DNA from: an uncultured Gemmatimonadales bacterium
GTDB lineage: Bacteria > Gemmatimonadota > Gemmatimonadetes > Gemmatimonadales > GWC2-71-9
NCBI GenBank assembly: GCA_963779755.1
Contig: CAVZZO010000003.1
Location: 1,568,001-1,632,000, forward strand
Length of the DNA stretch: 64,000 bases
Direction of reading: 5' to 3'
In this document: positions 1-64,000 of the stretch, piece by piece
Layout of the letters: each line of letters opens with the position of its first letter
How positions within the stretch are numbered: the first letter of the stretch is position 1
Made by a program: the position numbers and the translations under genes
The notes under the pieces: generated by a model
The model's input: only the letters and a program-made list of their open reading frames with translations
Database searches by the model: none
Told to the model about the DNA's origin: nothing

Positions 1-205
1 TCCGCTCGACCTTGCCCACGTGCACGCCGGCGATGAGCACCGGGACGCCCACTTTCAGGTTGCCCACCTGGCCGAATCTGATGTGGGTGTAGTTGCCGGA
101 CCCCAGCGTCCGCCCGCTGAGCCAGACCGACCCCGCGATGAAGAGCGCGATGGCGATGATCACCAGCGTCCCGACGGTGACTTCCTGCCTATAGCGCAAT
201 TCCAT
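1..205 (-). CDS. mlaD: MlaD/MCE family protein, N-terminal part (runs off window start)
   Basis: Manual translation from ATG at 205: MELRYRQEVTVGTLVIIAIALFIAGSVWL...GNLKVGVPVLIAGVHVGKVE. Single TM anchor plus MCE motif, downstream of mlaE/mlaF. Confidence 0.85.
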   Translation of the reverse strand, partial: MELRYRQEVTVGTLVIIAIALFIAGSVWLSGRTLGSGNYTHIRFGQVGNLKVGVPVLIAGVHVGKVER

Positions 206-962
206 GCTTTCCGCTCCCGATATCGGCGTGGTTGAAGTCGCGCTCCAGGAATTCCATCACCTTCGGATGCCGCGAGGCCATAAACTCCTGCGGCGTGCCC
301 TGCTGGATGATCTTGCCGCCGGTGAGCAGCGCCAGCCGGTCGGCGGTGCGGAAGGCGCCGCGCACGTCGTGCGTGACCATCACGCTGGTCACGCCCAGCT
401 TCTCGGCCAGGCGCTTGACCAGCTCGTCGATCACGTCGGAGTTGACCGGATCGAGCCCCGAGGTCGGCTCGTCGTAGAGCAGATATTTGGGCTGGCCCGC
501 GATGGCGCGGGCGATCCCCACCCGTTTCCGCATGCCGCCCGACAGCTCCGCCGGATATTTCTGCGCCACGTCGGGAGCGAGGTTCACCAGCTGCAGGCAC
601 TCGACCACCCGGCCGCGGGCGAACTCCTCATCGGCGTACTGGTGTTCATCGCTCATGCCGAGGCGGATGTTCTCGAACACGTCCATGGAGTCGAACAGCG
701 CGCCGTTCTGGAAGACGTAGCCGATATGGGTGCGCAGCTCGGCCAGCTGCTTGCGCTTGAGGCGGCCCACATTCTGGCCGTCCACCAGCACCGTGCCGGA
801 ATCCGGGTGGATGAGCCCGATGATGTGCTTGAGCAGCACGCTCTTGCCCGTGCCGGAGGGGCCGAGCAGGGCGACCGTCTCGCCGTCGTTGACGATAAAA
901 TCCACACCGTCCAGCACGACCTGCTCGCCGAAGCGCTTGTGAACGTCGCGGAGCTCGATCAT
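189..962 (-). CDS. mlaF: ABC transporter ATP-binding protein, MlaF/Mkl type
   Basis: Walker A GPSGTGKS, LSGGM signature, YDEPTSGLDP; lies between mlaE and mlaD. Confidence 0.9.
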   Translation of the reverse strand: MIELRDVHKRFGEQVVLDGVDFIVNDGETVALLGPSGTGKSVLLKHIIGLIHPDSGTVLVDGQNVGRLKRKQLAELRTHIGYVFQNGALFDSMDVFENIRLGMSDEHQYADEEFARGRVVECLQLVNLAPDVAQKYPAELSGGMRKRVGIARAIAGQPKYLLYDEPTSGLDPVNSDVIDELVKRLAEKLGVTSVMVTHDVRGAFRTADRLALLTGGKIIQQGTPQEFMASRHPKVMEFLERDFNHADIGSGKHGIAL

Positions 963-1744
963 CCGTTAAGCAGGATCTTGGCCAGCAGGGTATCCAGCAG
1001 CAGGATGATCACCGAGCTGGAGACCACCGCGCCGGTGGTGGAGCGGCCCACCCCTTCCGCCCCCTGCTGCGTGGTAAAGCCCATGTAGCAGGAGATGAGC
1101 GTGATGGATGCCGCGAAGGCGAAGGCCTTGATCACCGAGTAGTAGGCGTCGAAGCCGCGCCAGAAGGTCCGCGCACCGTAGATGAAATCCTGGTCCGTCA
1201 TGGGCAGCACGGCCTGCACCGCCTTCCAGCCGGCGATGATCCCGGTGACGTCGGCGAAGATGACCAGCACGGGGATCATGATGAGCCCCGCCACCACGCG
1301 CGGCACCAGCAGGTGGGAGGCGGGCGAGCGGCCCAGGCTCTCCAGCGCGTCGATCTGTTCGGTCACCCGCATGGTGCCCAGCTCGGCGGCGTAGCGCGCG
1401 CCGATGCGGCCCGCCAGAATAAGCCCGGTGAGCACCGGCCCCAGCTCCAGCACCACCGACTCCACGATGACCCCGGCCAGGAAGTAGATGGGGATGGACC
1501 CGGTGAACTGATAGCCGGCCTGGAGGGCGGTGACCGCCCCGGCAAACATCGACACCAGCAGCACGATGAACAGGCTGCCGACCCCGATGTTCCACGCCTC
1601 CTCGAACATCCGGGGCACCCAGATGCGCACTTCGCTGACCCCGCGCACCAGCTCCACCACCATGAGACTGAAGCGTCCCATCTGGGCGGAGGCCGCGAGC
1701 GTGAACCGGCCGACAAAGCGGGGCAGACGAAGCAGTGCGTTCAT
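959..1744 (-). CDS. mlaE: MlaE family ABC permease
   Basis: ELGPVLTGLILAGRIGARYAAELGTMRVTEQIDALE and GAEGVGRSTT motifs. Start placed at ATG 1744 (MNALL). Confidence 0.9.
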   Translation of the reverse strand: MNALLRLPRFVGRFTLAASAQMGRFSLMVVELVRGVSEVRIWVPRMFEEAWNIGVGSLFIVLLVSMFAGAVTALQAGYQFTGSIPIYFLAGVIVESVVLELGPVLTGLILAGRIGARYAAELGTMRVTEQIDALESLGRSPASHLLVPRVVAGLIMIPVLVIFADVTGIIAGWKAVQAVLPMTDQDFIYGARTFWRGFDAYYSVIKAFAFAASITLISCYMGFTTQQGAEGVGRSTTGAVVSSSVIILLLDTLLAKILLNG

Positions 1745-1787
1745 CCCTGGCTGACACCTCCCGAGTGGCCCTGTATCTTGAAGGCCC

Positions 1788-2771
1788 ATGGCCCCAAAGT
1801 CAAAGCCGCCCATTGCCGATAGCGCACCGCTCTTCCGCCGCCGGCTGCTGCGCTGGTTCCGCCGCCACGGCCGGGATCTGCCCTGGCGCCGCACCCGCGA
1901 TCCCTACCAGGTGCTGGTATCGGAGATCATGCTGCAACAGACCCAGGTAAGCCGGGTGCGCGACTTCTACCCCCGCTTCCTGGCCCAATACCCCAGCATC
2001 GAGATCCTGGCCGGCGCGAGCCCGCGCCAGGTGCGCGAGAGCTGGGAAGGGCTGGGCTACTACCGGCGGGCGGCCAACCTGCACCGGCTGGCGGGCGAGG
2101 TGGTGCGGGAGTGCGGCGGCACCCTGCCGCGTGAGGTGGACGAGCTGCGCCGCCTGCCCGGCATCGGCCGGTACACGGCGGGGGCGGTGGCCTGCTTCGC
2201 CTATGAGCTGGCCGAGCCCGCGGTGGACACCAACGTGGCCCGGGTGCTCCGCCGCGCCTTCCATCCCCGGCTACGCGCCCGGGGCGCCGAGCGGCGCCTG
2301 TGGGACACCGCCCGCCGCCTGCTCCCGCGCAAAGGCCCCCCGGCCTGGGCCTTCAACCAGGCGCTCATGGAGTTGGGGGCGGTGATCTGTACGGCGCGGA
2401 AGCCGGCATGCGAGAGGTGCCCGGTGGCGGGGGTATGCAAGACTGGGAAACGGGAAAAGGGAACGGGTCTAAACAGGGAAACGGCGCTGATCAATTCCCC
2501 TTTCCCGTTTCCCGTTCCCCTTTCCCCTTTCCCCTTTCCCGTTTCCCGTTTCCCGTTTCCCGTTTCCCGTTTCCCGTTTCCCGTTTCCCGTTTCCCGTTT
2601 CCCGCGCTCACCGCGTATATCGCATCATCACTCCCGCCAGCAAGGCCAATAGCGCGAGGGTGCCGGCAATGGAGGAGAAGACCCGCTGCCGCACGCGCAG
2701 GGCGTCGAACACCGCGGCGGCGGGACCGGTGGGGTCGATCCGGGCCAGCCGGGCCGACGTGGGCACGGTAA
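1788..2771 (+). CDS. mutY: A/G-specific adenine glycosylase. Recognisable protein ends near 2445; the ORF then reads through a repeat array.
   Basis: RDLPWR, VSEIMLQQTQV, WEGLGYY, HhH LPGIGRYTAGA, VDTNVARV, and Fe-S motif CTARKPACERCPVAGVC. Confidence 0.9.
   Translation: MAPKSKPPIADSAPLFRRRLLRWFRRHGRDLPWRRTRDPYQVLVSEIMLQQTQVSRVRDFYPRFLAQYPSIEILAGASPRQVRESWEGLGYYRRAANLHRLAGEVVRECGGTLPREVDELRRLPGIGRYTAGAVACFAYELAEPAVDTNVARVLRRAFHPRLRARGAERRLWDTARRLLPRKGPPAWAFNQALMELGAVICTARKPACERCPVAGVCKTGKREKGTGLNRETALINSPFPFPVPLSPFPFPVSRFPFPVSRFPFPVSRFPFPALTAYIASSLPPARPIARGCRQWRRRPAAARAGRRTPRRRDRWGRSGPAGPTWAR
2446..2604. repeat. Inverted pair of heptamer tandem arrays: (GGGAAAC)-like arm and (TTTCCCG)n arm
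   Basis: gggaaacgggaaaagggaacggg at about 2446-2483 and roughly 15 TTTCCCG/TTTCCCC units at about 2495-2604. Confidence 0.9.
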
Positions 2772-3072
2772 TGACCAGCACCAGCACGGAAGCGATCAGC
2801 CCGGCCCCCTGCATCACCATGAGCCAGATACTGGGCGCCGCGGCGGCGTAGGCCTGGTACATCTCAAAGGTGAGCATGACGCCGGTGAGCAGCGTGATGG
2901 CCGCGCCGGGCCCCACCAGGATCCGGGTGATGGCGGCCTGCAGCCGGGCGAACACGGCCAGGGCAGAGCGTTCCTCCTTCCGGCTGGCGATGGAGGCGAC
3001 CATCATGGCCAGCGCGGCCCCGATCCAGATCACGAACCCGAACCAGTGCAGGAACAGCATCGTCCGGAACAT
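2608..3072 (-). CDS. Hypothetical 4-TM membrane protein (DUF2269-like)
   Basis: Four hydrophobic segments with N-terminal FLH...WIG pattern; last gene of a tightly packed operon. Confidence 0.65.
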   Translation of the reverse strand: MFRTMLFLHWFGFVIWIGAALAMMVASIASRKEERSALAVFARLQAAITRILVGPGAAITLLTGVMLTFEMYQAYAAAAPSIWLMVMQGAGLIASVLVLVITVPTSARLARIDPTGPAAAVFDALRVRQRVFSSIAGTLALLALLAGVMMRYTR

Positions 3073-3504
3073 TTACGGCAGCCTTTCGCTGAATTCTTCG
3101 GGGTGGAGCGGATGGCGCCCGTCGAAGCCCGCATCCACCTCGTGCCAGTAGGCGATGCGTTCCTCGCCCAGGTGCCAGCAGAGAAACACCAGCCGGTCTT
3201 CCCGCAGGGTGTAGAAATCCACCAGGCCGGCCTCGAAGCCCTTGAACAGACACCCGACCTGGGTCAGCTCGCCCAGATAGAGATTGATGCGCTCCGCCCG
3301 GGTGGAGACTTCCTCCCGCGCCAACAGGAGCTCGGGGGTTTCGCCCCAGTCGGCGCGCGCGCCGCCGCTCAGCAGCTCGTAACGCGCCACCGCGGCGCGC
3401 CACCGGGGGTATTCCTCCTGTATGTCGCTCACTACCCGCGCCACCAGGGGCAGCGTCGACTCGGCTTCCTCCAGGGTGAAGATCCGCATGTCGCCCATGC
3501 TCAC
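3073..3504 (-). CDS. DUF2203 family protein
   Basis: FTLEEAESTLP, GLVDF, LCWHLGEERIAYWH and GFDGR motifs. Confidence 0.85.
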   Translation of the reverse strand: MSMGDMRIFTLEEAESTLPLVARVVSDIQEEYPRWRAAVARYELLSGGARADWGETPELLLAREEVSTRAERINLYLGELTQVGCLFKGFEAGLVDFYTLREDRLVFLCWHLGEERIAYWHEVDAGFDGRHPLHPEEFSERLP

Positions 3505-3908
3505 CCCCAGGCAATAGTGATCTCCGGAATCTGCTCCGGATGGCTGATGAACCCCAGCACACAGCCCGCGCCGTCCACCACCGTGATGGTGGGCCGCAGA
3601 TGCGATTCGCCGTCTTCCGGATCCATCCGCAGCGTGAAACCTTTCAGCTCCTGCTCCGGGCCCACCCTGCAGGTGTTCCGCCGCATCAGCTGGTCGGCCC
3701 GCACCTCCCGCGGCTCCAGGCCCGCGGCCAGGCAGCGGGTCACCAGGTCGCGATCGCTCAGCACGCCCAGGAAATGGCGGGTCCGGTGATCGTCCACTAC
3801 CGGCACCACCGACACGTTCCGGTCCCGGAAGAGAATGGCCAGCTCACTGGCGCGTGCGCCGGCCACCGCGACGTGGGGATTGGGGACCATGACTTCGGAG
3901 GCGAGCAT
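3501..3908 (-). CDS. CBS domain protein
   Basis: VPVVDD...LGVLSDRDL and VVDG...LGFIS CBS pair patterns. Confidence 0.8.
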   Translation of the reverse strand: MLASEVMVPNPHVAVAGARASELAILFRDRNVSVVPVVDDHRTRHFLGVLSDRDLVTRCLAAGLEPREVRADQLMRRNTCRVGPEQELKGFTLRMDPEDGESHLRPTITVVDGAGCVLGFISHPEQIPEITIAWG

Positions 3909-4021
3909 GCCAGGAGCCGCGATTCAGGATAGGGACCAGGAGCCAGGGACGCAGGGAATTCTAGGGCCCCCCCGGAGGACCGGGCAACCGGCCTGATTCC
4001 TGATTCCTGGTCCCTGATCCC

Positions 4022-4885
4022 TCATTTCAGCGCCTCCCGCGCCGCCTCGTACCCCTGCTCCCGGTACCATTCGCCCTCTTCCACTCTGAAGGTGGAGCCC
4101 CGGCGCACCGGCGGCCGTACATGCACCAGCCGCGGCCCGGCCGGCCAATGGGGACGCTGGAGCGCGGTATTGGCCGCCATGAGTATGCCGATCCCGGCGT
4201 CGTGGGCCCGTGCCAGCGGGGGCATGGCGGAATCGTCGTCGCCACCCATCTCGTCGAACCCGGCCCCGGTATCCACCGAGAATACCAGCTCCGGGCCCAG
4301 CGCCGCGGCCGGCTCCCAGGGCACCACCATCCGGAAGCCGCCGTCGATGTACTTGCGGCCGTTGCTGACAACCGGCGGATAGAAGAACGGCAGCGCACAG
4401 GTGGCGAGCAGCGACTCGATGAGGGGAACGTCGGGGCCCAGGTTCTCCCACTCCGCCATTCCCGATTCCCGATGCCCCGCTGCTCCGCGGATCGCGGCCC
4501 CCAGCAGCACCAGCCCCCCGGTCGCAAAGTCTACGGCGGTGACGGTGAGCGGCGTTTTCAGCTCGCCGAACCGGCGGGCGGGAATCAGCCGCTCGAAAGT
4601 GTCGCGCAGGGGCTCGACCTGAAACAGGGAGGGCGCGGTGAGCCCCCGGATGGCAAGCAGGGGCCGGGTGCGGGCGACGTCCTTGCGGGTGACCGTGGCC
4701 AGGGTACGTTCGATCTCCGCCTGCGACAGCCCGGTGGCATACATGGCGGCGATCACCGCGCCCATGGAGGTGCCCAGGTAGTGCGACGGCACGATGCCCG
4801 CTTCGGTCAGCGCGCGGTGGGCGCCCACGTGGGCGGCGGCCTTCACCCCGCCGCCGCCGAACACGGCCACCGTCCGCGGGCTCAC
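4022..4885 (-). CDS. Patatin-like phospholipase
   Basis: GGGGVK oxyanion loop, GTSMG nucleophile and DGG motif. Confidence 0.9.
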   Translation of the reverse strand: MSPRTVAVFGGGGVKAAAHVGAHRALTEAGIVPSHYLGTSMGAVIAAMYATGLSQAEIERTLATVTRKDVARTRPLLAIRGLTAPSLFQVEPLRDTFERLIPARRFGELKTPLTVTAVDFATGGLVLLGAAIRGAAGHRESGMAEWENLGPDVPLIESLLATCALPFFYPPVVSNGRKYIDGGFRMVVPWEPAAALGPELVFSVDTGAGFDEMGGDDDSAMPPLARAHDAGIGILMAANTALQRPHWPAGPRLVHVRPPVRRGSTFRVEEGEWYREQGYEAAREALK

Positions 4886-5343
4886 CGCCGCCGCGCCTCC
4901 CGGTTGGCCCGCGCATGCTCAAAACGCTCGCGCTCCTGGTCGGTCTCCGGAACGAGCCGGGGGACCCGCCGCGGCCGCCCCTCCTTGTCGATCGCCACGA
5001 ATACCACATGGGCCGTGTGGGTGTGTTTGCGCTCGCCGGTGGAGATGATCTCGCTGTACACCTCGACCGACACGTCCATCGAGCTGGTCCCCACGAAGTC
5101 CACCGCCGCCGCGCAGGTCACCAGCGCCCCGACCGGAATCCGCTCGCGGAAATCCACCCGGTCGATGCTGGCCGTGACCGCCGGCCCGCCGGCGTGCCGG
5201 ATTGCGGCGACCGCGGCCGCCTGATCCACCATGCTCATGAGATGCCCGCCGAACAGATCACCCAGCACGTTCTGCATGTGCGGCATTACGAGCGACGTCA
5301 GCTCCGCTCGACTGTAGGACATGGGGCGGGACTCGGGAATCAT
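4882..5343 (-). CDS. Acyl-CoA thioesterase (hotdog fold)
   Basis: NVLGDLFGGHLMSMVD, VTASIDRVDF, GTSSM and FVAID motifs. Confidence 0.9.
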   Translation of the reverse strand: MIPESRPMSYSRAELTSLVMPHMQNVLGDLFGGHLMSMVDQAAAVAAIRHAGGPAVTASIDRVDFRERIPVGALVTCAAAVDFVGTSSMDVSVEVYSEIISTGERKHTHTAHVVFVAIDKEGRPRRVPRLVPETDQERERFEHARANREARRR

Positions 5344-5504
5344 AGAAAAAACGAAAGGAGAAAAGGACTGGAGGACTGAGTGGTGTCACCGTGACAGAAC
5401 GTAGCGCGCTGAGCGATTTCAAGCCAACCGTGAACTCGAATTCCCTCGCTTGCCGTCCTGCCGTCCTGCCGTCCGCGCTCAGTCCCCAGTCCTCAGTCCT
5501 CTCT

Positions 5505-5870
5505 TTACTGGAGCACCGCCCGGGCCATATCGCCGACCGCGTCCGAGTCGGCCAGGCCGGCTGCCTGGATGATGGCGGCCCGATGCTTCTCCCGGTCCCA
5601 GCCGGCCAGGGTCTGCATGGCGAGCATCCGCAGATGATCCTCGGGGGAGAGGGCATGGGGGAACTCCCCCGTGGGCTGGAGCGGCAGCTCGCCCTGGAAG
5701 AGGAGGAACCGGTGGAGCACGTCCTCCGACTCAGGCGACCGGTCCTGCATCACCTGGTGAAAGGCCAGCTTCACCTGGTGCCAGGGATGCGGCAGCGGCC
5801 CGGCGTGCGGCTCGGGCCCGGCGGGGGAGACGCCCAGCAGCTGCCGGAGATACTCGTGCGCCTGGGACAT
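5505..5870 (-). CDS. Hypothetical protein
   Basis: 121-aa ORF starting 3 nt after the upstream gene's stop, with GC3-rich codons. Confidence 0.6.
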   Translation of the reverse strand: MSQAHEYLRQLLGVSPAGPEPHAGPLPHPWHQVKLAFHQVMQDRSPESEDVLHRFLLFQGELPLQPTGEFPHALSPEDHLRMLAMQTLAGWDREKHRAAIIQAAGLADSDAVGDMARAVLQ

Positions 5871-5873
5871 GGC

Positions 5874-7172
5874 TCAGGACATCCAGTAGAAGGCGAGCTT
5901 CGGCGCATCGGGCGGGATGATGCTGGTCTGCACGGTGATGCCGTTCTCTTCCGGCGAGCCGCCGGAGGACTGGGGCGGAGGCACCGCCCGGTAGAGGCGC
6001 CCCGAGACTTCGATAGTGCCCAGCATGTGATCCACCGCGTTCTGCAGGTAGGCCTCCTTGAAGTTCCCCAGCAGGTGCGTCGGCACCGGGGTCTTCCCCT
6101 GCACCTCCGGCAGGGCGAAACCGTCCAGCGAAATGGCCCGGTCCAGGAAGCAGGCATCGTACAGATACCAGGCGCCCTGGTAGCGGAGGAAGTTGACGCA
6201 ATGCCCGTCGGAGGCCACGCCGGGCGAGCCCCAGAACCGGTAGCGCCGCTCCGTCACGTCCTGCACCGGCGACAGGTCCACCGGCTGGGCGGAGACGTCG
6301 TGGAAGAGGCTGGGATCGTCCACCGGCTCGGTCCGGTTGATCCCCGGGTTCCGCACCACGATGGCGCACCAGCGCACATCGTGCTCCGCGTCGGCCGGCC
6401 AGGCCACCCAGAAGCTCCGCCGCTCCACCCGGACGCCCTGTACGCCCGCCATGGCCTGGAACATCCGGTACCAGCCGCCGCAGTAGCCGCCCTGCTTCTT
6501 CAGCATCTGGTGGACCGTCCAGGCCGGCACGGCATACTGCAGGCCCGTGGTACGCACCTTGGCGATGATGGCGTCGCAGATCGCCTTCTCGTCGGCGCAG
6601 CCGGCGGCCCAGTCGCAGGTCCAGCGCAGCAGCGGCTCGAAGACCCAGCGCCCGGCCACCGAGGCGGGCCGAGGCGCCCGGGCGGCCCGGTTGCTGCGAT
6701 GCCAGAGCACCGCCTCCACCGGCATCTTCCAGACGAGATAGATCAGATGGCTGCTGGTTCCGAGCGGCACCTCGCGGCTGCCGGCCCGGGCGGTCCATTC
6801 CCACTCCACCTGCACCGACCCGATGGCCGACGGCAGCGCGGCCTCCATCTCGAGTTCGCAGGGCGCCGAGCGGCCATCGGGGTTGAACTGGAGCCGCACC
6901 TCTCGCGCCGCGACCCCCGGGCCCCCCGTCCCTCGCGCCTGAACGGTCCAGGCGCCATCGTCCAGTCCGGCGGACCGGTTCAACACCACCCGGATGCGCG
7001 GGCGGGTCCCGCAGGGGTATGCGGCGGGGTCGGGACTGCTCCCCGCCCGCCACTCGGGAACGGCGCCCAGGAAACGCTCATCCCCGGGATCGCGGATGGG
7101 CACCGCCTGGTCGTTCTCCTGATAGGCGAACGCGATGCTCTGGATTGCCGGCGGTGGGCCGCTGCCTGCCAT
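5874..7172 (-). CDS. Hypothetical protein with a transglutaminase-like (Cys-His-Asp) domain
   Basis: GYCGGWYRMFQAMAGVQGV ... GHCVNF ... WYLYDAC has the order and spacing typical of TGase-like triads. Confidence 0.6.
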   Translation of the reverse strand: MAGSGPPPAIQSIAFAYQENDQAVPIRDPGDERFLGAVPEWRAGSSPDPAAYPCGTRPRIRVVLNRSAGLDDGAWTVQARGTGGPGVAAREVRLQFNPDGRSAPCELEMEAALPSAIGSVQVEWEWTARAGSREVPLGTSSHLIYLVWKMPVEAVLWHRSNRAARAPRPASVAGRWVFEPLLRWTCDWAAGCADEKAICDAIIAKVRTTGLQYAVPAWTVHQMLKKQGGYCGGWYRMFQAMAGVQGVRVERRSFWVAWPADAEHDVRWCAIVVRNPGINRTEPVDDPSLFHDVSAQPVDLSPVQDVTERRYRFWGSPGVASDGHCVNFLRYQGAWYLYDACFLDRAISLDGFALPEVQGKTPVPTHLLGNFKEAYLQNAVDHMLGTIEVSGRLYRAVPPPQSSGGSPEENGITVQTSIIPPDAPKLAFYWMS

Positions 7173-7205
7173 ACCGGACTCCGGTCGTGCGCTGAGGGAT
7201 CGTCC

Positions 7206-7282
7206 ATTGTAATACCGGCGCCGCCCCGCCGCCCGGGAAGAACCGGCACCTGCTTGACGCGGACCGTGCCGCTCCCTATATC
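7206..7282. promoter_or_regulatory. Divergent sigma70-like promoters
   Basis: Plus strand: TTGACG (7254-7259), 17-nt spacer, TATATC (7277-7282) upstream of the precursor. Minus strand: TACAAT (7211-7206) upstream of the TGase-like gene. Confidence 0.55.
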
Positions 7283-7365
7283 AGCCTACCGCCTTATCAC
7301 CGTTCCCTGCGGCGGGCCGGTTCTCCGGCCCGGGCGTCCCACCCTTTGCCCCCTGGAGGTCCCAT

Positions 7366-7560
7366 ATGTCCCGCTTTACCAGCAGGGATCTGATGGTCTC
7401 CGTCCTGCCGGAGGATGGAGTCGAGTTGATGGCCGGTCCCAAAGGATGCTTGAAAAACACTACCGGGTGCACCAACGTGACCAAAAAGCTGTACCCCGAG
7501 CTCTCCGGCCCGGACGACCTGGCCCTTCTGCAGGAGCAACTCACGCTGGCACAGCTGTAG
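7366..7560 (+). CDS. Putative lanthipeptide (RiPP) precursor peptide, 64 aa
   Basis: GGAGGT RBS upstream; central Cys/Thr-rich core GCLKNTTGCTNVT; first gene ahead of lyase-like and kinase-LanC genes. Confidence 0.8.
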   Translation: MSRFTSRDLMVSVLPEDGVELMAGPKGCLKNTTGCTNVTKKLYPELSGPDDLALLQEQLTLAQL

Positions 7561-7576
7561 GCTTCCGGGCGGAAGC
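7561..7576 (+). terminator. Stem-loop directly after the precursor stop (attenuator or mRNA stabiliser)
   Basis: GCTTCC-GGGC-GGAAGC hairpin with no U-tract. Confidence 0.4.
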
Positions 7577-7613
7577 GCCGATCCGTGCTTCCGCCCCTGT
7601 TCCTCCCTCCCCG

Positions 7614-8762
7614 ATGTCCACACTCCAGGAGTCGTTATTGCAGCGGCGATTCCGGGCTGCTTCCGCGTGGCGGATGGCAGCCTGGGACCGGTTGAGCCCG
7701 GGACGGCAGGCGTGGCTGCGTTCCTTCCGCGGCGATGACGATTTCTTCGGCATTCTGGAGCCCCGGGAGGCAGGGCCCGGCGTTCAGGCGATCTCCCGGC
7801 CCACCGCCCGGCTCTTCCAGCGGCTGGGGCGCCCAGCGCGCCTTCCCGCCGAGTTTCTCGAACAGGAAGGCGCCGCCGCCGCCCGCACCGCGGCCCGCCT
7901 GGTGCTGGACGGCGTCCTGGAAATCGAAGGCGACGGCGCCTTCGTGGGCGGACCGGCGGCGCATGCGGTCCTCTTCACCCCCACCGCGCCGGCCATCCCG
8001 CGCAGCGGAACGGCCCGGCTCTCCCGGGCCGCATTGCATTACGGCGAATCGCTGCGCCTGCGTGACGCTGCCCTGCTCGCTGCCCGGCTCTACCGGTTCA
8101 ATACCGAACCCGCGACCCCGCGCCTGCGCCGCGACCTCGGCGGCCGCGATGCGATTGGCCGGCTGCTCCGGAGCACGGGAATCTCCTGGGTGCAGAACCC
8201 GGCGCGCGCATGGCTCACCTGGGCTCCGCCGCGGCCCGGTCCTCCGGTCGAAGGGCGGCGCCACTACAAGCTCTACCTGAGCATCCCCGCCGCCCACCTG
8301 CCTGACGCGCTCCCGACCGCGCTCGGCGTCCTCCGCCGGGTGCCGGGTATCGATTCGGCCAAGCTGGGCGCAGACATTCCCGGCCTGATCCGGCCCGACA
8401 AGTTCGTGGTCTACTTTGCCCGCCGGCGTGACCTGCGCGCGGCAGCCCGGCTGCTGGCCCCCGCGCTCGAGGGCCTCCCGGCGCAGGGCGTTCCCTTCAG
8501 TGCCGGGCTGGAGCGCCGGGGCGTGCTCTCCTGGGGCGCCGAGCCGGCGGCCGACGAACCCGTTCCCGCGGGGTGGCAGGGCACCAGCTGGAGGACTCGC
8601 ATCGTCAGCCGGCTCGCCTCCGCGATGGCGGCGGCGCTCGCGCTGGACCACGCGCCTGTGCCCCCCTGGCGCTTTGCCCAGGACCGCCTGAGCCTCGACG
8701 GGGTCGATCCCAGGACCTGGACCCCAACCCCCGCCTTCCACTCGGACGGCGGCTCGCCATGA
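7614..8762 (+). CDS. HopA1/phosphothreonine-lyase-like RiPP modification protein, 382 aa
   Basis: Likely real start at ATG 7614 within the 5391-8762 ORF. Motifs YKLYLS, AKLG, RPDKFVVYF, SWGAEP, GVDP. ATGA overlap with the next gene. Confidence 0.65.
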   Translation: MSTLQESLLQRRFRAASAWRMAAWDRLSPGRQAWLRSFRGDDDFFGILEPREAGPGVQAISRPTARLFQRLGRPARLPAEFLEQEGAAAARTAARLVLDGVLEIEGDGAFVGGPAAHAVLFTPTAPAIPRSGTARLSRAALHYGESLRLRDAALLAARLYRFNTEPATPRLRRDLGGRDAIGRLLRSTGISWVQNPARAWLTWAPPRPGPPVEGRRHYKLYLSIPAAHLPDALPTALGVLRRVPGIDSAKLGADIPGLIRPDKFVVYFARRRDLRAAARLLAPALEGLPAQGVPFSAGLERRGVLSWGAEPAADEPVPAGWQGTSWRTRIVSRLASAMAAALALDHAPVPPWRFAQDRLSLDGVDPRTWTPTPAFHSDGGSP

Positions 8763-11150
8763 CGCTGACGGAGCCGCTGGTCCTGCGCCCGGACGTGCTG
8801 ATCATCCCGGTGCCCCGGCTCCCGGACCGGATTCGGCGGCAGATCCAGGCCGACCCTTCCGAATTTGCCGTGACTCTGCGCCACGGACGGGGTGGCTCGC
8901 GCGTGGTGACGGCCGAGACCGCCCGGCTGCTGGAAGGTTTCCGGTCGCCCAGCCGCGTGGTCGAGGTCGTCCTGCGGTACAGCAGGGAGCAGGGAGTGCC
9001 ACCCGATCGGTTGCTCGCCGACGTCTTTCCCGTTGTGAGCGACTGTTTCAACCAGCGATTTCTGGTTCCGGCCGCTTCGCCCGATGCCCGCCGCATCGAG
9101 CCGCTGCTGGCAAGCGGCGCGCGGGTGGCCGGCTGCGAGATCCGCCGGCTGGTTCATCTGCTGGAGGACACCGAGGTCTACCAGGGGCTCGCTTCCTCGG
9201 GCCGGGCCGTGGCCGTCAAGCTGGCCCGGTCCGGCTCGCGTGTCGTACGCGAGGCGTTTCGGCGCGAGGCCACCGTCCTGCGCCGGCTCCGGGGAAGGGG
9301 CGCACCGCGGGTGCTCAGGGCCGCCAACCGGCAGGGGCGGCCCTGCCTGGTCCTCGAGTGGTGCGCCGGGGTGCCGCCCACCATCACCCCCGGGGGGCCG
9401 TCGTCCCCCGGCGAGCGGATGCGGCTGCTGCTGGCCATCCTCCGCCGCTACGCGCGGCTGCATGGCCTGGGCGTGCTCCACGGCGACGTCCATCCGGATA
9501 ACATCCTGGTTGACCGGCGCGGCGGGGCGACGCTGCTGGATTTCGGCCAGTCGGCCCTCACCCGGGGCCGGCCTCCCGTTGCGCCCGGCCCCCGGGGCGG
9601 TGTGGCCTGGTATCTCGATCCCGAGTATGCCGGGGCGCTTCTTCGCGGCGAGCCGGATCCGCCGCTCACCGCCGCGGCGGAGCAGTACAGCCTGGCCGCC
9701 CTCGCCTATCGCCTGCTCACCGGCGACCACTACCTGGAGTTCGGGCTGGAGCGCCCGGTGCTGCTCCGCCAGATCGTGTCGGACGACCCGCTCCCCTTTG
9801 CCCGCCGCGGCACCGAGCCCTGGCCCGCGGTGGAAGCGGTGCTCGAGCGGGCGCTGGCCAAGGATCCGGGTGCCCGCTACCGGTCGGTCGCGGCATTCGC
9901 CCGGGCACTCCGCGCGGCCGCCGCTCGCCCGCGACCGGGCGGGCGGGTCCCCAGGAAGGAGGGGGCCGAACTGGAACATGCCGTTCGGCAAACCATTGAC
10001 CTGCTGGACCCGTCTGCCGCGCTCTTCGGCGGCGCGCTGGAGGCGCCTTCCTGTTCGGTGTGCTATGGATCGGCCGGGATCGCCTTCGCGCTCTACCGCT
10101 TCGCCTCGATGCGCCAGAGCCCGGCGTTGCTGGCCGCCGCCGACAGCTGGCTCACCCGCGCCGAGCGGGAGAGCGGCCACCCGGGCGCGTGGCACAACCC
10201 GGCGATCGACATGGGCGCCGGCGACGTGGGCCCGATCTCGCTTCTCAACACGCCCGCCGGGCTGCATCTGGTCCGGGCCCACCTGGCTCAGGCCGTGGGA
10301 GACCAGGAGGAGCTGACCCGGGCGGTCGAGCGGTTTCTCGACGCGTCCAGCACCCCCTGCGACAGGCTCGACCTCTTCCTCGGCCGGGCCGGCACGCTGC
10401 TGGGCATCGTTCTGCTGCTCGAGTTGCTGCCGGAGGGGGCAACCGCCGCCGCGGCCAGCCTGCGGAACGCGGGCACGGAAGCGAGTAGATTTCTCCGGGA
10501 CCATATCAATGCACTGCCGGTGCCCGGTGCCACCGGCGGCTTCAGCACCCTGGGCATGGCTCACGGATGGGCGGGCCTGCTCTACGCGCTGCTCTGCTGG
10601 CAGCGGGTCTCGGGGACCGCGCCACCGGCCTGGCTGGACCCGCGCCTGACCGCAACTGGCGGCTCTGGCCGAGCCGGTGGGACGGGGTCTGGGGTGGGTC
10701 AATGCCCTGCCGGCGGGGAACGAGGCCGCGGCGCCGGCAGCGGGCTGGTGCAAGGGAGCCGCGGGGTTCGTGCATCTCTGGCTGGAGTCCCATCGTAGCG
10801 GTGGGAACCGGGATCACCTCCGGCTGGCGGAGGCGAGCGGATGGACTGCCTGGGAGGCGGCCGAGCCGATGTCCAATCTCTGTTGCGGCGTCGCCGGCCG
10901 CGGATATGCCCTGCTGCGGCTGTACCGGCACACCGGATCGCCGGTGTGGCTGGAGCGCGCCCGGCGCCTCACCCTGCATGCGGTACGATCGCTGCGCCAC
11001 ACGGCGCGCGACCCCCAGGCCATGAGCCTCTACAAGCATTGGCTGGGGATCGCGCTGCTGGCGGCCGACCTGCAACGACCCGAACAGGCCTGCATGCCGC
11101 TGTTCGAGAGCGAAGGCTGGCCCGTCTCCGCCCCGGGAACCCATGGCTGA
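8759..11150 (+). CDS. Lanthionine synthetase: RRE-like N-terminus, Ser/Thr kinase and LanC cyclase, with a +1 frameshift near 10650
   Basis: Kinase motifs VAVK, HGDVHPDN, DFG. LanC motifs YGSAG, LGRAG, GMAHGWAG, and after the frameshift WCKGAAG and LCCGVAG. Confidence 0.85.
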
Positions 11151-14100
11151 TCTGAGGACCCTGCTGCAGGCCTCGCTCGAGGGCCGCTATCAGGTGGAGC
11201 GGCAGCTTGGTCGTGGCGGCATGGCCATGGTCTACCTTGCCCGCGACCTGCGCCACGACCGCCGGGTTGCCATCAAGGTGCTGCTCCCGGAGCTGGCGGC
11301 CGGCATCAGCGCCGAGCGGTTTGCCCGCGAGATCCGGGTGGCGGCGAACCTGAGCCATCCCAACATTCTGCCGCTGTACGATTCCGGCCTGCTGCAGTTA
11401 CCCATGGCCGAAGGTCAAAGGTCGAGGATCGGAGGGGAGGCTTCGGACTTCGAGAGGACGCCGCTGGCCGTCCCCTACTACGTCATGCCCTACGTGGAGG
11501 GTGAATCGCTGGCGCAGCGGCTCCACCGGGAAAGCCAGCTCCCCATCGAAGAGGCGCTGGAGATCGCCGAACAGGTCGCCGCCGCGCTGGCGGCGGCGCA
11601 CGAACAGGGCGTCATCCACCGCGATATCAAGCCGGAAAACATTCTGCTCTCGGGCGGCCGCGCCATGGTGGCCGACTTCGGGATCGCCCGGCCGGTGAGC
11701 GCCGAGGAGACCGCGCGGCTCACCGACACCGGACTCATCGTGGGCACGCCGGAGTACATGAGTCCCGAGCAGATTGCGGGCGACCCCCGGCTGGACAGCC
11801 GCAGCGACATCTACAGCCTGGCCTGCGTGGTGTACGAGATGCTGGTGGGGGAGCCGCCGTTCACCGGGCCCACGCCCCAGAGCATCCTGGCGCGCCATAC
11901 GCTGGAACGGGTCCACAGCATGCGCAACGTGCGCGACACCATTCCGGAGTCGGTCGAGCTCGCCGTGGCGCGCGGGATGGCCAAGGCCCCGGTGGACCGG
12001 TTCCGTACCGCCGCCGATTTTGCGCGTGCGTTGCGCGCCCCCGCCCCCCCGCCGACCCGGGAATATCCCGCTCTCGCTCCCGGCCGGCCTCGCGCGCGCT
12101 GGATGCTGGCGGCGGCCCTCACGGTATTGGTCCTGGTCGCCGTGGCGATCGGCTACCGTCTCCGGGACCGCCCGCCGCGGCCCCTCGCGCTGGATCCTGC
12201 CCGAGTGGCGGTTCTCCCCTTCCGGATCACCGGCACGGACGACAGCGCCTCACGGCTGCTGGCGCGGAGCGCGAGCGATCTTCTGGCCCAGCGGCTGCCC
12301 GGTGGTGGCGGTCCCGCGGCGGTGGATCCCGGCACCGTGAGCGGCGCGCTCAACCGCCTCCCGGCGCCGGACCGCGCGGCCCTCACCCCGACCATCGCGA
12401 GCCGGGTCGCGGGCATGGTGGGCGCGGGACAGGTTCTGCTGGGCGATCTCTGGACCGGCGACGGCCGGGTCGTGCTGAATGCCACCCTGCTGGACGCCCG
12501 CAACCAGCAGCCGATCACCCGGGTAGAGAACGTGCGGGGCCCGCCGGACAGCCTGTCGTCGCTGCTGGATCGTTTCACCACCGAGCTGCTGGTGCGTGCC
12601 GCGGGCGAAGCCGACCGGCTGCCGGAACTGCTCGGCCATCCGCTGCCGGCCTTGCGCGCCTACCTGGGAGGCACACTGGCCTATGCCGGCGGCAGGTTCT
12701 CCGAGGCCGCCGACCGCTACATGGCCGCCTTGCAAGCCGATCCCTCGCTGGCGGCCGCCACCCTGGGGCTTGCCTCGCTCTCTACCCTGGAGAAGGTGGA
12801 CGCCTGGCGGGACTCCGCCTGGCGGCGGCGGTCGGAGCTCATGCCGGCAGACCGGGCCTACCTCGCGGCCCTGGTGGGCCCGCGCTATCCCCGGGAATCG
12901 TCCGTAGCCGAGCGGTTGGCCGCCTGGGAGAAGGTGGTGGCGGCCGACCCCAACCACTGGGAGCGCTGGTACCAGCTGGGCGAACTGCTCTACCATTCCG
13001 GCCCGCTGCTCGGCGTGCCCGGGATCCACGAGCGGGCCGGGGCCGCATTCCGCCGGACCCTGGACCTGGCCCCCCGCTTCGTGCCGGCCCTGGGGCACCT
13101 GCTGGACCTGGCCGCGAGCGACACCGACACCGCCCAGGTGCGAGCCCTGGGCACGCGGTACCTCGCGCTGGACTCGGTGGGCGACCTGGCCGACTACTAC
13201 CGCTGGCGCATCGCCGTAGCGCTGGGCGACAGCCTCGCGCTGGCGCGGCTGCGCGGCCGCTTCAGCGACCTGAGCGTCGCCACGCTCGACCGCATCATCG
13301 AGATGTCCCAGCTGGACGGGGTCGCCCTGAGCGATGCCGTGCGGGCCGCGCAGGCACTGCGCAGCGGAAGCGGCCTGAGCGGCGACACCCGCGTGGCGTT
13401 CATGAAGCTGCAGGAGATCGCGCTCAACCGGGGACGACCGAAAGAAGCCGCCGACCTGTCCCGCCAGCAGACCTCTGAAATTTCCATCCGGCCGCGGGAC
13501 CGGTTCACGTCGGTGGCGGATGCGCTCTACTGGGGCGCGGACACGGTCCAGGCCGCGCGGCTGGTCCAGCAGTCGGCCGCGATCGCCGATGCGCCGGCAC
13601 GCCCCGGCGAGCCGGACAGCTCCGACGCCTACTTCGACGTGTGCGCCACCGGGCTCTGGCGCGCAGCGCGGGGAGAGATGGCTACCCTGCCCCGCCTCAT
13701 CACACGGCTACGCCGGGTCGCTCACCCCTTCGACCAGTTCCAGACGGGCTACATCGGCCTCTGCGCCGAAGTGCTGGAGACCCAACTCGCCTCCTCCCTC
13801 CGCCGGCCCGACCTTCCGGTGCTGGTGAACCGGCTGGACAGCCTCATGCGCACCGGACCGCCCTCGATTACCTGGATGCTGGTGGGGTCGAACCTGACGG
13901 TGGCGCGGTTGCGCGAGGCCCAGGGCGACTATCCCGCCGCGCTGGCCGCCACCCGGCGGCGGATCTACGTGACCGACCTGGGAGAAATCCGGATCCTGGT
14001 GGGGCTTTCATCCTTCCTGCGGGAGGAAGGCCGGCTCGCCGTCCTGGCGGGCGACACCACCGCGGCGGTGAGCGCCTACAGTCACTATCTGGCGTTGCGG

Positions 14101-14190
14101 GACGATCCGGAGCCGGGGGTGAAGCCGGAGGTGGAGAAGGTGCGGGCGGCCTACCTCGCCCTTGAAAAAGGACTGGGAGAAAAGGACTGA
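11143..14190 (+). CDS. Hanks-type Ser/Thr kinase with TM helix and TolB_N/TPR-like extracytoplasmic region
   Basis: LGRGGMAMVY, VAIK, HRDIKPEN, DFG, GTPEYMSPEQ; TM segment; VAVLPF motif. Confidence 0.9.
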   Translation: MADLRTLLQASLEGRYQVERQLGRGGMAMVYLARDLRHDRRVAIKVLLPELAAGISAERFAREIRVAANLSHPNILPLYDSGLLQLPMAEGQRSRIGGEASDFERTPLAVPYYVMPYVEGESLAQRLHRESQLPIEEALEIAEQVAAALAAAHEQGVIHRDIKPENILLSGGRAMVADFGIARPVSAEETARLTDTGLIVGTPEYMSPEQIAGDPRLDSRSDIYSLACVVYEMLVGEPPFTGPTPQSILARHTLERVHSMRNVRDTIPESVELAVARGMAKAPVDRFRTAADFARALRAPAPPPTREYPALAPGRPRARWMLAAALTVLVLVAVAIGYRLRDRPPRPLALDPARVAVLPFRITGTDDSASRLLARSASDLLAQRLPGGGGPAAVDPGTVSGALNRLPAPDRAALTPTIASRVAGMVGAGQVLLGDLWTGDGRVVLNATLLDARNQQPITRVENVRGPPDSLSSLLDRFTTELLVRAAGEADRLPELLGHPLPALRAYLGGTLAYAGGRFSEAADRYMAALQADPSLAAATLGLASLSTLEKVDAWRDSAWRRRSELMPADRAYLAALVGPRYPRESSVAERLAAWEKVVAADPNHWERWYQLGELLYHSGPLLGVPGIHERAGAAFRRTLDLAPRFVPALGHLLDLAASDTDTAQVRALGTRYLALDSVGDLADYYRWRIAVALGDSLALARLRGRFSDLSVATLDRIIEMSQLDGVALSDAVRAAQALRSGSGLSGDTRVAFMKLQEIALNRGRPKEAADLSRQQTSEISIRPRDRFTSVADALYWGADTVQAARLVQQSAAIADAPARPGEPDSSDAYFDVCATGLWRAARGEMATLPRLITRLRRVAHPFDQFQTGYIGLCAEVLETQLASSLRRPDLPVLVNRLDSLMRTGPPSITWMLVGSNLTVARLREAQGDYPAALAATRRRIYVTDLGEIRILVGLSSFLREEGRLAVLAGDTTAAVSAYSHYLALRDDPEPGVKPEVEKVRAAYLALEKGLGEKD

Positions 14191-14246
14191 GAGAAAAGGG
14201 GCCCACCTGTGGCTCTTTTCTCTCAGTCCCTTCTTCTTTTCTCTCC

Positions 14247-16049
14247 TTAGTAATCCACCGGCCTCAGATAGTACTCTCCGATCGCCGTCTGGCTCAGCAT
14301 CGCCACCGTGGGCAGGCGCCGTTTCCAGTGGGTGGATTCCAGGCGTTTACGCACCAGTGCCACCTCGGCTTCGCTGTAGCCCAGCCGGGTGACCTCCTCC
14401 GGGGTATAGCCCTGGAGCAGCAGGTGGAGGATGTGGTCGGCTTTGGGGTAGGAGATGCCCAGGTCGCCCTCGTCGGTCTGGCCGTGAATCAGGTCGGCGC
14501 TGGCGGGCTTGTCCACGATCACCTCCGGCACGCCCACGTGCCGGGCCAGCGCCCAGACCTGGCTCTTGAAGAGATCGCCGATGGGATTGACCGGCGGCGA
14601 GTCGTCGGCGTGCCAGGTGAAATAGCCGAAGAGCCGCTCCGTCTTGTTGCCGGTGCCCAGCGGCAGCGCCTTCCGGGCAGCCGAGAGATCGAACAGCACG
14701 ATCATCCGGGTGCGGGCCATCACGTTGCCCCGGCGGGTATCGTCGCTGCCGCCCACCGCCTCGACCAGCCCGTCCACCGCCGCACTGATCTCCACCGTGC
14801 ATCCCTCGATGCCGAGCTGGTCGATCACCAGCTGCGCATGGCTCATGCTCTCGGGACTGCTGGTACGATAGGGCATCCGCACGCCGATCACGTTCTCCGC
14901 CCCCAGGGCTTCGGCCGCCAGGAAGGCCACCAGGCTGCTGTCCACGCCGCCCGAGAGGCCGACGATTGCCTTGTCGAACCCGCGCCGCCGCGGCAGCTCG
15001 TCGCGGATGAACTCCACCAGCCAGCGGCGGGTGAGGGCGGGGTCGATGGCGAGGGGATCGGACAGACGGTCGGGCGGACGGGCGGACGGGCGGTCGGCTG
15101 ATTTATTCCGGGGCGACGCATTGGGAGGTGCAGAGGCTATCTGGCCGTTCTCGGAAACGCCCTCACCGGCCGCCTGTCCGCCCGACCGCCCGACCGCCTG
15201 CAGCAGCCCCGGCAGCTTCACTTCCAGGTCCGACAGGAGCGGCGAATCGGCCCGGGCGCGGGTGATGTCGTCCAGATCGATGGTGACCGGCTCGAGCGCG
15301 CTCTGGAACAGCGGCAGCTCGGCCAGCAATTCGCCCCGGGGGTTCACCAGAATGGACCCGCCGGCAAAGCCCTTGCCGCCCTCGAAGCCCACCAGCTGCA
15401 CCAGCGCCACGAAGACGCCGTGCTCCTCCGCGATCCCTTTGGCCAGTCGTTCCCAGCGCTGGAGATTATCGGGCCGGCCCCGCGCCTCCGGGCTGATGCC
15501 GCGGCCCGGTGTGGCGCTGGGGATGATGATCATCTGGGCGCCGTCGAGCGCGGCCAGGGTGGCAGTGAGCGAATGCCAGGCATCCTCGCAGATCAGCATC
15601 GCGGCTCGGCCCCAGCGGGTGTCGAACGCCTGAACCGAGCGGCCCGGCTCAACGAACCGCTCCTCGTCGAACACTCCGTAGGTGGGGAGAAATACCTTGC
15701 GGTGGATATGCCGGATTCCGGCCTGGTCGCCCCCCAGCGTGGCGTAGAGCGAAGAATTGTGGAGCCGGTTCTGCCACACTTCGTAGAACCCGATCGCGAT
15801 ATCCAGCGGCGGCCCGGCGGCCTCGCCGTGGACCCGGCTCAGATCCTGGTAGAACTCCTCGGCGGGAAGCGCCAGCTCGCGCACGCCACCCTCGAGGAAA
15901 TACCCGGTGAGGGCCGACTCGGGCGCCAGCAGCAGGTCGGGGGCCTCGGGCCAGCCGGCCACCTCGCGGAAGACCGCGCCGAGTTGCGCCAGGTTATCGC
16001 GGTAGGCAGCCTTCCGGGGATGGAGCTGCGCGAGGGCAAGGCGGAGCAT
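14247..16049 (-). CDS. nadE: Glutamine-dependent NAD+ synthetase
   Basis: CN-hydrolase domain (PES, RKVFLPTY, ICEDAW) plus synthetase (GLSGGVDS, NVMARTRM, GNKTE, KPASADL). Start at ATG 16049. Confidence 0.93.
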   Translation of the reverse strand: MLRLALAQLHPRKAAYRDNLAQLGAVFREVAGWPEAPDLLLAPESALTGYFLEGGVRELALPAEEFYQDLSRVHGEAAGPPLDIAIGFYEVWQNRLHNSSLYATLGGDQAGIRHIHRKVFLPTYGVFDEERFVEPGRSVQAFDTRWGRAAMLICEDAWHSLTATLAALDGAQMIIIPSATPGRGISPEARGRPDNLQRWERLAKGIAEEHGVFVALVQLVGFEGGKGFAGGSILVNPRGELLAELPLFQSALEPVTIDLDDITRARADSPLLSDLEVKLPGLLQAVGRSGGQAAGEGVSENGQIASAPPNASPRNKSADRPSARPPDRLSDPLAIDPALTRRWLVEFIRDELPRRRGFDKAIVGLSGGVDSSLVAFLAAEALGAENVIGVRMPYRTSSPESMSHAQLVIDQLGIEGCTVEISAAVDGLVEAVGGSDDTRRGNVMARTRMIVLFDLSAARKALPLGTGNKTERLFGYFTWHADDSPPVNPIGDLFKSQVWALARHVGVPEVIVDKPASADLIHGQTDEGDLGISYPKADHILHLLLQGYTPEEVTRLGYSEAEVALVRKRLESTHWKRRLPTVAMLSQTAIGEYYLRPVDY

Positions 16050-16080
16050 GGGGGAAGTATAAGGCGGGAAGGGCAGTAAG

Positions 16081-16150
16081 GGCGGTACGGCGGGACGGCG
16101 GGACGGCGGGACGGCGGGACGGCGGGACGGCGGGACGGCGGGACGGCGGT
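16081..16150. repeat. Octamer tandem array (GGCGGGAC)n, left arm of four-helix-bundle cassette 1
   Basis: GGCGGTAC followed by 7 x GGCGGGAC and a partial unit. Confidence 0.95.
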
Positions 16151-16162
16151 GGCTGTCAATGG

Positions 16163-16528
16163 TCAAGAGGATTTCGCAACCGACCGGTAGAGTCTCCAGG
16201 TCAGTTGGCCGGCACGATTCCGCAATTCATTGAGCTGTTCCCACTGCTTCACCTCGAGGTACCCGAGATCCCGGGCAAGACGAAGACAATAAGACAACTC
16301 GGACAGCGAACCGAGGGCGATATCCAGGTACCTGCGAAATTCCCGCGGGCCTTTCTTGGCACAGCCCTCGGCGATGTTCATCGGAGCAGAGAATGCGGCA
16401 CGGCGTGTCTGCGAAACCAGCCCGTAGAGCTCCGCCTTGGGCCATGTCCGGGTAGCCCCATAGACGGCCAGCGTGAGTTGGTGATTTACCTTCCAGGCTT
16501 CGAAGCGCTCGTAGGGTAGCATGGGCAT
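16163..16528 (-). CDS. Four helix bundle protein (23S rRNA IVP/Avd-like)
   Basis: FEAW, ELYGLVSQTRRAAFS, NIAEG and IALGSLSEL motifs. Confidence 0.92.
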   Translation of the reverse strand: MPMLPYERFEAWKVNHQLTLAVYGATRTWPKAELYGLVSQTRRAAFSAPMNIAEGCAKKGPREFRRYLDIALGSLSELSYCLRLARDLGYLEVKQWEQLNELRNRAGQLTWRLYRSVAKSS

Positions 16529-16575
16529 AACGTATCTCAGGTAAGGCTCAACCCAGCGTCAAATAGCCGGAGAAC

Positions 16576-16606
16576 TACCGCCGTACCGCCATACCGCCGT
16601 ACCGCC
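16576..16606. repeat. Octamer array (TACCGCCG)x~4, reverse complement of the 16081 array
   Basis: taccgccgtaccgccataccgccgtaccgcc; GTACCGCC is the reverse complement of GGCGGTAC. Confidence 0.9.
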
Positions 16607-16617
16607 TATTTTACGTC

Positions 16618-16986
16618 ATGCTCTGGTACATCGGCTTGGGCAGCGCGCTGGGGGGGATGGGCCGCTACCTGCTGAGCGGGCTGGTGCAGCGGGCCGGCGG
16701 GGCCGGGTTTCCCTCGGGCACTCTGGTGGTCAACATCCTCGGGTCGTTTCTCCTGGGGCTGTTGTTGCGGTACAGCCTGAGCGCTCCCATGGGGCCGAAC
16801 ATGCGCGCGGCGCTCACAGCCGGCTTCTGCGGCGGGTTCACCACCTTCTCCACCTTCAGCTACGAGACGGTGGAGCTGCTGCAGGACGGGCAGTGGGCCA
16901 AGGCGGGGACGTATGTCGGGCTGAGCCTGCTGGTGGGCCTGGCGGCGGTGTGGGCCGGGTTCCTGGTGGCGAGGGAGCTGGCGTGA
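16618..16986 (+). CDS. crcB: Fluoride efflux channel CrcB/FluC
   Basis: GGMGRY, GTLVVNILGSF and GFCGGFTTFSTF motifs. Confidence 0.95.
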   Translation: MLWYIGLGSALGGMGRYLLSGLVQRAGGAGFPSGTLVVNILGSFLLGLLLRYSLSAPMGPNMRAALTAGFCGGFTTFSTFSYETVELLQDGQWAKAGTYVGLSLLVGLAAVWAGFLVARELA

Positions 16987-16987
16987 T

Positions 16988-17092
16988 GGTGAGCGGTGAG
17001 CGGTGAGCGGTGAGCGGTGAGCGGTGAGCGGTGAGCGGTGAGCGGTGAGCGGTGAGCGGTGAGCGGTGAGCGGTGAGCGGTGAGCGGTGAGC
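16988..17092. repeat. Heptamer tandem array (GGTGAGC)x15, left arm of cassette 2
   Basis: Perfect 7-bp period over 105 bp. Confidence 0.95.
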
Positions 17093-17100
17093 GAATGTCG

Positions 17101-17451
17101 TTATTTCCAGCGATGGATCAATCCCAGAAGGAGCCGCTGGCTTCGGCGACACCGGTCCAGTAGCGGCAGGACCATCGCTTCCGGGACCAGTGACGCGTCG
17201 GACAGGAGTGGCAGCACATCGCCAGTTTCTATGGCTGAACCGTACGCGATTCGGAGATGGCGCCGGCAGGTCGGGCTCCTCATGAAGGCATAGCCCTCGG
17301 CGAGATTGAGCTGTACCGATAGAGAACTCCGCAGCCCCTGATCAAACAGGGGCCGTGCGAACGGCCTGGTATAGTTCCGGCTGAGCCCCAGCATTCCGAG
17401 AACGACGGCTCGGGCTTCCTGCCAGGCAACCAGCGAGGTATGGTCGCGCAT
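17101..17451 (-). CDS. Four helix bundle protein (IVP/Avd-like)
   Basis: LVAWQEA, DQGLRSSLSVQLNLAEG and IAYGSAIET motifs. Confidence 0.88.
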   Translation of the reverse strand: MRDHTSLVAWQEARAVVLGMLGLSRNYTRPFARPLFDQGLRSSLSVQLNLAEGYAFMRSPTCRRHLRIAYGSAIETGDVLPLLSDASLVPEAMVLPLLDRCRRSQRLLLGLIHRWK

Positions 17452-17545
17452 GAAGCAGGATACGGGAGCGACGGAAACCAGTCGTCATCCAGTAAGCGCG
17501 ATGAGGCACGCCGTTTCGCGCGACGGGCGGCTCTCGGCTTTCCCC

Positions 17546-17573
17546 CTCACCGCTCACCGCTCACCTCTCACCG
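17546..17573. repeat. Heptamer array (CTCACCG)x4, reverse complement of the 16988 array
   Basis: ctcaccgctcaccgctcacctctcaccg. Confidence 0.9.
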
Positions 17574-17583
17574 TCTCTTGCCC

Positions 17584-17943
17584 ATGCACGGCCTGACCGG
17601 CGAACGCGTCCTCATGCGCATCCACATCGGCGAGAACGACCGCGCCGGTGGGAAGCCGCTCTACGAGGCGATCGTAAACCTGCTGCGGCAGCGCGGCTTC
17701 GCGGGTGCCACCGTCTTCCGCGGCATCATGGGCTTCGGCGCAACCGCCCGGCTGCATACCGAGAAGGTCCTCCGCCTCTCCCTCGACCTGCCGCTGGTCA
17801 TCGAGTGCGTGGACACCCAGGAGAAGATCGACCAGATTCTCCCGGAGCTCGACGGCATGATCGGCGGCGGCCTGATCACGCTCGAACGGGCCCACGTGAT
17901 CATCTACCGGGGAGACAATGCCCAGGGGACAAAGGAGAAGTAG
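17584..17943 (+). CDS. DUF190 (PII-like) protein
   Basis: LMRIHIGE, GATVFRGIMGFG and LSLDLPLVIECVD motifs; this family is usually adjacent to crcB. Confidence 0.9.
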   Translation: MHGLTGERVLMRIHIGENDRAGGKPLYEAIVNLLRQRGFAGATVFRGIMGFGATARLHTEKVLRLSLDLPLVIECVDTQEKIDQILPELDGMIGGGLITLERAHVIIYRGDNAQGTKEK

Positions 17944-17995
17944 TTACTTTCCACCCCGTTCCCGTTTCCCTCTTCCACGACTCCCTTTTCTCCAC

Positions 17996-18460
17996 ATGTC
18001 CTCACCTCTGTTCTCCTCGCTCGCCGGCGTCCCCAATCTTTCGGAGCTCGAGCCCACCCTGCTGGTGGGCGGCCAGCCCTCCGCCGACCACCTGCGCGCC
18101 TTCCGGGAGGCCGGCGGGGCGATCGTTCTGGACATCCGCGACCCGATGGAACCGCGGCCCATGGAGGATGAGCGCGAGCTGGTGGAATCGCTGGGTATGC
18201 GCTACGAGAACATCCCGGTCTCCGGCGGTGTGGACGACGCGCTGCTGGAACGGATTCTCACCGTGATCCGCTCGGCCGGAGAGCAGTCGCTGCTCTTCCA
18301 CTGCAACAGCGGCAACCGCTGCGGCGCGGCCGTCATCGCCCACTGCATGCTGGACCTGAACATGGACGAAGAGGCAGCGGTCACCGAGGCGATGCGCAGC
18401 GGGCTGCGCAGCCCGGAAATCCTCCAGTGGGGACTGACGTACGTCGAGAGCCACCGCTGA
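17996..18460 (+). CDS. Protein tyrosine phosphatase-like / DUF442 sulfurtransferase
   Basis: GGQP motif and HCNSGNR (CX5R-like) loop. Confidence 0.8.
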   Translation: MSSPLFSSLAGVPNLSELEPTLLVGGQPSADHLRAFREAGGAIVLDIRDPMEPRPMEDERELVESLGMRYENIPVSGGVDDALLERILTVIRSAGEQSLLFHCNSGNRCGAAVIAHCMLDLNMDEEAAVTEAMRSGLRSPEILQWGLTYVESHR

Positions 18461-18467
18461 CCACTCG

Positions 18468-18554
18468 CGACCTCTCGACCCTCTCGACCCTCTCGACCCT
18501 CTCGACCCTCTCGACCCTCTCGACCCCCTCGACCCCCTCGACCCCCTCGACCCT
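18468..18554. repeat. Nonamer tandem array (CCCTCTCGA / CCCCCTCGA)
   Basis: About 9 units with a 9-bp period. Confidence 0.9.
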
Positions 18555-18679
18555 GCTATACAACTGACACGAGCAGTGTGCCATAAGATCCTGCGACGCC
18601 TCACCCCGCCATCCTTGCACGCCTGAAACCTCACGGCACTCGCGGCCGTCCGTCGCGTGTCCCCACGACGGAGCCGCCC

Positions 18680-20560
18680 GTGATCCCCCGTGTCTCCAGC
18701 GGCCTTCTGGCGGCCGCCCTGCTCGCCGCCTGCCAGTCCGCTCCCGGCGGACAACCCGCTATCCCGGTTGCCATGTTCCGGGGCGATGCCGCCCACAGCG
18801 GGAATTATCCCGGCAGTAGCGATACTTCGTTCGGTGGGCTCCTCTGGCGGGTGCAGACGGGCGGAGCGGTGCATTCGACACCCGTCATGGCGGCGGGCAT
18901 GGTCTACGCCGGCAGCGGCGATCACTACCTCTACGCCATCGATGCCGCCAACGGCGTGGTGCGGTGGCGCTACCGCGCGGCCGGGGCAATCCAGTCTTCG
19001 CCCGCGGTCGCCCGCGGCACGGTCTTCTTCGTGGATCGCGCCGACACCCTCTACGCGCTGGACGCGCACGACGGCACCCGGCGGTGGGCGCGCGGCTTCG
19101 GCCACCCGCTGCCGCTTCCCTGGGGCCACGAGAGCGGCGACCGCTACACCTCGAGCCCGGCGGTCTACGGTACCGATCTCCTGGTGGGCGGCCGCGACGG
19201 CGGACTCTACCGGATCCGGGCCGGCGACGGCCACGTGGTCTGGCGCTACCAGGCCGACGGGCAGATCTGGGACTCTCCCGCCGTGCGCGATTCGCTGGTG
19301 TACGCCGGGGCGACCGACGGGGTGGTCTACGGCGTCAGCCTGGCCGATGGAAAACAGCGCTGGCGCTTCGGCACCCTGGGCCAGACCCTGGGCTCCGACA
19401 CCTTCGGGTTCGACCGCCGCACCGTACAGTCCTCACCCGCCGTCTCCGACTCCACCGTCTTTATCGGCGCACGCGACGGCTTCCTCTACGCCCTGAACCG
19501 CCTCACCGGCGCGCCGCGCTGGCACTACGACCACGACGTCTCCTGGGTCAACACCTCTCCCGCGCTGGCCGGCGGGCTGGTCTTCGACGGCAGTTCCGAC
19601 GGCCGCTTTGTTCAGGCGGTCGACGCCGTCACCGGGGAGGAACGGTGGCGCGACACCACCGACGGCATCGTCTGGTCGTCACCCGCCGTGGCGGAGAACA
19701 TCGTCTTCGCAGGAGACGGCGCCGGGAACCTCCTGGCCCTGGACCGGGCCACCGGGAGGCAGCGTTGGCGCTACCGCGCGGGCGGGGGGATTTACTCCTC
19801 GCCGGTCCCCGGCCCCGGAATGCTCTGCTTCGGCAGTGTGGACGGCGCGATTTACGCCGTACGCCTGCGGAGCGGGCCGGCACTGGACCGCGCGGTCTTC
19901 TGGGACAGTACCGTGGTGCACGGCGGGTGGTTCGCCCAGCACGCCACGGTGCGGGACTTTCTGGCGGGGCAGGATTACCGGCAGCTCGACAGCCGCGGCC
20001 TCATCGGCTTTCTCCAAGCCCACAGCGCCGATGGTGTTCCCAGTGTCGTGGTCTTCGCGCTGGACTACCTCCCGCCCGAGGCCGCGGCCGGCGACAGCCT
20101 GTCCCTGTTCCGGCGCTACCTCGAGGCCGGCGGGAAAGTGGTCTGGCTGGGGGTGCCGCCGCTGCTCTTCCCCCGCGATCCCGCCAGCGGCCGCACCGAT
20201 CTGAGCCGCATCGACCGCTCCGGGCCCGCCCGGCTGCTGGGCGTGACGCACCAGGGCGGGAACTTCGATCCGGTCAGCGCCTCGCCCACCGACGCGGCCC
20301 GGCGCTGGGGCATCGAGGACTGGTGGATCAGCAACTGGTCGGCCGACCCGCAGTCGGTGAGCACCGTGCTGGCGCGCGATGAAATGGGCTTGGCGGCGGC
20401 CTGGGTGAAATCCTACGGCGGGCCCCCGGGAACCGGGTTCGTGCGTCTCTACGGGGGCCAGTGGCAGGGCGGCATGTCGCGGGCGCAGCTGCTGACGGTG
20501 CAGGCGGCGGCGGAGTATATGCCGAGGGGCAAGAAGGAAGAAGTGAGAAGTAAGAAGTAA
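18680..20560 (+). CDS. PQQ-binding-like beta-propeller lipoprotein (BamB-like repeats) with a C-terminal domain
   Basis: Lipobox LAAC; repeated SSPAV...GS.DG.LYA.D..TG..RW units. Confidence 0.85.
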   Translation: MIPRVSSGLLAAALLAACQSAPGGQPAIPVAMFRGDAAHSGNYPGSSDTSFGGLLWRVQTGGAVHSTPVMAAGMVYAGSGDHYLYAIDAANGVVRWRYRAAGAIQSSPAVARGTVFFVDRADTLYALDAHDGTRRWARGFGHPLPLPWGHESGDRYTSSPAVYGTDLLVGGRDGGLYRIRAGDGHVVWRYQADGQIWDSPAVRDSLVYAGATDGVVYGVSLADGKQRWRFGTLGQTLGSDTFGFDRRTVQSSPAVSDSTVFIGARDGFLYALNRLTGAPRWHYDHDVSWVNTSPALAGGLVFDGSSDGRFVQAVDAVTGEERWRDTTDGIVWSSPAVAENIVFAGDGAGNLLALDRATGRQRWRYRAGGGIYSSPVPGPGMLCFGSVDGAIYAVRLRSGPALDRAVFWDSTVVHGGWFAQHATVRDFLAGQDYRQLDSRGLIGFLQAHSADGVPSVVVFALDYLPPEAAAGDSLSLFRRYLEAGGKVVWLGVPPLLFPRDPASGRTDLSRIDRSGPARLLGVTHQGGNFDPVSASPTDAARRWGIEDWWISNWSADPQSVSTVLARDEMGLAAAWVKSYGGPPGTGFVRLYGGQWQGGMSRAQLLTVQAAAEYMPRGKKEEVRSKK

Positions 20561-20655
20561 GGGGTAAGGGGTAAGGCGTCCCGCTCCACCTCTTACTTCT
20601 TACTTCTTACTCCTTACTTCTTACTTCTCACGTCTCACGCCTCACGCCTTACGCC
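20535..20655. repeat. Inverted heptamer arrays (AAGAAGT)n / (CTTACTT)n and (CTCACGC)n between convergent genes
   Basis: aagaagtgagaagtaagaagtaag ... cttacttcttacttcttac. Confidence 0.85.
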
Positions 20656-20665
20656 TTCCGGCGGT

Positions 20666-21073
20666 TCAGATCTCCCGTCCCCCGCTCCAGCGGTGCCAGT
20701 ACATCCGCATCTCGCTGATGAGATGGCCTTCGGTTTCGCAGAAGATGGCCCCGCGGGCATCCACCCAGTCTCCGCTGCGACGGCGGCGGAAGGTGCACTT
20801 GAACTCCGTGGCGAACCACGGCCCCACCGTGAAGATCTCGCCGCCGGTAAAGGTCACTTCCGACTGGTTGTACGGCAGATCTTTCCAGTAGTCGCGAATC
20901 GCTTCCGTCCCCTCGAGAGGCGGCGTGAACGGGGTCGCGAGGAAGCGCGCGTTGGGCGTGAACACCGATACGATGGTGTCGGCGTTGCAGCGGCTCCAGC
21001 CCTGGCCGAACGTCTCGATCAGGGCCGCGCCCAGGGCGCGCAGGTCTTCCGGGGAGGATGGGCTCGTGGACAT
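20666..21073 (-). CDS. SnoaL/NTF2-like protein
   Basis: VFTPNARF...GTEAIRDYW...ISEMRMYW pattern. Confidence 0.8.
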   Translation of the reverse strand: MSTSPSSPEDLRALGAALIETFGQGWSRCNADTIVSVFTPNARFLATPFTPPLEGTEAIRDYWKDLPYNQSEVTFTGGEIFTVGPWFATEFKCTFRRRRSGDWVDARGAIFCETEGHLISEMRMYWHRWSGGREI

Positions 21074-21120
21074 GAGGGCGGTCGGCAGACCGGACAGCGG
21101 GGATTATGTTCCTCGGGACG

Positions 21121-23760
21121 ATGCTCCCCAAGATAATCGGCCGCCTGCTGCGCTGCCTTGCGCTGCTCTGCCTCCCGGCGGGGGAGCTTCAGGGCCAGAC
21201 GCCCTGCCCTGCCTCCGCCGGGGAAGCGGTGGCGTCCGGCTGGCAGGCGTACCGCGCCGATTCCATCGGCCGGGCGGAGGATCTCTTCTCCCGCGCCGAC
21301 CGCGCCTGCCGCCGGAACCTGGATGCCAAGGTGGGCCTGGGATACACCGCCCTCCGGCAACAGCGGCTCGATCGGGCCGATTCACTGTTTCTCCTGGTGA
21401 TCCGCGCCGACACCGCCAACGCCGACGCCTGGGAGGGGCGCGCCCTGGTGGCCAACCGCCGGGGCGACGTAAAGGGGGCGGTCGCCGCCCTGCGCCGGGT
21501 GGTCGCCCTGGCTCCCGGCAACCAGCCGGCCCGCAGGCTGCTGGACCGGCTGGCGCCGGCGGAGCGGCCGCCGCGCCTCCCGGTGCGCATCCCGGACACG
21601 CTCACCGCGGAGGCGCGGGTGCGGGGCGAACACTTCGAAGTACCCGGACCGAACGGCTGGCAGCCGTTCTATATCAAGGGGCTCAACTTCGGCGTGGCCC
21701 TGCCGGGCCGGTTTCCCAGCCAGTTCCCCACCGACTCCGGTCTCTACGCCGCCTGGCTCGACACGCTCGCCGGCATGCACGGCAACACGGTGCGGCTCTA
21801 CACCATCCTGCCGCCGGAGTTCTATCGCGCGTTGCGGGGACACAACCTTGCCCACCCGGATGCGCCCCTCTGGCTCATCCATGGAGTGTGGACCGAGCTG
21901 CCGCCCCGGGACGATTTCGAGGACTCCGCCTGGCAGGCGGAGTTCCATCAGGAGATGGAACGCGTGGCGGGTGTGATCCACGGCGCGGTAGACATCGCCC
22001 CCCGCCCCGGGCATGCTGCCGGGCACTACGATGCGGATATCTCCCGCTGGACCCTGGGCTATATCATCGGCCGGGAATGGGAGCCCTACGCGGTGACGTC
22101 CTTCGACTCGGCGCGGGCCGGCAGCATCGGCCGGTACGACGGGGAGTACCTCATGGCCGAAGGCCCCCCGATGGACGTGTGGCTGGCGCGGCAGTGCGAC
22201 TATCTCCTTTCATACGAAGCCTCGCGCTACCGCACCATCCGCCCCATCGCCTATACCAACTGGCCCACGCTCGACCCGCTCAGCCATCCGACCGAGGCCT
22301 CCGTGGCCGAGGAGCAGGTGTGGCGCGAGAAGGCGGGTCGGCCGCTGGCGTCGCCCACCCATGAGTATGACAACGACGTGATCGGCCTGGATGCCAACCT
22401 GGTGCAGCCGACCGCCGCCAACCCCGCGGGCTGGTTCGCCTCCTATCATGCCTATCCCTACTACCCCGATTTCATGCTGTACGATCCGGGCTACGGCGAG
22501 GCCCGCTCACCCGAAGGTCCCAGCAACTACTTCGGTTACCTGGAGGACCTGCGCCGCTACCATAAGGGCCTGCCGCTGGTGATCGCGGAATACGGGGTGC
22601 CCTCGAGCCGCGGGATGGCGCACCTCCAGCCCCAGGGCTGGACCCACGGCGGCCACGACGAGCGCTCCATGGCGGAGATCGACGCGCGGCTCACCCGCGA
22701 GATCCGGCAGAGCGGCGCCGCCGGCGGGATCCTCTTCGCCCTGATAGACGAGTGGTTCAAGAAAAACTGGGTGGTGGTGGATCTGGAACAGCCCGCGGAA
22801 CGGAACCGCCTCTGGCACAACGTCATGGACGCAGAGCAGAATTACGGCGTGCTGGGGATGTATGCCGGCGCGGCCGATTCCGCCCCCCGCCTGGGCGGCG
22901 ATCCCGCGGCCTGGACGCGCGGCGGCCCCCTGGAACTTGCCCGGGGACTCGGCCCGGCTTTCGGCCCCCACGGGCTCTACGTGCAGTCGGACGAAAGCGC
23001 GATCCATCTGGCGCTCAGCCTGAGGGGCGCCGGCGGCCGCCCCTTCCCCTGGGATTCGCTCCATATACTCCTCGCCATCGATACCTACCTGCCGGGCCAG
23101 GGCCAGCACCGGCTGCCCGACCGCCTGGCCACCAGCGACCTCGGGTTCGAGTTCCTGGCCCGTTTCGACGGCCCCGGAGATGCCCGGCTGGACATCCTGC
23201 CGGACTACAATCCCTATGCCGGCCCACCCGGCCCGACGGGTGACGACATGGGGCGGTTCTATCATCGCCCGGTGACCATCCGCGACCGCTGGGATGGGCG
23301 GTTCGACAGCCTGTACGTGACGGTCAACCGCGCGCGCTTCGGACGGGACGGGACATTCTTCCCGGCGCGCGGGTACAACCGGGGCCGGCTGCGCTTCGGC
23401 ACGGCCGCCGAGTCGTCGCTGTCGGACTGGTACTATGACAGGCAATCCGGACTGCTGGAGCTGCGCCTTCCCTGGATGCTGCTCAACGTCTCCGACCCGT
23501 CTTCGGCGACGGTGCTCTTCGAGCGGCAGATCCGGCCCGACTTCGGGACCGCGCAGACCACCGGTTTTCACTTCGGCGCGCTGGTCTACCGGCCGGGCAG
23601 AGGGCCGGCGCCGTTCGCCGCGCTGCCGCTCCTCCGGGAGGGCCGCTGGCGCAGCGGCGATTTCCCGGCCTGGACATGGAAGACCTGGGAGGTGCCCCAT
23701 TACCATGAGGGAGCGAAGGCCGCGATCGAGGCAATGCGGGAGGCCTGGGGCGAGAGGTGA
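21121..23760 (+). CDS. Secreted TPR plus glycoside hydrolase (GH2-like TIM barrel) protein
   Basis: Signal peptide, TPR helices, IKGLNFG, NTVRLYT, GREWEP, SYHAYPYYPDF, IAEYGVP and DEWFK motifs. Confidence 0.75.
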   Translation: MLPKIIGRLLRCLALLCLPAGELQGQTPCPASAGEAVASGWQAYRADSIGRAEDLFSRADRACRRNLDAKVGLGYTALRQQRLDRADSLFLLVIRADTANADAWEGRALVANRRGDVKGAVAALRRVVALAPGNQPARRLLDRLAPAERPPRLPVRIPDTLTAEARVRGEHFEVPGPNGWQPFYIKGLNFGVALPGRFPSQFPTDSGLYAAWLDTLAGMHGNTVRLYTILPPEFYRALRGHNLAHPDAPLWLIHGVWTELPPRDDFEDSAWQAEFHQEMERVAGVIHGAVDIAPRPGHAAGHYDADISRWTLGYIIGREWEPYAVTSFDSARAGSIGRYDGEYLMAEGPPMDVWLARQCDYLLSYEASRYRTIRPIAYTNWPTLDPLSHPTEASVAEEQVWREKAGRPLASPTHEYDNDVIGLDANLVQPTAANPAGWFASYHAYPYYPDFMLYDPGYGEARSPEGPSNYFGYLEDLRRYHKGLPLVIAEYGVPSSRGMAHLQPQGWTHGGHDERSMAEIDARLTREIRQSGAAGGILFALIDEWFKKNWVVVDLEQPAERNRLWHNVMDAEQNYGVLGMYAGAADSAPRLGGDPAAWTRGGPLELARGLGPAFGPHGLYVQSDESAIHLALSLRGAGGRPFPWDSLHILLAIDTYLPGQGQHRLPDRLATSDLGFEFLARFDGPGDARLDILPDYNPYAGPPGPTGDDMGRFYHRPVTIRDRWDGRFDSLYVTVNRARFGRDGTFFPARGYNRGRLRFGTAAESSLSDWYYDRQSGLLELRLPWMLLNVSDPSSATVLFERQIRPDFGTAQTTGFHFGALVYRPGRGPAPFAALPLLREGRWRSGDFPAWTWKTWEVPHYHEGAKAAIEAMREAWGER

Positions 23761-23852
23761 GGCGTGAGGCGTGAGGCGTGAGGCGTGAGCAGGGAAACGG
23801 GAAAGGGAGAGAATGGGAAGAGCCAGGGCAGGGATCGGGAATCAGGAATCAG

Positions 23853-25469
23853 GAATGGGGAGCGTCACCGCCACCCGCTCCCGATTCCTGATTCCTCGTC
23901 CCACCTTGCGACCGGCACTACTGCTTGCATCTCTACTGATCCTGCCGGCCGCCCGACTGGCCGCCCAGATCCCGGCGGCCGATTCGGCCTTCGCGGCCGG
24001 GAGCTTCGCCGCCGCCAAACGGCTCTACGAGCAGGTGCTCCAGTCCGATCCCCGGAATGCCCGGGCCCTCTACCGGCTGGGCGTGCTCGCCTCCTGGGAC
24101 GGGAAGCTCGACTCCGCCCTGGTGCTGCTCCGCCGGGCGCGCGCGGGAGGAGCCGGATGAGCCGGACCTGATGAACGCTGAGGCGCGCGTGCTCTCCTGG
24201 GCGGCGCGCTACGGCCCGGCCGTGCGCCTCTACGACAGTGTGCTGGTCGCTCATCCCGACAATACCGATGCGGCGGTCGGCAAGGCGCGAACGCTGGCGT
24301 GGGCCAATCAGCTGGGCCGGGCCGACAGTGCCTTTGCGGCGATTCTGGCGCGCCAGCCCTACAACGAGGAAGCACGGGTCGGCCGGGCACAGACGGAATC
24401 GTGGCGGGGCGATTTCACCAGCGCGGTCGCAGGATATCGCGCCGCGCTGGAACGGGACAGCAGCAACGTCGCCGCCCGGACGGGGCTCGCCCAGGTATAT
24501 CTCTGGCAGGGCCGCTACTTCGATGCCCGGCGCGAGATCCGGCGTTCCTGGGCCCTCGACACCAATCATCATGATACGCGGTTGCTGCGGCAGCAGATCC
24601 GGGCCTCCATCCGGCCCCAGGTCGAAGGTACCGCAGCCTGGAACCGCGATTCCGACCACAACACCAGCTGGTGGCAGACGCTGACCACTTCGCTCGCCCT
24701 GGCCAACCGGCTGCGCGGGTTTGCCCAGGCGGGCCTGCTGGAAGCGAGCGATCCGGTCCGGAACGCCACCCGGCTGAGCGGCGAAGCCGGCCTGTCCTGG
24801 GTGCCCGGCAACACCCACGTGACGGTGGCGGGCGGCGCCCGCCGGCTCGAGCCGGACAGCGCCCCCGCGCGGACCGAGCCGACCTACCGGGCATCCATCG
24901 GCTATCGTTTCCTGCCGACGGCGGGGATCGGTGCCGGGTACGCCCACTATCCCTTCGACGAAACCGCGCTGCTGATCGGACGCCACCTGGACGTGGACGA
25001 GGTCTCGGCGGACGGCGACTGGACCATCCGGCGCGGACTGTCGCTGGGCGCCGGCGCGTCCCGCGCCTGGTTCAGCGACAACAACACCCGCACGGCCGGC
25101 GTGCTGGCCCTGACCCAGACGGTGCAGCGGCGCTTCTTTCTCGGCGCCTTCGGCCGGGTCATGGAGTATGACTTCAAGGGCTTCGGCTACTTCTCGCCCG
25201 ACCGGTTCAGCCTGCTCGAGGGCCGGGGCGGGTATGTCTATGAGGGGCCGGTGTGGACCGCGCGGCTCAGTGGCGGGCTGGGCATTCAGCAGATCGCGAA
25301 GGGAGCCGCCAGCCAGAGCGAGTGGCATCTGGAGGCGCGTCTGGGCCGGGCCTGGGGCGTGGCCAACGCGGTGGAGGTCTTCGGCGGCATTACCAACAGC
25401 GCCGCCTCGAGCACCACCGGAGCGTTCCGGTACGGCACGGCGGGCGTTACTATCCGGCTCGGTCTGTAG
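23853..25469 (+). CDS. TPR protein with C-terminal beta-barrel-like domain; +1 frameshift near 24146
   Basis: ORFs 23813-24160 and 24057-25469 join as ...RRARA/EEPDEPD if one G is removed from gcgggagg. TPR motifs are followed by alternating beta-strand patterns. Confidence 0.7.
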
Positions 25470-25504
25470 ATCCCGACATCGGCGCTCGTCACGGAGGCAG
25501 CGGC

Positions 25505-26407
25505 ATGGCCGGCAAAGTCCTGCGGTGGCTGGGTATTATCGTGGCGGCGGTGGTCGTGCTCATCGTGGTGGCGGTGGGGTCGATCTACCTGCTCAGCTCC
25601 CGCCGCCTGGCAAAGACCTGGAAGATCACCCCGGAGAGCGTTGTCGTCCCCACCGACTCGGCCAGCGTCGAATACGGCCGGCACCTCGCCACCGCGCGGC
25701 TCGGCTGCGCCGATTGCCATACCGCCGATCTCGGCGGACAGGTGATGATCAACGACGGCGCCTTCGGCCGCTTCGTACCGGCCAACCTGACGCGCGGGCA
25801 GGGCGGCGTCGGCGGACACTACACCAGCGAGGACTGGGTTCGCCTGCTCCGGCACGGTGTCCGCCCCAACGGTACCGCCGTCACCCTGATGCCGGTCCAG
25901 GTCATCGCCGGACTCAGCGACCACGATCTGGGCGCGCTCATCGCCTACCTCGAGTCGGTCCCTCCGGTGGACCGCGAGCTGCCGCCCAGCAAGCCCGGGC
26001 CGATCGCCCGGATGCTGCTGGTCACCAACAAGGCGCCCCTCATTCCGGCCGAGGTCGTGAATCATGTCACCCGCCAGCCGGCCGTCGGGCCCGCGGTCAC
26101 CGCCGAGTACGGTCAATACCTGGTGGAGACCAGCGGGTGCCGGGAATGCCACGGCCAGCATCTGAGCGGCGGCAAGGTCGGGGGCGATCCGTCATCCCCC
26201 GCCGCGACCAATCTCACCCCCACCGGCCTGGGCGGCTGGAGCGAGGCGGACTTCTTTCAGTCGCTGCGCCAGGGCAAGCGCCCCGACGGAACCGCCATCA
26301 GCGACTACATGCCCTGGAAATCGTTCGGGAAGATGACCGACGACGAGCTGAAGGCGGTATGGCTGTATCTCCAGACCGTTCCGGCGCGGCCTACGGGACA
26401 GGGCTAG
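25505..26407 (+). CDS. Diheme cytochrome c, membrane anchored
   Basis: CADCH and CRECH motifs, NLT motifs, N-terminal TM, GGAGG RBS. Confidence 0.9.
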   Translation: MAGKVLRWLGIIVAAVVVLIVVAVGSIYLLSSRRLAKTWKITPESVVVPTDSASVEYGRHLATARLGCADCHTADLGGQVMINDGAFGRFVPANLTRGQGGVGGHYTSEDWVRLLRHGVRPNGTAVTLMPVQVIAGLSDHDLGALIAYLESVPPVDRELPPSKPGPIARMLLVTNKAPLIPAEVVNHVTRQPAVGPAVTAEYGQYLVETSGCRECHGQHLSGGKVGGDPSSPAATNLTPTGLGGWSEADFFQSLRQGKRPDGTAISDYMPWKSFGKMTDDELKAVWLYLQTVPARPTGQG

Positions 26408-26417
26408 GGTCCGGAAC

Positions 26418-26549
26418 GGTCAGACATGCCTGAGGAGTGGTCAGACATGCCTGAGGAGTGGTCAGACATGCCTGAGGAGTGGTCAGACATGCCTGAGGAG
26501 TGGTCAGACATGCCTGAGGAGTGGTCAGGCATGCCTGACCACTCCTCAG
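26418..26549. repeat. 21-bp tandem repeat x5 ending in a perfect 36-bp palindrome
   Basis: (GGTCAGACATGCCTGAGGAGT)x5 at 26418-26522; CTGAGGAGTGGTCAGGCATGCCTGACCACTCCTCAG at 26514-26549. Confidence 0.95.
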
Positions 26550-29398
26550 TTCGCGCCTTCCCCGCTCACCCTTGCCAGTCCTTCCTTCGCCTGCTGGTCC
26601 AGGTACTGGAGCGAGCTGTCGGCGCCTTTCCAGAGCGCCCGGAACTGGGTATAGGCATCGGCGGCGCCGGCGCGGTCGCCGGCGGCCTCCAACGCCCGTC
26701 CCAGCGCGAGGTCGGCGGAGGGCCGAACGGTGAAGTCGCTGACAAACCCGTTCTGCAGGTGGCGGATTCCATCCTCCCGGGTCTCCGCCCGCGACACCTC
26801 CAGGAGGGCGAGCTCGAAGCGGGCGAAGGAGCTCAGGAAATCCATTCCCATGAGCTGGGCCTGGCGTAGTCCGCCGCGCATCTCCCGGATGGCGGTCGCG
26901 GTATCCCCTTCCAGGGCGCTGGCCCAGCCGCGGAAGGCGCGCGCCGCCCCCTGGACGGTGCTCGAGGTATCCGGCAGAACCTTGAGCCCTTCAGCGATCA
27001 CCCGGCGCGCCTCAGCGGGGCGGTTGTGTGTCAGTTCCCACATTACCCGCGTCCGCCAGGCGAAGGGGTTGTTCAGCGGTACCCGGTTGATCACGCCGGC
27101 CATCGGCCCGGCGAACGAATCGTCCGTGAGGCGTGAGAGCGGGCCGATCAGGTATCCCCCGCTCGCCACCTGCGGGTTCACCGCGCGCAGGCTGTCCACC
27201 ATCGCCCGGGCCTGTTCCACCCGGCCCAGCCCGACCAGCACCGCCGCCGCGCTGATCATCATGTTGGCCCGGGCGGTGGCGTCCATCCGTTTGGCTGCCT
27301 GGCCCAGGAGCGACCCGATAATCGGGGTGATCCGCGGATTCGAGTCGGAGTACTGCGCCATCATGACGCCGAAGGTCGGCCCGGTGCCGGCAGTGGCGAT
27401 CTGACGAAGCGCCGAATCGGTGGCGGCGCCCCACAACGCCTTGCCCGCCAGGGCGTACTCCCGGGTTTCGGTCGAGTCGCCGTATTCCCGCATCAGGGCG
27501 AGGTAGCGATAGAACCGGGTGCTGTCGTGGTCGGCCGCCGCCAGCTCGAGCGGGTGCACCACCGCGGGCACCAGTGAGGAATCGCGCCGGATGACCGAGT
27601 CGAACGCCGCCAGCAGCTCGGCATTGCTGTTGGCCAGGAGCGGGCGCATGTGGTACATCGCGTCGCCCAGAAAGAACCAGCCGTCCACGTCGGCCGGGTT
27701 GGCGGCCAGGTAGCGGCGCAGGCTGTCCACCGTGGACGGGTCTCCCAGCTCGAACAGGCGGTACGCGCCGAGCAGGCGGCGCTCCCGCTCGGGCATGCGG
27801 TCGACATAGGTGCGGGCCAGATTCAGCGCCTCGATGGTTCCCGGCGCCTGCCATCCCGACTTCCAGCCCAATGTCAGGGCCAGCCGGAAGCTGGCCAGCG
27901 CGAAGGTGGAATCGGCGGCGATGGCGCGCCGGAAGGCGGCCGTGGCCGAATCCCAGTCGGCGGAGCGGTAGAGCTGCTCGCCCCGCAGGTACTCGCGCAT
28001 GGCGTCCACCGACGTGGTGGTGAGGGCGCTGACCCGCAGCGAAGGGATGGGCTCGTTCGAGCGCCAGATGTTGCGCATCAGCGCGAGGCTCAGGTCGTCC
28101 ACCAGCTGGAGCACGCTGTCGGCGCTGCCCTCCACCTGCGCCGCCGCCAGCTGCTGCCGGTCCCGGGCGTAGAGCGTGGCGTTGAGCCGGACACTGTTGC
28201 CGGTCGAGGTGATACTCCCCAGCACCACCGACCCGGCACCCACCTTGCGTCCCACCGCCAGCGCGCCGTCCAGGTCTTCATCGCGATTCCCGCCCCGCTC
28301 CCGCCACTGCGCCAGCACCGAGCGGGGCTCCACCGTGCGGATCCCACCCACCGCATTCAGGTTGGTGGAGAGCAGGTCCACCATGCCTTCCGTCAGGTAG
28401 TCCACGCCGGGACCCGAGGTATGGAAGGGCAGCACCGCGATGCTCTCGGCCCCCTTGACCACGGGGCCCCGCGCCCGGCGGCCGCCGATGTACCAGCCGG
28501 CGACGACGGCGGCCACCACCAGCGCGGCTCCGACCAGCCCGATCCGCCAGTCCAGGCCCCGGCGGGTTCCCTGCTTCAGGGCCCGGGAGAACTCGGCCAT
28601 GGTGGCGAAGCGGGCGGTCGGCTCCGAGGCCATGGCGCGGCCGATCGCCTGGTCGACCGGCTCCTCCACATCCTTGCGCTCGGCCCGGACCCGCGGCCGC
28701 GGACCGGTGATCGCCTGGGTGAGCACCGACTGCATGGTGGGGCCGCTGAAGGGCTGCTTCCCGGTCAGCATCTCGTAGGCGACACAGCCCAGGCTGTAGA
28801 GATCGCTGCGGGGGCCCACATCCTCGCTCGCGGTGGCCTGCTCCGGACTCATATAGGCCGGCGTGCCGATGGCCAGACCGGTCCCGGTGAGCTGCTGGCC
28901 CTGGCTGGCCGCGTTGATGGCCCGGGCGATCCCGAAATCGGCCACTACGGCGTGCCCGCCGGAAATCAGGATATTTTCCGGCTTGATGTCGCGGTGGACG
29001 ATCCCGCGCTCGTGCGCGTAGCCGAGCGCGCTCGCTACCTCCTGGGTGAGCTGCACCGCCTCATCGGCGGGCAGCCGCCCTTCCCGCTGCAGTTTGTCGC
29101 GCAGGGACTCGCCCTCGACAAACGGCATGACGTAGTACAGCATCCCCGCGGCCTCGCCCGAGTCGTACACCGGCACGATATGCGGGTGCTGCAGCCCGGC
29201 GGCCAGTTCGATTTCCCGGAGGAACCGCCCCTTGCCCAGAGTAGCCGACAGCTCCGGCCGCAGCACCTTGATGGCCACCTGCCGGCGATGCTTGCGGTCT
29301 TCGGCCAGGTACACCGTGGCCATGCCGCCGGCGCCAAGCTCGCGCTCCACATCATACCGCTCCGCCAGGGCGGCCTTCAGCTGGTCAAGGATCGTCAC
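26546..29398 (-). CDS. Hanks-type Ser/Thr kinase with TM and TPR-like region
   Basis: LGAGGMATVY, HRDIKPEN, DFGIA, GTPAYMSPEQ and IAVLPF motifs. Confidence 0.92.
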   Translation of the reverse strand: MTILDQLKAALAERYDVERELGAGGMATVYLAEDRKHRRQVAIKVLRPELSATLGKGRFLREIELAAGLQHPHIVPVYDSGEAAGMLYYVMPFVEGESLRDKLQREGRLPADEAVQLTQEVASALGYAHERGIVHRDIKPENILISGGHAVVADFGIARAINAASQGQQLTGTGLAIGTPAYMSPEQATASEDVGPRSDLYSLGCVAYEMLTGKQPFSGPTMQSVLTQAITGPRPRVRAERKDVEEPVDQAIGRAMASEPTARFATMAEFSRALKQGTRRGLDWRIGLVGAALVVAAVVAGWYIGGRRARGPVVKGAESIAVLPFHTSGPGVDYLTEGMVDLLSTNLNAVGGIRTVEPRSVLAQWRERGGNRDEDLDGALAVGRKVGAGSVVLGSITSTGNSVRLNATLYARDRQQLAAAQVEGSADSVLQLVDDLSLALMRNIWRSNEPIPSLRVSALTTTSVDAMREYLRGEQLYRSADWDSATAAFRRAIAADSTFALASFRLALTLGWKSGWQAPGTIEALNLARTYVDRMPERERRLLGAYRLFELGDPSTVDSLRRYLAANPADVDGWFFLGDAMYHMRPLLANSNAELLAAFDSVIRRDSSLVPAVVHPLELAAADHDSTRFYRYLALMREYGDSTETREYALAGKALWGAATDSALRQIATAGTGPTFGVMMAQYSDSNPRITPIIGSLLGQAAKRMDATARANMMISAAAVLVGLGRVEQARAMVDSLRAVNPQVASGGYLIGPLSRLTDDSFAGPMAGVINRVPLNNPFAWRTRVMWELTHNRPAEARRVIAEGLKVLPDTSSTVQGAARAFRGWASALEGDTATAIREMRGGLRQAQLMGMDFLSSFARFELALLEVSRAETREDGIRHLQNGFVSDFTVRPSADLALGRALEAAGDRAGAADAYTQFRALWKGADSSLQYLDQQAKEGLARVSGEGAN

Positions 29399-29646
29399 AG
29401 GGGTCCGGGCAGTCTGGAGTCAGAAATCCACAGATTACACAGCTTACGCAGATTGTCGCCCTCAGGCCATAGCCTTCCCAGCGACTAACGCCCCGGCTAC
29501 CTATTAGGTCGTTCAACGCGCGGGACTGCATACGGCCCAGAATGGTTTCCGCCCCGCTCCGGGCCCGCCCTACGCCCGGCACGGCGGGCACCCGCGAAAT
29601 CGGTGTCATCTGTATCATCTGAGTCATCTGTGGACCCACTCGAGGA

Positions 29647-30198
29647 ATGACAGAACTCCCTGACGACCGCAAGAGCCTGCTGGAGCGCCTCCACGAATCC
29701 CATGCGCACTTCTGCCGGACGGTGGAGGGCCTGACCAGCGCCCAGTGGAACTTCGAGGCCACGCGCGAGCACTGGTCCATCTTCGAAGTGACCGAGCACC
29801 TGGCTACGGTCGAAGACCGGGTCCACCGCATGCTGGAAGAGGTGGCCCCCGGTCCTGCCTTGTCGCCGTCCGCCCGAAACCGGACCGCGGGCCGCGATGA
29901 AGAACTGCTCACCACCCTAGCCGATCGGAGCCGGAAACAGCAGGCGGCCGAGACCGTGACGCCCATGGGCCGGTTCGGCACGCCGTCCGATGCTATTATC
30001 GCGCTGGAGAAGGCACGCAACCGGGTCAGCCGCTTCGTGGAAACCACCCGCCGGGATCTGCGGGAATTCGGCAGCCCGCACCAACTGCTGGGACTGCTGG
30101 ACGGCTACCAGTGGGTGCTGTTCCTCTCCGCTCACATGGAGCGGCATCTGGAGCAGATGCGGGAGATCAAGACCACGCCGGGGTTTCCGCACAGATAG
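29647..30198 (+). CDS. DinB family protein
   Basis: WSIFEVTEHL ... HMERHLEQM His triad pattern. Confidence 0.85.
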   Translation: MTELPDDRKSLLERLHESHAHFCRTVEGLTSAQWNFEATREHWSIFEVTEHLATVEDRVHRMLEEVAPGPALSPSARNRTAGRDEELLTTLADRSRKQQAAETVTPMGRFGTPSDAIIALEKARNRVSRFVETTRRDLREFGSPHQLLGLLDGYQWVLFLSAHMERHLEQMREIKTTPGFPHR

Positions 30199-31656
30199 GG
30201 GCTTCCCCTCTCCCGTTCCCCCGGCCCTGAGCCACGTCTCGAAGAAGCCGCTGCCGGAGTCGCTGACCGCCTGCCCCGCGATCCTTCCCCGCAGGTGGAA
30301 CCTCCCCCGCATCTGCACGAAGCGGCGCGTGAAGCCGCCCGTGCCCAGGGCGGTTCCCAGTCCCTCATCCAGATGGAGAACGACATGAACGGTGTCCGCG
30401 CCCCGGGCCGCGGTGAACCTGGCGCTGGTGGGCATGGCCCTTCCGGCCCCCCGGGCCGGCCGCCGGCCCGAATAGGCCACCGTCGGCGCCCGCAACACCT
30501 GCCACAGGCCCAGGGAATCGGTGAGCGCAACGAAGAGCGGCTGCTCGCTCTCGCCGGAGCGATCGGTGGAGTTGAGCACCCGGCCGTAGAGGAAGTTGTA
30601 CCGGGCGCCGTGGGCGGCGCCCCAATCCCAGGTCACATCGCGCCACACCCCCCAGTTGTGGTCGTGATAGGATGCCGCGCCGGTGAACGACCGGCAGCGG
30701 CCGGCGACGCAGAACCGCCCCGTGGCCCGTGCCGTGAGCGCCGGCACCACATAGCCGCTGGGGCGCTCTCCTTCTTGCAACTGCATGGGCGGGAAGTACT
30801 GGCGGTCTTCCGGCTGTAACGTGATGTCGCCGCTCACCCCGGCGCTTCCCGGCAGCCGGAGACGCACCCGGTAGACGCCGTCACGCTGTTCCACGCTGCT
30901 GGCGCCCACCTGGAGATCGGCCCGCGCGGTATCGAACACGACGCCGGCCGGCCCGGCGCTGCCGCTGTAGCGCCGGTAGCTCCCGTCGGGCTGCCGGTGC
31001 GTCACCAGCACCTGCCCGCCCCAGCTGCCCCGGCCAATCCGGCCACCGACCGCCAGAGTGATGTACCACCACTCTTCGGGCCCGGTAACCACATTGAAGT
31101 AGTGCCACTCGCCCCAGGTGGAGTCGTCCACCACCGGCCGGTGGAAATGATCCAGCTGGTCGTAGAGCTGCTGCGGGGTAGGCGCGATCCAGGCGGAATC
31201 CTCCGCGATATCGGCCCAGGCACCGGAGCGGACATCGAGGCCGGCATCCAGCGCGGAGGCGCGGCTGGGCACGGCGGCGCCGGCGCGCACCGGCAGTACC
31301 CGCCCCTCGTGGGCCACATAGAGCAGCTTGCTGTCCAGCAGGGGCGACACCGCGCGCACCATGCGGGCAAAGCGCGGTCCGCCCAGCACCTGACGGGTCA
31401 CGAAGCGGGCCCGGGGAATGGTAAAGAAGAGGCCGGTGAGCCCGCCGGTCCGCATGGCTTCGATATCGATCCCCTGCGGCAGCACGGTGACGGCGCCGCC
31501 GCCCACCAGGGCCACATCGCGCGACTGCGACAGCATCGCCTCGCCCACCGAGAGCAGGACGATCATTACCCCTACCCCCAGCGCAAAACCGGCCAGCAGA
31601 AAGAGCGAGCGGAGCGGCCGGACCACCAGATGCCGGAAAGCCAGCGTCAGCAGCAT
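29917..31656 (-). CDS. MacB-type permease N-terminus fused to a CrtC/AttH lipocalin-like domain
   Basis: LAFRHL..RPLRSL..G...GVG start; WGEWHYFN, YHDHNWG and WDWG motifs. Recognisable protein ends near 30230. Confidence 0.65.
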   Translation of the reverse strand: MLLTLAFRHLVVRPLRSLFLLAGFALGVGVMIVLLSVGEAMLSQSRDVALVGGGAVTVLPQGIDIEAMRTGGLTGLFFTIPRARFVTRQVLGGPRFARMVRAVSPLLDSKLLYVAHEGRVLPVRAGAAVPSRASALDAGLDVRSGAWADIAEDSAWIAPTPQQLYDQLDHFHRPVVDDSTWGEWHYFNVVTGPEEWWYITLAVGGRIGRGSWGGQVLVTHRQPDGSYRRYSGSAGPAGVVFDTARADLQVGASSVEQRDGVYRVRLRLPGSAGVSGDITLQPEDRQYFPPMQLQEGERPSGYVVPALTARATGRFCVAGRCRSFTGAASYHDHNWGVWRDVTWDWGAAHGARYNFLYGRVLNSTDRSGESEQPLFVALTDSLGLWQVLRAPTVAYSGRRPARGAGRAMPTSARFTAARGADTVHVVLHLDEGLGTALGTGGFTRRFVQMRGRFHLRGRIAGQAVSDSGSGFFETWLRAGGTGEGKPLSVRKPRRGLDLPHLLQMPLHVSGEEQHPLVAVQQSQQLVRAAEFPQIPAGGFHEAADPVACLLQRDNSIGRRAEPAHGRHGLGRLLFPAPIG

Positions 31657-31660
31657 CGCC

Positions 31661-32347
31661 CTACTCCCCTCCCCGCTCGATGCGCCCGTCCAGCATCTCC
31701 ACCACCCGCCCGGCCTCCTCCCGGAGCCGCTCCTCGTGCGTCACCACCACCAGGGTCATCCCGTCGGCGTTCAGCCGGTGGAAGAGATCCAGGATCTCGC
31801 GCCCGGTGCGGAGGTCCAGCTCGCCGGTGGGCTCGTCGGCCAGTACCACCACCGGGCGGTTCGCCAGCGCCCGGGCAATCGCCACGCGCTGCATCTCGCC
31901 GCCGGAGAGTTGGGTCGCGCGGTGGCCGGCCCGGTGGCTCAGGCCGACATACTCCAGCAGCTCGAGCGCGCGCTGCCGCCGCTCCCGGCGCCCTGTTCCC
32001 GCCTCCGCCAACGGCAGCTCGATATTTTCCCGCGCGGTCAGCACCGGCAGCAGGTGAAACCGCTGGAAGACAAACCCGATCTCCCGCAGCCGGAGCCGGG
32101 TCAGCTCGCGGTCCGGCAGCCGGTCGAGCCGGGTGCCGCGCAGAGTTACGTGGCCGGCCGTCGGCAGGTCGATGCCCCCCAGCAGGTGCAGCAGTGTGGA
32201 CTTGCCACAGCCGCTCGGCCCCGACACCGCCACGAACTCCCCGGGCCGGACGGCGAGCGACACACCGCGGACGGCGTGGACCGTCTCGCCGTTCATGGGA
32301 TAGTCGCGGTGCAGGTCGTGCGCCTGCAGGACGGGTGTGGCGCTCAC
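31661..32347 (-). CDS. ABC transporter ATP-binding protein (LolD/MacB-like)
   Basis: GPSGCGKS, LSGGEMQRVAIARAL and LADEPTGELD motifs. Confidence 0.92.
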   Translation of the reverse strand: MSATPVLQAHDLHRDYPMNGETVHAVRGVSLAVRPGEFVAVSGPSGCGKSTLLHLLGGIDLPTAGHVTLRGTRLDRLPDRELTRLRLREIGFVFQRFHLLPVLTARENIELPLAEAGTGRRERRQRALELLEYVGLSHRAGHRATQLSGGEMQRVAIARALANRPVVVLADEPTGELDLRTGREILDLFHRLNADGMTLVVVTHEERLREEAGRVVEMLDGRIERGGE

Positions 32348-33534
32348 GGCGCCTCCGCCCGCAAGGTGGCGGCAATGGGAAGCCGGGCGGCGAGCCAGGC
32401 GGGATAGGCCCCGGCCAGCAGTCCCGAGAGAACGAAGACCAGCGCGGCGGCAAGCAGGGAGCCGGGGCGCACCACGAAGAACGAGACCGCGGCGGGGAGC
32501 CCGGGGAACGCCTTGAGAATGGCATCGAGGTAATGGGCGGTCACCAGGCCCAGCCCGGTGCCGATCACGCCTCCGATCACCGTCAGAACCGCGCCCTCGG
32601 CTACCACCTGCCGGACGATATGCGCCCGGCTGAGCCCGATGGCGCGGAGGGTGGCGATCTCCCCCAGCCGCTCGTTTACCGTGACGGTGAGCAGGGTACT
32701 CACCAGTAACAGCGTGATCACCAGGCTGATGGTGCCCAGGATGCGGGAGAGCTGCTGGAAGTAGACCAGCCGCTGGCGGAAGAAAATGGCCATGTCGGCC
32801 ACGCTGTTCACTTCCAGGTCGGGGAACCGGGCGCGATAGCGGCGGACCACCGCGTCGACCTCCGCATCGCTGCGCACCTTCACCGCGATGGCCGAGACGC
32901 GATCGCCCTCGCCGCGGCCGGTGAGCTGCTGCATCACCGGGAAAAGGCCGCCGATCGAGGGCTGGCCGGCGGGGTCGTAGAGCCAGCGCACCCGGCCCCG
33001 GACCACCATTATCCGGCGCACTGCGCCGGCCGCCTGCTGCGGGTCCAGCCGGCCCAGCAGGGTAACGGTGTCGCCGATCGCCAGGCCCGCTTGCTCCTGG
33101 GCGGGCGTGCTCACCAGCAGTCCGGCGGAATCGCCGGGAGCCAGGTCGTGCCCCGCCTCGACGTCATAGAGGAGCCGGGCCTCCGGCAGCACGCCGTAGC
33201 CGAACAGCGTCACCAGCGAGTCGCCGCGGCGCACGAAGACCGCCCCGCCCAGCAGGGGAGCCACCGACGCGACCCGCGGATCCGCCTGGAGCGAGTCGGC
33301 CAGCAGGTGGAACCCCGGGATGGTGGCTTCGGTATCGAAAGGCAGGGTGCCCCGCGGGGAAATTCTGATCTGGTACCCGCGCGAGAGCAGGAGCCGCATG
33401 AAGCTCCGGTCCAGCCCGCCGCCCAGCATGATCATGTCGAGCAGGAGCGCACAGGTCACCGCCAGCCCGGCGAGCGAGAGCGCGGTGCGCAACCGATGCC
33501 GCCACAACGAGCGCACCACCCAGAGCCAGGCCAT
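32344..33534 (-). CDS. FtsX/MacB-family ABC permease
   Basis: VNERLGEIATLRAIG and YPAWLAARL motifs. Confidence 0.88.
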   Translation of the reverse strand: MAWLWVVRSLWRHRLRTALSLAGLAVTCALLLDMIMLGGGLDRSFMRLLLSRGYQIRISPRGTLPFDTEATIPGFHLLADSLQADPRVASVAPLLGGAVFVRRGDSLVTLFGYGVLPEARLLYDVEAGHDLAPGDSAGLLVSTPAQEQAGLAIGDTVTLLGRLDPQQAAGAVRRIMVVRGRVRWLYDPAGQPSIGGLFPVMQQLTGRGEGDRVSAIAVKVRSDAEVDAVVRRYRARFPDLEVNSVADMAIFFRQRLVYFQQLSRILGTISLVITLLLVSTLLTVTVNERLGEIATLRAIGLSRAHIVRQVVAEGAVLTVIGGVIGTGLGLVTAHYLDAILKAFPGLPAAVSFFVVRPGSLLAAALVFVLSGLLAGAYPAWLAARLPIAATLRAEAP

Positions 33535-34365
33535 TCAGCGGCTCCAGAGCGCCAGCGGGCGGGTCCGCACCAGGCGCCAGGCGGCGATGCTCCCCGCGCC
33601 CAGGCCCAGCACAATCGACAGGAGCACGCTGAAGAGGATGATGCCCGGCGTGATGACGGAAAAGACCAGTCGGGTCTGGAAGCGATGCTCGTAGTAGAGG
33701 TTGGTGAGCGCGCCCGCCGCCTGGGCGATGCCGATCCCCAGCGCCGAGCCGAGAATGGCGATCAGCGTGGCCTCCAGGGCCAGCGCGCCGAAGACGGTGA
33801 CGGAGCGGACGCCGATGAGCCGCATCACCGCCGCGTCCTTGCGGCGCTCTTCCACCTTCAGCAGCATGATGCAGAGCAGAAAGACGGCGCTCGCCACCAC
33901 CGAGATCACCGCAATCGCCCGGTGAAACCGGCTCACCACCACGAAGGTGCGGGACGACTGGGAGGCGATGGCCCGGCTGGAGCGCGCTTCGTAGCCGAAC
34001 GCTACCCGGTTAAGCGCCGCGGCCGCGCTGTCGGGCGCGACACCTTCCCGGAGGCCGAGGCCGAACCGGTCCACCCGGTCGGGGGCTCCCAGCAGGCGCT
34101 CCAGGTCGGGCAGGTGCATCTGGAGATGCCACTCCTGCCGGGTGATGGTTGCGGGGTCGGGCGCCGGTTCGTAAATGGCGGCGATGACGGCCCGGGTGTT
34201 CAGCGAATCGGTGCTCGTTCCCAGCGCCACCGTATCGCCCACCTGAAGGTGCAACTCGCCGGCCAGGCGCCGCTCGACCGCAACGGGAACGGCCTGGGCC
34301 CGCGCGGGCCGCGGGCACCAGGCCAGCAGGAGCAAGGCAGCGGCAAGGAGACCGCACTTCCCCAT
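33535..34365 (-). CDS. FtsX-family ABC permease (short)
   Basis: VEERRKDAAVMRLIG motif with C-terminal TM helices. Confidence 0.8.
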   Translation of the reverse strand: MGKCGLLAAALLLLAWCPRPARAQAVPVAVERRLAGELHLQVGDTVALGTSTDSLNTRAVIAAIYEPAPDPATITRQEWHLQMHLPDLERLLGAPDRVDRFGLGLREGVAPDSAAAALNRVAFGYEARSSRAIASQSSRTFVVVSRFHRAIAVISVVASAVFLLCIMLLKVEERRKDAAVMRLIGVRSVTVFGALALEATLIAILGSALGIGIAQAAGALTNLYYEHRFQTRLVFSVITPGIILFSVLLSIVLGLGAGSIAAWRLVRTRPLALWSR

Positions 34366-34413
34366 TCCCGTTTCCCCCTTCCCGCGGTTACGCCTTACGC
34401 CCTACCATGGTAC

Positions 34414-36867
34414 CTACTGGCTCTTCTTTGGTTCCAGGGCGCGGCTGATCGCCGCCTTGACCGTGACCCGAGTCTCGGTCTTCAACGCGTCCCGGAGCGC
34501 CGCTTTGCCCGCCGGGCCGCCGACCTGCCCCAGGGTACGGGCCGCCATACTGGCGAAGATCGGATCGGGATCGGCCAGATACCGCCGTGCCACCGTGGTC
34601 GCCCGGGCGCTGTCCACCCGGGCCAGACGCACCAGAGCACCCATGCGCATGTTCCGGGTTTCCATCGGATCGGTGAGCCGGGCGAGCGCGGCGGCCGCCG
34701 CGGGCTCGTGCCGCCGAGCCAGGAGCTGGACGGCTGTGCCGCGCATCTGCGCCGGTTCCGTCGTATCGGTTGCCGCCAGCAAGGCCTGGAGCACTCCCGG
34801 GTCGGCGCTGCCGGCGTAAACCCGCAGCGCATTGGCCCGAACCGTGAGACTGGGGTCGTGCTGGTACATGCTCCGGGCGCTGTCCACCGCGGCCGCCGAG
34901 TCCCGCCGGGCCAGGACATTGAGCGCCGTGGCGCGCACCATGCTGGACTGATCCTGCAGCGCGGCACGAGCGATCTGCAGCGAGAGCGTGTCCCGATCCT
35001 CCCCCAGTTGCCGGACAGCCTCCACCCGTAAATAGGGCGAATGCTCATTCAGCGCCACGAACTGGCGGCCGTTCACCGCCGCCGTATCCGTCAGGCTGTC
35101 GAGCTGCCGGAGCGCCCAGTTGCGCGCGGTGAAGTCCATATCGTGGCGGGCCATATCGGCCAGCTCGTGCGGCGTCTGGTCCGTCTCGACCGTGCCCAGC
35201 AGCCAGCCCCCTTCGTCGAACCGGAAAGACAGCGGCTTGCCGGGGACCGGAACGGAGAAGGTTTCCTTCGCCTTCGACACCATGATATCCTGGCGCACGA
35301 CCGAATCGGCGGTGATGACGCGGACGGTCACCGGAAAGCGGAACAGCGGGTGCAGCGAATCCACCGTCTGCGTCTGGGCCACCGTTACGTGCAGCGTCTT
35401 CCCCGCGCTGTCCCAGTGGCGGGAGACTTTCACCCGGGGATAGCCGATGCCGTAGGCCCACTGATTGAAAAACCAGTCGAGGTCCCTGCCGCTGGCCTTT
35501 TCCATGGCAACGGCATAGTCGGCCGTGGTGGCCGCCTTGTAGGCGTTGTCCACCAGATAGCGGTGCATGCCGGCCCAGAAGACCGAGTCGCCCAGCAGGC
35601 GGCGCAGCTGGTGGGCCAGCTGGGCCCCCTTGGGATACACGTGTCCGCTGAAGAAGAGCACGATGGGGTCGTCCCCCTGATATTCTCCCCAGACCAGCGG
35701 CCGTTCCTGGTTCCGGTCGGCGGCCATGGCGGACCGCTGCTGGTTGTACCAGTCCCACTGCGCCTCTTCCCGGCCGCGGCTCTTCTCCAGCTCCACCGAT
35801 TCCATATAGGTGGTGAGTCCTTCGTTGAGCCAGATGTTGGCCCAGTTGGCCGTGGTCACCAGGTCGCCGAACCACTGGTGGGCCAGCTCGTGCGCGTTGA
35901 GCCCGCGGCCGCTCTGCTCCGGCTCGGCCGAGGCGGGGTGCAGCGCCAGGTCGGTCTGGGTGGTGGCCGAGACGTTTTCCATGCCGCCGAAGGTGAAGTC
36001 GGGGATCACCGCCTCGTCATACTTGGCCCAGGGGAAGGGCACGCCCAGCACCTGGCTGTAGATCTCGATCATCTGGGGCGTCTCGCCGAAGGTGCGCCAG
36101 GCGGCGAGCACCGTGTCGGGCTTCACCCAGTAGTCCACCGGCTTGTCGCGCCAGTGGTCGTGCAGAATGGCGAAGGGTGCCACCACCACCGAGTAGAGAT
36201 AGGTCGACGCCGGCTGCTCCTGCGACCAGTGCCACACCTTCTGGGCGCCGCCGTCGACCGGCGTCACGCTCACCAGCCGGCCGTTGGAGAGCACCTTCAT
36301 GTTCGAATCGGCCGTGACCAGGAATTCCCAGGTGGCCTTGTCGTTCGACGCATCCCAGGTGGGGACCCAGTTGCGGGTCTCGGTCGCCTCGCCCTGCGAC
36401 CAGATCACGTGCTGCCGGGGCACGAAGTAGATCCCCCGTTCGGGCACGGTGTGATACCTGAGGCTGAACACCACGGTGTCGCCGGGCCGGGCGGTGCGAC
36501 GCAGCCGGACGGTCACCGAGCTGGTGTCGAAGCGGAACCGGAGCCTGCGTCCCGCGGCGTCGGTGGCGGCATCGATGGTCAGGTTGCCGGCGTCCAGCCG
36601 CACAGTACTGGTGGGATGGTCCCGGACCACCAGCGTGGTGGTGACGTCGCCCTGTACCAGATGTCGTGCCGGGTCGAACCGGACGGCGATCTTCTGGTGC
36701 TGCAGGTCGAACGCATGGGGCCGGTTGGGCCAGGTGCGCGGCGGCTGATACTGGCCGACGGTACCGGAAGGAACGCCCTGCGCCGCCAGCGCGGCCGGGA
36801 CGAGAAGAGCGAGCAGAATGAAGGGGGGTCGCATTACCACAACCGTGGAGAGAGACTGCTGGACCAT
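34414..36867 (-). CDS. M1 family aminopeptidase with C-terminal HEAT repeats
   Basis: GGMEN and HELAHQWFG...WLNEG zinc motifs; signal peptide. Start may be the downstream Met (MRPPF). Confidence 0.92.
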   Translation of the reverse strand: MVQQSLSTVVVMRPPFILLALLVPAALAAQGVPSGTVGQYQPPRTWPNRPHAFDLQHQKIAVRFDPARHLVQGDVTTTLVVRDHPTSTVRLDAGNLTIDAATDAAGRRLRFRFDTSSVTVRLRRTARPGDTVVFSLRYHTVPERGIYFVPRQHVIWSQGEATETRNWVPTWDASNDKATWEFLVTADSNMKVLSNGRLVSVTPVDGGAQKVWHWSQEQPASTYLYSVVVAPFAILHDHWRDKPVDYWVKPDTVLAAWRTFGETPQMIEIYSQVLGVPFPWAKYDEAVIPDFTFGGMENVSATTQTDLALHPASAEPEQSGRGLNAHELAHQWFGDLVTTANWANIWLNEGLTTYMESVELEKSRGREEAQWDWYNQQRSAMAADRNQERPLVWGEYQGDDPIVLFFSGHVYPKGAQLAHQLRRLLGDSVFWAGMHRYLVDNAYKAATTADYAVAMEKASGRDLDWFFNQWAYGIGYPRVKVSRHWDSAGKTLHVTVAQTQTVDSLHPLFRFPVTVRVITADSVVRQDIMVSKAKETFSVPVPGKPLSFRFDEGGWLLGTVETDQTPHELADMARHDMDFTARNWALRQLDSLTDTAAVNGRQFVALNEHSPYLRVEAVRQLGEDRDTLSLQIARAALQDQSSMVRATALNVLARRDSAAAVDSARSMYQHDPSLTVRANALRVYAGSADPGVLQALLAATDTTEPAQMRGTAVQLLARRHEPAAAAALARLTDPMETRNMRMGALVRLARVDSARATTVARRYLADPDPIFASMAARTLGQVGGPAGKAALRDALKTETRVTVKAAISRALEPKKSQ

Positions 36868-37081
36868 AACGGGCCCCTGACCTTCAGACCAGTCTCAAGC
36901 GTCTGAACTGCGACACGGCTCCGCCACCACCAGGCGGCTCGCCATCCGCAGCCCCCCACCCCCACAGCAGTTGCTCCGTGACTCCGTGTCTCCGTGTCGT
37001 GGTTTTCAGCGTCTCACGCATACAGGTGCCTGCGGATGCGCGTGGCACGCCGGCCCGATTTTCATTATCCTATGCATCGTC

Positions 37082-38020
37082 ATGAGCGCCACCGCGCGCC
37101 CTATTCCTGTCGTCATCGATACCGACCCCGGCATTGACGACGTGCTGGCCCTGCTCCTGGCGCTTGCCAGCCCGGAGCTGGAGGTCCGCGCCATCGTCAC
37201 CGTGTACGGCAACGTCACGCTTTCGCACACCACCCGAAACGCGCGGGAGATCGTCCGCCGTACCGGTCGCCGGGTGCCGGTCGTGGCGGGCTCGGCGCGA
37301 CCGCTGCAACGGCCGCTGGTGACCGCGCCGGACACCCACGGAACGGAAGGCACGGGATTCGCCGCCGTTCCGCCCGCCGGGGACGAACCGGGCGATCCGC
37401 TGGCTCTGTATCATGTGCTGGCCGCCAGCCGCGAACCGGTGCTGCTGCTGACGCTGGGCCCGCTCACCAATCTGGCGCATGCCCTGGCGCGCGATCCGGC
37501 CATGGTGCGCCGGGCGCTCAGGGGGCACCTGGCCATGGCCGGAAGCCTGACCGCCCGCGGCACCGCCACGCCGCGGAGCGAATTCAACAGTTGGTGCGAT
37601 CCCGAGGCGGCGGCGGCCGTGCTTGCGGCCCGGCTGGACACCGGCTGGATCGGACTCGACGTCACCCGCCAGTCGCGGTTGACGCACCCGGAGGTGGAAG
37701 CGCTGGAGGACGGCGACCGGCAACGCTGGCTGCGCGATCTGCTTCGCTTCTACGTAGAATTCCATCGCGCGCACGAGGGCTTCGACGGGTGTGTCGTGAA
37801 CGACCCGGTCATTGTGGCCGAAGCCTTCCGGCCCGGCCTGGTACGGTTCGAGCCGGCGCGCCTGCGGGTGGACTGCGGGGAGGGCTCCGAGCGCGGGCGG
37901 ACCGCGCCCGACCCGGCGGGCATCCCGGCGCGCTTCGGCCGGGGGCTGGACGTCGCCGCGATGCGAGCGCTGCTGCGGGAGCGGGTGTTGTCGCCTACAT
38001 CCTGGGGGGCAGATGACTGA
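37082..38020 (+). CDS. Inosine/uridine-preferring nucleoside hydrolase
   Basis: IDTDPGIDD, LGPLTNLA and EFNSWCDPEAA motifs. Confidence 0.92.
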   Translation: MSATARPIPVVIDTDPGIDDVLALLLALASPELEVRAIVTVYGNVTLSHTTRNAREIVRRTGRRVPVVAGSARPLQRPLVTAPDTHGTEGTGFAAVPPAGDEPGDPLALYHVLAASREPVLLLTLGPLTNLAHALARDPAMVRRALRGHLAMAGSLTARGTATPRSEFNSWCDPEAAAAVLAARLDTGWIGLDVTRQSRLTHPEVEALEDGDRQRWLRDLLRFYVEFHRAHEGFDGCVVNDPVIVAEAFRPGLVRFEPARLRVDCGEGSERGRTAPDPAGIPARFGRGLDVAAMRALLRERVLSPTSWGADD

Positions 38021-38957
38021 GCTGAGGCCGACCGTCGCGGTAATCGGAGTGGGTGAGATCGGGTGCGGCTGGGCGGCGCTTACCGTATCCCGGGGCTGGC
38101 CGACCGCGCTGTACGACACCGACACCGGCGCGCTCACTCGCGCCCGCCAGAATGTGATCGAGCGGGCCCAGCGCCTCGCCGCCAACCGTTATGCCGACAG
38201 CGAAGCCACCGAAGAAGGCGTGGGCCTGCTGACCCCCTCCCGCAGCCTGTTACAGGCGGTCGAGGAGGCCGACTGGATCATCGAGGCGACGCCGGAAGAC
38301 CTGCCCGGCAAACAGCGGGCCCTGGAGCACATCGAGCAGGTCTGCCGGCTCAAGGCCGTGGTCACCAGCAGCAGCAGCGGACTGGCCGGCAGCGATCTCT
38401 GCGCCCGGCTCCGCCGGCCGGAACGAATGCTGGTGGCCCACCCCCTGAATCCGGTCGAGCTGATCCCGCTGGTGGAGGTCATGCCCTCGCCTCTCACCGA
38501 GAGCTCCTGCACCGAAGACGTCCGCTACTGGCTGGAAACGCTGGGACGGGTCCCCGTGGTCCTGAACAAGGAAATCCCCGGCGGCATCGCCGGCCGGATC
38601 GCGGCCGCCGTCTGGCGCGAGAGCATTCAGCTGGTGCTGGAGGGCGTGGTGGACGTGCGGGACGTCGATATTGCCGTGCAGATGGGCCCCTGCCTGGGCT
38701 GGACCGCCGCGGGCCCCAATCTGACCTACCACCTGGGCGCCGGCGAGCAGGGCGTGGCCGTATTCCTCGCCAACCTGCTGGGCACTTTCGAGGACTGGTG
38801 GGGTGCGCTGGCCACCTGGACCAAGCTCCCGGCCGAGGAACAGCACCGGCTGGTCAAGGCCATCGAAAAGGCCTATGGCGACCAGCTCCCCTCGCTCCGG
38901 GCGGCGCGCGACCTGCGGCTGGTCCGGGTGCTGAATGCGCTGAGCGAGGAGGAATAG
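38013..38957 (+). CDS. 3-hydroxyacyl-CoA / L-carnitine dehydrogenase family protein
   Basis: GVGEIG, EATPEDL, SSSSG and HPLNPVELIPLVE motifs. Confidence 0.88.
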   Translation: MTELRPTVAVIGVGEIGCGWAALTVSRGWPTALYDTDTGALTRARQNVIERAQRLAANRYADSEATEEGVGLLTPSRSLLQAVEEADWIIEATPEDLPGKQRALEHIEQVCRLKAVVTSSSSGLAGSDLCARLRRPERMLVAHPLNPVELIPLVEVMPSPLTESSCTEDVRYWLETLGRVPVVLNKEIPGGIAGRIAAAVWRESIQLVLEGVVDVRDVDIAVQMGPCLGWTAAGPNLTYHLGAGEQGVAVFLANLLGTFEDWWGALATWTKLPAEEQHRLVKAIEKAYGDQLPSLRAARDLRLVRVLNALSEEE

Positions 38958-38984
38958 GGGAGGGCGAGGCATGCCTCGCCGCGC

Positions 38985-40346
38985 CTACAGCACCGTCTGC
39001 ACCAGCAGCCAGGCGTTGAGCAGCGCGATCACCACTGCCATCCCCCACGCCACCGACTTCAGCACCGGTCCGTTGACGAATTCGCCCATCTTGCGGCGGT
39101 CGCTGGTGAAGATGACGAGCGGGATCACGGCGAAGGACAGCTGCAGGCTGAGAATCACCTGGCTCAGGATGAGCAGCGCCCCCACGCCCCGTGAGCCGGC
39201 GACGGCGGTGACGATGACCGCCGGGATGATGGCCAGCAGCCGGGTAATGAGCCGCCGGATCCAGGGCGGCAGCCGCAGGTTGAGGAACCCCTCCATGACC
39301 ACCTGACCGGCCAGCGTGCCGGTAATGGTCGAGTTCTGTCCCGACGCCAGGAGCGCTACGGCGAAGAGGGTGCTCGCCAGCGTGGTGCCCAGCAGCGGCG
39401 CCAGCAGCTTGTAGGCGTCGCCGATTTCAGCCACGCCCTGATAGCCGCTGAAGTGGAAGGTTGCCGCCGACATGATCAGGATGGCACCGTTGATGAAGAA
39501 GGCGAAGAACAGCGCCAGGGTCGAGTCGATGGTTCCGAAACGGATGGCTTCCCGGCGCGACGCCGGATCGTCGCCCACGCTCCGGGTCTGCACGATGGAA
39601 GAGTGCAGATAGAGATTATGCGGCATCACCGTGGCGCCCAGGATGCCGACGGCGATGTACAGCATGCCGGGATTGCGGATGATGTCGGGATGGGGAATGA
39701 GGCCGGCGGCCACCGCGCCCATGTCGGGCCGCGCCAGCAGCAGCTCGAGCGCGAAACAGCCGCCGATGGTCGCCACCAGGGCGATGACCACCGCCTCCAG
39801 CCAGCGGAACCCGCGGTGCTGCAGCATGAGAATGAGCAGCACGTCGAACGCGGTGAGGCACACACCCCAGATCAGCGGCAATCCGAGCAGCAGGTTGAGC
39901 GCGATGGCCGAGCCGATCACCTCGGCCAGGTCGCAGGCGCCGATGGCGATCTCCGCCAGCACCCAGAGCACGAAATTCGTGGGCCGGGAGTAATGATCGC
40001 GGCACGCCTGCGCCAGGTCGCGCCCGGTGACCACGCCCAGGCGCACCGTGAGCGCCTGCAGCAGCATGGCCATCAGGTTGGAGATAAGGATGATCGACAA
40101 CAGGGTGTAGCCGAACTGCGCGCCCCCCGCCAGATCGGTCGCCCAGTTGCCCGGGTCCATATACCCCACGGCCACCAGGTACCCCGGCCCCGCGAACGCC
40201 AGCAGCTTCCGCAGGAAACCGGCGTTCTTCGGAATGGTGATCGAACGATAGACCTCGGGCAGCGAGGGCGCGTGCCGGGCGAAGCGCCAGCCGCCGGGCT
40301 CTCCGCCCCCGCTTCCCTGGTGGTCGTCGCGCAGAGGGGCGGTCAT
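38985..40346 (-). CDS. mntH: Nramp Mn2+ transporter
   Basis: [17 protein letters not shown] and [12 protein letters not shown] motifs. Confidence 0.95.
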
Positions 40347-41032
40347 GCGCCGGCCCGGCCCTCCGCCGAGCAGAGCAGCCGCAGGGCCATCTCATGCCCG
40401 ATCACCCGGCGCTTCCCGGCCACCCGCAGCGTGAGCGGCCCGCGGAACGGCTGCCGGTCTTCCACCAGCACCCGAACACCGGGCTTGAGACCGTGGCCCG
40501 CCAGGTAACGCAGGTGCTCGGGATCGGAGGTCAGAACCCGCCGGACGCGGATCCGGCTCCCCGCCCCGAACTCGGCCAGGGGCGGAAAGACCAGCTCGTC
40601 GATTTCGCCGCTGGCGGTGGGAATCGGATCGCCGTGAGGATCCACCCGTGGGTTGCCCAGCGCCTCGGCCATCCGCTCGATCAGCAGGTCGCTTACGGCG
40701 TGCTCCAGCCGCTCGGCCTCCTCATGCACGTCGTCCCACTGGTACCCCAGATATTCCACCAGGTAGGTCTCTACCAGCCGGTGCCGCCGCACCATCCGCA
40801 GGGCGACGCGGCGCCCGGCGCGGGTCAGCTCGACGCCCCGGTAGGGCATGTGCCGCACCAGCCCCTGCTCCGCCAGCCGCTTCACCATGCCGCTCACCGA
40901 GGGCGGCGCCAGCTCGAGCAGCTGGGCCAGCTCATTGGTGCCGGCCGCGCCGCCGTTGCGGGTGAGACGATAGATGGCCTTGAGATAGTCCTCGACCGAA
41001 CGGGTGAGAAGATCAGGGATGGCGGCGGGCAT
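40343..41032 (-). CDS. mntR: DtxR/MntR family metal-dependent repressor with FeoA domain
   Basis: [22 protein letters not shown] and DPHGDPIP motifs. Confidence 0.9.
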
Positions 41033-41050
41033 GGCGGGGTATCCTGAGGG

Positions 41051-41070
41051 GGTTTAGGTGTGACTAAACC
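41051..41070. promoter_or_regulatory. Putative MntR/DtxR operator
   Basis: GGTTTAG-GTGTGA-CTAAACC inverted repeat just upstream of the mntR start; resembles TTAGG..CCTAA boxes. Confidence 0.75.
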
Positions 41071-41238
41071 TCCTTTACGATAGTGCGAATGTCAAGTTGT
41101 GGAAATGGTAAGACGACGGACGCCGCGCGGGAACTGCCGGGACCAAGCTCCCGGTTCGCGCCAGTGCCGCGCAGGGCCGGTGGGTCGGGAGACCAACTGA
41201 GCCGGCCGCGGGTGGCCCTGTCTCCGCCTCCCCGTTGC

Positions 41239-42129
41239 CTAACGGTCTACCCGCAGCGCCTGGACCAGCGCGGCGAGCGCCGCCGGCATGTGGCGCCGGC
41301 TGGTGTAGTAGAGGTAGAACCCCGGGAAGGGCTGGCACCAATCCTCCAGCACCCGGACCAGGGAACCTTTCGCGAGATACGGCGCGACCCGTTCCTCGTC
41401 CGCGTAGGCGAGGCCCACGCCGTCGACGGCGGCGCGGAGCATCAGGCCTGCGTCATCGACTGTCAGCGGTCCGTTAATGGCGACGGTGAGCGACTGCTTG
41501 CCCTTGTCGAACTCCCAGCGATACACCCCCGCCGATCCGTGGCGGAAGCCGATGCAGTGGTGGTCGAGGAGATCGCGCGGCCTCCTGGGCCGAGGATGGG
41601 TGGCGAAATATCGGGGCGATCCGACGATCGCGGGGCGGTGGTCGGGCGACACCCGGATGGCAATCATGTCCTGCTCGATGAACTCCATCAGGTGAATCCC
41701 CGCGTCGTACCCACCGGACACCAGGTCGACTCGGTTCTCCCTGCTGGTGATATCGAGCGCGACCTCAGGGTACTGGTGCAGGAACGGTCCCACCTTCGGG
41801 GCCAGCACCGTCATCATGGCCAGCGGGGAGACCGCAAGCCGGAGCCGGCCCACCGGCCGCTGGCCCAGGTTCGCGACCAGGGCGAGGGCATCGCGAATGT
41901 CACCCAGCGCGGGGCGGAGCCGAGCCAGCAGTTGTGCTCCGGCCTCAGTCGGCGCGACGCTCCGGGTAGTGCGGGCCAGCAGCCGCACCCCGACCCGTTC
42001 CTCCAGCGCCCGCACCGCGTGGCTGAGCGCCGAGGGAGTCACCCCCAGGCGGCGCGCCGCCCGGGTGAAGCTTCGTTCTTCCGCGACCGCCAGCAGGGCG
42101 GAAAGCACGCTGAGTTCGTCTCGGACCAT
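41239..42129 (-). CDS. LysR family transcriptional regulator
   Basis: SFTRAARRLGVTPSALSH...LLARTTRSVAPTEAG motif. Confidence 0.93.
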   Translation of the reverse strand: MVRDELSVLSALLAVAEERSFTRAARRLGVTPSALSHAVRALEERVGVRLLARTTRSVAPTEAGAQLLARLRPALGDIRDALALVANLGQRPVGRLRLAVSPLAMMTVLAPKVGPFLHQYPEVALDITSRENRVDLVSGGYDAGIHLMEFIEQDMIAIRVSPDHRPAIVGSPRYFATHPRPRRPRDLLDHHCIGFRHGSAGVYRWEFDKGKQSLTVAINGPLTVDDAGLMLRAAVDGVGLAYADEERVAPYLAKGSLVRVLEDWCQPFPGFYLYYTSRRHMPAALAALVQALRVDR

Positions 42130-42328
42130 TGTTGAATACTACTCACAAGCGCTTTGCGATTATACCGGCTACTCCGGTCCGGAGCTGCTCCCTATGATTG
42201 GCATGCCGGAGTCGGGCGGTGTCGAAGCCTCCGGAAGAGGGCGGCGAGCCCCCGGGGGATCACCTCCGATGCGACGCAACACGGGAGTCCGGCAGGTGCT
42301 GGTCTCCGATCCACCGAAGAGGCACGCC

Positions 42329-43321
42329 ATGGAGCGCAGAGAGTTTCTATACGCCGCCGCTGCCGGCCTGGCCGGCACGGGCCTGTTCCGGGTTCGTCCG
42401 GCTCCCCGGGTCGGTCCGACCCTGGTCTCGGGACCGATCGACGCCGCGGCCTTCCACGCCATGCGCAAGTTTGCGCCGACCCGGTTCGGACGCATCGCCT
42501 ACGTGGAGCGGGGGCTTGGCGAGGCCGCGCTATTCCTGCACGGCGATCCGCTCAACGGTTTCCAGTGGCGCGGGGCGCTGGAGCGGCTGTCATCGGAGCG
42601 CCGCTGCATTGCCCCCGATCTCATGGGGCTGGGCTACGGCGAGATCCCGGCAGGCCAGAGTCTGGCCCCCGAGGCGCAGGCCGACATGTGCGCGGCGCTG
42701 CTCGATGTGCTCGCGATCAGGTCGGTGGACCTGGTCGGCAGCGACAGCGGCGGCGCGGTCGCCCAGTTGCTGGTGGCGCGCCATCCCGAACGAGTGCGGA
42801 CACTGCTGCTCACCAATTGTGATAGCTACGAGAACAGCCCCCCGGAGGCGCTCGCCCCGGTGATCGCAGGCGCCCGCAGGGGAACCCTGGTGAAGGACAC
42901 CAATGTCCGGTGGCTCGCGGACACGAACCAGGCGCGGGCGGCGCTGGGCACCGCCTACACCGATCCCGCCCACCTGACCGACGAGGCGATCGAGGTCTAC
43001 CTGCGGCCCTCCACTACCTCGCCGCTCCGCACGGCGCAGTTTCATGAATACCAGATCGCGCTGGACCGGAACGCCTTGCTACCGGTGGTGCCTCAGCTCC
43101 GGCAGAACCAGATACCGGTGCAGCTGATCTGGGGCATAGCAGACAGCATCTTTACGCCCGGCAATGCCGACGCCCTCGCCCGGCTGTTCCCGCGCTGCCG
43201 CGGCGTCCGCAAGCTCGAGGGCGCGAAGCTGTTCTTTCCCGAGGAGTTTCCCGACATCGTCGCTCAGGAGGCGCGGAGGTTGTGGGGGAGGAGTGAAGAC
43301 GGTCGGGAGGTCAGGGGATAG
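42329..43321 (+). CDS. Tat-exported alpha/beta hydrolase (haloalkane dehalogenase/epoxide hydrolase-like)
   Basis: MERREFL Tat motif, FLHG, PDLMGLG and GSDSGG (Asp nucleophile); divergent from the LysR gene. Confidence 0.82.
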   Translation: MERREFLYAAAAGLAGTGLFRVRPAPRVGPTLVSGPIDAAAFHAMRKFAPTRFGRIAYVERGLGEAALFLHGDPLNGFQWRGALERLSSERRCIAPDLMGLGYGEIPAGQSLAPEAQADMCAALLDVLAIRSVDLVGSDSGGAVAQLLVARHPERVRTLLLTNCDSYENSPPEALAPVIAGARRGTLVKDTNVRWLADTNQARAALGTAYTDPAHLTDEAIEVYLRPSTTSPLRTAQFHEYQIALDRNALLPVVPQLRQNQIPVQLIWGIADSIFTPGNADALARLFPRCRGVRKLEGAKLFFPEEFPDIVAQEARRLWGRSEDGREVRG

Positions 43322-43367
43322 GCCGCGACGCGATCAGGTGACGGCACAATCTGATTGCCTCGAACTC

Positions 43368-43946
43368 TCACCCGCCTCTCGCTTCACACACCTGCAGCAG
43401 CCCCGTGAGCATCCGCTCTGTCATGCCCCACACGATGTGCCCACCCACCATGTAGGCGGGAAAGGGGCGGGAGACGCCGGGCGCGATCTCCATGCTGACG
43501 TCGCCGTAGCGGGCGGGATCGGCCAGGTCTTCGACCGGGGCCCAGTGCGTCAGGGCGACTTCGTGATTGGGATGGAGCGCCGGCCGGCCTTCCACGGCGA
43601 AGACGAACGGCCGGGCCAGAATGGGCAGGCGCGTGGTGCGGGGAGCCACGTCGTCCAGCGAGCCGAGGAGCGCCCCCCGCTCCAGGTGGATGCCGACCTC
43701 CTCGGCGGTCTCCCGGATGGCGGTGGCGAGCAGATCGGCGTCATCCGGGTGCCGCCGGCCGCCGGGCAGTCCCATGTGACCGGACCAGGGATCGCCGGCC
43801 CGTTCCGCCCGCCGGATGAGAAGAACGGCCTCGGGGTCCGTGCCCACGATGACGGCGACGGCGGCTTCGGTCAGGCCCTCACCCGTCGCCTGCACCGGCT
43901 GCCGGCGCGACAGCGCGTCGCGCAACCGGCGCTGGAAGGGAGTCAC
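43368..43946 (-). CDS. CoA pyrophosphatase (Nudix)
   Basis: Nudix box GG...TAIRETAEEVG and VWGMT. GTG start at 43946. Confidence 0.88.
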   Translation of the reverse strand: MTPFQRRLRDALSRRQPVQATGEGLTEAAVAVIVGTDPEAVLLIRRAERAGDPWSGHMGLPGGRRHPDDADLLATAIRETAEEVGIHLERGALLGSLDDVAPRTTRLPILARPFVFAVEGRPALHPNHEVALTHWAPVEDLADPARYGDVSMEIAPGVSRPFPAYMVGGHIVWGMTERMLTGLLQVCEARGG

Positions 43947-44770
43947 GCGGAGAGCCGGCGCACCGATGCCTCGTAGACCTGTTCCAGCGCCGGGGTGATG
44001 CCCTGCCAGGGATGGGCCGCCCCGAAGGTGTGCCCGGTGCCGGGAATCAGCAGCAGCTCCGCCTTTCCGCCGCTCGCGGCGTGCAGCGCCCGCGCATCGG
44101 CCGGATCCACCGACTCGTCGTCCTCGCCGTGAATGATGAGCCAGGGGACCGCCACCCGGGCCGCGGCGGCCAGAATGTCGAGCGATCCGCCGGCGTGGTG
44201 GTCGATGTCGTCGAGCACCTCGGTGGAGAGCGGAAAATCCTGCCCGGTGCGCGAGTTGTGGATGCTGACCGCTCCGCGTTTGCGCCAGGCGGCTTTGGCC
44301 TCGCCGCTCCAGCGGTCTACCGTGCCGATGGCGGCCCAGGTCACCAGGCGGGTGATGCGCCGGTCGCGTTCGGCGGCGAGGATCGCCATGCCGCCGCCGC
44401 GGGAGTGTCCCACCAGCCCGAGCGACACCGCGGCGGGGAAGCCGAGCCTGCCGCCGGTGATCGCGTCCACCACCGCGAGGATGTCGTGCAGCTCGTGGCT
44501 GTAGGTGTTCCGGCCGAAGCGTTCGGGCCAGACGAATTCGCCCGAGTCGTCCACTCCGCTGCCGCTCAGGTTGCAACTGACGGCGGTGAACCCCGCGCGC
44601 GCCAGCCGTTCGCAGAAGGGCGGGAACATGCCCCAATCCTTGAAGCCCTTGAAGCCGTGGACCACCAGGACTGCCGGACGGGAAGCGGCCCGGTCTCCGG
44701 TGCGGACATCGACCAGAATCGCTCCCAGCGCGCCGGCAAGGCGGTGGCGGGTGAGGTGGGGAGTAGCCAT
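43943..44770 (-). CDS. Alpha/beta hydrolase
   Basis: HGFKGFKDWG, GHSRGG, HGEDD and GHTF motifs. Confidence 0.88.
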   Translation of the reverse strand: MATPHLTRHRLAGALGAILVDVRTGDRAASRPAVLVVHGFKGFKDWGMFPPFCERLARAGFTAVSCNLSGSGVDDSGEFVWPERFGRNTYSHELHDILAVVDAITGGRLGFPAAVSLGLVGHSRGGGMAILAAERDRRITRLVTWAAIGTVDRWSGEAKAAWRKRGAVSIHNSRTGQDFPLSTEVLDDIDHHAGGSLDILAAAARVAVPWLIIHGEDDESVDPADARALHAASGGKAELLLIPGTGHTFGAAHPWQGITPALEQVYEASVRRLSA

Positions 44771-44898
44771 GGGTCGCAAGTTAATGCAGGACCTTGCTAC
44801 TCGTTTTCAACCTCGACGACCCGTCCTGCACGGCATCGGGAAGCAGCAGCTGCCCAGTATCGAAATGAACACCTGCCCCCGCCCGGGCCGGCGGGGGC

Positions 44899-45864
44899 TC
44901 AGGCCACCGCCGCCTCCACCAGGTCCATCTCTCCGTTCTCCGCATCCAGCCGCGCCCGCCCGCCGACCGGCAGCGTCCACTGGTCGTCGACATGCCCGAT
45001 GGGAAAGCCGTACGCCACCGGGATATTGAGCGGGCCGAAATAGGTCCCCAGCACCTCCCCCAGCCCCAGGGCGCCGTCGTCGCTGGCCCGGTGCATTTCG
45101 GTGAACCGCCCCAGGGCCGCGCCCGCCAGCCCCTGGAGATGACCCGCCATGCGCAGATGCGAAAGCATCCGGTCCAGCCGGTACAGATCCTCTCCGACAT
45201 CCTCCAGAAAGAGGATGGCGCCCCGGGTGTCGGGAAAATGCCGGGTGCCGACCAGACACTGCATCAGGCTAAGATTGCCACCAACCAGCGGGCCTTCGGC
45301 GACGCCGGAGCGCAGGGTCACGATTCTGTCCCGGTCCGGCACCAGGACTTCCGCGGGCGGCGCGACCCGTCCCAACCGGCCGGGCGGGTTCGCCTGAGTG
45401 AGCACCCGTTCAAGATGCCGGCGGCTGAAGCTGGAGAGACTGTGCCGGGCCACCGGCCCGTGAAAGGTCACCACGCCGGTAGCGCGGGTCACGGCATTCA
45501 GGAGAGCGGTAATGTCAGAATACCCGATGAGCGGCCGCGGCCGGCGGGCGACCGCGTCAAAGTCGACTTGATCCAGAAGTCGGGTCACCCCGTAGCCCCC
45601 GCGGAGGCACCAGACCGCGTCGATGGCCGGGTCGCACAGCGCGGCATTGAGATCTTCCAGCCGCTCGGCGTCGGTGCCAGCGAGATATCCGTAGTGGCGG
45701 CCGGCGTGCGGCGCCGGCCGCGGCTCCCAACCCAGGGCCTGGCACAGTTCCCGGCCCCGAACCAGATCATCGAGCTCGAGCAATGGACCAGCCGGAGCAA
45801 TCAGCGCGATTCGAGCCCCCGGACCGAGTTTCGGGGGACGGACGGACGGCAGCTTTGACCCCAT
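44899..45864 (-). CDS. ldcA: LD-carboxypeptidase (S66)
   Basis: RGGYG, GYSDITAL, GGNL, LEDVGE and IGH motifs. Confidence 0.9.
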   Translation of the reverse strand: MGSKLPSVRPPKLGPGARIALIAPAGPLLELDDLVRGRELCQALGWEPRPAPHAGRHYGYLAGTDAERLEDLNAALCDPAIDAVWCLRGGYGVTRLLDQVDFDAVARRPRPLIGYSDITALLNAVTRATGVVTFHGPVARHSLSSFSRRHLERVLTQANPPGRLGRVAPPAEVLVPDRDRIVTLRSGVAEGPLVGGNLSLMQCLVGTRHFPDTRGAILFLEDVGEDLYRLDRMLSHLRMAGHLQGLAGAALGRFTEMHRASDDGALGLGEVLGTYFGPLNIPVAYGFPIGHVDDQWTLPVGGRARLDAENGEMDLVEAAVA

Positions 45865-45956
45865 CGGAGCAGTCTCCTACATTTCGGGTCCCTTTCCTGC
45901 GACGGAGTGCCGATCTGCGCGCCTATCACCCTGCCCTGCTGGCCGTCGGCCGGGCC

Positions 45957-46490
45957 ATGGCCGAGCAACGGGAGCCCATGGTCACCCAGTGGGCCAACTG
46001 GCTGGGCGACCGGCTCACCGCGGCCCCGGCCTTCCCCCGCGCCCTGACCGAGCGGGAACTCCGGCTCCTGATCGAAGCGCTGACCGAAATGGTCGGCCCC
46101 ATGCGGCGCGAGGTCAAGCCGGTCTGGTATTCGGCCTGCGAGCAGTACGGCCGCATGGCGGCGGCGCGGGGCCTGGCGGCCGGCGAAGTGGTCGAGGAAA
46201 TCCAGTACCTGCGCGAGGTCCTGATCCGGCATCTGTCGCCGGTGCTGGCCGCCATGCGGGCCCGTCAGGGCATGGCAACCATGTTGCGGCTGAACCGGGT
46301 GGTCGACAAAGGCGTCTCCACCGCGGTCGTGGGCTACACCGACGCCCTGATCGCCACGCTGTTCGTGCAGAACGGCGTGCCCCGGCCCGATACCGAGCTG
46401 GATGCCGCCGAGATCAGCCGCCAGCTCGACAACCTTGAAGAGGAGCTCGCCGCCGCTACCCGGCCCAACGGGAAGAGCCCGGCCGCCTAG
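45957..46490 (+). CDS. Hypothetical helical protein (RsbRD N-terminal-like); start uncertain
   Basis: YGRMAAARGLAAGEVVEEIQYLRE pattern; GC3-rich frame. Confidence 0.55.
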   Translation: MAEQREPMVTQWANWLGDRLTAAPAFPRALTERELRLLIEALTEMVGPMRREVKPVWYSACEQYGRMAAARGLAAGEVVEEIQYLREVLIRHLSPVLAAMRARQGMATMLRLNRVVDKGVSTAVVGYTDALIATLFVQNGVPRPDTELDAAEISRQLDNLEEELAAATRPNGKSPAA

Positions 46491-46532
46491 GCCCCGCCTT
46501 CCCGCCCGACCTGTCGTCCGGCGCCAACCACC

Positions 46533-47690
46533 ATGGCGTACCATCACCTCACCCCGCTGCTCTGGGCCCTCCCCTGGACGGCGCCCTTTGTGGTCTTCCT
46601 CCGGCTGGCCCGGCGGGAGCCCGACATCGCCCGGGCGCCCCGGGTGCGGGGCCGGCTGGTGAGCGTGATCATTCCCGCCCGCAATGAGGCCGCCGGCATC
46701 GGCACGGTCATCGCATCGGTCCTGGGCGGCCAGTACGAGCCCCTGGAAATCCTGGTGGTGGACGACCGTTCCAGCGACGAAACCGCCGGCATCGTGCGCC
46801 GGTTCGCCCAGGTGGACTCGCGGGTCCGGCTCATCAGCGGGACGGAGCTGCCGCCCGGCTGGTTCGGCAAGCCGTGGGCCTGCTTCCAGGGCTACCTCGA
46901 GGCCCGCGGCGAGCTGCTGCTCTTTACCGATGCCGACACCCGCCACAGCCCGGAGCTGCTCTGCCGCGCGGTGGGCGCCCTGGAGCGGGAGGACGCCGCC
47001 CTGCTCACCGTGGCCCCGCGGCAGCGCTGCGTGTCGTTCTGGGAGCGTGCCATCATGCCGCAGGTGGTTTCGCTGCTGGCGCTGCGCTACCATCCGGCCC
47101 GGGTGAACCGCGCCACCGAAGCCCGCGACGTCATCGCCAACGGGCAGTTCATCCTGACCCCGCGAAGCGCCTACGAACGGGCCGGCACCCATGCGGCGGT
47201 CAAGGGCGAAGTGGCGGAAGACCTGGCCCTGGCGCAGATCTTCCTGCGCCGCGGGCTCAAGGTGTACTTCGCCTTTGCCGAAACGCTGATGGAAACCCGG
47301 ATGTACCAGGGCCTGCGGCACCTGGTCGAGGGCTGGTCCAAGAACGTCTATCTCGGCGGCCGGGCCTCGTTCCCCGATGAGCCGGCCCGGCGGGCCCTGG
47401 TGCCGGTGGTGCTGGGCGCCATGATGCTCTTCTGGCTGCTCCCCCCGCTCCTGCTGCTGCTGGGAATCCTGGGGATTCTTCCGTCGCTCACCCTGCCCGC
47501 TTTCGCCGCCACCCTGCTCTGCACCCTGTTCTGGATGGCTTTCAGCCGGGGCATGGGTATTCCCACCGTCTACGGCCTGGCCTATCCGCTGGGCGCCCTG
47601 CTGACGCTCTACATCGTGGGCCGCTCCACCTGGCGCGGCGCGCGCAGGGTGGAGTGGAAAGGGCGGGTGTACCGGCTCGGAGAAGCGTGA
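46533..47690 (+). CDS. GT2 glycosyltransferase (HpnB/CrtQ-like)
   Basis: VIIPARNE, VDDRSSD, GKPWA, FTDAD, NGQF and EDLALA motifs. Confidence 0.88.
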   Translation: MAYHHLTPLLWALPWTAPFVVFLRLARREPDIARAPRVRGRLVSVIIPARNEAAGIGTVIASVLGGQYEPLEILVVDDRSSDETAGIVRRFAQVDSRVRLISGTELPPGWFGKPWACFQGYLEARGELLLFTDADTRHSPELLCRAVGALEREDAALLTVAPRQRCVSFWERAIMPQVVSLLALRYHPARVNRATEARDVIANGQFILTPRSAYERAGTHAAVKGEVAEDLALAQIFLRRGLKVYFAFAETLMETRMYQGLRHLVEGWSKNVYLGGRASFPDEPARRALVPVVLGAMMLFWLLPPLLLLLGILGILPSLTLPAFAATLLCTLFWMAFSRGMGIPTVYGLAYPLGALLTLYIVGRSTWRGARRVEWKGRVYRLGEA

Positions 47691-47849
47691 GGAGAGGGAT
47701 CAGGAACCGGGAATCAGGGAGCAGGGGCCCGGCCTCATTCCCGATTCCCGATTCCCGATTCCCGATTCCTCTCCCGGTCCTCCTGATCCCGGACTTGCCA
47801 TCGCACGCCGATGGGGAGACCTTGCGAAAGGCCGTTTCAGGAGACAACA

Positions 47850-48101
47850 ATGCAGTTGACGCTCACCAGAGACATGGTCGACGCGCTCGATCGTGCCGCG
47901 GACAAGCCCGACTGGCTGACCGAGCGTCTGGACACCATCAGGCACGGGCGTGAGCCCTATATCCTGACGCTCCGGGCGGAGGAAAGCACGGCGCTGGAGG
48001 AGTTGTGCGCCATGAATATCCGGTTCGACGAGGCGGGCAATGTGCTGCCGGAGCACCGCCCGCTGGACGAGCTGTCCCTCATGATCATGGCGCACTACTG
48101 A
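47850..48101 (+). CDS. Hypothetical protein, 83 aa
   Basis: AGGAG RBS before ATG 47850; GC3-rich codons. Confidence 0.6.
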   Translation: MQLTLTRDMVDALDRAADKPDWLTERLDTIRHGREPYILTLRAEESTALEELCAMNIRFDEAGNVLPEHRPLDELSLMIMAHY

Positions 48102-50208
48102 GCACTTCACGCACCCGGCCGGCCAGCTCGTCCCAGGTCCAGGGCTTCTGGATGAACGGCAGGGACGCCCACTCGGGGAACTGGCCCAGGTCCCCCTGGC
48201 CGGGTGCGTAGCCGCTGGTAAAGAGAAACGGCAGCCGCAGCCCCGCCTTCTTCACTTCCTCGTACAACTGCCACCCGCTGAGCCTGGGCATCACCACATC
48301 GGAGATGACCAGGTTCAGCCGCGGCTCACCGCTCTGGATGATCCGCAGCGCCTCCTGACCGTCGCCCGCGGTGACCACCTGGTAGCCCAGCCGGCGGAGA
48401 ATGCGCTCGCCCGCGCGGCGCAGGGCCGGCTCATCCTCCACCAGCAGCAGGGTCTCTCCCTTGCCCTGCACTTCCCCGGTGGAGAGCGGCGCCCCGGTGC
48501 TCCCCGGGTGGGCGGCATGCCCGGCCAGCGGGAAGTACACCGCCACCGACGTTCCGCTTCCCGGGACGCTCTCCATCTCCACGTAGCCCCGGTGCTGCTT
48601 GGCCAGCCCGTAGATCATCGACAGGCCCAGGCCGCTTCCTTCCGTCGGCGGCTTGGTGGTGAAAAAGGGCTCGAAGGCGCGCGCCAGCACCGCCGGGTCC
48701 ATGCCCTCCCCGGTATCGCGCACGTGCAGGCAGCCGTACATACCCGGCTCCCGGTAGGGCCGCTCGGGTGAGGGAACCAGCGCCTCCACGGCGGCGCGGA
48801 TCCGCAGGGTCCCGCCCCCGGGCATGGCGTCCCGGGCGTTGGTCGCCAGGTTGAGCAGGATCTGCTCTACGGCACCGGGATCGGCCAGGACGGCCCGCCC
48901 GCGGCACTCGTCCACAATCTCGATCGTGAGGTTCTCGGGCAGCAGGCGCCGGAGCGTGTCCCCCAGGTTCTCCACCACCCGCCCCAGATCCAGCGGCACC
49001 GGGGCGAGCTTGCTGTGGCGGCTGAAGCTGAGGAGCTTGCGGATCATGCTGGAGCCGCGCCGGGCCGAGGTCTTGAGATCGTCCACAATCCGCTGCAGCT
49101 CCGGATCGGACTGGCTCATGCCCTGGGCCAGCAGGTCGGCGTCGGCCAGGACTACCGTGAGCAGGTTGTTGAAGTCATGCGCGATGCCGGCGGTGAGCTG
49201 CCCCACCGCCTCCATCCGCTGCGCCGCCCGCAGCTCGCTTTCCAGCCGGCGCCGCTCGGTGATGTCGCGCAGGATGCTCTGGACTACCCCGTCTTCTGCC
49301 AGGGTGGAGTTGATCTCGGCCGTGACCTGGCTGCCGTCGGGCCGGAGCAGCACCCGCTCCACCAGCCGCCGGTCGTCCCCGCGGATCTGGTCCAGCGTCA
49401 GGGGTAGCCGCTCGAGATCGTCGGGCGCGATCAGCTCCGCCGCGGAGCGGCCCACCAGGTCCTCCCGATCGCGCTCCAGCAGGCGGCACGCCTGGGCGTT
49501 GACCTGCAGGATCACCCCCTGCGTGGTCAGCAGGATGATGGCGTCGCTGGCCTCCTCCATCAGGCGGCGGTAGCGCCGCTCCGAGTCCTCCAGCCGCCGC
49601 TCGGCTTCCCGGCGCTGGGTCACGTCGTGGATGATGACGTAGAGCGCGGGCCGCCCCCCGAAATCAATGGGCGTGGAGTGTACCTCCACATCCCGCACGC
49701 TGCCGTCGGCCACGCAGTGGCGGGACTGGAACACCCTCTGCGACCCCGCCCGCGCCGCCCGCATGTCTTCCCGGACCAGCTCCAGGTTGCGCCGGTTGAT
49801 GCTGGTGATGTTGCTGCCCACCAGGTCCCGGTGCGGGCGGCCGTAGAAGGCCGACGCCGCGGGGTTGGCCTCCAGCAGCGTGCCGGTCTCGCTGTCCAGG
49901 ATGAATACGATGGCGGCGGTGCCTTCGAACATCTGGCGGTAGCGGGCCTCGCTCGTCTCCAGGGCCCGGCGCGATCGCTCCACCCGCCGCAGCGCCCCGG
50001 CCACCAGCAGGTAGAGCAGGAGCGAGGTGGCCAGCACGTAGCCCAGTCCCTTGACGGTCTGGATGCGGCTCAGCTGCTCCAGCGACATGCGCCCGACGTG
50101 CAGCAGCAGCTGGTCGGAAAAGAAAATCCAGGCGCAGCCCGCGACTGCATAGACCGCGGCAATCGTGAAGGGTGTCAGCAGGCGGGGTCTGTCTCTGCCT
50201 GGAGCCAT
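48085..50208 (-). CDS. PAS-PAS hybrid histidine kinase / receiver protein
   Basis: AHDFNN, NARDAM, DTGEG, FFTTK, GLGL motifs and receiver DVVMP. Confidence 0.93.
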   Translation of the reverse strand: MAPGRDRPRLLTPFTIAAVYAVAGCAWIFFSDQLLLHVGRMSLEQLSRIQTVKGLGYVLATSLLLYLLVAGALRRVERSRRALETSEARYRQMFEGTAAIVFILDSETGTLLEANPAASAFYGRPHRDLVGSNITSINRRNLELVREDMRAARAGSQRVFQSRHCVADGSVRDVEVHSTPIDFGGRPALYVIIHDVTQRREAERRLEDSERRYRRLMEEASDAIILLTTQGVILQVNAQACRLLERDREDLVGRSAAELIAPDDLERLPLTLDQIRGDDRRLVERVLLRPDGSQVTAEINSTLAEDGVVQSILRDITERRRLESELRAAQRMEAVGQLTAGIAHDFNNLLTVVLADADLLAQGMSQSDPELQRIVDDLKTSARRGSSMIRKLLSFSRHSKLAPVPLDLGRVVENLGDTLRRLLPENLTIEIVDECRGRAVLADPGAVEQILLNLATNARDAMPGGGTLRIRAAVEALVPSPERPYREPGMYGCLHVRDTGEGMDPAVLARAFEPFFTTKPPTEGSGLGLSMIYGLAKQHRGYVEMESVPGSGTSVAVYFPLAGHAAHPGSTGAPLSTGEVQGKGETLLLVEDEPALRRAGERILRRLGYQVVTAGDGQEALRIIQSGEPRLNLVISDVVMPRLSGWQLYEEVKKAGLRLPFLFTSGYAPGQGDLGQFPEWASLPFIQKPWTWDELAGRVREVLSSAP

Positions 50209-50688
50209 GTTTGAATGTGTGAGGAGCCCGCGGGGGTGGGCCGCCCTAATCTAGCCCGGGGACCGGGATGGGGAAGGGCGGGAAGGCGGGAAGGCGGGAA
50301 GACAAAAAGGGACCGGAGCCGGACGCCCGAAGCCGATGGCTGCCGGAGCGCGCGTAGGGAGCCAGGGCGGTGAGCGGTGAGCGGTGAGCGGTGAGCCGGA
50401 AGCTAGGCCGGCCGCCGGCCGACGCCGATGGGTCCCAGAGCGGGCGTCGGGGCGCCCACAGGTGGATGGGGATCTCTCATCGGGGCGCGCACCGTCAGGC
50501 CGCGGAGGGAGCCACGGCGTCGGCCGGCGGCAAGCGCTGAGGACCGGGTACTGGGGCTCCAACACATGGAGGCAGTCTCGGCCAAGGGCGCGGGCAAGGG
50601 CGATACGGTGCTCCTCCATGCGCTTGAATGGTACCGGACCAGAGCCACCTGGTCGCTATGCTGACTCCCCACTTTCCGGGGATCCCGC

Positions 50689-53600
50689 ATGCGGCTGGAG
50701 GCACAACTGAGGCAGATTCGGTCGCTGTGCGATCTCCCCGCGCTGGTGGCCGGGCTGGGATTCGAGCCGCTCTGGGAGCCGCTGCCGGTGGAGGCATGGC
50801 TCCCCGGCTCCGCCGGAATGCCCGGCATCCGCGAAGCTGCGCTGGTGGGGCAGCACGCGGGATTCCGCTGGGCCGCGCTCCGGGCCCGCGACCCGCGGCT
50901 GGCCCGGCGCATTACCCTGTGGCTGCAACGGCGGGGAGAATCCGCCGGCCTGCTGCTCTACCACGACGATGGCCGCCTGACGGTATCGGTCTCGTTTGGC
51001 GACCGGCCGCTCGTCGTGCTCGATCTCCAGCAGCCCGAGCCTGCGTCCCTGCTCGCCCTCAGGAGGATGCAGGATACCTGCATCGGGGCAGCAAACCCGC
51101 TGGCGCTGGCCGCCCTGATTGCCGGCTGCCTCGATTGCTCCGACCTCACCCGCGCCTTCTTCCGCGATTTCCGGGCAGCACTGGACACCATGGCGGGCGC
51201 GCTGACGGGACGGGTGGCGGCAGGCACCCGGCTGCCGCTTGCGCTGCTCCAGCTCACCCGGGTCCTGTTTCTCTATTTCGTGCAGGCACGTGGCTGGCTC
51301 GACGGCCGCCGGCAGTTCCTGGCCCAGGAGCTCGACCACTGCCTCAGCCGTGGCGGGCATGTTCATCGCCAGTTCCTTGCGCCGCTCTTCTTTGGCACCC
51401 TGAACTGCCCCAGCCATCAGCGAAGCGCGGGGATCAGGCGGTTCGGGCGCATTCCATTCCTCAATGGCGGCCTCTTCGAGCCACATCCGCTGGAACGCCG
51501 CTGGCGGGGCAGTATCCCCAATACCTGCTGGCGGGAAACATTCGACCGGCTATTCGAGCGCTACCACTTCACCGCCGACGAGTCGCAACGGGAAGGCCGC
51601 ATTGCACCCGACATGCTGGGCCGGGTATTCGAAGGGCTGATGGCCCCGGACGAACGCCATGCCAGCGGGACATTCTATACGCCGCCCGCGCTGGTCGACG
51701 GCATCGTTCACCGCGCCTTGCAGGCGCTGGTGGAGCGCCGACTCGGCGTGAGTTCCGCAGTCGCCGAGCGCATGCTGGCCGACGCCGACCCCGCGCTCCT
51801 GCCGATCTGGCCCGGCCTGGCCGTGCTCGACCCTGCGGTGGGAAGCGGCGCGTTCCTCCTGGGAGCGATGGAACGGCTGGACCATCTCCGCCGCTCGGAA
51901 ATCCCCGGCCGGCCGGCGCGCCGCCGCCGGATTCTGGAACAGAACCTTTTCGGTGTCGACCTGAACCCCACGGCGGTACGACTGGCCGAACTGCGCCTCT
52001 GGCTCGCCGTCATTGCCGAGGAACCGGAAGACGATCCCACCACCATCGCGCCGCTGCCCAACCTCGATTGCCTCATCCGTCAGGGCGACAGCCTGACCGA
52101 TCCCTTCGCCCTGGCCGGGCGGCTGCCCGGATCGGCCCGCGCCGCGGCTCTCGAGGTGGCCCGGCTGCGTCACGCGGTGGTCGTCACGCCGGGAAGCGGC
52201 AAGGCCGCGTCCGCCCGGGCCCTGCGCCAGGCTGAGGCGGCCGCGGCGCGCGCCTGCCTGGGCATGGCGGAGCATGAGCTGGCCCGGGAGATCTCGGAGA
52301 TTCTGGCAGTGGCTCGCGGTCCCGACCTCTTCGGCACGCGGCGCGGCCTCAACCACGATGAACGGCAGCATCTCCATCTGCTGCGCGCTCAGCGGCGGGG
52401 GCTGTCGGCGGCGCGCCGCCGGCTCGATCGCGACGGGGAAGTTCCCTGGTTTCACTATCAGAGCCATTTCCCGGATGTCTTTGCCCGGCGCGGAGGATTC
52501 GATCTCGTCATCGGCAATCCGCCCTGGGTCCGCTCCGAGCACCTGAAACCGGCAACCCGGGATTACCTCATGCGGCGATACCGCTGGTGGCGCGCGGGAC
52601 CCGGGACCGCCGGGTACCGGCACCTGCCCGATCTCGCGGTGGCATTTCTGGAGCGGGCGGTCGAGCTGGCCGGCCCTGAAGGAGTGGTGGGGGTTCTTCT
52701 CCCGGCCAAGCTCGCGACGGCAGGGTACGGGAACCGGGCTCGCGCCGCGCTGGTCAGAGAAACCACCATCCATACCGTCGCCGACCTCTCGGCGGACGCG
52801 ACCGGCTTCGAGGCCTCGGTATATCCCATGGCGGTGATTACAGCCAAGGGTCCGCCGGAGAAACCAGCGCAGGTCTGCACCTCACTGCGGGGGACGTCTC
52901 CGTCCGTGCCGCTGCATCGGCTCTCCGCTGGTCCCTGGATATTGCTTCCCTCGCTCCATGCCATGGTACACCGCCTGCGGGATCGCTACGGCACGCTCGC
53001 CGGCAGCTACTCCGTTCATCTGGGTGTGAAAACAGGAGCCAATAGCGTGTTTCTCGATCCTCCGGCGTCGATCGAGTCAGAGTTGTTCCGCTGGGCCGTT
53101 CGCGGGCGCGACGTGCGGCCCTGCCGGGTGAGCCCGCGCCGCCGCCTTCTCTGGACGCACGGGCCGGACGGCGAGCCCCTGGAGCGGCTTCCCCCGCGAG
53201 CGGCCGCCTGGCTGGAGGAACGCTTTCACCTGCTGGGCCGGCGGGCCGACTACCGCCGGGCGCCGCCCTGGCGCCTCTTCCGCACCGGCCCTGCCACCGC
53301 GTCCTGCCGGGTCGTCTGGGCCGATCTGGCGCGGCAGCTGATGGCGGCGCCGCTGCTTGCCCCGGCAGCCGGCGACCTCATTCCGCTCAACACCTGTTAC
53401 GTGGTTGTCCTTCCGGACGACCGCGCGGCGCTGGGCCTTGCGGCCTGGCTCAACTGCACCTGGATCCGTGCGCTGGCCCGCCTGACGGCAGACCGGGCCC
53501 GGGGCGCCTATGCCCGGTTCAACGCCCGGGCCGTCGGCGGCGTGCCGCTGCCGGCCGCGGTGCTGGCTGAAGGACGCCTGGAGCGGCTGGCCCGCGACGC

Positions 53601-53724
53601 CGCTCCCGAGACTCTCGATCAGAAGACTCTGGATGATGAGGCCGCTGAATATCTCGAGCTGTCTGCCGGCGAGCGCCGGGCGCTGGCACGGGTGGACGAC
53701 GCGCGCACCCGTCGTTCCCGCTGA
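50689..53724 (+). CDS. N6-adenine DNA methyltransferase (Eco57I/type IIG-like architecture)
   Basis: FLNGGLF, LGRVFEGL, FYTP, DPAVGSGAF and VIGNPPW motifs. Confidence 0.88.
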   Translation: MRLEAQLRQIRSLCDLPALVAGLGFEPLWEPLPVEAWLPGSAGMPGIREAALVGQHAGFRWAALRARDPRLARRITLWLQRRGESAGLLLYHDDGRLTVSVSFGDRPLVVLDLQQPEPASLLALRRMQDTCIGAANPLALAALIAGCLDCSDLTRAFFRDFRAALDTMAGALTGRVAAGTRLPLALLQLTRVLFLYFVQARGWLDGRRQFLAQELDHCLSRGGHVHRQFLAPLFFGTLNCPSHQRSAGIRRFGRIPFLNGGLFEPHPLERRWRGSIPNTCWRETFDRLFERYHFTADESQREGRIAPDMLGRVFEGLMAPDERHASGTFYTPPALVDGIVHRALQALVERRLGVSSAVAERMLADADPALLPIWPGLAVLDPAVGSGAFLLGAMERLDHLRRSEIPGRPARRRRILEQNLFGVDLNPTAVRLAELRLWLAVIAEEPEDDPTTIAPLPNLDCLIRQGDSLTDPFALAGRLPGSARAAALEVARLRHAVVVTPGSGKAASARALRQAEAAAARACLGMAEHELAREISEILAVARGPDLFGTRRGLNHDERQHLHLLRAQRRGLSAARRRLDRDGEVPWFHYQSHFPDVFARRGGFDLVIGNPPWVRSEHLKPATRDYLMRRYRWWRAGPGTAGYRHLPDLAVAFLERAVELAGPEGVVGVLLPAKLATAGYGNRARAALVRETTIHTVADLSADATGFEASVYPMAVITAKGPPEKPAQVCTSLRGTSPSVPLHRLSAGPWILLPSLHAMVHRLRDRYGTLAGSYSVHLGVKTGANSVFLDPPASIESELFRWAVRGRDVRPCRVSPRRRLLWTHGPDGEPLERLPPRAAAWLEERFHLLGRRADYRRAPPWRLFRTGPATASCRVVWADLARQLMAAPLLAPAAGDLIPLNTCYVVVLPDDRAALGLAAWLNCTWIRALARLTADRARGAYARFNARAVGGVPLPAAVLAEGRLERLARDAAPETLDQKTLDDEAAEYLELSAGERRALARVDDARTRRSR

Positions 53725-55933
53725 AGCGCTGACGACCGTCCGCGAACCGGCGCGCACCATTCTGCCGTCGCTGCAACCGGCGGCCAGCGACGCGGTAGCA
53801 AGAACCCTCGTGGCCACCTGCGCCCGGGAACGGCACCGGGCAGAGGCGCCGGCCTGGCTGCAGCCGGGCCAGCAGGCGACCTGGTCAGCGCTGATACCCA
53901 TGCTGCGCCGCTTCGGTGGCGCCCTGCTCGCCGACCCGGTCGGCTCCGGGAAGTCCTACATTGCGCTCGCGGTGGCGCGGTCGGAGCGGGGCCGCCGGCC
54001 GGTCGCGGTGCTGGTACCCTCGGTGCTCCTGCCCCAGTGGGAGCGATTGTCCCGGAGGCTGGGCATTCCCGTGCAGCTCTGGTCGCACGAGCGTCTCAGT
54101 CGCGGACAGCTCCCGCCCGGCGATCCGTCGCTGGTTGTCGTAGACGAGAGTCATCATTTCCGGAATCCCGCCACGCGGCGTTATCACACCCTCGCTCCGT
54201 GGCTGGTGGGCCGCCGGACGCTGCTCCTCTCGGCCACCCCGGTCGTCAATCGCACCCGCGACCTCTCGTCTCAACTGCTGCTCGGTATCCGCGACGACGC
54301 ACTCGCAGCGCTCGGTGTGCGCTCCCTGCGCGAACTGCTCGAGTGCGAGGCCTCGCACCCGGCGCTCGGTGCCCTCATCCTGGAGCGGCCGCGCGAGACG
54401 GGCGCACCCTCACGCAGCGAGCAGGCGATCGTTGTCCCGGACGACGCCGGCCTTCACCGGACCCTGGCGTTGCTCGATCAGCTCCGCCTCTCGGAGTCAC
54501 CCGCCGTATCGCGGCTGCTGCGCGGGGTCTTCTGGCGCGCCGCGGCATCGAGCCCGGCGGCGCTCTGCGGGGTGCTGTCGCGCTATCGGACACTCCTGAT
54601 GCATTGCCGGGACGCCTCCAACGGTTCCCGGCCCGCAGCCCGCACCTGGATTCGCCGGATCACCGGCCTCGACCCGGCCCAGTTGGTCCTGTGGCCGCTG
54701 ATGGGCGAGCCCCAGGAGGGAAGCGACCTCGTCCTGGACGACCTCCCTCTGCTCGACCGCCTGGTATCGGAGGCGGCCCGGTCCCGTGCGGTGGGTGACA
54801 CCAAGAGCGCGCTGCTCACGCGGTTGCTCCATCCGGCGGAGCCGACGCTGATCTTTACGGTCGCGCGGGAAACGGTTCACTACCTTCGGCAGCATCTCCC
54901 TTCCGCACGGCTGGCATGGTGCACCGGTGTCCGCTCCGGGATTGGACGGCTACCGGTTGCCCGCGAGAGCGTACTCCGGTGGTTCCGCCCCGAGGCCTCC
55001 CGTCTGCGCCTCGACCTGGGCCCCACCACGCTGGTGGCCACCGACGTCGCCGCGGAAGGACTGAATCTGCAGCGGGCCCGCAGGGTGATTCATTATGATC
55101 TGCCATGGACCGCCGTACGGCTCGACCAGCGGGACGGTCGGGCGCTGCGACTGGGATCGGCCCACGCGGAGGTCGAAGTGATCACTTTCCAGCCGCCGCC
55201 TGCGCTGGAGCAGCGGCTGCGACAGAGCCAGCTGATCGCCCGAAAGCGCAGTCTCCCCGCCCGGGCGGGACTCGGCCCGGAGGGCAGCCGGTGCTGGCGC
55301 TGGCGAGACGACCTCGCCGCTCGCTGGCCCGGGGGCACCGTCGGCAATGCACCGCTCGTGTCGGTGGTGGAGGGAGATCATGCGGGCGTGCTTCTGGGAC
55401 TGCGGATAGAGGACGCTCCCGGACCGCCCCTCGCCGTTGTTGCGGCGCGCCCCGACCACGAGAAGGCATGGTCGGAAAATCCGGCGCTGATCGAGCGCTG
55501 GCTGGAGAGTGCCATGCGATTGCCGGGCCGGGCCCCCACCAGTGTGGAGCAGGAGCGCGCCCTGGCGCTGGTTGCGTCTTTTGTGCGCGAACGGCTTCGA
55601 CTGCAGCAGGCTTGCCGCTGGCAACCCCCCAGGCCCGGCACGGAAGCGCGGCGTCTGTTGCGGCGCTTGCACCGGTTGGCCGTCCGGGCGGCACGGCGGC
55701 GGGATGCGCGCCTGCTGGCATTGGCCGAACGTGGCATGGCCTTCGCCCGGCGGGGACATACGGCGGGGGAAGCGATGCTCGTGTCAGAGCTGCTGCGGGC
55801 CGGGCCGCGGGATTTCCCCCGCCGTCTCCGGCGGCTGCCGGACGGGCCGGATTCCAGTGGCGCGCTGCAGGTCGTCCTCACCGGCGTGCTCATCTTTCGA
55901 GCCCGGAAGACCTCGCCGCCTCTCCTCGTTTGA
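53510..55933 (+). CDS. SNF2-like superfamily 2 helicase; true start probably 53700-53810
   Basis: LLADPVGSGKS, VDESH, LSATP, ATDVAAEGLNLQ and YDLPW...QRDGR motifs. Confidence 0.85.
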   Translation: MPGSTPGPSAACRCRPRCWLKDAWSGWPATPLPRLSIRRLWMMRPLNISSCLPASAGRWHGWTTRAPVVPAEALTTVREPARTILPSLQPAASDAVARTLVATCARERHRAEAPAWLQPGQQATWSALIPMLRRFGGALLADPVGSGKSYIALAVARSERGRRPVAVLVPSVLLPQWERLSRRLGIPVQLWSHERLSRGQLPPGDPSLVVVDESHHFRNPATRRYHTLAPWLVGRRTLLLSATPVVNRTRDLSSQLLLGIRDDALAALGVRSLRELLECEASHPALGALILERPRETGAPSRSEQAIVVPDDAGLHRTLALLDQLRLSESPAVSRLLRGVFWRAAASSPAALCGVLSRYRTLLMHCRDASNGSRPAARTWIRRITGLDPAQLVLWPLMGEPQEGSDLVLDDLPLLDRLVSEAARSRAVGDTKSALLTRLLHPAEPTLIFTVARETVHYLRQHLPSARLAWCTGVRSGIGRLPVARESVLRWFRPEASRLRLDLGPTTLVATDVAAEGLNLQRARRVIHYDLPWTAVRLDQRDGRALRLGSAHAEVEVITFQPPPALEQRLRQSQLIARKRSLPARAGLGPEGSRCWRWRDDLAARWPGGTVGNAPLVSVVEGDHAGVLLGLRIEDAPGPPLAVVAARPDHEKAWSENPALIERWLESAMRLPGRAPTSVEQERALALVASFVRERLRLQQACRWQPPRPGTEARRLLRRLHRLAVRAARRRDARLLALAERGMAFARRGHTAGEAMLVSELLRAGPRDFPRRLRRLPDGPDSSGALQVVLTGVLIFRARKTSPPLLV

Positions 55934-55997
55934 GTGGGCCCTTCGGCCTTGGCGTGCCCGCCTTGACACCCGCTCCGGCGCCAGGCCAATTCCAGCC

Positions 55998-56352
55998 ATG
56001 ACGCGGCTGGTACACCCGGGCTCGGAGTATCTTGCCGGCTACACCGACGCGCTGCGCCGCGGCTGGTCGCCCGACAATACCAGCCCCGAGGTGGCGCAGG
56101 AGCAGCTGGCGGAGATCGCGACCGATCCGGACCGATTTCTCGCGGGGCAGACGGATCTGGAGGCCCGCGGCCCCGCCATTCGCCTGCCGACGGCAGTGTG
56201 GTGCCCCGGCTCCCCGGCTTCCACCGCTGGATGTGGGATGGCGAGTTCTGCGGCACCATCGCCATGCGCTGGCAGCCGGGGACCGAAGCCCTCCCCCCGT
56301 GGGGCACATCGGCTATGCCGTGGTTCCCTGGAAGCGCCGGGAAAGGAAATAG
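55998..56352 (+). pseudogene. GNAT acetyltransferase, frameshifted and truncated
   Basis: Segments ALRRGWSPD / VPRLPGFHRWMWDGEFCG..RWQPGTEALP / GHIGYAVVPWKRR lie in different frames; stops right after. Confidence 0.8.
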
Positions 56353-56610
56353 CTCTGACGTGACGCGATGGTAACGGGCGGGTCTGTTAACACGTCATCA
56401 AGGGTGCGCTAGGTGACGCATACTCTCTCTCCTCATTCTGGGACGCGCCATCAATTGTCGCAAGAGCAGTTTGCTGCAGTGCGTGATACCGACAATCGTC
56501 CCATTGACTGCGGCTAGGCTAAGCCGTAGCGTATGTCGCCTCAAGAGAGGCACCTGATTCGATCGTTTGGACTGTGGTGGCGATTGCGCTAACGCCATAG
56601 CTTCCAGCTG

Positions 56611-57180
56611 ATGAAGAGAGGTCATGTGAGGCGACGATTTGTGGTCGGGTGCGCATTGCTGCTGAGCGCGGCGGCGTGCGGCGATGCTGCCAGTCCCAGC
56701 GGTAGCCCTCCGACAGTACTCGTGACGAATGCCACATGCGCGTCCGGGCGCTGTGCCACTCTTGAAATCCGGGCGTACGTCTGGAAGTTTCCTGTCCCGC
56801 AGACGCCCGACGGGCTCCGTATTCTCGGTGAAGCCCCACCGGGGCAAACGTGCCTTCTCTTTCCAGCGTCCTGGCCCTTAAGCATCATTGGTCCGGACAC
56901 TACAGGCCAGATTGACACCACTATCGTGACCTGGACCCCCGGCGATGCGGACGGGATTTACTTGATTGCGGTTGACAGCCTGGTGTATCACGGCGGTGGG
57001 AGTGCAGGTCAAGTTGACAGTACTAATCAAGGCATTCCGCCCTTTGACGGCGTAGACTTTGCGAGTGTGGGGGAGACCCCCACTTTCGTGCCCGGGATAG
57101 CCGATGGCTGGGCCGTCACCTTCCCGAGTACGCCACCATTCAGCGCATCTCTCACCAAACCGGGCGCGTGCAAGTCGTGA
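56611..57180 (+). CDS. Hypothetical lipoprotein in a lower-GC island
   Basis: Lipobox AAAC after a hydrophobic stretch; atypical codon usage. Confidence 0.6.
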   Translation: MKRGHVRRRFVVGCALLLSAAACGDAASPSGSPPTVLVTNATCASGRCATLEIRAYVWKFPVPQTPDGLRILGEAPPGQTCLLFPASWPLSIIGPDTTGQIDTTIVTWTPGDADGIYLIAVDSLVYHGGGSAGQVDSTNQGIPPFDGVDFASVGETPTFVPGIADGWAVTFPSTPPFSASLTKPGACKS

Positions 57181-57267
57181 GGAACTTCTCTTCCGGCTTA
57201 TGCCGCGTGCTTGCACATGCCGGATATCCAGCGTGGTTGTGCCTTCAATGAAAGGAGTCCAGTCGCC

Positions 57268-57785
57268 ATGCGTGATAAAATGGGAGCAGCATTGCTCGTG
57301 TGCTCGCTTGTCGCTCTCGCGGCGTGTGATCAAGGGACAGTGTCGCCGAACTCATCACGCGATCAGCCCGATTTGGCAGTGGGTCGTCAAAGCGACTCGG
57401 TGGCTACTCCAGCGGGCTGGTATGATCGGTCGTGCGTGCACGAGATTCCAAATGGCGCGCATGTGAGCACTAGCGGCCTCGTCACGCCCCGTAGTGGCAC
57501 CACTTTTCAAGTTCCAGCCTGTTCGCATCCCCCGCGTCCGAACGTACCCAATAACGGTGGATCCAACAGCCCCATGTTTCCAGTCAACAATGGCTGGATG
57601 GAATACGCGTACTACGCGCTGGCGTCCGGCCACACCTTCCATCAGCTGAACGCTGGCTGGCGCGTACCACCAGCGCCAGCGGGCTCGTATTCCGGCACCC
57701 AGACTTATTATAGCTTCCCGGGCTTAGAGAATGGATCCTACATCATCCAACCGGTGGTTCAGTACGGCTACAACGGGGCGTTTGG
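57268..57785 (+). pseudogene. Lipoprotein with peptidase G1/A4-like segment, truncated by IS256
   Basis: LAAC lipobox; W.VP..P...FPGLE...IIQPVVQYG; reading frame runs into the IS left end. Confidence 0.55.
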
Positions 57786-59159
57786 GGTGCCGTCCCGATT
57801 CGTGTAGAAAATTGAAATGGCGTATGCTTCCGGGATGATCGAACCCCGATCCGCCGAAGTGCGGATCTAACCCGGAGGCATACGCCATGAGAGAAGTTAC
57901 GGCCACGGAGCAGGGGTGGGAAGCACTGGTCGGGGCGGACCCGCTGACGGCGGCCCTGCGCGGCGAAGCGCGGCGCTGGATTGAGCGCATGTTGCACGAG
58001 GAATTGGCGGCCGTCTTGGGCAGCGGCCGGCATGAGCGGACCGCCGCCCGGCAGGGATATCGGCACGGCACCCGGCGGCGGCGGGTGACGACCAGCCTGG
58101 GCCCCGTGGATCTCGCCATCCCGCGAGGGCGGGTGCAGGCGGGCGCCGAGCTGCGGGAATGGCAGAGCGGGCTGCTGCCGCGGTACGCGCGCCGAGCCCG
58201 GGCGGTGGATGCGGCGCTGGTCGGCTTCTACTGCGGGGGCGGCAATCAGCGGCGGCTCGCCCGGGCGCTCCGCTCGCTGCTGGCCGACGGTCCCGCCTCG
58301 CGGAGCACGGTCTCGCGCGTCGTGCGGGGGCTGCGGCAGGGCTACGAGGCGTGGCGCGAGCGCCCCCTGGGGGAGTTGGGGGTGCAGTATCTCTATCTGG
58401 ATGCGATCCACCTGCATGTGCGGGTGCTCAAGCGGGTCGAGCCGCTCCCGGTCCAGGTGGCGGTCGGGGTGCGGCCCGACGGGCAGAAGGTGCTGCTGGA
58501 TCTCCGGCTCTACGTCGCGGAGAGCGCCGCGGCCTGGGGCGACTTCGTGCGCGGGCTGGTGGAGCGCGGCCTGGTCGCGCCGGCGCTGGTGATCACCGAC
58601 GGCAGCAAGGGTCTGCGCCGGGCGCTGAGCGAGATCTGGCCGCAGGCTGCGGTGCAGCGCTGCACGGTGCATAAGCTGCGCAACCTGGCGGCCCACTGCC
58701 CGCAGCGGCTCTATCCGGCCGGCAAGCGCGACTACCACGCCATCGTGTATGCCGCCGATGCGGAGGCGGCGCGGCGGGCCTGGGGGCGGTTTACCCGCCG
58801 CTGGGGCCGGGAGCTGCCGGGGGTGGTGGCGAGCCTGGAGGAGGCGGGCGAGGAGCTGCTCACGTTCTATCGCCTGCCGAAGGCGCAGTGGAAGAGCCTG
58901 CGCACGACGAATATCGTCGAGCGCGTGCTGGAGGAGGTGCGACGGCGAGTCAAAACGCAGGGATCGCTGCCCAGCACCGAGGCCGTCCTGGTGCTCGGCT
59001 ACGGTCTGATCGCGACGGGGCAACTGCCCTTGCGGCGGATTGCCGGCTGGCGAACCTTGCCCCGTGTCAGTAACCGTCAAGCGGCTGCATGAGCGCCTGA
59101 CACGCTTGGAGGCCCGGAGACAGCGCCCATTGATTTTCTACACAACTCGGGACACGACC
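57786..59159 (+). mobile_element. IS256-family insertion sequence, about 1374 bp
   Basis: Imperfect terminal IRs: GGTGCCGTCCCGATTCGTGTAGAAAAT versus right-end reverse complement GGTCGTGTCCCGAGTTGTGTAGAAAAT. Confidence 0.9.
57887..59092 (+). CDS. IS256 family transposase
   Basis: YLYLDA, ITDGSKGL, QRCTVHKLRN and RTTNIVER (DDE) motifs. Confidence 0.95.
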   Translation: MREVTATEQGWEALVGADPLTAALRGEARRWIERMLHEELAAVLGSGRHERTAARQGYRHGTRRRRVTTSLGPVDLAIPRGRVQAGAELREWQSGLLPRYARRARAVDAALVGFYCGGGNQRRLARALRSLLADGPASRSTVSRVVRGLRQGYEAWRERPLGELGVQYLYLDAIHLHVRVLKRVEPLPVQVAVGVRPDGQKVLLDLRLYVAESAAAWGDFVRGLVERGLVAPALVITDGSKGLRRALSEIWPQAAVQRCTVHKLRNLAAHCPQRLYPAGKRDYHAIVYAADAEAARRAWGRFTRRWGRELPGVVASLEEAGEELLTFYRLPKAQWKSLRTTNIVERVLEEVRRRVKTQGSLPSTEAVLVLGYGLIATGQLPLRRIAGWRTLPRVSNRQAAA

Positions 59160-59858
59160 ACAGGAGGGTATCCGTCATATACTTACTATTGGGAGGAGTG
59201 TTCAATCGACTGCGGCCCCATGAGTCCGGACCTGCCTGCACACGGCTGGCAGTTCATCTCGAGTAATCGAACGGTTATTTGGTCGAAGAGGCAAAATTAC
59301 CTCCGCAACACCGCAACGGACAGCCATGGCACACAGGCCGTGGCGGAAATCTACATCCCGTGAATTGCGTGGGAGGCCGAGGTCCTTCGTGAGGGCAGCA
59401 GGACGGCTACAAGGACTGAGTAGGCATGTGCGGCGCAATCCCGTCGTGGTAAGGTTGGCCTGGAAAGGCCGCCCCCCTCGTATCGGGTTGCCGAGCGGTT
59501 CTAGGCCCCATGGCGCCTGCCCTGGTGCTCAGAGCGTTGACCTTTCCCCCGGAATAGTGCCGGTCAGGGTCGCTCGTATCACTTCCATCTCCACGTAGCC
59601 GGCGGGCCTCCCAACCGGCTGGCCGCCCACGCGTCAGCGCTACCGATCGCTGTCGACCGCCAGCTGGGGTGCCTCGCCCATGTCCCCGGCCTCAAGTTCC
59701 TACCCGGCGGCACTTTTCCCATCTGGCCTCGGCCGGTTTCGACTATCGCCGCCCCGTAGCGCTCCGCCCATCCGTGTCCCGCCCCACCCTGCGCGGCGCA
59801 GCTGGACGGGGAGCTTCCACGGTTACCTTCCAGCCAAACTCTATCCCCGGAAAACCGC

Positions 59859-60515
59859 ATGCCCAGCCCCCAGGCCATCCTGTTCGACCTCGACGGCACC
59901 CTGATCGACTCCGTCCGGCTCATCCTCGACAGCTATCACCACGCGCTGGAAGTCCACGGCCTCCCGCCCCGGACCGACGAACACTGGCTGGCCGGCATCG
60001 GCACCCCGCTCTGGGCCCAGTTCGCCGAGTATGCCGCCGACCAGGCCATGATGGACCGGCTCATCGCCACCTACCGGGAATACAACCTGACCCATCACGA
60101 CAGCCGGGTGAGCGCCTATCCCGGCGTGGTCGAGATGGTCCGCGCGGTGCGCACGGCCGGTATCCGCACCGCGCTGGTCACCAGCAAGAACCGGGGCGGC
60201 GCCGAGCGGGGGCTCCAGGCGGCCGGCCTCACCGCGGAGATCGAAATCCTGGTCTGCGCCGACGAGGTCGCCAACCCCAAGCCCCACCCCGAGCCGGTGC
60301 ACCTGGCGCTGGAGCGGCTGGGCGGCATCGCCGCCGAGTCGGCCGTCTTCGTGGGCGACAGCGTGCACGACATGCAGTCGGGCCGGGCCGCCGGCGTCCG
60401 CACCGCCGCCGTCCTCTGGGGGCCCTTCACCCGCCGGCACCTGGAAGGCTGCGGGCCGGATTACTGGCTCGGGAGTCCCGAAGACCTGATTGCGCTGGTG
60501 AACGGTGAGCGGTGA
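59859..60515 (+). CDS. HAD hydrolase (PpaX/phosphoglycolate phosphatase-like)
   Basis: FDLDGTLIDS, VTSK, KPHPEP and VGDS motifs. Confidence 0.9.
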   Translation: MPSPQAILFDLDGTLIDSVRLILDSYHHALEVHGLPPRTDEHWLAGIGTPLWAQFAEYAADQAMMDRLIATYREYNLTHHDSRVSAYPGVVEMVRAVRTAGIRTALVTSKNRGGAERGLQAAGLTAEIEILVCADEVANPKPHPEPVHLALERLGGIAAESAVFVGDSVHDMQSGRAAGVRTAAVLWGPFTRRHLEGCGPDYWLGSPEDLIALVNGER

Positions 60516-60664
60516 ACGGTGAGCGGTAAGCGGGCTCGCTCCTCAAGCCCCGGGCGCGGGCCCGCTCACCGCTCACCGCTCACCGCTCACCGTTCCCCCC
60601 CGCCCGCTCTTGTCACAACGGCGCCACTGTCTATCTTCCGGCGTCCCGATCCTCGGAGTTGGGC

Positions 60665-61285
60665 GTGCGCCTGCTACCTCGTGACGAGCGCTTCTTCGAG
60701 TTGTTCACCAGTGTCGCCGAGTTGAACGTCCGGGCGGCCCAGGTGCTGCTGGAGATGTTTCAGGCCGACGAGACCCGCCGCCCCCAGCTGGTCGATTCCA
60801 TCAAACGCTGCGAGCACGAGGCCGACGAGATCACCCACGCGGTGGTCACCCGGCTGGACCGCACGTTCATCACCCCGCTCGACCGCGAAGACATCCACAT
60901 GCTGGCCTCCCGGCTGGACGATGTGCTCGACATCATCGACGGGACGGCACGCCGGACCTCCATCTTCCAGCCCGGCCCGGCACCCCAGGGGGTCATCCTC
61001 CTGGCGGAGGCAATCGGACGGGTCACGCAACAGCTGCTGGTGGCGGTGAAGGTGCTGCAGAACGGCAAGGCGAAGGTGGTGATCAACGCCTGCATCGAAG
61101 TGAAGCGACTGGAGGAGGAGGGCGACGTGATCTACCACCAGTGGCTCGCCCGGCTGTTCGACGGCGCCACCGACCCTTTCGCCGTGATCAAGTGGAAGGA
61201 GATCTACGACAACCTGGAGCGCACGCTGGACGTGGCGGAGGACGTGTCCAACGTCCTCGAGTCCATTGCCATCAAACACTCCTGA
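60665..61285 (+). CDS. DUF47 / Pit accessory protein
   Basis: EHEAD, FITPLDREDI, LEEEGD and IKWKEIY motifs; GGAG before GTG 60665. Confidence 0.9.
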   Translation: MRLLPRDERFFELFTSVAELNVRAAQVLLEMFQADETRRPQLVDSIKRCEHEADEITHAVVTRLDRTFITPLDREDIHMLASRLDDVLDIIDGTARRTSIFQPGPAPQGVILLAEAIGRVTQQLLVAVKVLQNGKAKVVINACIEVKRLEEEGDVIYHQWLARLFDGATDPFAVIKWKEIYDNLERTLDVAEDVSNVLESIAIKHS

Positions 61286-61288
61286 GCC

Positions 61289-62317
61289 ATGGACCGCACC
61301 GTCGTCTTTGTCCTTGGCATCATCGGCGTCGCGCTCATCTTCGATTTCATCAACGGCTTCCACGACAGCGCCAATTCCATCGCCACCGTCGTCTCCACCC
61401 GGGTCCTGAGCCCCGGGGTGGCGGTGCTCTGGGCCGCCTTCTTCAACTTCGTCGCCGCGTTCACCGTCGGCACCGCGGTGGCCAAGACCCTGGGGAAGGG
61501 GCTCGTCGACCCCTCGGTGGTGGACCCCAACCTGATCCTCGCCGCCCTCCTCGGCGCCATTCTCTGGGACCTGCTCACCTGGTGGCTGGGGTTGCCCACC
61601 TCGTCCTCCCATGCGCTCATGGGCGGGCTGGGCGGCGCCGCCATCGCCAAGGCGGGCCTGGATGCCCTGCAGCTCAACGGGTGGGTGCTGCCCATCATCT
61701 TCATCGTGGTGGCCCCGCTCATGGGACTGGTGCTGGGCTTCAGCCTCAATGTCGGCCTGAGCTGGGTCTTCCACCGAAGCAATGCCGGGAAGGTGGAAGG
61801 GCTCTTTCGCCGGCTGCAGCTGGTATCGGCCGCGCTCTACTCCCTGAGCCACGGCGCCAACGACGCGCAGAAGACCATGGGAATCGTGGTCGGCCTGCTG
61901 GTGGCCACCCAGGCGCACTTCGCCGGCGCCACCGGCCTGCTGAGCATCTTCCACCTGCGCACCGCCGACCACATCCCGCTCTGGGTCATCCTGGCGGCGC
62001 ACACGGCCATCGCGCTGGGCACGGCGGCCGGCGGCTGGCGCATCGTGAAGACCATGGGCACCCGGATCACCAAACTGCGGCCCTTCGGCGGGTTCTGTGC
62101 GGAAACATCGGGCGGGATTTCGGTACTGATCGCGACGCATTTCGGCGTGCCGGTCAGTACTACCCATACCATCACCGGCGCCATCGTCGGCGTCGGATCG
62201 GCTACCCGGCTCTCGGCCGTCCGCTGGGGCGTGGCGGGCCGGATCGTGTGGGCCTGGATCCTGACCATGCCGATGGCGGCGGTCATCGCCGCGCTGGCGT
62301 ATCTGGTACTACGGTGA
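61289..62317 (+). CDS. pit: PiT inorganic phosphate transporter
   Basis: GFHDSANSIAT, PTSSSHA, HGANDAQK and PVSTTH motifs. Confidence 0.93.
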   Translation: MDRTVVFVLGIIGVALIFDFINGFHDSANSIATVVSTRVLSPGVAVLWAAFFNFVAAFTVGTAVAKTLGKGLVDPSVVDPNLILAALLGAILWDLLTWWLGLPTSSSHALMGGLGGAAIAKAGLDALQLNGWVLPIIFIVVAPLMGLVLGFSLNVGLSWVFHRSNAGKVEGLFRRLQLVSAALYSLSHGANDAQKTMGIVVGLLVATQAHFAGATGLLSIFHLRTADHIPLWVILAAHTAIALGTAAGGWRIVKTMGTRITKLRPFGGFCAETSGGISVLIATHFGVPVSTTHTITGAIVGVGSATRLSAVRWGVAGRIVWAWILTMPMAAVIAALAYLVLR

Positions 62318-62358
62318 CCCGCGGTGCAGGGGCAGGCAGGCCTGACCCCTGCACCGGT

Positions 62359-63501
62359 TCACGCCGCTTGCCGCCGGCTCCCCGCCACCGCCCGCCCGTA
62401 CTGCTCCAGCAGGTCGTCGAAGATCCGGTCCCAGCGGCGTTCCTGCGCGGTGCGGAGGGCGCCCGCCGAGAGGCGCTGGCGCAGGGCGCGGTCGTGCAGC
62501 AGGCGTTCCAGGCCGCCGGCCAGCGCCTTGACGTCGCCCGGGGCCACCAGCCAGGCGTTCTCGCCGTGCCGGGCAAACTCGACCACTCCGCCCGCCGCTG
62601 CCGCCACGCAGGGAAGCCCCGAGGCCATCGCTTCCAGCAGCGAATTGCCGAACGTTTCGGTAGAGGATGGGAAGACGAACAGGTCGGACGACGCGTAGGC
62701 AGCCGACAGTTCCGGGCCCGATAACAGGCCCGTCAGGTGCACGCCGGGCAGCTCCAGCCGCTGGAACTCCGGCTCCATGGGGCCGCGACCTACCAGCGCC
62801 AGCCGGGCATCGGGCCGGTGGCCCAGTGCCTGCCATGCCTCGGCCAGGATGTGCAGGTCTTTCTCCCGCGCGATCCGGCCCACGTAGCTCACCAGCATGT
62901 CGCCCCTGCCCAGCCCCAGCCGGCGCCGGTATTCCTCCCGCCGGAAGGCGGGGCTGAAACAGGCCGGATCGACCCCGCGGGTCCAGATGCCGGTGTGGCG
63001 CACGCCGCGCGCCAGCAGGTGCCGCTCGTAGACCGACGAGGGGCACAGCACCACGCTCGCCTGGGAGTAGAACCAGCGCAGATAGCGCCAGCCGGCGCGC
63101 ATGACCCAGTCCAGGCCGTAGCGGCCGGCGTATTTCTCGTAGTCGGTGTGGGCGGAGGCGACCAGCGGCAGCCCCAGCTGCCGCGCCACCCGCAGGCCGG
63201 TGAGGCCCAGCGCGAATTCCGTCGCCACGTGCACTACATCGGGCTCGAAGTCCTCCACGTCGAGGAGCACGTCGCGGTAGCGGGGGAAGGCCCACTGCAC
63301 GTCGGGATAGAGAAAGAGCGGCACGCTGGGGCTGCGGTGGACCTCGGGCCGGTCGGCCGAGCCGTCGGGCAGCGGGTAACTGGCGGAATAGACCCGGACG
63401 GTGTGCCCCCGCGCGGCCAGCGCGTCGCGCAGCCGCGTGAGGGTCACCCCCACACCGCTCACCATGGGCCAGTACACTTCGCTGAAGAGAGCGATCTTCA
63501 T
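62359..63501 (-). CDS. GT4 glycosyltransferase
   Basis: SGVG, YVGRIAREK and ETFGNSLLEAMASG motifs. Start at ATG 63501. Confidence 0.9.
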   Translation of the reverse strand: MKIALFSEVYWPMVSGVGVTLTRLRDALAARGHTVRVYSASYPLPDGSADRPEVHRSPSVPLFLYPDVQWAFPRYRDVLLDVEDFEPDVVHVATEFALGLTGLRVARQLGLPLVASAHTDYEKYAGRYGLDWVMRAGWRYLRWFYSQASVVLCPSSVYERHLLARGVRHTGIWTRGVDPACFSPAFRREEYRRRLGLGRGDMLVSYVGRIAREKDLHILAEAWQALGHRPDARLALVGRGPMEPEFQRLELPGVHLTGLLSGPELSAAYASSDLFVFPSSTETFGNSLLEAMASGLPCVAAAAGGVVEFARHGENAWLVAPGDVKALAGGLERLLHDRALRQRLSAGALRTAQERRWDRIFDDLLEQYGRAVAGSRRQAA

Positions 63502-63503
63502 GG

Positions 63504-63747
63504 GTCCACAGATGACACAGGTGGCACGGGCGCTGAGATCACGTCCGCGGACCAGGCGGTTTGATCCACAGATCACGCTGATTGCGCAGATTGGTACCAG
63601 ACAATCTACGGCTCAGCCCGCTACCGCGCGAGTTTCCCGCGGCTCCCGGGGAAACGGGTCGGACTTGTGCACATGGAGGGATCCTTGGCGGCCACGGAAA
63701 GCATGCAATAGCTCGGTGTCATCCTGTCATCTGTGTCATCTGTGGAC
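63504..63747. repeat. MITE-like segment with perfect 17-bp terminal inverted repeats built on a 9-bp unit
   Basis: GTCCACAGATGACACAG (63504-63520) and CTGTGTCATCTGTGGAC (63731-63747). Confidence 0.75.
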
Positions 63748-64000
63748 TACAGGCCGATCGCCTGCGGACTCTGGTGCCGCACCGGCGGCAGCCCCGCCGC
63801 CTCACGGATCACGGTGGAGAACCCGCTCCAGTCGTATTCCTCCCGGCCCCGCGCCAGGGCTTCCACCATGTGGGTGCGGATCAGGCCGGCCAGCGGCAGC
63901 GGCGCGCGGAATTCGTCCGCCGCCTGAATGGCCAGCGTCACGTCCTTGAGCCCCAGCGGCATGGCAAAGCCGGCCGGGAGAAATTCGGTGGCGGCGATCT
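63747..64000 (-). CDS. NAD(P)-dependent oxidoreductase (3-hydroxyisobutyrate/6PGD family), C-terminal part
   Basis: PAGFAMPLGLKDVTLA...LPLA...DWS motif; runs off the window end. Confidence 0.8.
   Translation of the reverse strand, partial: IAATEFLPAGFAMPLGLKDVTLAIQAADEFRAPLPLAGLIRTHMVEALARGREEYDWSGFSTVIREAAGLPPVRHQSPQAIGL

Follow-up and report, generated by a model that had tools for sequence, protein, structure and literature searches.

Lanthipeptide synthetases are classed by the layout of their enzymes, and the locus described here raises the question of where a system belongs that mixes the features separating the classes: a kinase and putative zinc cyclase of class IV type, a free lyase of class V type, RRE docking domains of class I type, and what appears to be a three-Cys zinc site of ProcM type. 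The locus lies in a stretch of 64,000 nucleotides from an uncultured Gemmatimonadales bacterium (contig CAVZZO010000003.1), referred to here as the window. A preliminary description, made from the sequence without database searches, had proposed a precursor peptide followed by a stand-alone lyase and an RRE-kinase-LanC fusion. Following up that proposal, we find it likely that these genes form a two-enzyme lanthipeptide-type RiPP cassette with its precursor, yielding a product with thioether rings. The synthetase layout is real and probably undescribed, as we encountered no account of it in NCBIfam or in the literature searched, a body that excluded subscription-only papers and supplements. 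The features of the locus are listed in Table 1.

Table 1. Positions of the cassette, its sequence elements and its flanking genes in the window.
Feature	Position	Strand	Remarks
Divergent 432-aa gene, family unassigned	5874-7172	-	Association with cassette uncertain
Promoter-like TTGACG (7254-7259), 17 nt, TATATC (7277-7282)	7254-7282	+	Weak
Shine-Dalgarno GGAGG	7355-7359	+	6 nt to precursor ATG
Precursor ORF, 64 aa	7366-7560	+	2 Cys, 6 Thr, 4 Ser
Precursor N-terminal motif MSRFTSRDLMVSVLP	within 7366-7560	+	
Precursor core GCLKNTTGCTNVT	within 7366-7560	+	2 Cys
Precursor C-terminal helix DDLALLQEQLTLAQL	within 7366-7560	+	
12-bp stem-loop in gap between precursor and enzyme genes	7567-7596	+	Arms 7567-7578 and 7585-7596
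Lyase ORF, 382 aa	7614-8762	+	KLYLS and RPDKFVVYF present
RRE-like N-terminal domain of lyase, residues ~1-112	7614-7949	+	
HopA1/LanY-type phospho-Ser/Thr lyase domain, residues ~126-377	7989-8762	+	
Kinase-LanC gene	8759-11150	+	ATGA 8759-8762 overlaps lyase stop and kinase-LanC start
RRE domain of kinase-LanC, residues 1-111	8759-9091	+	
Ser/Thr protein kinase domain	9173-9958	+	K154, E170, HGD243xxxxN248, D261FG
LanC cyclase, first part (GMAHG)	10052-10648	+	Pfam LANC_like at residues 432-618
Frame change; four bases in place of the single codon of orthologs	10649-10652	+	
LanC cyclase, second part, other frame (GWCKG, LCCG)	10650-11150	+	LANC_like positions 215-344
1015-aa Ser/Thr kinase	11143-14190	+	Pfam; 8-nt overlap with LanC stop

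The Cys- and Thr-containing peptide that the preliminary description had placed upstream of the enzymes is borne out as an open reading frame preceded by a Shine-Dalgarno sequence. Neither it nor any of 12 related precursors matches a Pfam or NCBIfam family, and its own genome yielded no further copy of it. The hairpin said to follow it is also present (ΔG −27 kcal/mol, z −3.83), with none of 200 shuffled sequences equally stable. No T-run follows this hairpin and a terminator scan returned no sites; stem-loops 3′ of the precursor stop are nevertheless found in related loci as well (L001, L002, L007 and L018). The proposed promoter fared less well: its two hexamers are legible, yet a consensus scan of 7100-7700 gave no promoter-like sites, so what speaks for it is resemblance.

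A neighborhood survey showed that the peptide is not peculiar to this genome, in agreement with the earlier expectation of a conserved small peptide in homologous loci: 62 of 80 related loci encode a related precursor upstream of the lyase and in its orientation. When 7191 small ORFs from both strands were searched, 49 matched the precursor, all of them on the lyase strand, and there are 23 additional longer precursors. The family has a common build, with a conserved N-terminal motif (consensus F-x-x-R-D-L-M-V-x-V-L-P), a variable core rich in Cys, Ser and Thr, and a conserved C-terminal helix; the F-x-x-x-D-L part of the motif is presumably reminiscent of the FNLD box of class I. The cores are hypervariable across the related loci, and the 66 that could be delimited average 9.4% Cys and 15.5% Ser plus Thr; all 66 contain two or more Cys, and Ser plus Thr equal or outnumber Cys in 64. 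Many of the related precursors are 150-290 aa long with extended coiled-coil-like tails, lengths exceeding the usual size of lanthipeptide precursors.

The separate gene downstream had been singled out as lyase-like for its two sequence motifs, and the 382-aa protein does have a HopA1/LanY/OspF lyase fold. Sequence models lend this weak support, with HopA1 matched by 7 of 39 family members and RamC_N by 4 of 39. The window lyase itself matched no Pfam or NCBIfam model, and against PDB chains it gave no match as a single sequence and only chance-level matches as a profile. In an hhalign comparison with a pair of RamC_N domains from class III (probability 92.9%, E 3.7e-7), the K-x-H motif falls on K219-x-Y221, while the FK base corresponds to K250 and VY to Y267, and all of K219, Y221, K250, R260 and Y267 are invariant in 39 sequences. 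Moreover, the spacing of K250, R260 and Y267 (10 and 7 residues) equals that of CaoY K219-R229-Y236 as described in passages of PMC9486802. By this mapping, which combines profile alignment and spacing rather than residue-level superposition, the SpvC residues K104, H106, K136, R148 and Y158 have counterparts in the invariant K219, K250, R260 and Y267, with an invariant Tyr221 at the position of the OspF/LanL catalytic-acid His. A partial lyase match in one relative (G032, query positions 128-392) resembles a split ORF.

The second enzyme gene is coupled to the lyase by the ATGA overlap that had been reported. Its first ~110 residues have an RRE fold and not a lyase fold, as had been surmised; this N-domain is a winged helix of three strands and three helices that matches known RREs, and its profile also matches the N-domain of the lyase. 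The fusion of a Hanks-type kinase to LanC likewise stands, in that the kinase scores best as Pkinase and LANC_like is found in the same gene. Pfam Pkinase covers residues 139-327 (E 8.4e-15), at 55.3 bits versus 38.6 bits for APH. All 44 orthologs match Pkinase as well as APH (best E 5e-21 and 4e-14, respectively), and the catalytic residues of the kinase are invariant in these 44 sequences. The first part of LanC is covered, in addition, by positions 203-685 of the NCBIfam LanL model, and the zinc-ligand motifs claimed for the cyclase can be read in the second part. All 66 intact orthologs have both CCG and WC[NQH]G, and 63 of them have G.AHG. The putative zinc site consists of two Cys motifs plus G.AHG and, with Cys at the third ligand position in 66 of 66, is by sequence of the three-Cys CCG type.

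The two enzymes travel together. In 78 of 80 related loci the gene directly 3′ of the lyase encodes kinase-LanC; of the two others, L002 has no DNA left downstream and L050 shows no such gene in the 1081 nt that remain. Over 66 loci the pairwise identity values of lyase and kinase-LanC are closely correlated (r 0.93), although syntenic genes are expected to correlate anyway. The family comprises 1611 representatives at E ≤ 0.001, and the cassette is common in Acidobacteriota, Gemmatimonadota and Chloroflexota, and also in actinomycetes.

From the folds, conserved catalytic residues, gene linkage and precursor family we propose a pathway whose chemistry, order of steps and pairing of binding elements are our own reconstruction. 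The kinase domain of the RRE-kinase-LanC protein would phosphorylate Ser and Thr in the precursor core, and the separate RRE-lyase would then remove phosphate to leave dehydroalanine or dehydrobutyrine, with Lys250 as the likely base acting together with Lys219, Arg260 and Tyr267. The LanC domain, using its putative three-Cys zinc site, would join the thiols of core Cys residues to these dehydro amino acids. Both enzymes have their own version of a related RRE-like docking domain, which presumably grips the conserved N-terminal motif of the precursor, and the conserved amphipathic helix at the C-terminus could perhaps serve as a second handle.

The cassette is followed in the window by a large Ser/Thr kinase with one membrane helix (a hydrophobic segment at about residues 318-340) and a TPR-like C-terminal part of ~680 aa. 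Full-length orthologs stand directly after kinase-LanC in L001, L007, L018, L027 and L029, being 42-49% identical across ~1000 aa (for L018, 47% across the first 857 aa). Its paralogs within this genome align with it in the ~300-aa kinase domain alone. We considered that this neighbor might be a chance paralog and dropped that reading because of the full-length orthologs in five relatives; in the closest relatives, the gene for this membrane Ser/Thr kinase is conserved as a fourth gene. Ser/Thr kinases are also the only recurrent type of neighbor among 52 flanking ORFs from 12 loci, in which Pfam found no recurrent transporter, protease or tailoring gene. In Acidobacteriota, extra precursors are encoded directly 5′ of tandem-kinase/PD40 proteins (L004, L009, L036, L049, L052 and L073). 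The divergent gene on the other side matches no Pfam or NCBIfam family, and an ortholog in the same divergent position is seen in one of the 80 loci (L007, 45% identity); Atlas offers a weak Transglut_core lead for it (score 0.78).

Orthologs read LanC through in one frame. The frame change in the window, between a Leu codon (10646-10648) and a Gln codon (10653-10655), breaks the cyclase, and hence either this genome's cassette does not function or a single base has been mis-assembled. The window copy of the cassette may thus be inactive, and it is possible, although we lean against it, that it is a decaying, non-functional remnant in which the frame change is real and the two-Cys precursor is no longer ring-modified. 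Such decay would agree with the position of the change outside any homopolymer, with the genome holding this kinase-LanC gene and this precursor as its sole copies, with a precursor whose Cys count is the lowest among the 66 delimited cores, and with the cassette turning up in just 2 of the 40 related genomes that were searched. Against it, the catalytic residues of lyase, kinase and LanC are all intact on both sides of the break, no further stop or shift occurs in 3.9 kb, and, of five other broken copies, four (L014, L051, L071 and L072) belong to one MAG assembly series, which suggests assembly error.

The other alternatives concern what the enzymes make and what they act upon. We think it unlikely that the product is a signal, a ligand or substrate of the co-encoded Ser/Thr receptor kinases, or a whole modified protein rather than an exported antibiotic. 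The orthologous membrane kinase with its TPR-like domain in the window and five relatives, the overlap of its gene with the LanC stop, the extra precursors next to kinase genes at six loci, the lack of a conserved transporter or protease, and the long, coiled-coil-tailed precursors all point that way; but dozens of such kinases are encoded per genome, with at least 43 matches in this one, so some adjacency to the cassette is expected, and class III and IV clusters are frequently without dedicated proteases too. Still less credible is the idea that the kinase, the lyase and a LanCL-like thiol addition act on cellular proteins in regulation or repair, independently of the upstream peptide. Proteins can be substrates of OspF-type lyases and of LanC-like enzymes, and the kinase is of the general Pkinase type, but in 62 of 80 loci there is a Cys/Ser/Thr-rich ORF with conserved ends directly 5′ and in the same orientation, and both enzymes carry RRE-type docking folds typical of RiPP pathways. 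It is similarly improbable that gene calling or the frameshift disguises what is in fact a standard LanL (class IV) or class Vb system. NCBIfam gives LanL as the top match, and the three activities are those of classes III to V; however, against a cut-off of 650 bits for NF038150 (LanL), the two window pieces score 98.2 and 46.7 bits and six of six intact orthologs 134-173 bits, the latter over model positions ~183-807 only, so that positions 1 to ~180, the lyase domain, are matched by none of the six. The kinase, for its part, shares a chain with LanC, unlike a free APH-type LanK. No fused lyase-kinase or lyase-kinase-LanC form turned up among longer proteins, a negative that is weak evidence; the sole match, P0267, has an unrelated N-terminal part.

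If the two-enzyme lanthipeptide cassette is what it appears to be, its abundance in little-studied soil phyla, in some 1600 sequence clusters, implies an untouched pool of ring peptides and possibly enzymes tolerant of their substrates. It also bears on the evolution of kinase-type lanthipeptide enzymes by fusion or fission, and on how substrate recognition without RREs relates to recognition with them. The recurrent tie to receptor-type Ser/Thr kinases hints at a role in signaling. A bolder synthesis, which we put forward as speculation with the odds well against it, is that of an undescribed synthetase class, with a class IV-like kinase-cyclase and a class V-like lyase bearing paralogous RREs and a precursor with two handles (N-terminal strand motif and C-terminal helix), whose ring peptides are ligands or partners of membrane Ser/Thr receptor kinases and not classical antibiotics.

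Judged by sequence, the layout falls outside the definitions of class IV and class V alike, as the preliminary description had argued, and its closest counterparts are LanL and LanY. Like LanL (VenL, SgbL, CuvL; NF038150), it combines in one chain a kinase of Pkinase type and, after it, a LanC of predicted zinc type, retains the Lys of the K-x-H motif, and would dehydrate by phosphorylation and elimination. Class IV enzymes are single polypeptides, whereas the lyase here, of HopA1/LanY structural type, is a separate ORF, as it is in 78 of 80 loci; RRE-like N-domains are found on both proteins, with an RRE replacing the lyase before the kinase, and the zinc motif is CCG in contrast to the Cys-Cys-His of class IV (SgbL residues quoted in PMC8341899). 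A free-standing HopA1-like lyase is a class V feature, but the kinase of LanK/LanY systems (LxmK/LxmY, CaoK/CaoY) is a free APH-type protein (PF01636), and the one here scores best as Pkinase and as LanL and is fused to an RRE and LanC. The lyase also lacks the class V mark of Arg at OspF Lys104 (CaoY Arg187, according to passages of PMC9486802), having Lys219 there in all 39 sequences as well as Tyr at the His position, and bears an added RRE-like domain; identifiable RREs are absent from class II-V polypeptides in the account excerpted from PMC10604976. Kinase, HopA1-like lyase and LanC are already known as three separate proteins in class Vb (SmoK/SmoY/SmoC; Pei et al. 2022, as cited in a review). 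Class III LanKC enzymes (RamC, ThurKC, CurKC) are single chains without an RRE, and their cyclase domains are described in part of PMC8341899 as missing the zinc ligands, whereas three Cys are conserved here. The three-Cys CCG motif is shared with ProcM-type class II LanMs, where, in the relevant passage of PMC10027976, it accompanies tolerance of very diverse cores; the dehydration chemistry and domains differ, and this genome has one precursor only. Finally, the RRE/PqqD-like fold joined to a modifying enzyme recalls class I LanB proteins (NisB, MibB) and other RRE-bearing RiPP enzymes, although the catalytic domains are unrelated.

The preliminary description had proposed a split lanthipeptide system consisting of a promoter, a small Cys/Thr-containing peptide, a hairpin, a lyase-like protein and a kinase-LanC gene. 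Reading of the sequence places these features where they were described, with the promoter as the weak point: TTGACG-17-TATATC is readable on the forward strand, but a consensus scan gives no site. The ATGA that closes the 382-aa reading frame also starts the next gene at 8759. The 12-bp stem-loop directly after the precursor stop is predicted to be stable (dG -27 kcal/mol, z -3.83; as stable in 0 of 200 shuffles), has no T-run downstream, and a terminator scan found none here. Stem-loops also follow the precursor stop in the closest relatives (L001, L002, L007 and L018), a recurrence that would fit control of the precursor-to-enzyme ratio.

Coordinates of the cassette and associated features
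Feature	Locus	Coordinates	Strand	Remarks
TTGACG-17-TATATC	window	7254-7282	+	promoter-like
Precursor ORF, 64 aa	window	7366-7560	+	GGAGG box upstream
Stem-loop, 12 bp	window	7567-7578 and 7585-7596 (arms)	+	folding
Lyase ORF, 382 aa	window	7614-8762	+	sequence
1015-aa Ser/Thr kinase	window	11143-14190	+	Pfam; one membrane helix, ~680-aa TPR-like C-terminal part
432-aa protein, no known family	window	5874-7172	-	divergent from precursor
Counterpart of 432-aa protein	L007	1894-3153	-
Kinase ortholog, ~1000 aa	L001	9799-12732
Kinase ortholog, ~1000 aa	L007	7166-10078
Kinase ortholog, ~1000 aa	L018	4097-7037
Kinase ortholog, ~1000 aa	L027	8762-11656
Kinase ortholog, ~1000 aa	L029	7137-10055
Extra precursor; ~1180-aa kinase	L009	1658-1906; 2030-5569
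Extra precursor; ~1180-aa kinase	L036	1254-1737; 1783-5343
Extra precursor	L004	1727-1966
Extra precursor	L049	1103-1571
Extra precursor	L052	1434-1757
Extra precursor	L073	2623-2937
Tandem precursors	L005	2258-3175; 3195-4058
Lyase homolog	L091	1124-2286

The 382-aa protein has no match in Pfam, NCBIfam or PDB sequences, and belongs to a large family of ~390-aa hypothetical proteins, with 311 matches at E <= 0.001 in a word-based search and 1611 representatives at 50% identity (1164 at E <= 1e-30) in a full profile search. The earlier suggestion that it is lyase-like is borne out by a structure model built from 39 family members (mean pLDDT 92.8), for which Foldseek ranks LxmY, from the lexapeptide dehydratase (E 3e-7), and HopA1 (4.5e-7) highest in the PDB; next come the lyase domains of CuvL, a lanthipeptide synthetase, and the phosphothreonine lyases OspF and SpvC. 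Weak sequence matches point in the same direction, Pfam HopA1 being touched by 7 of the 39 members and RamC_N by four. A homolog in L091, a locus of the relative genome G032, covers profile positions 128-392 alone, in a frame of 300 aa with a 115-aa ORF just upstream; either the gene is split or this form lacks the RRE-like domain.

To map the active site, two class III RamC_N domains from actinomycete genomes were aligned to the family profile (probability 92.9%, E 3.7e-7), which pairs GWKIHVS with HYKLYLS, FK with AK(250), and KFITVY with KFVVY(267). On this alignment the OspF/LanL Lys (K219), the base K250, Arg260 and Tyr267 are retained, all invariant in 39 sequences, and a further invariant Tyr stands where the catalytic-acid His would be. 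The intervals between K250, R260 and Y267 (10 and 7) are the same as those between K219, R229 and Y236 of CaoY, residues tested there by mutation; CaoY has Arg in place of this family's Lys (PMC9486802, excerpt). Because the OspF/LanL Lys is kept, His is replaced by Tyr, and the spacing is CaoY-like with Lys in place of the CaoY Arg, the active site appears, at the level of profile alignment and spacing rather than residue-level superposition, to be intermediate between class III/IV and class V lyases.

All 44 aligned orthologs of the kinase-LanC protein match both Pfam Pkinase (best E 5e-21) and APH (4e-14), with K154, E170, H-G-D243, N248 and D261-F-G invariant. The best NCBIfam model is class IV LanL, although in the six intact orthologs compared it is matched only from position ~183 on (kinase and cyclase) and scores 134-173 bits against a cut-off of 650. 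CCG and W-C-[NQH]-G are present in 66/66 intact orthologs and G-x-A-H-G in 63. The CCG, rather than CHG, matches the motif of the three-Cys zinc site of ProcM-type LanMs, where it accompanies very diverse substrates (PMC10027976, in excerpt).

In the window, the gene at 8759 matches Pfam protein kinase over residues 139-327 and LANC_like over 432-618, after which the frame changes; the rest of the LANC_like match (profile positions 215-344), containing GWCKG and LCCG, lies in another frame at 10650-11150. The break consists of four bases (10649-10652) between Leu and Gln codons, where orthologs have one codon, and lies outside any homopolymer. Of the 71 copies that do not run off a locus end, 66 are intact (740-856 aa), and four of the five shorter ones (L014, L051, L071 and L072) continue in another frame. 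These four all stem from a single MAG assembly series, so broken frames in this gene may often reflect assembly errors rather than decay. The window copy carries two caveats, a frame break that may be genuine or an assembly error, and its minimal precursor.

A scan of one genome per species yielded 80 loci, mostly in Thermoanaerobaculia and other Acidobacteriota, Gemmatimonadota, Chloroflexota and Solirubrobacterales, with others in Nitrospira, a Zoogloeaceae MAG and the cultured actinomycetes Catellatospora, Nonomuraea and Micromonospora. In 78 of them the lyase gene is closely followed by the kinase-LanC gene, with gaps of 0-173 nt except in L005 (1170 nt). The sequence of L002 ends 6 nt past the lyase, and L050 has no kinase-LanC gene in its remaining 1081 nt. 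A search among longer proteins turned up no fusion of lyase and kinase. The two enzymes have correlated pairwise identities (r 0.93, 66 loci), as would be expected for syntenic genes anyway. The cassette is patchy, being single-copy in its own genome and present in 2 of 40 relatives.

An HMM iterated from the window peptide recovered 49 small ORFs in 41 of 81 sources, every one on the lyase strand, from 7191 small ORFs of both strands. Searching the remaining loci stop to stop brought in a further 23, longer precursors from 22 loci (E < 1e-3), so that 62 of the 80 loci and the window have a precursor; upstream DNA is short in several of those lacking one. Common to all precursors are an N-terminal motif, M-x-F-x-x-R/K-D-L-M/G-V/I-x-V-L/I-P, a hypervariable core, often of tandem repeats (e.g. 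CTPSPP, CPDDSHG, CTNEPT or CESGTACPEGTEPP), and a C-terminal amphipathic helix, A-L-x-x-L-R-x-Q-L-R-x-x-L, prolonged in many by a long coiled-coil-like tail. The 66 cores that could be delimited among 72 precursors, with approximate regex boundaries, contain 9.4% Cys, 9.3% Thr, 6.2% Ser, 12.4% Gly and 10.3% Pro, with medians of 7 Cys and 11 Ser+Thr; all have at least two Cys, and in 64 Ser+Thr equals or exceeds Cys. The window precursor, the sole one in its genome, is a minimal member with two Cys in GCLKNTTGCTNVT. At the other extreme, L005 has two tandem precursors of ~285 aa, each with 26-28 Cys in repeated C-x-x-x-x-[ST] units, which are probably protein-sized substrates of the same enzyme pair.

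The window flanks are housekeeping genes (an MlaE/ABC pair, an endonuclease III-like gene, patatin, thioesterase and NAD synthase), and no transporter, protease or tailoring enzyme recurs across 12 loci. Ser/Thr kinases are recurrent neighbours. The 1015-aa kinase gene overlaps the LanC stop by 8 nt, and full-length orthologs (42-49% identity) directly follow kinase-LanC in L001, L007, L018, L027 and L029; within its own genome, paralogs align to the kinase domain only. The window and its five closest relatives thus share this ~1000-aa membrane kinase as a conserved fourth gene. In several Acidobacteriota loci, a few kb ahead of the main cassette, extra precursor paralogs stand immediately 5' of ~1180-aa proteins that combine two kinase domains with PD40 beta-propeller repeats. 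The window's genome also contains a large tandem kinase array on contig C1 (~429,000-539,000), where ~20 Ser/Thr kinase genes of ~850-1070 aa, nearly all on the forward strand, occupy one ~110-kb stretch; kinase matches genome-wide number at least 43. The divergent 432-aa protein has a counterpart at this position in L007 alone (45% identity), and its C...H...D pattern, with a weak Atlas lead (0.78), suggests a transglutaminase-like cysteine protease that could be a putative leader peptidase.

As in classes III to V, the kinase domain would phosphorylate Ser/Thr of the core, the free lyase would eliminate the phosphate, and the LanC domain would add Cys thiols to form thioether rings. The cassette has two predicted docking domains, not one, and the RREs of both enzymes would dock the N-terminal motif of the precursor. 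Folds, conserved residues and gene linkage are established by the analysis; chemistry and docking are inferred. According to the excerpted text of PMC10604976, no class II-V lanthipeptide polypeptide has an identifiable RRE, and class III enzymes bind an amphipathic leader helix; the C-terminal precursor helix is possibly a similar second handle.

A full-text literature search found no description of a system with an RRE-lyase and an RRE-kinase-LanC, and NCBIfam (June 2026) offers no model of either lyase or precursor. Known three-protein kinase/lyase/LanC systems constitute class Vb, and truncated LanKC enzymes of streptococci class VI (review PMC12328550, as excerpted). The cassette is real and widespread, and probably a new synthetase layout or class. 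It would work like a class IV or class V lanthipeptide synthetase but fits the definition of neither: unlike class IV LanL it is spread over more than one chain and its score is far short of the LanL cut-off; unlike class V it has a kinase that is not free and not chiefly APH-type, and a lyase with Lys at the position of the LanY Arg.

Follow-up and report, generated by a model that had tools for sequence, protein, structure and literature searches.

The stretch of DNA analysed here, referred to as the window, comprises 64,000 nucleotides of a contig from an uncultured Gemmatimonadales bacterium. It carries a short gene for a precursor peptide, followed in operon order by the genes for a lyase-fold protein, a fusion of a kinase with a LanC-type cyclase (kinase-LanC) and a Ser/Thr kinase, the last of which is a probable member of the operon. 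The features of the locus are the following:

5874..7172, minus strand: P0004, a divergently oriented protein of 432 aa and of no known family
7355..7359, plus strand: GGAGG ribosome-binding site, read from the sequence, 6 bases 5' of the precursor ATG
7366..7560, plus strand: precursor peptide gene P0001, 64 aa, stop codon included
7366..7410, plus strand: head (leader) motif, residues 1-15, MSRFTSRDLMVSVLP, with 13 of 15 residues invariant in alignment A1
7447..7482, plus strand: core, residues 28-39, C-L-K-N-T-T-G-C-T-N-V-T, with two Cys and a Thr at +4 of each
7513..7557, plus strand: tail (follower), residues 50-64, DDLALLQEQLTLAQL, with the conserved stripe L52/L55/Q56/Q58/L59
7567..7596, plus strand: GC-rich RNA hairpin of 12 bp in the gap that separates the precursor stop from the lyase start, T-run absent
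7614..8762, plus strand: lyase-fold protein P0002, 382 aa, with an N-terminal RRE-like domain and a C-terminal phosphothreonine-lyase fold
8759..10648, plus strand: kinase-LanC, first frame, with an RRE-like domain (1-105), a Ser/Thr-kinase domain (about 135-420) and the first half of LanC
10647..10650, plus strand: frameshift within LanC, with four bases in place of a single codon of the relatives
10650..11150, plus strand: second half of LanC in the +1 frame, with WCKG and LCCG, putative zinc ligands
11143..14190, plus strand: 1015-aa Ser/Thr protein kinase, TPR-like in its C-terminal region, Pkinase 1.1e-46

The precursor reading frame proposed by the initial annotation is real, and its translation is the 64-residue peptide quoted there, with the core C28-L-K-N-T32-T-G-C35-T-N-V-T39 and the Cys-free tail as described. 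The peptide has no match in Pfam or NCBIfam, and its homologues show 88%, 75% and 47% identity. Sequence comparison points to purifying selection on the frame: within its first 16 codons, the differences from the relative in locus L008 are 9 synonymous and 1 non-synonymous, and those from the relative in L017 are 5 synonymous and 1 non-synonymous. The GC content by codon position (0.58/0.40/0.80) is the coding pattern of DNA of roughly 70% GC, as found here. P0001 is the sole match of the leader HMM in the whole window, a scan that found no second precursor and no second copy of the system. The 81-nt stretch that includes the hairpin folds with a centroid energy of -25.2 kcal/mol (z = -2.56; 4 of 200 shuffles fold as well), and any function that the hairpin may have is inferred only. 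Scans of positions 7100-7700 for sigma-70 promoters and intrinsic terminators found none, the hairpin site not being terminator-like by consensus, and Rfam at gathering thresholds found nothing in the whole window.

The protein encoded next, P0002, had been labelled a lyase, which is correct at the level of the fold. Its AF2 model (pLDDT 92.7) has as its top Foldseek match LxmY of the lexapeptide dehydratase (9dk3_B, E 1.9e-7), followed by HopA1, the lyase domains of CuvL, SalKC and ThurKC, and OspF and SpvC. Sequence searches gave no match in Pfam and NCBIfam, with Pfam HopA1 unmatched even at E<=5, and phmmer found nothing among PDB sequences. The family comprises 1612 representatives at E<=1e-3 (50% identity). 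The ATG of kinase-LanC overlaps the lyase stop (ATGA), and its product matches Pkinase (8.4e-15) better than APH (1.3e-09), with the kinase residues K154, E170, H241, D243, N248 and D261 invariant in 36 sequences. The first frame then matches LANC_like over profile positions 5-180 (1.1e-10) and the shifted second half over positions 215-344 (E 8e-11); in complete relatives, the LanC motifs AHG, WCxG and CCG are present in 61, 62 and 61 of 62 proteins, respectively.

Both enzymes carry what structure models and profile comparison identify as homologous RRE-like N-terminal domains. In P0002 this domain covers about residues 10-111, and the N-termini of the two proteins align with an hhalign probability of 79.8% (E 1.5e-5, 70 columns). 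Residues 1-135 of kinase-LanC are modelled as an RRE-like fold at pLDDT 89, with strands at 7-9, 13-17, 36-40 and 48-50 and helices at 52-62, 67-78 and 82-98, so that the three-stranded sheet and three helices of a winged-helix RRE are present in the model. Foldseek matches include TigE (2.8e-3) and PqqD (5sxy, 7.5e-3, TM 0.65), and further TbiB1 with leader, MibB, ThcOx, MccB, LynD, PbtF and lasso B1. The best-ranked matches (E below 0.08) are RRE-containing proteins, with TM values of 0.62-0.70 to small RREs, and the E-values are modest throughout (2.8e-3 to 0.2). At the sequence level, 3 of 36 members match Pfam PqqD (PF05402) at E<=1 (best 0.005), the window copy does not match it, and a profile of the kinase-LanC N-domain found nothing among PDB sequences.

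The LanC domain of the window is split by a 1-nt frameshift, the first frame running on to a stop at 10798. The cause is an error of assembly, of which single-base indels are a common kind, or else the domain was inactivated recently. If the window copy is decaying, the frameshift would remove the zinc-ligand half of LanC and leave the peptide at most dehydrated and uncyclised by this enzyme. What speaks for decay is the one extra base at 10647-10650, which sets the window apart from every relative and lies outside any long homopolymer, and the single frame in which all 62 complete kinase-LanC relatives are read. We nevertheless hold decay to be unlikely, as the start codons, the overlapping stops and starts, the kinase residues and, in the shifted frame, WCKG and LCCG are all intact, no second lesion was seen, and the contig is a 1.8-Mb assembly.

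The arrangement is widespread. Kinase-LanC comes directly after the lyase in 77 of the 80 related loci, which stem from about eight phyla, and two of the three loci that have the lyase without kinase-LanC end within 170 nt of the lyase. Records of the lyase family come from Acidobacteriota, Gemmatimonadota, Chloroflexota, Actinomycetota, Nitrospirota, Bacteroidota, Armatimonadota and Myxococcota, and one locus (L072) belongs to a cultured actinomycete, Catellatospora sp. KI3, which would give experiments a starting point. Where the source annotation of these proteins is given it reads hypothetical, and no family library or source annotation names the system. Clustering of the reading frames of at least 150 aa in the 80 loci gave just three widely shared sets, the lyase (80 loci), kinase-containing proteins (76) and the antisense shadows of these (69), the next-largest clusters (12 and 8 loci) being precursors; a conserved protease or exporter near the system was not found by this clustering. 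P0004 has no match in Pfam, even at E<=5, or in NCBIfam, and its atlas clusters are unnamed. Its reading as a clear transglutaminase-like protease, on a Cys/His/Asp pattern, was rejected, the atlas lead being Transglut_core at 0.78 only and equivalently placed homologues being confined to 3 of 80 loci (L008, L017 and L061); the membership of P0004 in the system is uncertain.

The initial annotation had proposed that small reading frames beside homologous enzyme pairs would keep both ends of the peptide around a variable core, and this is what the set shows. Same-strand precursors occur in at least 59 of 81 loci, with a variable Cys/Thr core between a head motif, F-x-x-[RK]-D-L-M-[VI]-x-V-L-P, and a tail motif, L-x-x-L-[RQK]-x-[QE]-L. 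All 44 reading frames found by the leader HMM and all 33 matches of the tail HMM lie on the lyase strand, and 50 precursors end no more than 300 nt from the lyase start. All 44 leader-HMM precursors have the tail motif beyond their last Cys (41 by pattern, 3 by eye), and its pattern occupies that position in each of 119 database peptides examined. These come from a search in which 257 database peptides match the precursor profile at E<=1e-3, a set that is not fully independent because the profile includes Cys columns. Across the database peptides and P0001 (n=120), the first Cys comes 13-23 residues after the motif Asp (median 22) and the tail 8-34 residues after the last Cys (median 19). In many relatives the putative substrate would be no small peptide but a protein of 150-250 residues, holding as many as about 40 Cys and ending in what may be a coiled coil. 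In the long forms, which make up 22 of the 44 leader-HMM precursors, 51-80 residues separate the start of the tail motif from the C-terminus, a tail longer than a docking handle needs.

In P0001 itself the tail residues L52, L55, Q56, Q58 and L59 are invariant in alignment A1 (five sequences). The description of the entire segment as an amphipathic helix did not survive: the hydrophobic moment of residues 50-64 is 0.06, a value equalled or exceeded by 93% of 2000 shuffles, and the leucines form two stripes, of which L52/L55/L59 is the conserved one.

A three-chain complex of RRE-kinase residues 1-430, the lyase and the precursor was modelled. It scored 0.73, against 0.44 for the best of three controls and 0.00 for two unrelated peptides; the score mark used is reached by 116 of 157 solved complexes and by 2 of 215 mismatched pairs, a calibration that holds only roughly here, as the model was built with three chains and on alignments of our own. 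At least 55% of the contacts are common to the runs, with a partner pLDDT of at least 54. In the best run the head is placed along the RRE beta-strands and the tail on the RRE helices, with no confident contacts between the peptide and the lyase. Peptide residues 2-16 would touch RRE residues 37-40, 43-51 and 54 as well as kinase residues 330-336, residues 6-13 being modelled against RRE 37-39 and 47-50. For the tail, the modelled contacts involve peptide residues 51-52, 54-56, 58-59 and 62-63 and RRE residues 66-69, 71-72, 82-83, 86-92, 94-95 and 97-100, with L52, L55, Q56, Q58 and L59 on RRE 68, 86 and 90 at low expected error.

The model thus suggests that both ends bind one domain, the N-terminal RRE-like domain of kinase-LanC. 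This conclusion is soft because the control that scored 0.44, in which the kinase part was replaced and the lyase kept, also places the peptide on the lyase with some confidence, and since the pose of the leader on the RRE resembles solved RRE-leader complexes, part of the pass may come from that likeness. The earlier proposal that leader and follower are both recognition elements, possibly one for each enzyme, stands in part: both ends are conserved and both are modelled on an RRE, and the assignment of one handle to each enzyme is not supported by the three-chain model, in which they dock on the same domain. As both enzymes appear to have homologous RRE-like domains, each may bind the same handles in turn.

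Alternatively, only the head may be recognised and the tail may belong to the product, as an oligomerisation or membrane-active helix or as a signal for export or cleavage. We consider this improbable, but it draws on several observations. Half of the leader-HMM precursors (22 of 44) extend far beyond the tail motif, 17 of these 22 show a further conserved stretch ending in K-x-x-L-K/R (in the printed C-terminal sequence), and one long form has a weak match to the K-box, a coiled-coil (E 0.028). The tail of the window, whose leucines lie on two faces and whose hydrophobic moment is low, would also suit a buried or paired helix, the known mode of RRE binding in the available part of one source is a leader bound as a strand (PMC10604976), and no solved helix on RRE helices occurs among the fold matches. 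On the other hand, reading frames that end as early as 13-21 residues past the start of the motif still keep its first eight residues, the 8-34 residues between the last Cys and the tail are held while cores vary, and it is the conserved residues that are modelled, at low expected error, on the RRE helices.

Extra Ser/Thr kinases in a number of these loci bring up another conceivable role for the system. The kinase gene of the window overlaps the end of LanC by 8 nt. Full-length homologues of it follow kinase-LanC in 5 of 62 loci; counting any Ser/Thr kinase, 12 of 62 loci have one that starts directly downstream and 28 of 62 have one at some position. The enzyme pair of L046 is flanked on either side by short precursors that come after two-kinase beta-propeller proteins, and L067 shows this arrangement, with one such protein, on the downstream side. 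It is conceivable, if very improbable, that the small reading frame is a regulator and that the targets of the lyase and kinase-LanC are the adjacent Ser/Thr kinases, in whose activation loops phosphate would be eliminated and the product capped as by eukaryotic LanC-like proteins; the phosphothreonine-lyase fold is indeed that of effectors acting on kinases. Against this, 34 of 62 loci have no extra kinase and reading frames rich in Cys and Thr with both handles are found in at least 59 of 81, RRE-like domains are the peptide-binding modules of RiPP enzymes, and the peptide docks in the model where two unrelated peptides do not.

The view of the peptide as a substrate leads to the arrangement of Cys and Thr in its core. 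Taken alone, the two Cys of P0001 with Ser/Thr at +4 are weakly unusual (roughly 0.02 from composition). In the family the coupling is pronounced: among 613 Cys of 62 precursors from 56 loci plus the window, 312 have Ser/Thr at +4, compared with 112 +/- 9 in 500 within-core shuffles (z = 22), none of which matched the observed count. In 103 unique database cores Thr/Ser stands at +4 of 214 of 218 Cys (24 expected, z = 42), and in 120 peptides (P0001 and 119 from the database) Thr occupies +4 for 247 of 252 Cys positions and Ser for one. Upstream, positions -2 to -7 are depleted in Ser/Thr, with 15, 2, 4, 5, 5 and 6 occurrences, respectively, for the 218 Cys of these 103 short-form cores. With Thr at +4 in 214 of 218 Cys, rings are likely to be Cys-first. 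Together, this +4 rule and the near-absence of Ser/Thr at -2 to -7 in short forms strongly suggest the reversed (Cys N-terminal) topology put forward in the initial annotation. Its two CxxxT motifs are both present in P0001 and the coupling holds across the family. The second, as C-T-N-[VI]-[TS], is kept in 5 of 5 sequences of alignment A1, and the first is lost in P0005 and P0006, the two closest relatives of the window, where the first Cys has no Thr at +4.

Rings of the usual direction, from Thr32/Thr33 to Cys35, or Cys that form disulfides or bind metal beside a +4 Thr phosphosite kept for another reason, would be the alternative. T-G-C is kept in the window, P0005 and P0006, and the spacing from the first Cys to Thr varies (+4 and +5 in the window, +6 in P0005, +3 and +5 in P0006). 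In multi-core precursors, moreover, Ser/Thr are enriched at +1 (z = 12) and at -2 (203 vs 115, z = 9.6), and other pairings are therefore possible there. The depletion upstream of Cys and the +4 rule in short-form cores argue the other way, as do the usual lack of a core Ser/Thr before the first Cys of two-Cys peptides, the conservation of the lyase and a zinc-type LanC beside the peptides, and the almost exclusive use of Thr rather than Ser at +4, as for a defined dehydrobutyrine acceptor. We regard this alternative as quite improbable.

Taken together, we think it fairly probable that the reading frame encodes the substrate peptide of a lanthipeptide-type system whose architecture lies outside the described classes. 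In the mechanism that we propose, the head (1-15) would add as a beta-strand to the RRE-like domain of kinase-LanC and the tail helix (50-64) would pack on the helices of the same domain, so that the middle of roughly 35 residues loops out towards the active sites. The kinase would then phosphorylate Thr32 (or Thr33) and Thr39, and the stand-alone lyase, with its own homologous RRE-like domain, would eliminate the phosphate to give dehydrobutyrine. Finally, the predicted LanC zinc site (Cys-Cys-Cys ligands) would add Cys28 and Cys35 to the dehydrobutyrines C-terminal to them, and two small methyllanthionine rings would result, each with its Cys N-terminal.

Compared with known lanthipeptide synthetases, the kinase-LanC fusion most resembles LanL, as in CuvL of curvocidin (PDB 8cav), which likewise joins a Ser/Thr-kinase-type domain to a C-terminal LanC-type cyclase that bears zinc-ligand motifs. 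Among NCBIfam models, LanL fits kinase-LanC best (4.2e-28), aligned only from model position 203 and with 98.2 bits against a cut-off of 650, and the lyase fold here matches the CuvL lyase domain. The kinase domain is as in LanL, given the Pkinase match and the invariant catalytic residues, and the relatives carry AHG, WCxG and CCG, putative motifs of a zinc-ligand cyclase, a domain that in the window is split by the frameshift. In contrast to LanL, which is one polypeptide with an N-terminal OspF-like lyase domain, the lyase here is a separate protein and an RRE-like domain occupies the place of the LanL lyase domain. The third ligand motif of LanC and LanL is Cys-His, whereas here it is CCG, and the precursors differ in their conserved tail and in Cys standing before Thr.

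A stand-alone HopA1-like lyase with a separate kinase is also found in class V (LxmK-LxmY of lexapeptide, CaoK-CaoY of cacaoidin), where CaoK and CaoY form a heterodimer according to the available part of the source (PMC9486802). The fold of P0002 resembles LxmY and HopA1, with the LanY-defining Pfam family (PF17914) unmatched at E<=5, but the lyase has an extra RRE-like N-terminal domain, and in place of an APH-type kinase and a cyclase unrelated to LanC there is a Pkinase-type kinase fused to a canonical LanC.

With class III the system would share a short Leu-rich helix as recognition element, and the class III/IV leader motif resembles the tail, L-x-x-L-Q-x-Q-L. The core motif of class III labionin is Ser-x-x-Ser-x-x-x-Cys, unlike the Cys-x-x-x-Thr cores found here, and the LanKC model gives 46.7 bits against a cut-off of 575. 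In ThurKC (PDB 8sao) the leader binds as a three-turn amphipathic helix, whereas the helix here is C-terminal to the core and is modelled on the RRE rather than on the kinase N-lobe; the same source, as far as its available text goes, describes class III as lacking zinc-ligand motifs, which are present here, and identifiable RREs as absent from class II-V core enzymes (PMC10604976). Class VI, LanKCb of streptococci (He et al., 2023), is in the accessible portion of its description a single enzyme, which the split genes and the RRE do not fit.

The RREs of TbiB1, LynD, MibB/NisB and MccB have the same fold by Foldseek, and a head modelled as a strand on the sheet edge would follow the known mode; the domain differs from them in being fused to kinase-LanC, with a second copy fused to a phosphothreonine-lyase fold, and, in the model, in binding a C-terminal helix of its substrate in addition to the head. 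Thioethers with Cys before the dehydrated Ser/Thr occur in cinnamycin/duramycin and in ring A of mersacidin, products of class II; these are single exceptions, whereas Cys(i)-Thr(i+4) is the repeating unit of the whole family here. Judged from its sequences, the system is a new architectural variant of lanthipeptide-type biosynthesis. A search of full-text literature found no split lyase with an RRE-kinase-LanC, no such precursors and no leader strings, and absence from print is not established because journals by subscription, about 1.7 million PMC articles and bioRxiv supplements lay outside the search. Two publications considered as candidates were set aside: a published 'novel lanthipeptide class' proved to be a class I cluster, and a paper on coral microbiomes to deal with class II and III clusters of the ordinary kind.

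Synthetase architecture is what sets the lanthipeptide classes apart, and the architecture described here matches none that was found. We tentatively suggest, as a reading that we would not yet call probable, an undescribed class in which a kinase-LanC and a stand-alone lyase, both with an RRE-like domain of their own, act on two-handled substrates to form serial reverse Cys(i)-dehydrobutyrine(i+4) rings. Among kinase-type lanthipeptide enzymes, this would be the first with an RRE-type domain for leader binding, insofar as the available part of a structural paper of 2023 reports none in class II-V core enzymes (PMC10604976). A substrate seemingly held at both ends would be a natural case that bears on how RiPP enzymes gain access to internal cores and on engineering with movable recognition tags, and the strict Cys-x-x-x-Thr unit makes the reverse direction of the rings a directly testable prediction. 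If this joint reading is true, the machinery has spread through mostly uncultured soil and sediment phyla, its substrate is held by a head strand and a tail helix, and large coiled-coil substrates are paired with sensor-type Ser/Thr kinases. Given these large, Cys-rich substrates and sensor-type kinases, the products may be intracellular or cell-bound cross-linked proteins or signals, and thus something other than secreted antibiotics.

The 64-residue peptide P0001 quoted in the initial annotation is the exact translation of 7366-7560 (+), and it is followed on the same strand by three genes, which encode a lyase-fold protein (P0002), a kinase-LanC protein and a Ser/Thr kinase. The features of the region are:

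5874-7172, minus strand: P0004, 432 aa, no known family, divergent and upstream of the precursor
7355-7359, plus strand: ribosome-binding-type GGAGG, six bases ahead of the precursor ATG
7366-7560, plus strand: precursor P0001
7567-7596, between precursor stop and lyase start: GC-rich 12-bp hairpin without a T-run (z = -2.56; 4/200 shuffles fold as well)
7614-8762, plus strand: lyase-fold protein, 382 residues
8759-11150, plus strand: kinase-LanC fusion (Pfam protein-kinase and LanC domains)
8759-8762, plus strand: ATGA stop/start overlap, lyase/kinase-LanC
11143-11150, plus strand: 8-nt stop/start overlap, LanC/downstream kinase
11143-14190, plus strand: Ser/Thr kinase with TPR-like region, 1015 residues

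The overlapping stops and starts suggest translational coupling of the operon, and the hairpin may adjust how much precursor is made relative to the enzymes, or protect the mRNA. Another Ser/Thr kinase, at 27494-29380 (-), 13 kb away, shares 38% identity with the operon kinase (tblastn E 2e-100).

Because the GC content of the window is about 70%, long spurious ORFs are plentiful. The precursor has protein homologues at 88%, 75% and 47% identity, and its first 16 codons differ from the copies in two related loci by 9 synonymous and 1 non-synonymous (L008) and by 5 synonymous and 1 non-synonymous (L017) codon differences. Its GC by codon position (0.58/0.40/0.80) is the coding pattern of the neighbouring genes, and it is the sole match to the leader HMM within the 64-kb window. 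On these four lines, namely homologues, synonymous-dominated divergence, codon-position GC and the lone HMM match, the ORF is judged to be real. The initial observation is confirmed, and its weight comes from the family. Elsewhere in the window, perfect or near-perfect tandem arrays with a period of 7-9 nt (one of 21 nt) lie in or beside intergenic DNA (2495-2604, 16081-16149, 16988-17093, 18459-18554, 26418-26538 and nine shorter), several of them traversed by spurious ORFs that yield peptide repeats.

Homologues of P0004 accompany the system in the window and its three nearest loci only (L008 1894-3153, L017 480-1769, L061 5256-6536). By eye, P0004 has a Cys/His/Asp pattern, and the atlas returns unnamed clusters, with Transglut_core only a lead at 0.78. 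Locus L008, whose peptide, P0004 and downstream kinase come nearest to those of the window, is labelled 'Bacillota bacterium'; the other near relatives are labelled Gemmatimonadota or Gemmatimonas, and the L008 label may reflect binning.

No Pfam or NCBIfam match was found for the lyase-fold protein. In its AlphaFold model, built from a 35-sequence alignment (pLDDT 92.7), the C-terminal half resembles the lyase fold of LxmY from the lexapeptide dehydratase complex (E 1.9e-7), with further matches to HopA1, to the lyase domains of class IV CuvL and class III SalKC, ThurKC and PneKC, and to the phosphothreonine lyases OspF and SpvC; the name 'lyase' given initially is therefore right at fold level. 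Lys219, Tyr221, Arg260, Arg327 and Arg358 are invariant in the alignment and Lys250 and Lys263 nearly so, a set which would suit a putative phosphate-binding elimination site. Among 1.84 billion representatives the family numbers 1612 at E<=1e-3 and still 1166 at E<=1e-30; it is both sizeable and sharply bounded.

The partner enzyme is without the LanL lyase domain, since the NCBIfam class IV LanL model aligns to it only from model position 203. Its LanC domain is divided over two frames, with four bases at 10647-10650 against one codon in every relative, while all 62 complete kinase-LanC genes among the related loci are single-frame. The one-base frameshift could be an assembly error or a real lesion that makes a pseudogene; an inactive copy in this particular genome is one of the main risks. 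WCKG and LCCG are still encoded in the shifted frame.

The related loci come from a scan of one genome per species, which gave 132 relatives, of which the best 80 were kept. By record label, these 80 cover Thermoanaerobaculia and other Acidobacteriota, Gemmatimonadota, Solirubrobacterales, Chloroflexota, Armatimonadota, Nitrospira, Kofleriaceae and Chitinophagia, and include one cultured strain (Catellatospora sp. KI3). In 77 of them the kinase-LanC gene directly follows the lyase; two of the three misses stop less than 170 nt past the lyase, and in the third, L063, a further 1081 nt contain no match. When ORFs of at least 150 residues were clustered across the 80 loci, the lyase (80 loci), kinase-containing proteins (76) and antisense shadow ORFs (69) were followed by precursors (12 and 8 loci), and no further widely shared gene, including any conserved protease or exporter, emerged from these clusters. 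The enzyme pair of Thermoanaerobaculia loci adjoins large proteins (L046 3117-6596 and 10589-14098, L067 10551-14096), some 1160-1180 aa long, that combine two protein-kinase domains with PD40 beta-propeller repeats. A short two-Cys precursor comes after each of these proteins, both upstream and downstream of the pair in L046 and downstream of it in L067.

Iterative searching of every six-frame ORF in the loci with an HMM built on the 15-residue head retrieved 44 ORFs, distributed over 39 loci plus the window; each lies on the lyase strand, and the opposite strand has none. In all 44, L-x-x-L-[RQK]-x-[QE]-L follows the last Cys, as recognized by pattern in 41 and by eye in 3, so that the conserved ends anticipated beside homologous enzyme pairs are both present. 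The tail of P0001, DDLALLQEQLTLAQL, is Cys-free, as initially described, and a tail HMM picked up 33 ORFs, here too confined to the lyase strand. With two variant heads added (M-P-K-[IV]-[RK]-D-L-G and the actinobacterial M-x-F-E-S-K-R-L-R-V-Q-L-P-C), the set comprises 62 precursors in 56 loci and the window, 50 ending less than 300 nt from the lyase start, 4 lying further upstream and 8 downstream. By head or tail criteria a precursor is present in 59 of 81 loci, and more divergent ones were recognized by eye in at least nine of the other 22 (L005, L011, L033, L034, L047, L052, L068, L069, L076). Tails are either short, as in the window, with the ORF ending 13-21 residues past the motif start, or long, with 51-80 residues following, including a second conserved stretch. 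Core Cys number from two to about forty, often in tandem repeats. Large precursors of 150-280 residues (L029 6222-6980, L014 2090-2902, L023 6102-6986, L055 6213-6977, L076 6138-6968) contain as many as about 40 Cys, or repeat a unit such as C-T-D-C-T-T-Q-x-[FY]-S-I-C-G-T-[ST]-P five to ten times in tandem, and end in a conserved coiled-coil-like stretch. Searching the protein database with a 20-sequence profile gave 257 peptides at E<=1e-3. All of them lack Pfam domains, and any source that names them says 'hypothetical protein'.

Thr stands at +4 after both Cys28 and Cys35 of P0001. Of the 613 Cys in the 62 locus precursors, 312 have Ser/Thr at +4, where shuffles (n=500) give 112 +/- 9 and never as many (z = 22); the per-precursor average is 58% of Cys. 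Ser/Thr is also over-represented at +1 (z = 12) and -2 (z = 9.6), as expected of C-T-x-C-T repeats. Of 119 database peptides, 107 contain two Cys and no more, each followed by Ser/Thr at +4, and in 103 unique database cores the rule is kept by 214 of 218 Cys (24 expected, z = 42), although this set is not fully independent because the search profile includes the Cys columns. In the same 103 cores Ser/Thr is depleted at -2 to -7 before Cys. When P0001 is pooled with the 119 database peptides, Thr occupies +4 after 247 of 252 Cys, and the commonest unit is C-[GA]-Q-x-T-A. The two nearest relatives of P0001 count against a strict rule here, the Thr after the first Cys lying at +6 in P0005 and at +3 and +5 in P0006; Cys28 could pair with either Thr32 or Thr33. 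T-G-C-T-N-[VI]-T is common to all three peptides, and the Cys35-Thr39 unit is secure. Cys-before-Thr rings occur as isolated cases in cinnamycin and mersacidin; for the present family, predicted Cys-first rings are the most economical reading.

Among known lanthipeptide systems, class IV is resembled by the kinase and the zinc-type LanC; class III enzymes are without the zinc ligands. A CCG ligand motif also occurs in ProcM-like class II enzymes. The separate HopA1-like lyase resembles class V, which differs in kinase type and cyclase and whose CaoK and CaoY are reported to form a heterodimer (PMC9486802). 'Class VI', according to a review, denotes LanKCb of streptococci. The literature searched, which leaves out most subscription papers, describes neither the architecture nor the precursors; an unseen prior description is a main risk.

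Residues 1-135 of kinase-LanC, in the slot of the LanL lyase, are conserved (model pLDDT 89). Their best-ranked fold matches contain RREs (TigE, PqqD, TbiB1 with leader, MibB and ThcOx, then MccB, LynD, PbtF and lasso B1; E 2.8e-3 to about 0.2, TM 0.62-0.70 to small RREs), with a few unrelated proteins (PKMT, GdmN) ranking lower. Sequence support is thin: Pfam at E<=1 gives PqqD in 3, ThcOx in 2 and DUF7782 in 8 of 36 members, and the domain profile found no match among PDB sequences. Both enzymes seem to carry the same kind of RRE-like domain, because kinase-LanC residues 4-73 align with lyase residues 10-83 in profile-profile comparison (probability 79.8%, E 1.5e-5) and the strand/helix order of the two models is identical over the aligned part. 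The ThurKC paper states that an identifiable RRE is absent from all class II-V core enzymes, and that the class III leader docks on the kinase N-lobe in the form of an amphipathic helix (PMC10604976).

A complex of kinase-LanC residues 1-430, lyase and precursor, modelled in one job with its own alignment for each chain, scored 0.73 (best of three controls 0.44). Among solved complexes 116 of 157 attain that mark, as do 2 of 215 mismatched pairs, a calibration that is only rough because of the own alignments and the three chains. The 0.44 control kept peptide and lyase and replaced the kinase part, and the two unrelated partners scored 0.00; runs shared at least 55% of contacts, with partner pLDDT of at least 54. 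The model supports, and does not prove, binding of the precursor to the enzymes. In the best run, precursor residues 2-16 lie on RRE residues 37-40, 43-51 and 54 and kinase residues 330-336, and within 51-63 residues 51-52, 54-56, 58-59 and 62-63 contact RRE residues 66-69, 71-72, 82-83, 86-92, 94-95 and 97-100; no confident peptide-lyase contact is listed. The head pose may reflect likeness, because RRE-leader complexes have already been solved; the tail pose has no counterpart among the fold matches. That the tail belongs to the product rather than to recognition is a main risk. The initial interpretation, that leader and follower are both recognition elements, possibly one per enzyme, finds partial support: each end is conserved and docks in the model, but both do so on the RRE of kinase-LanC. 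The regular head-core-tail spacing fits a loop held at both ends.
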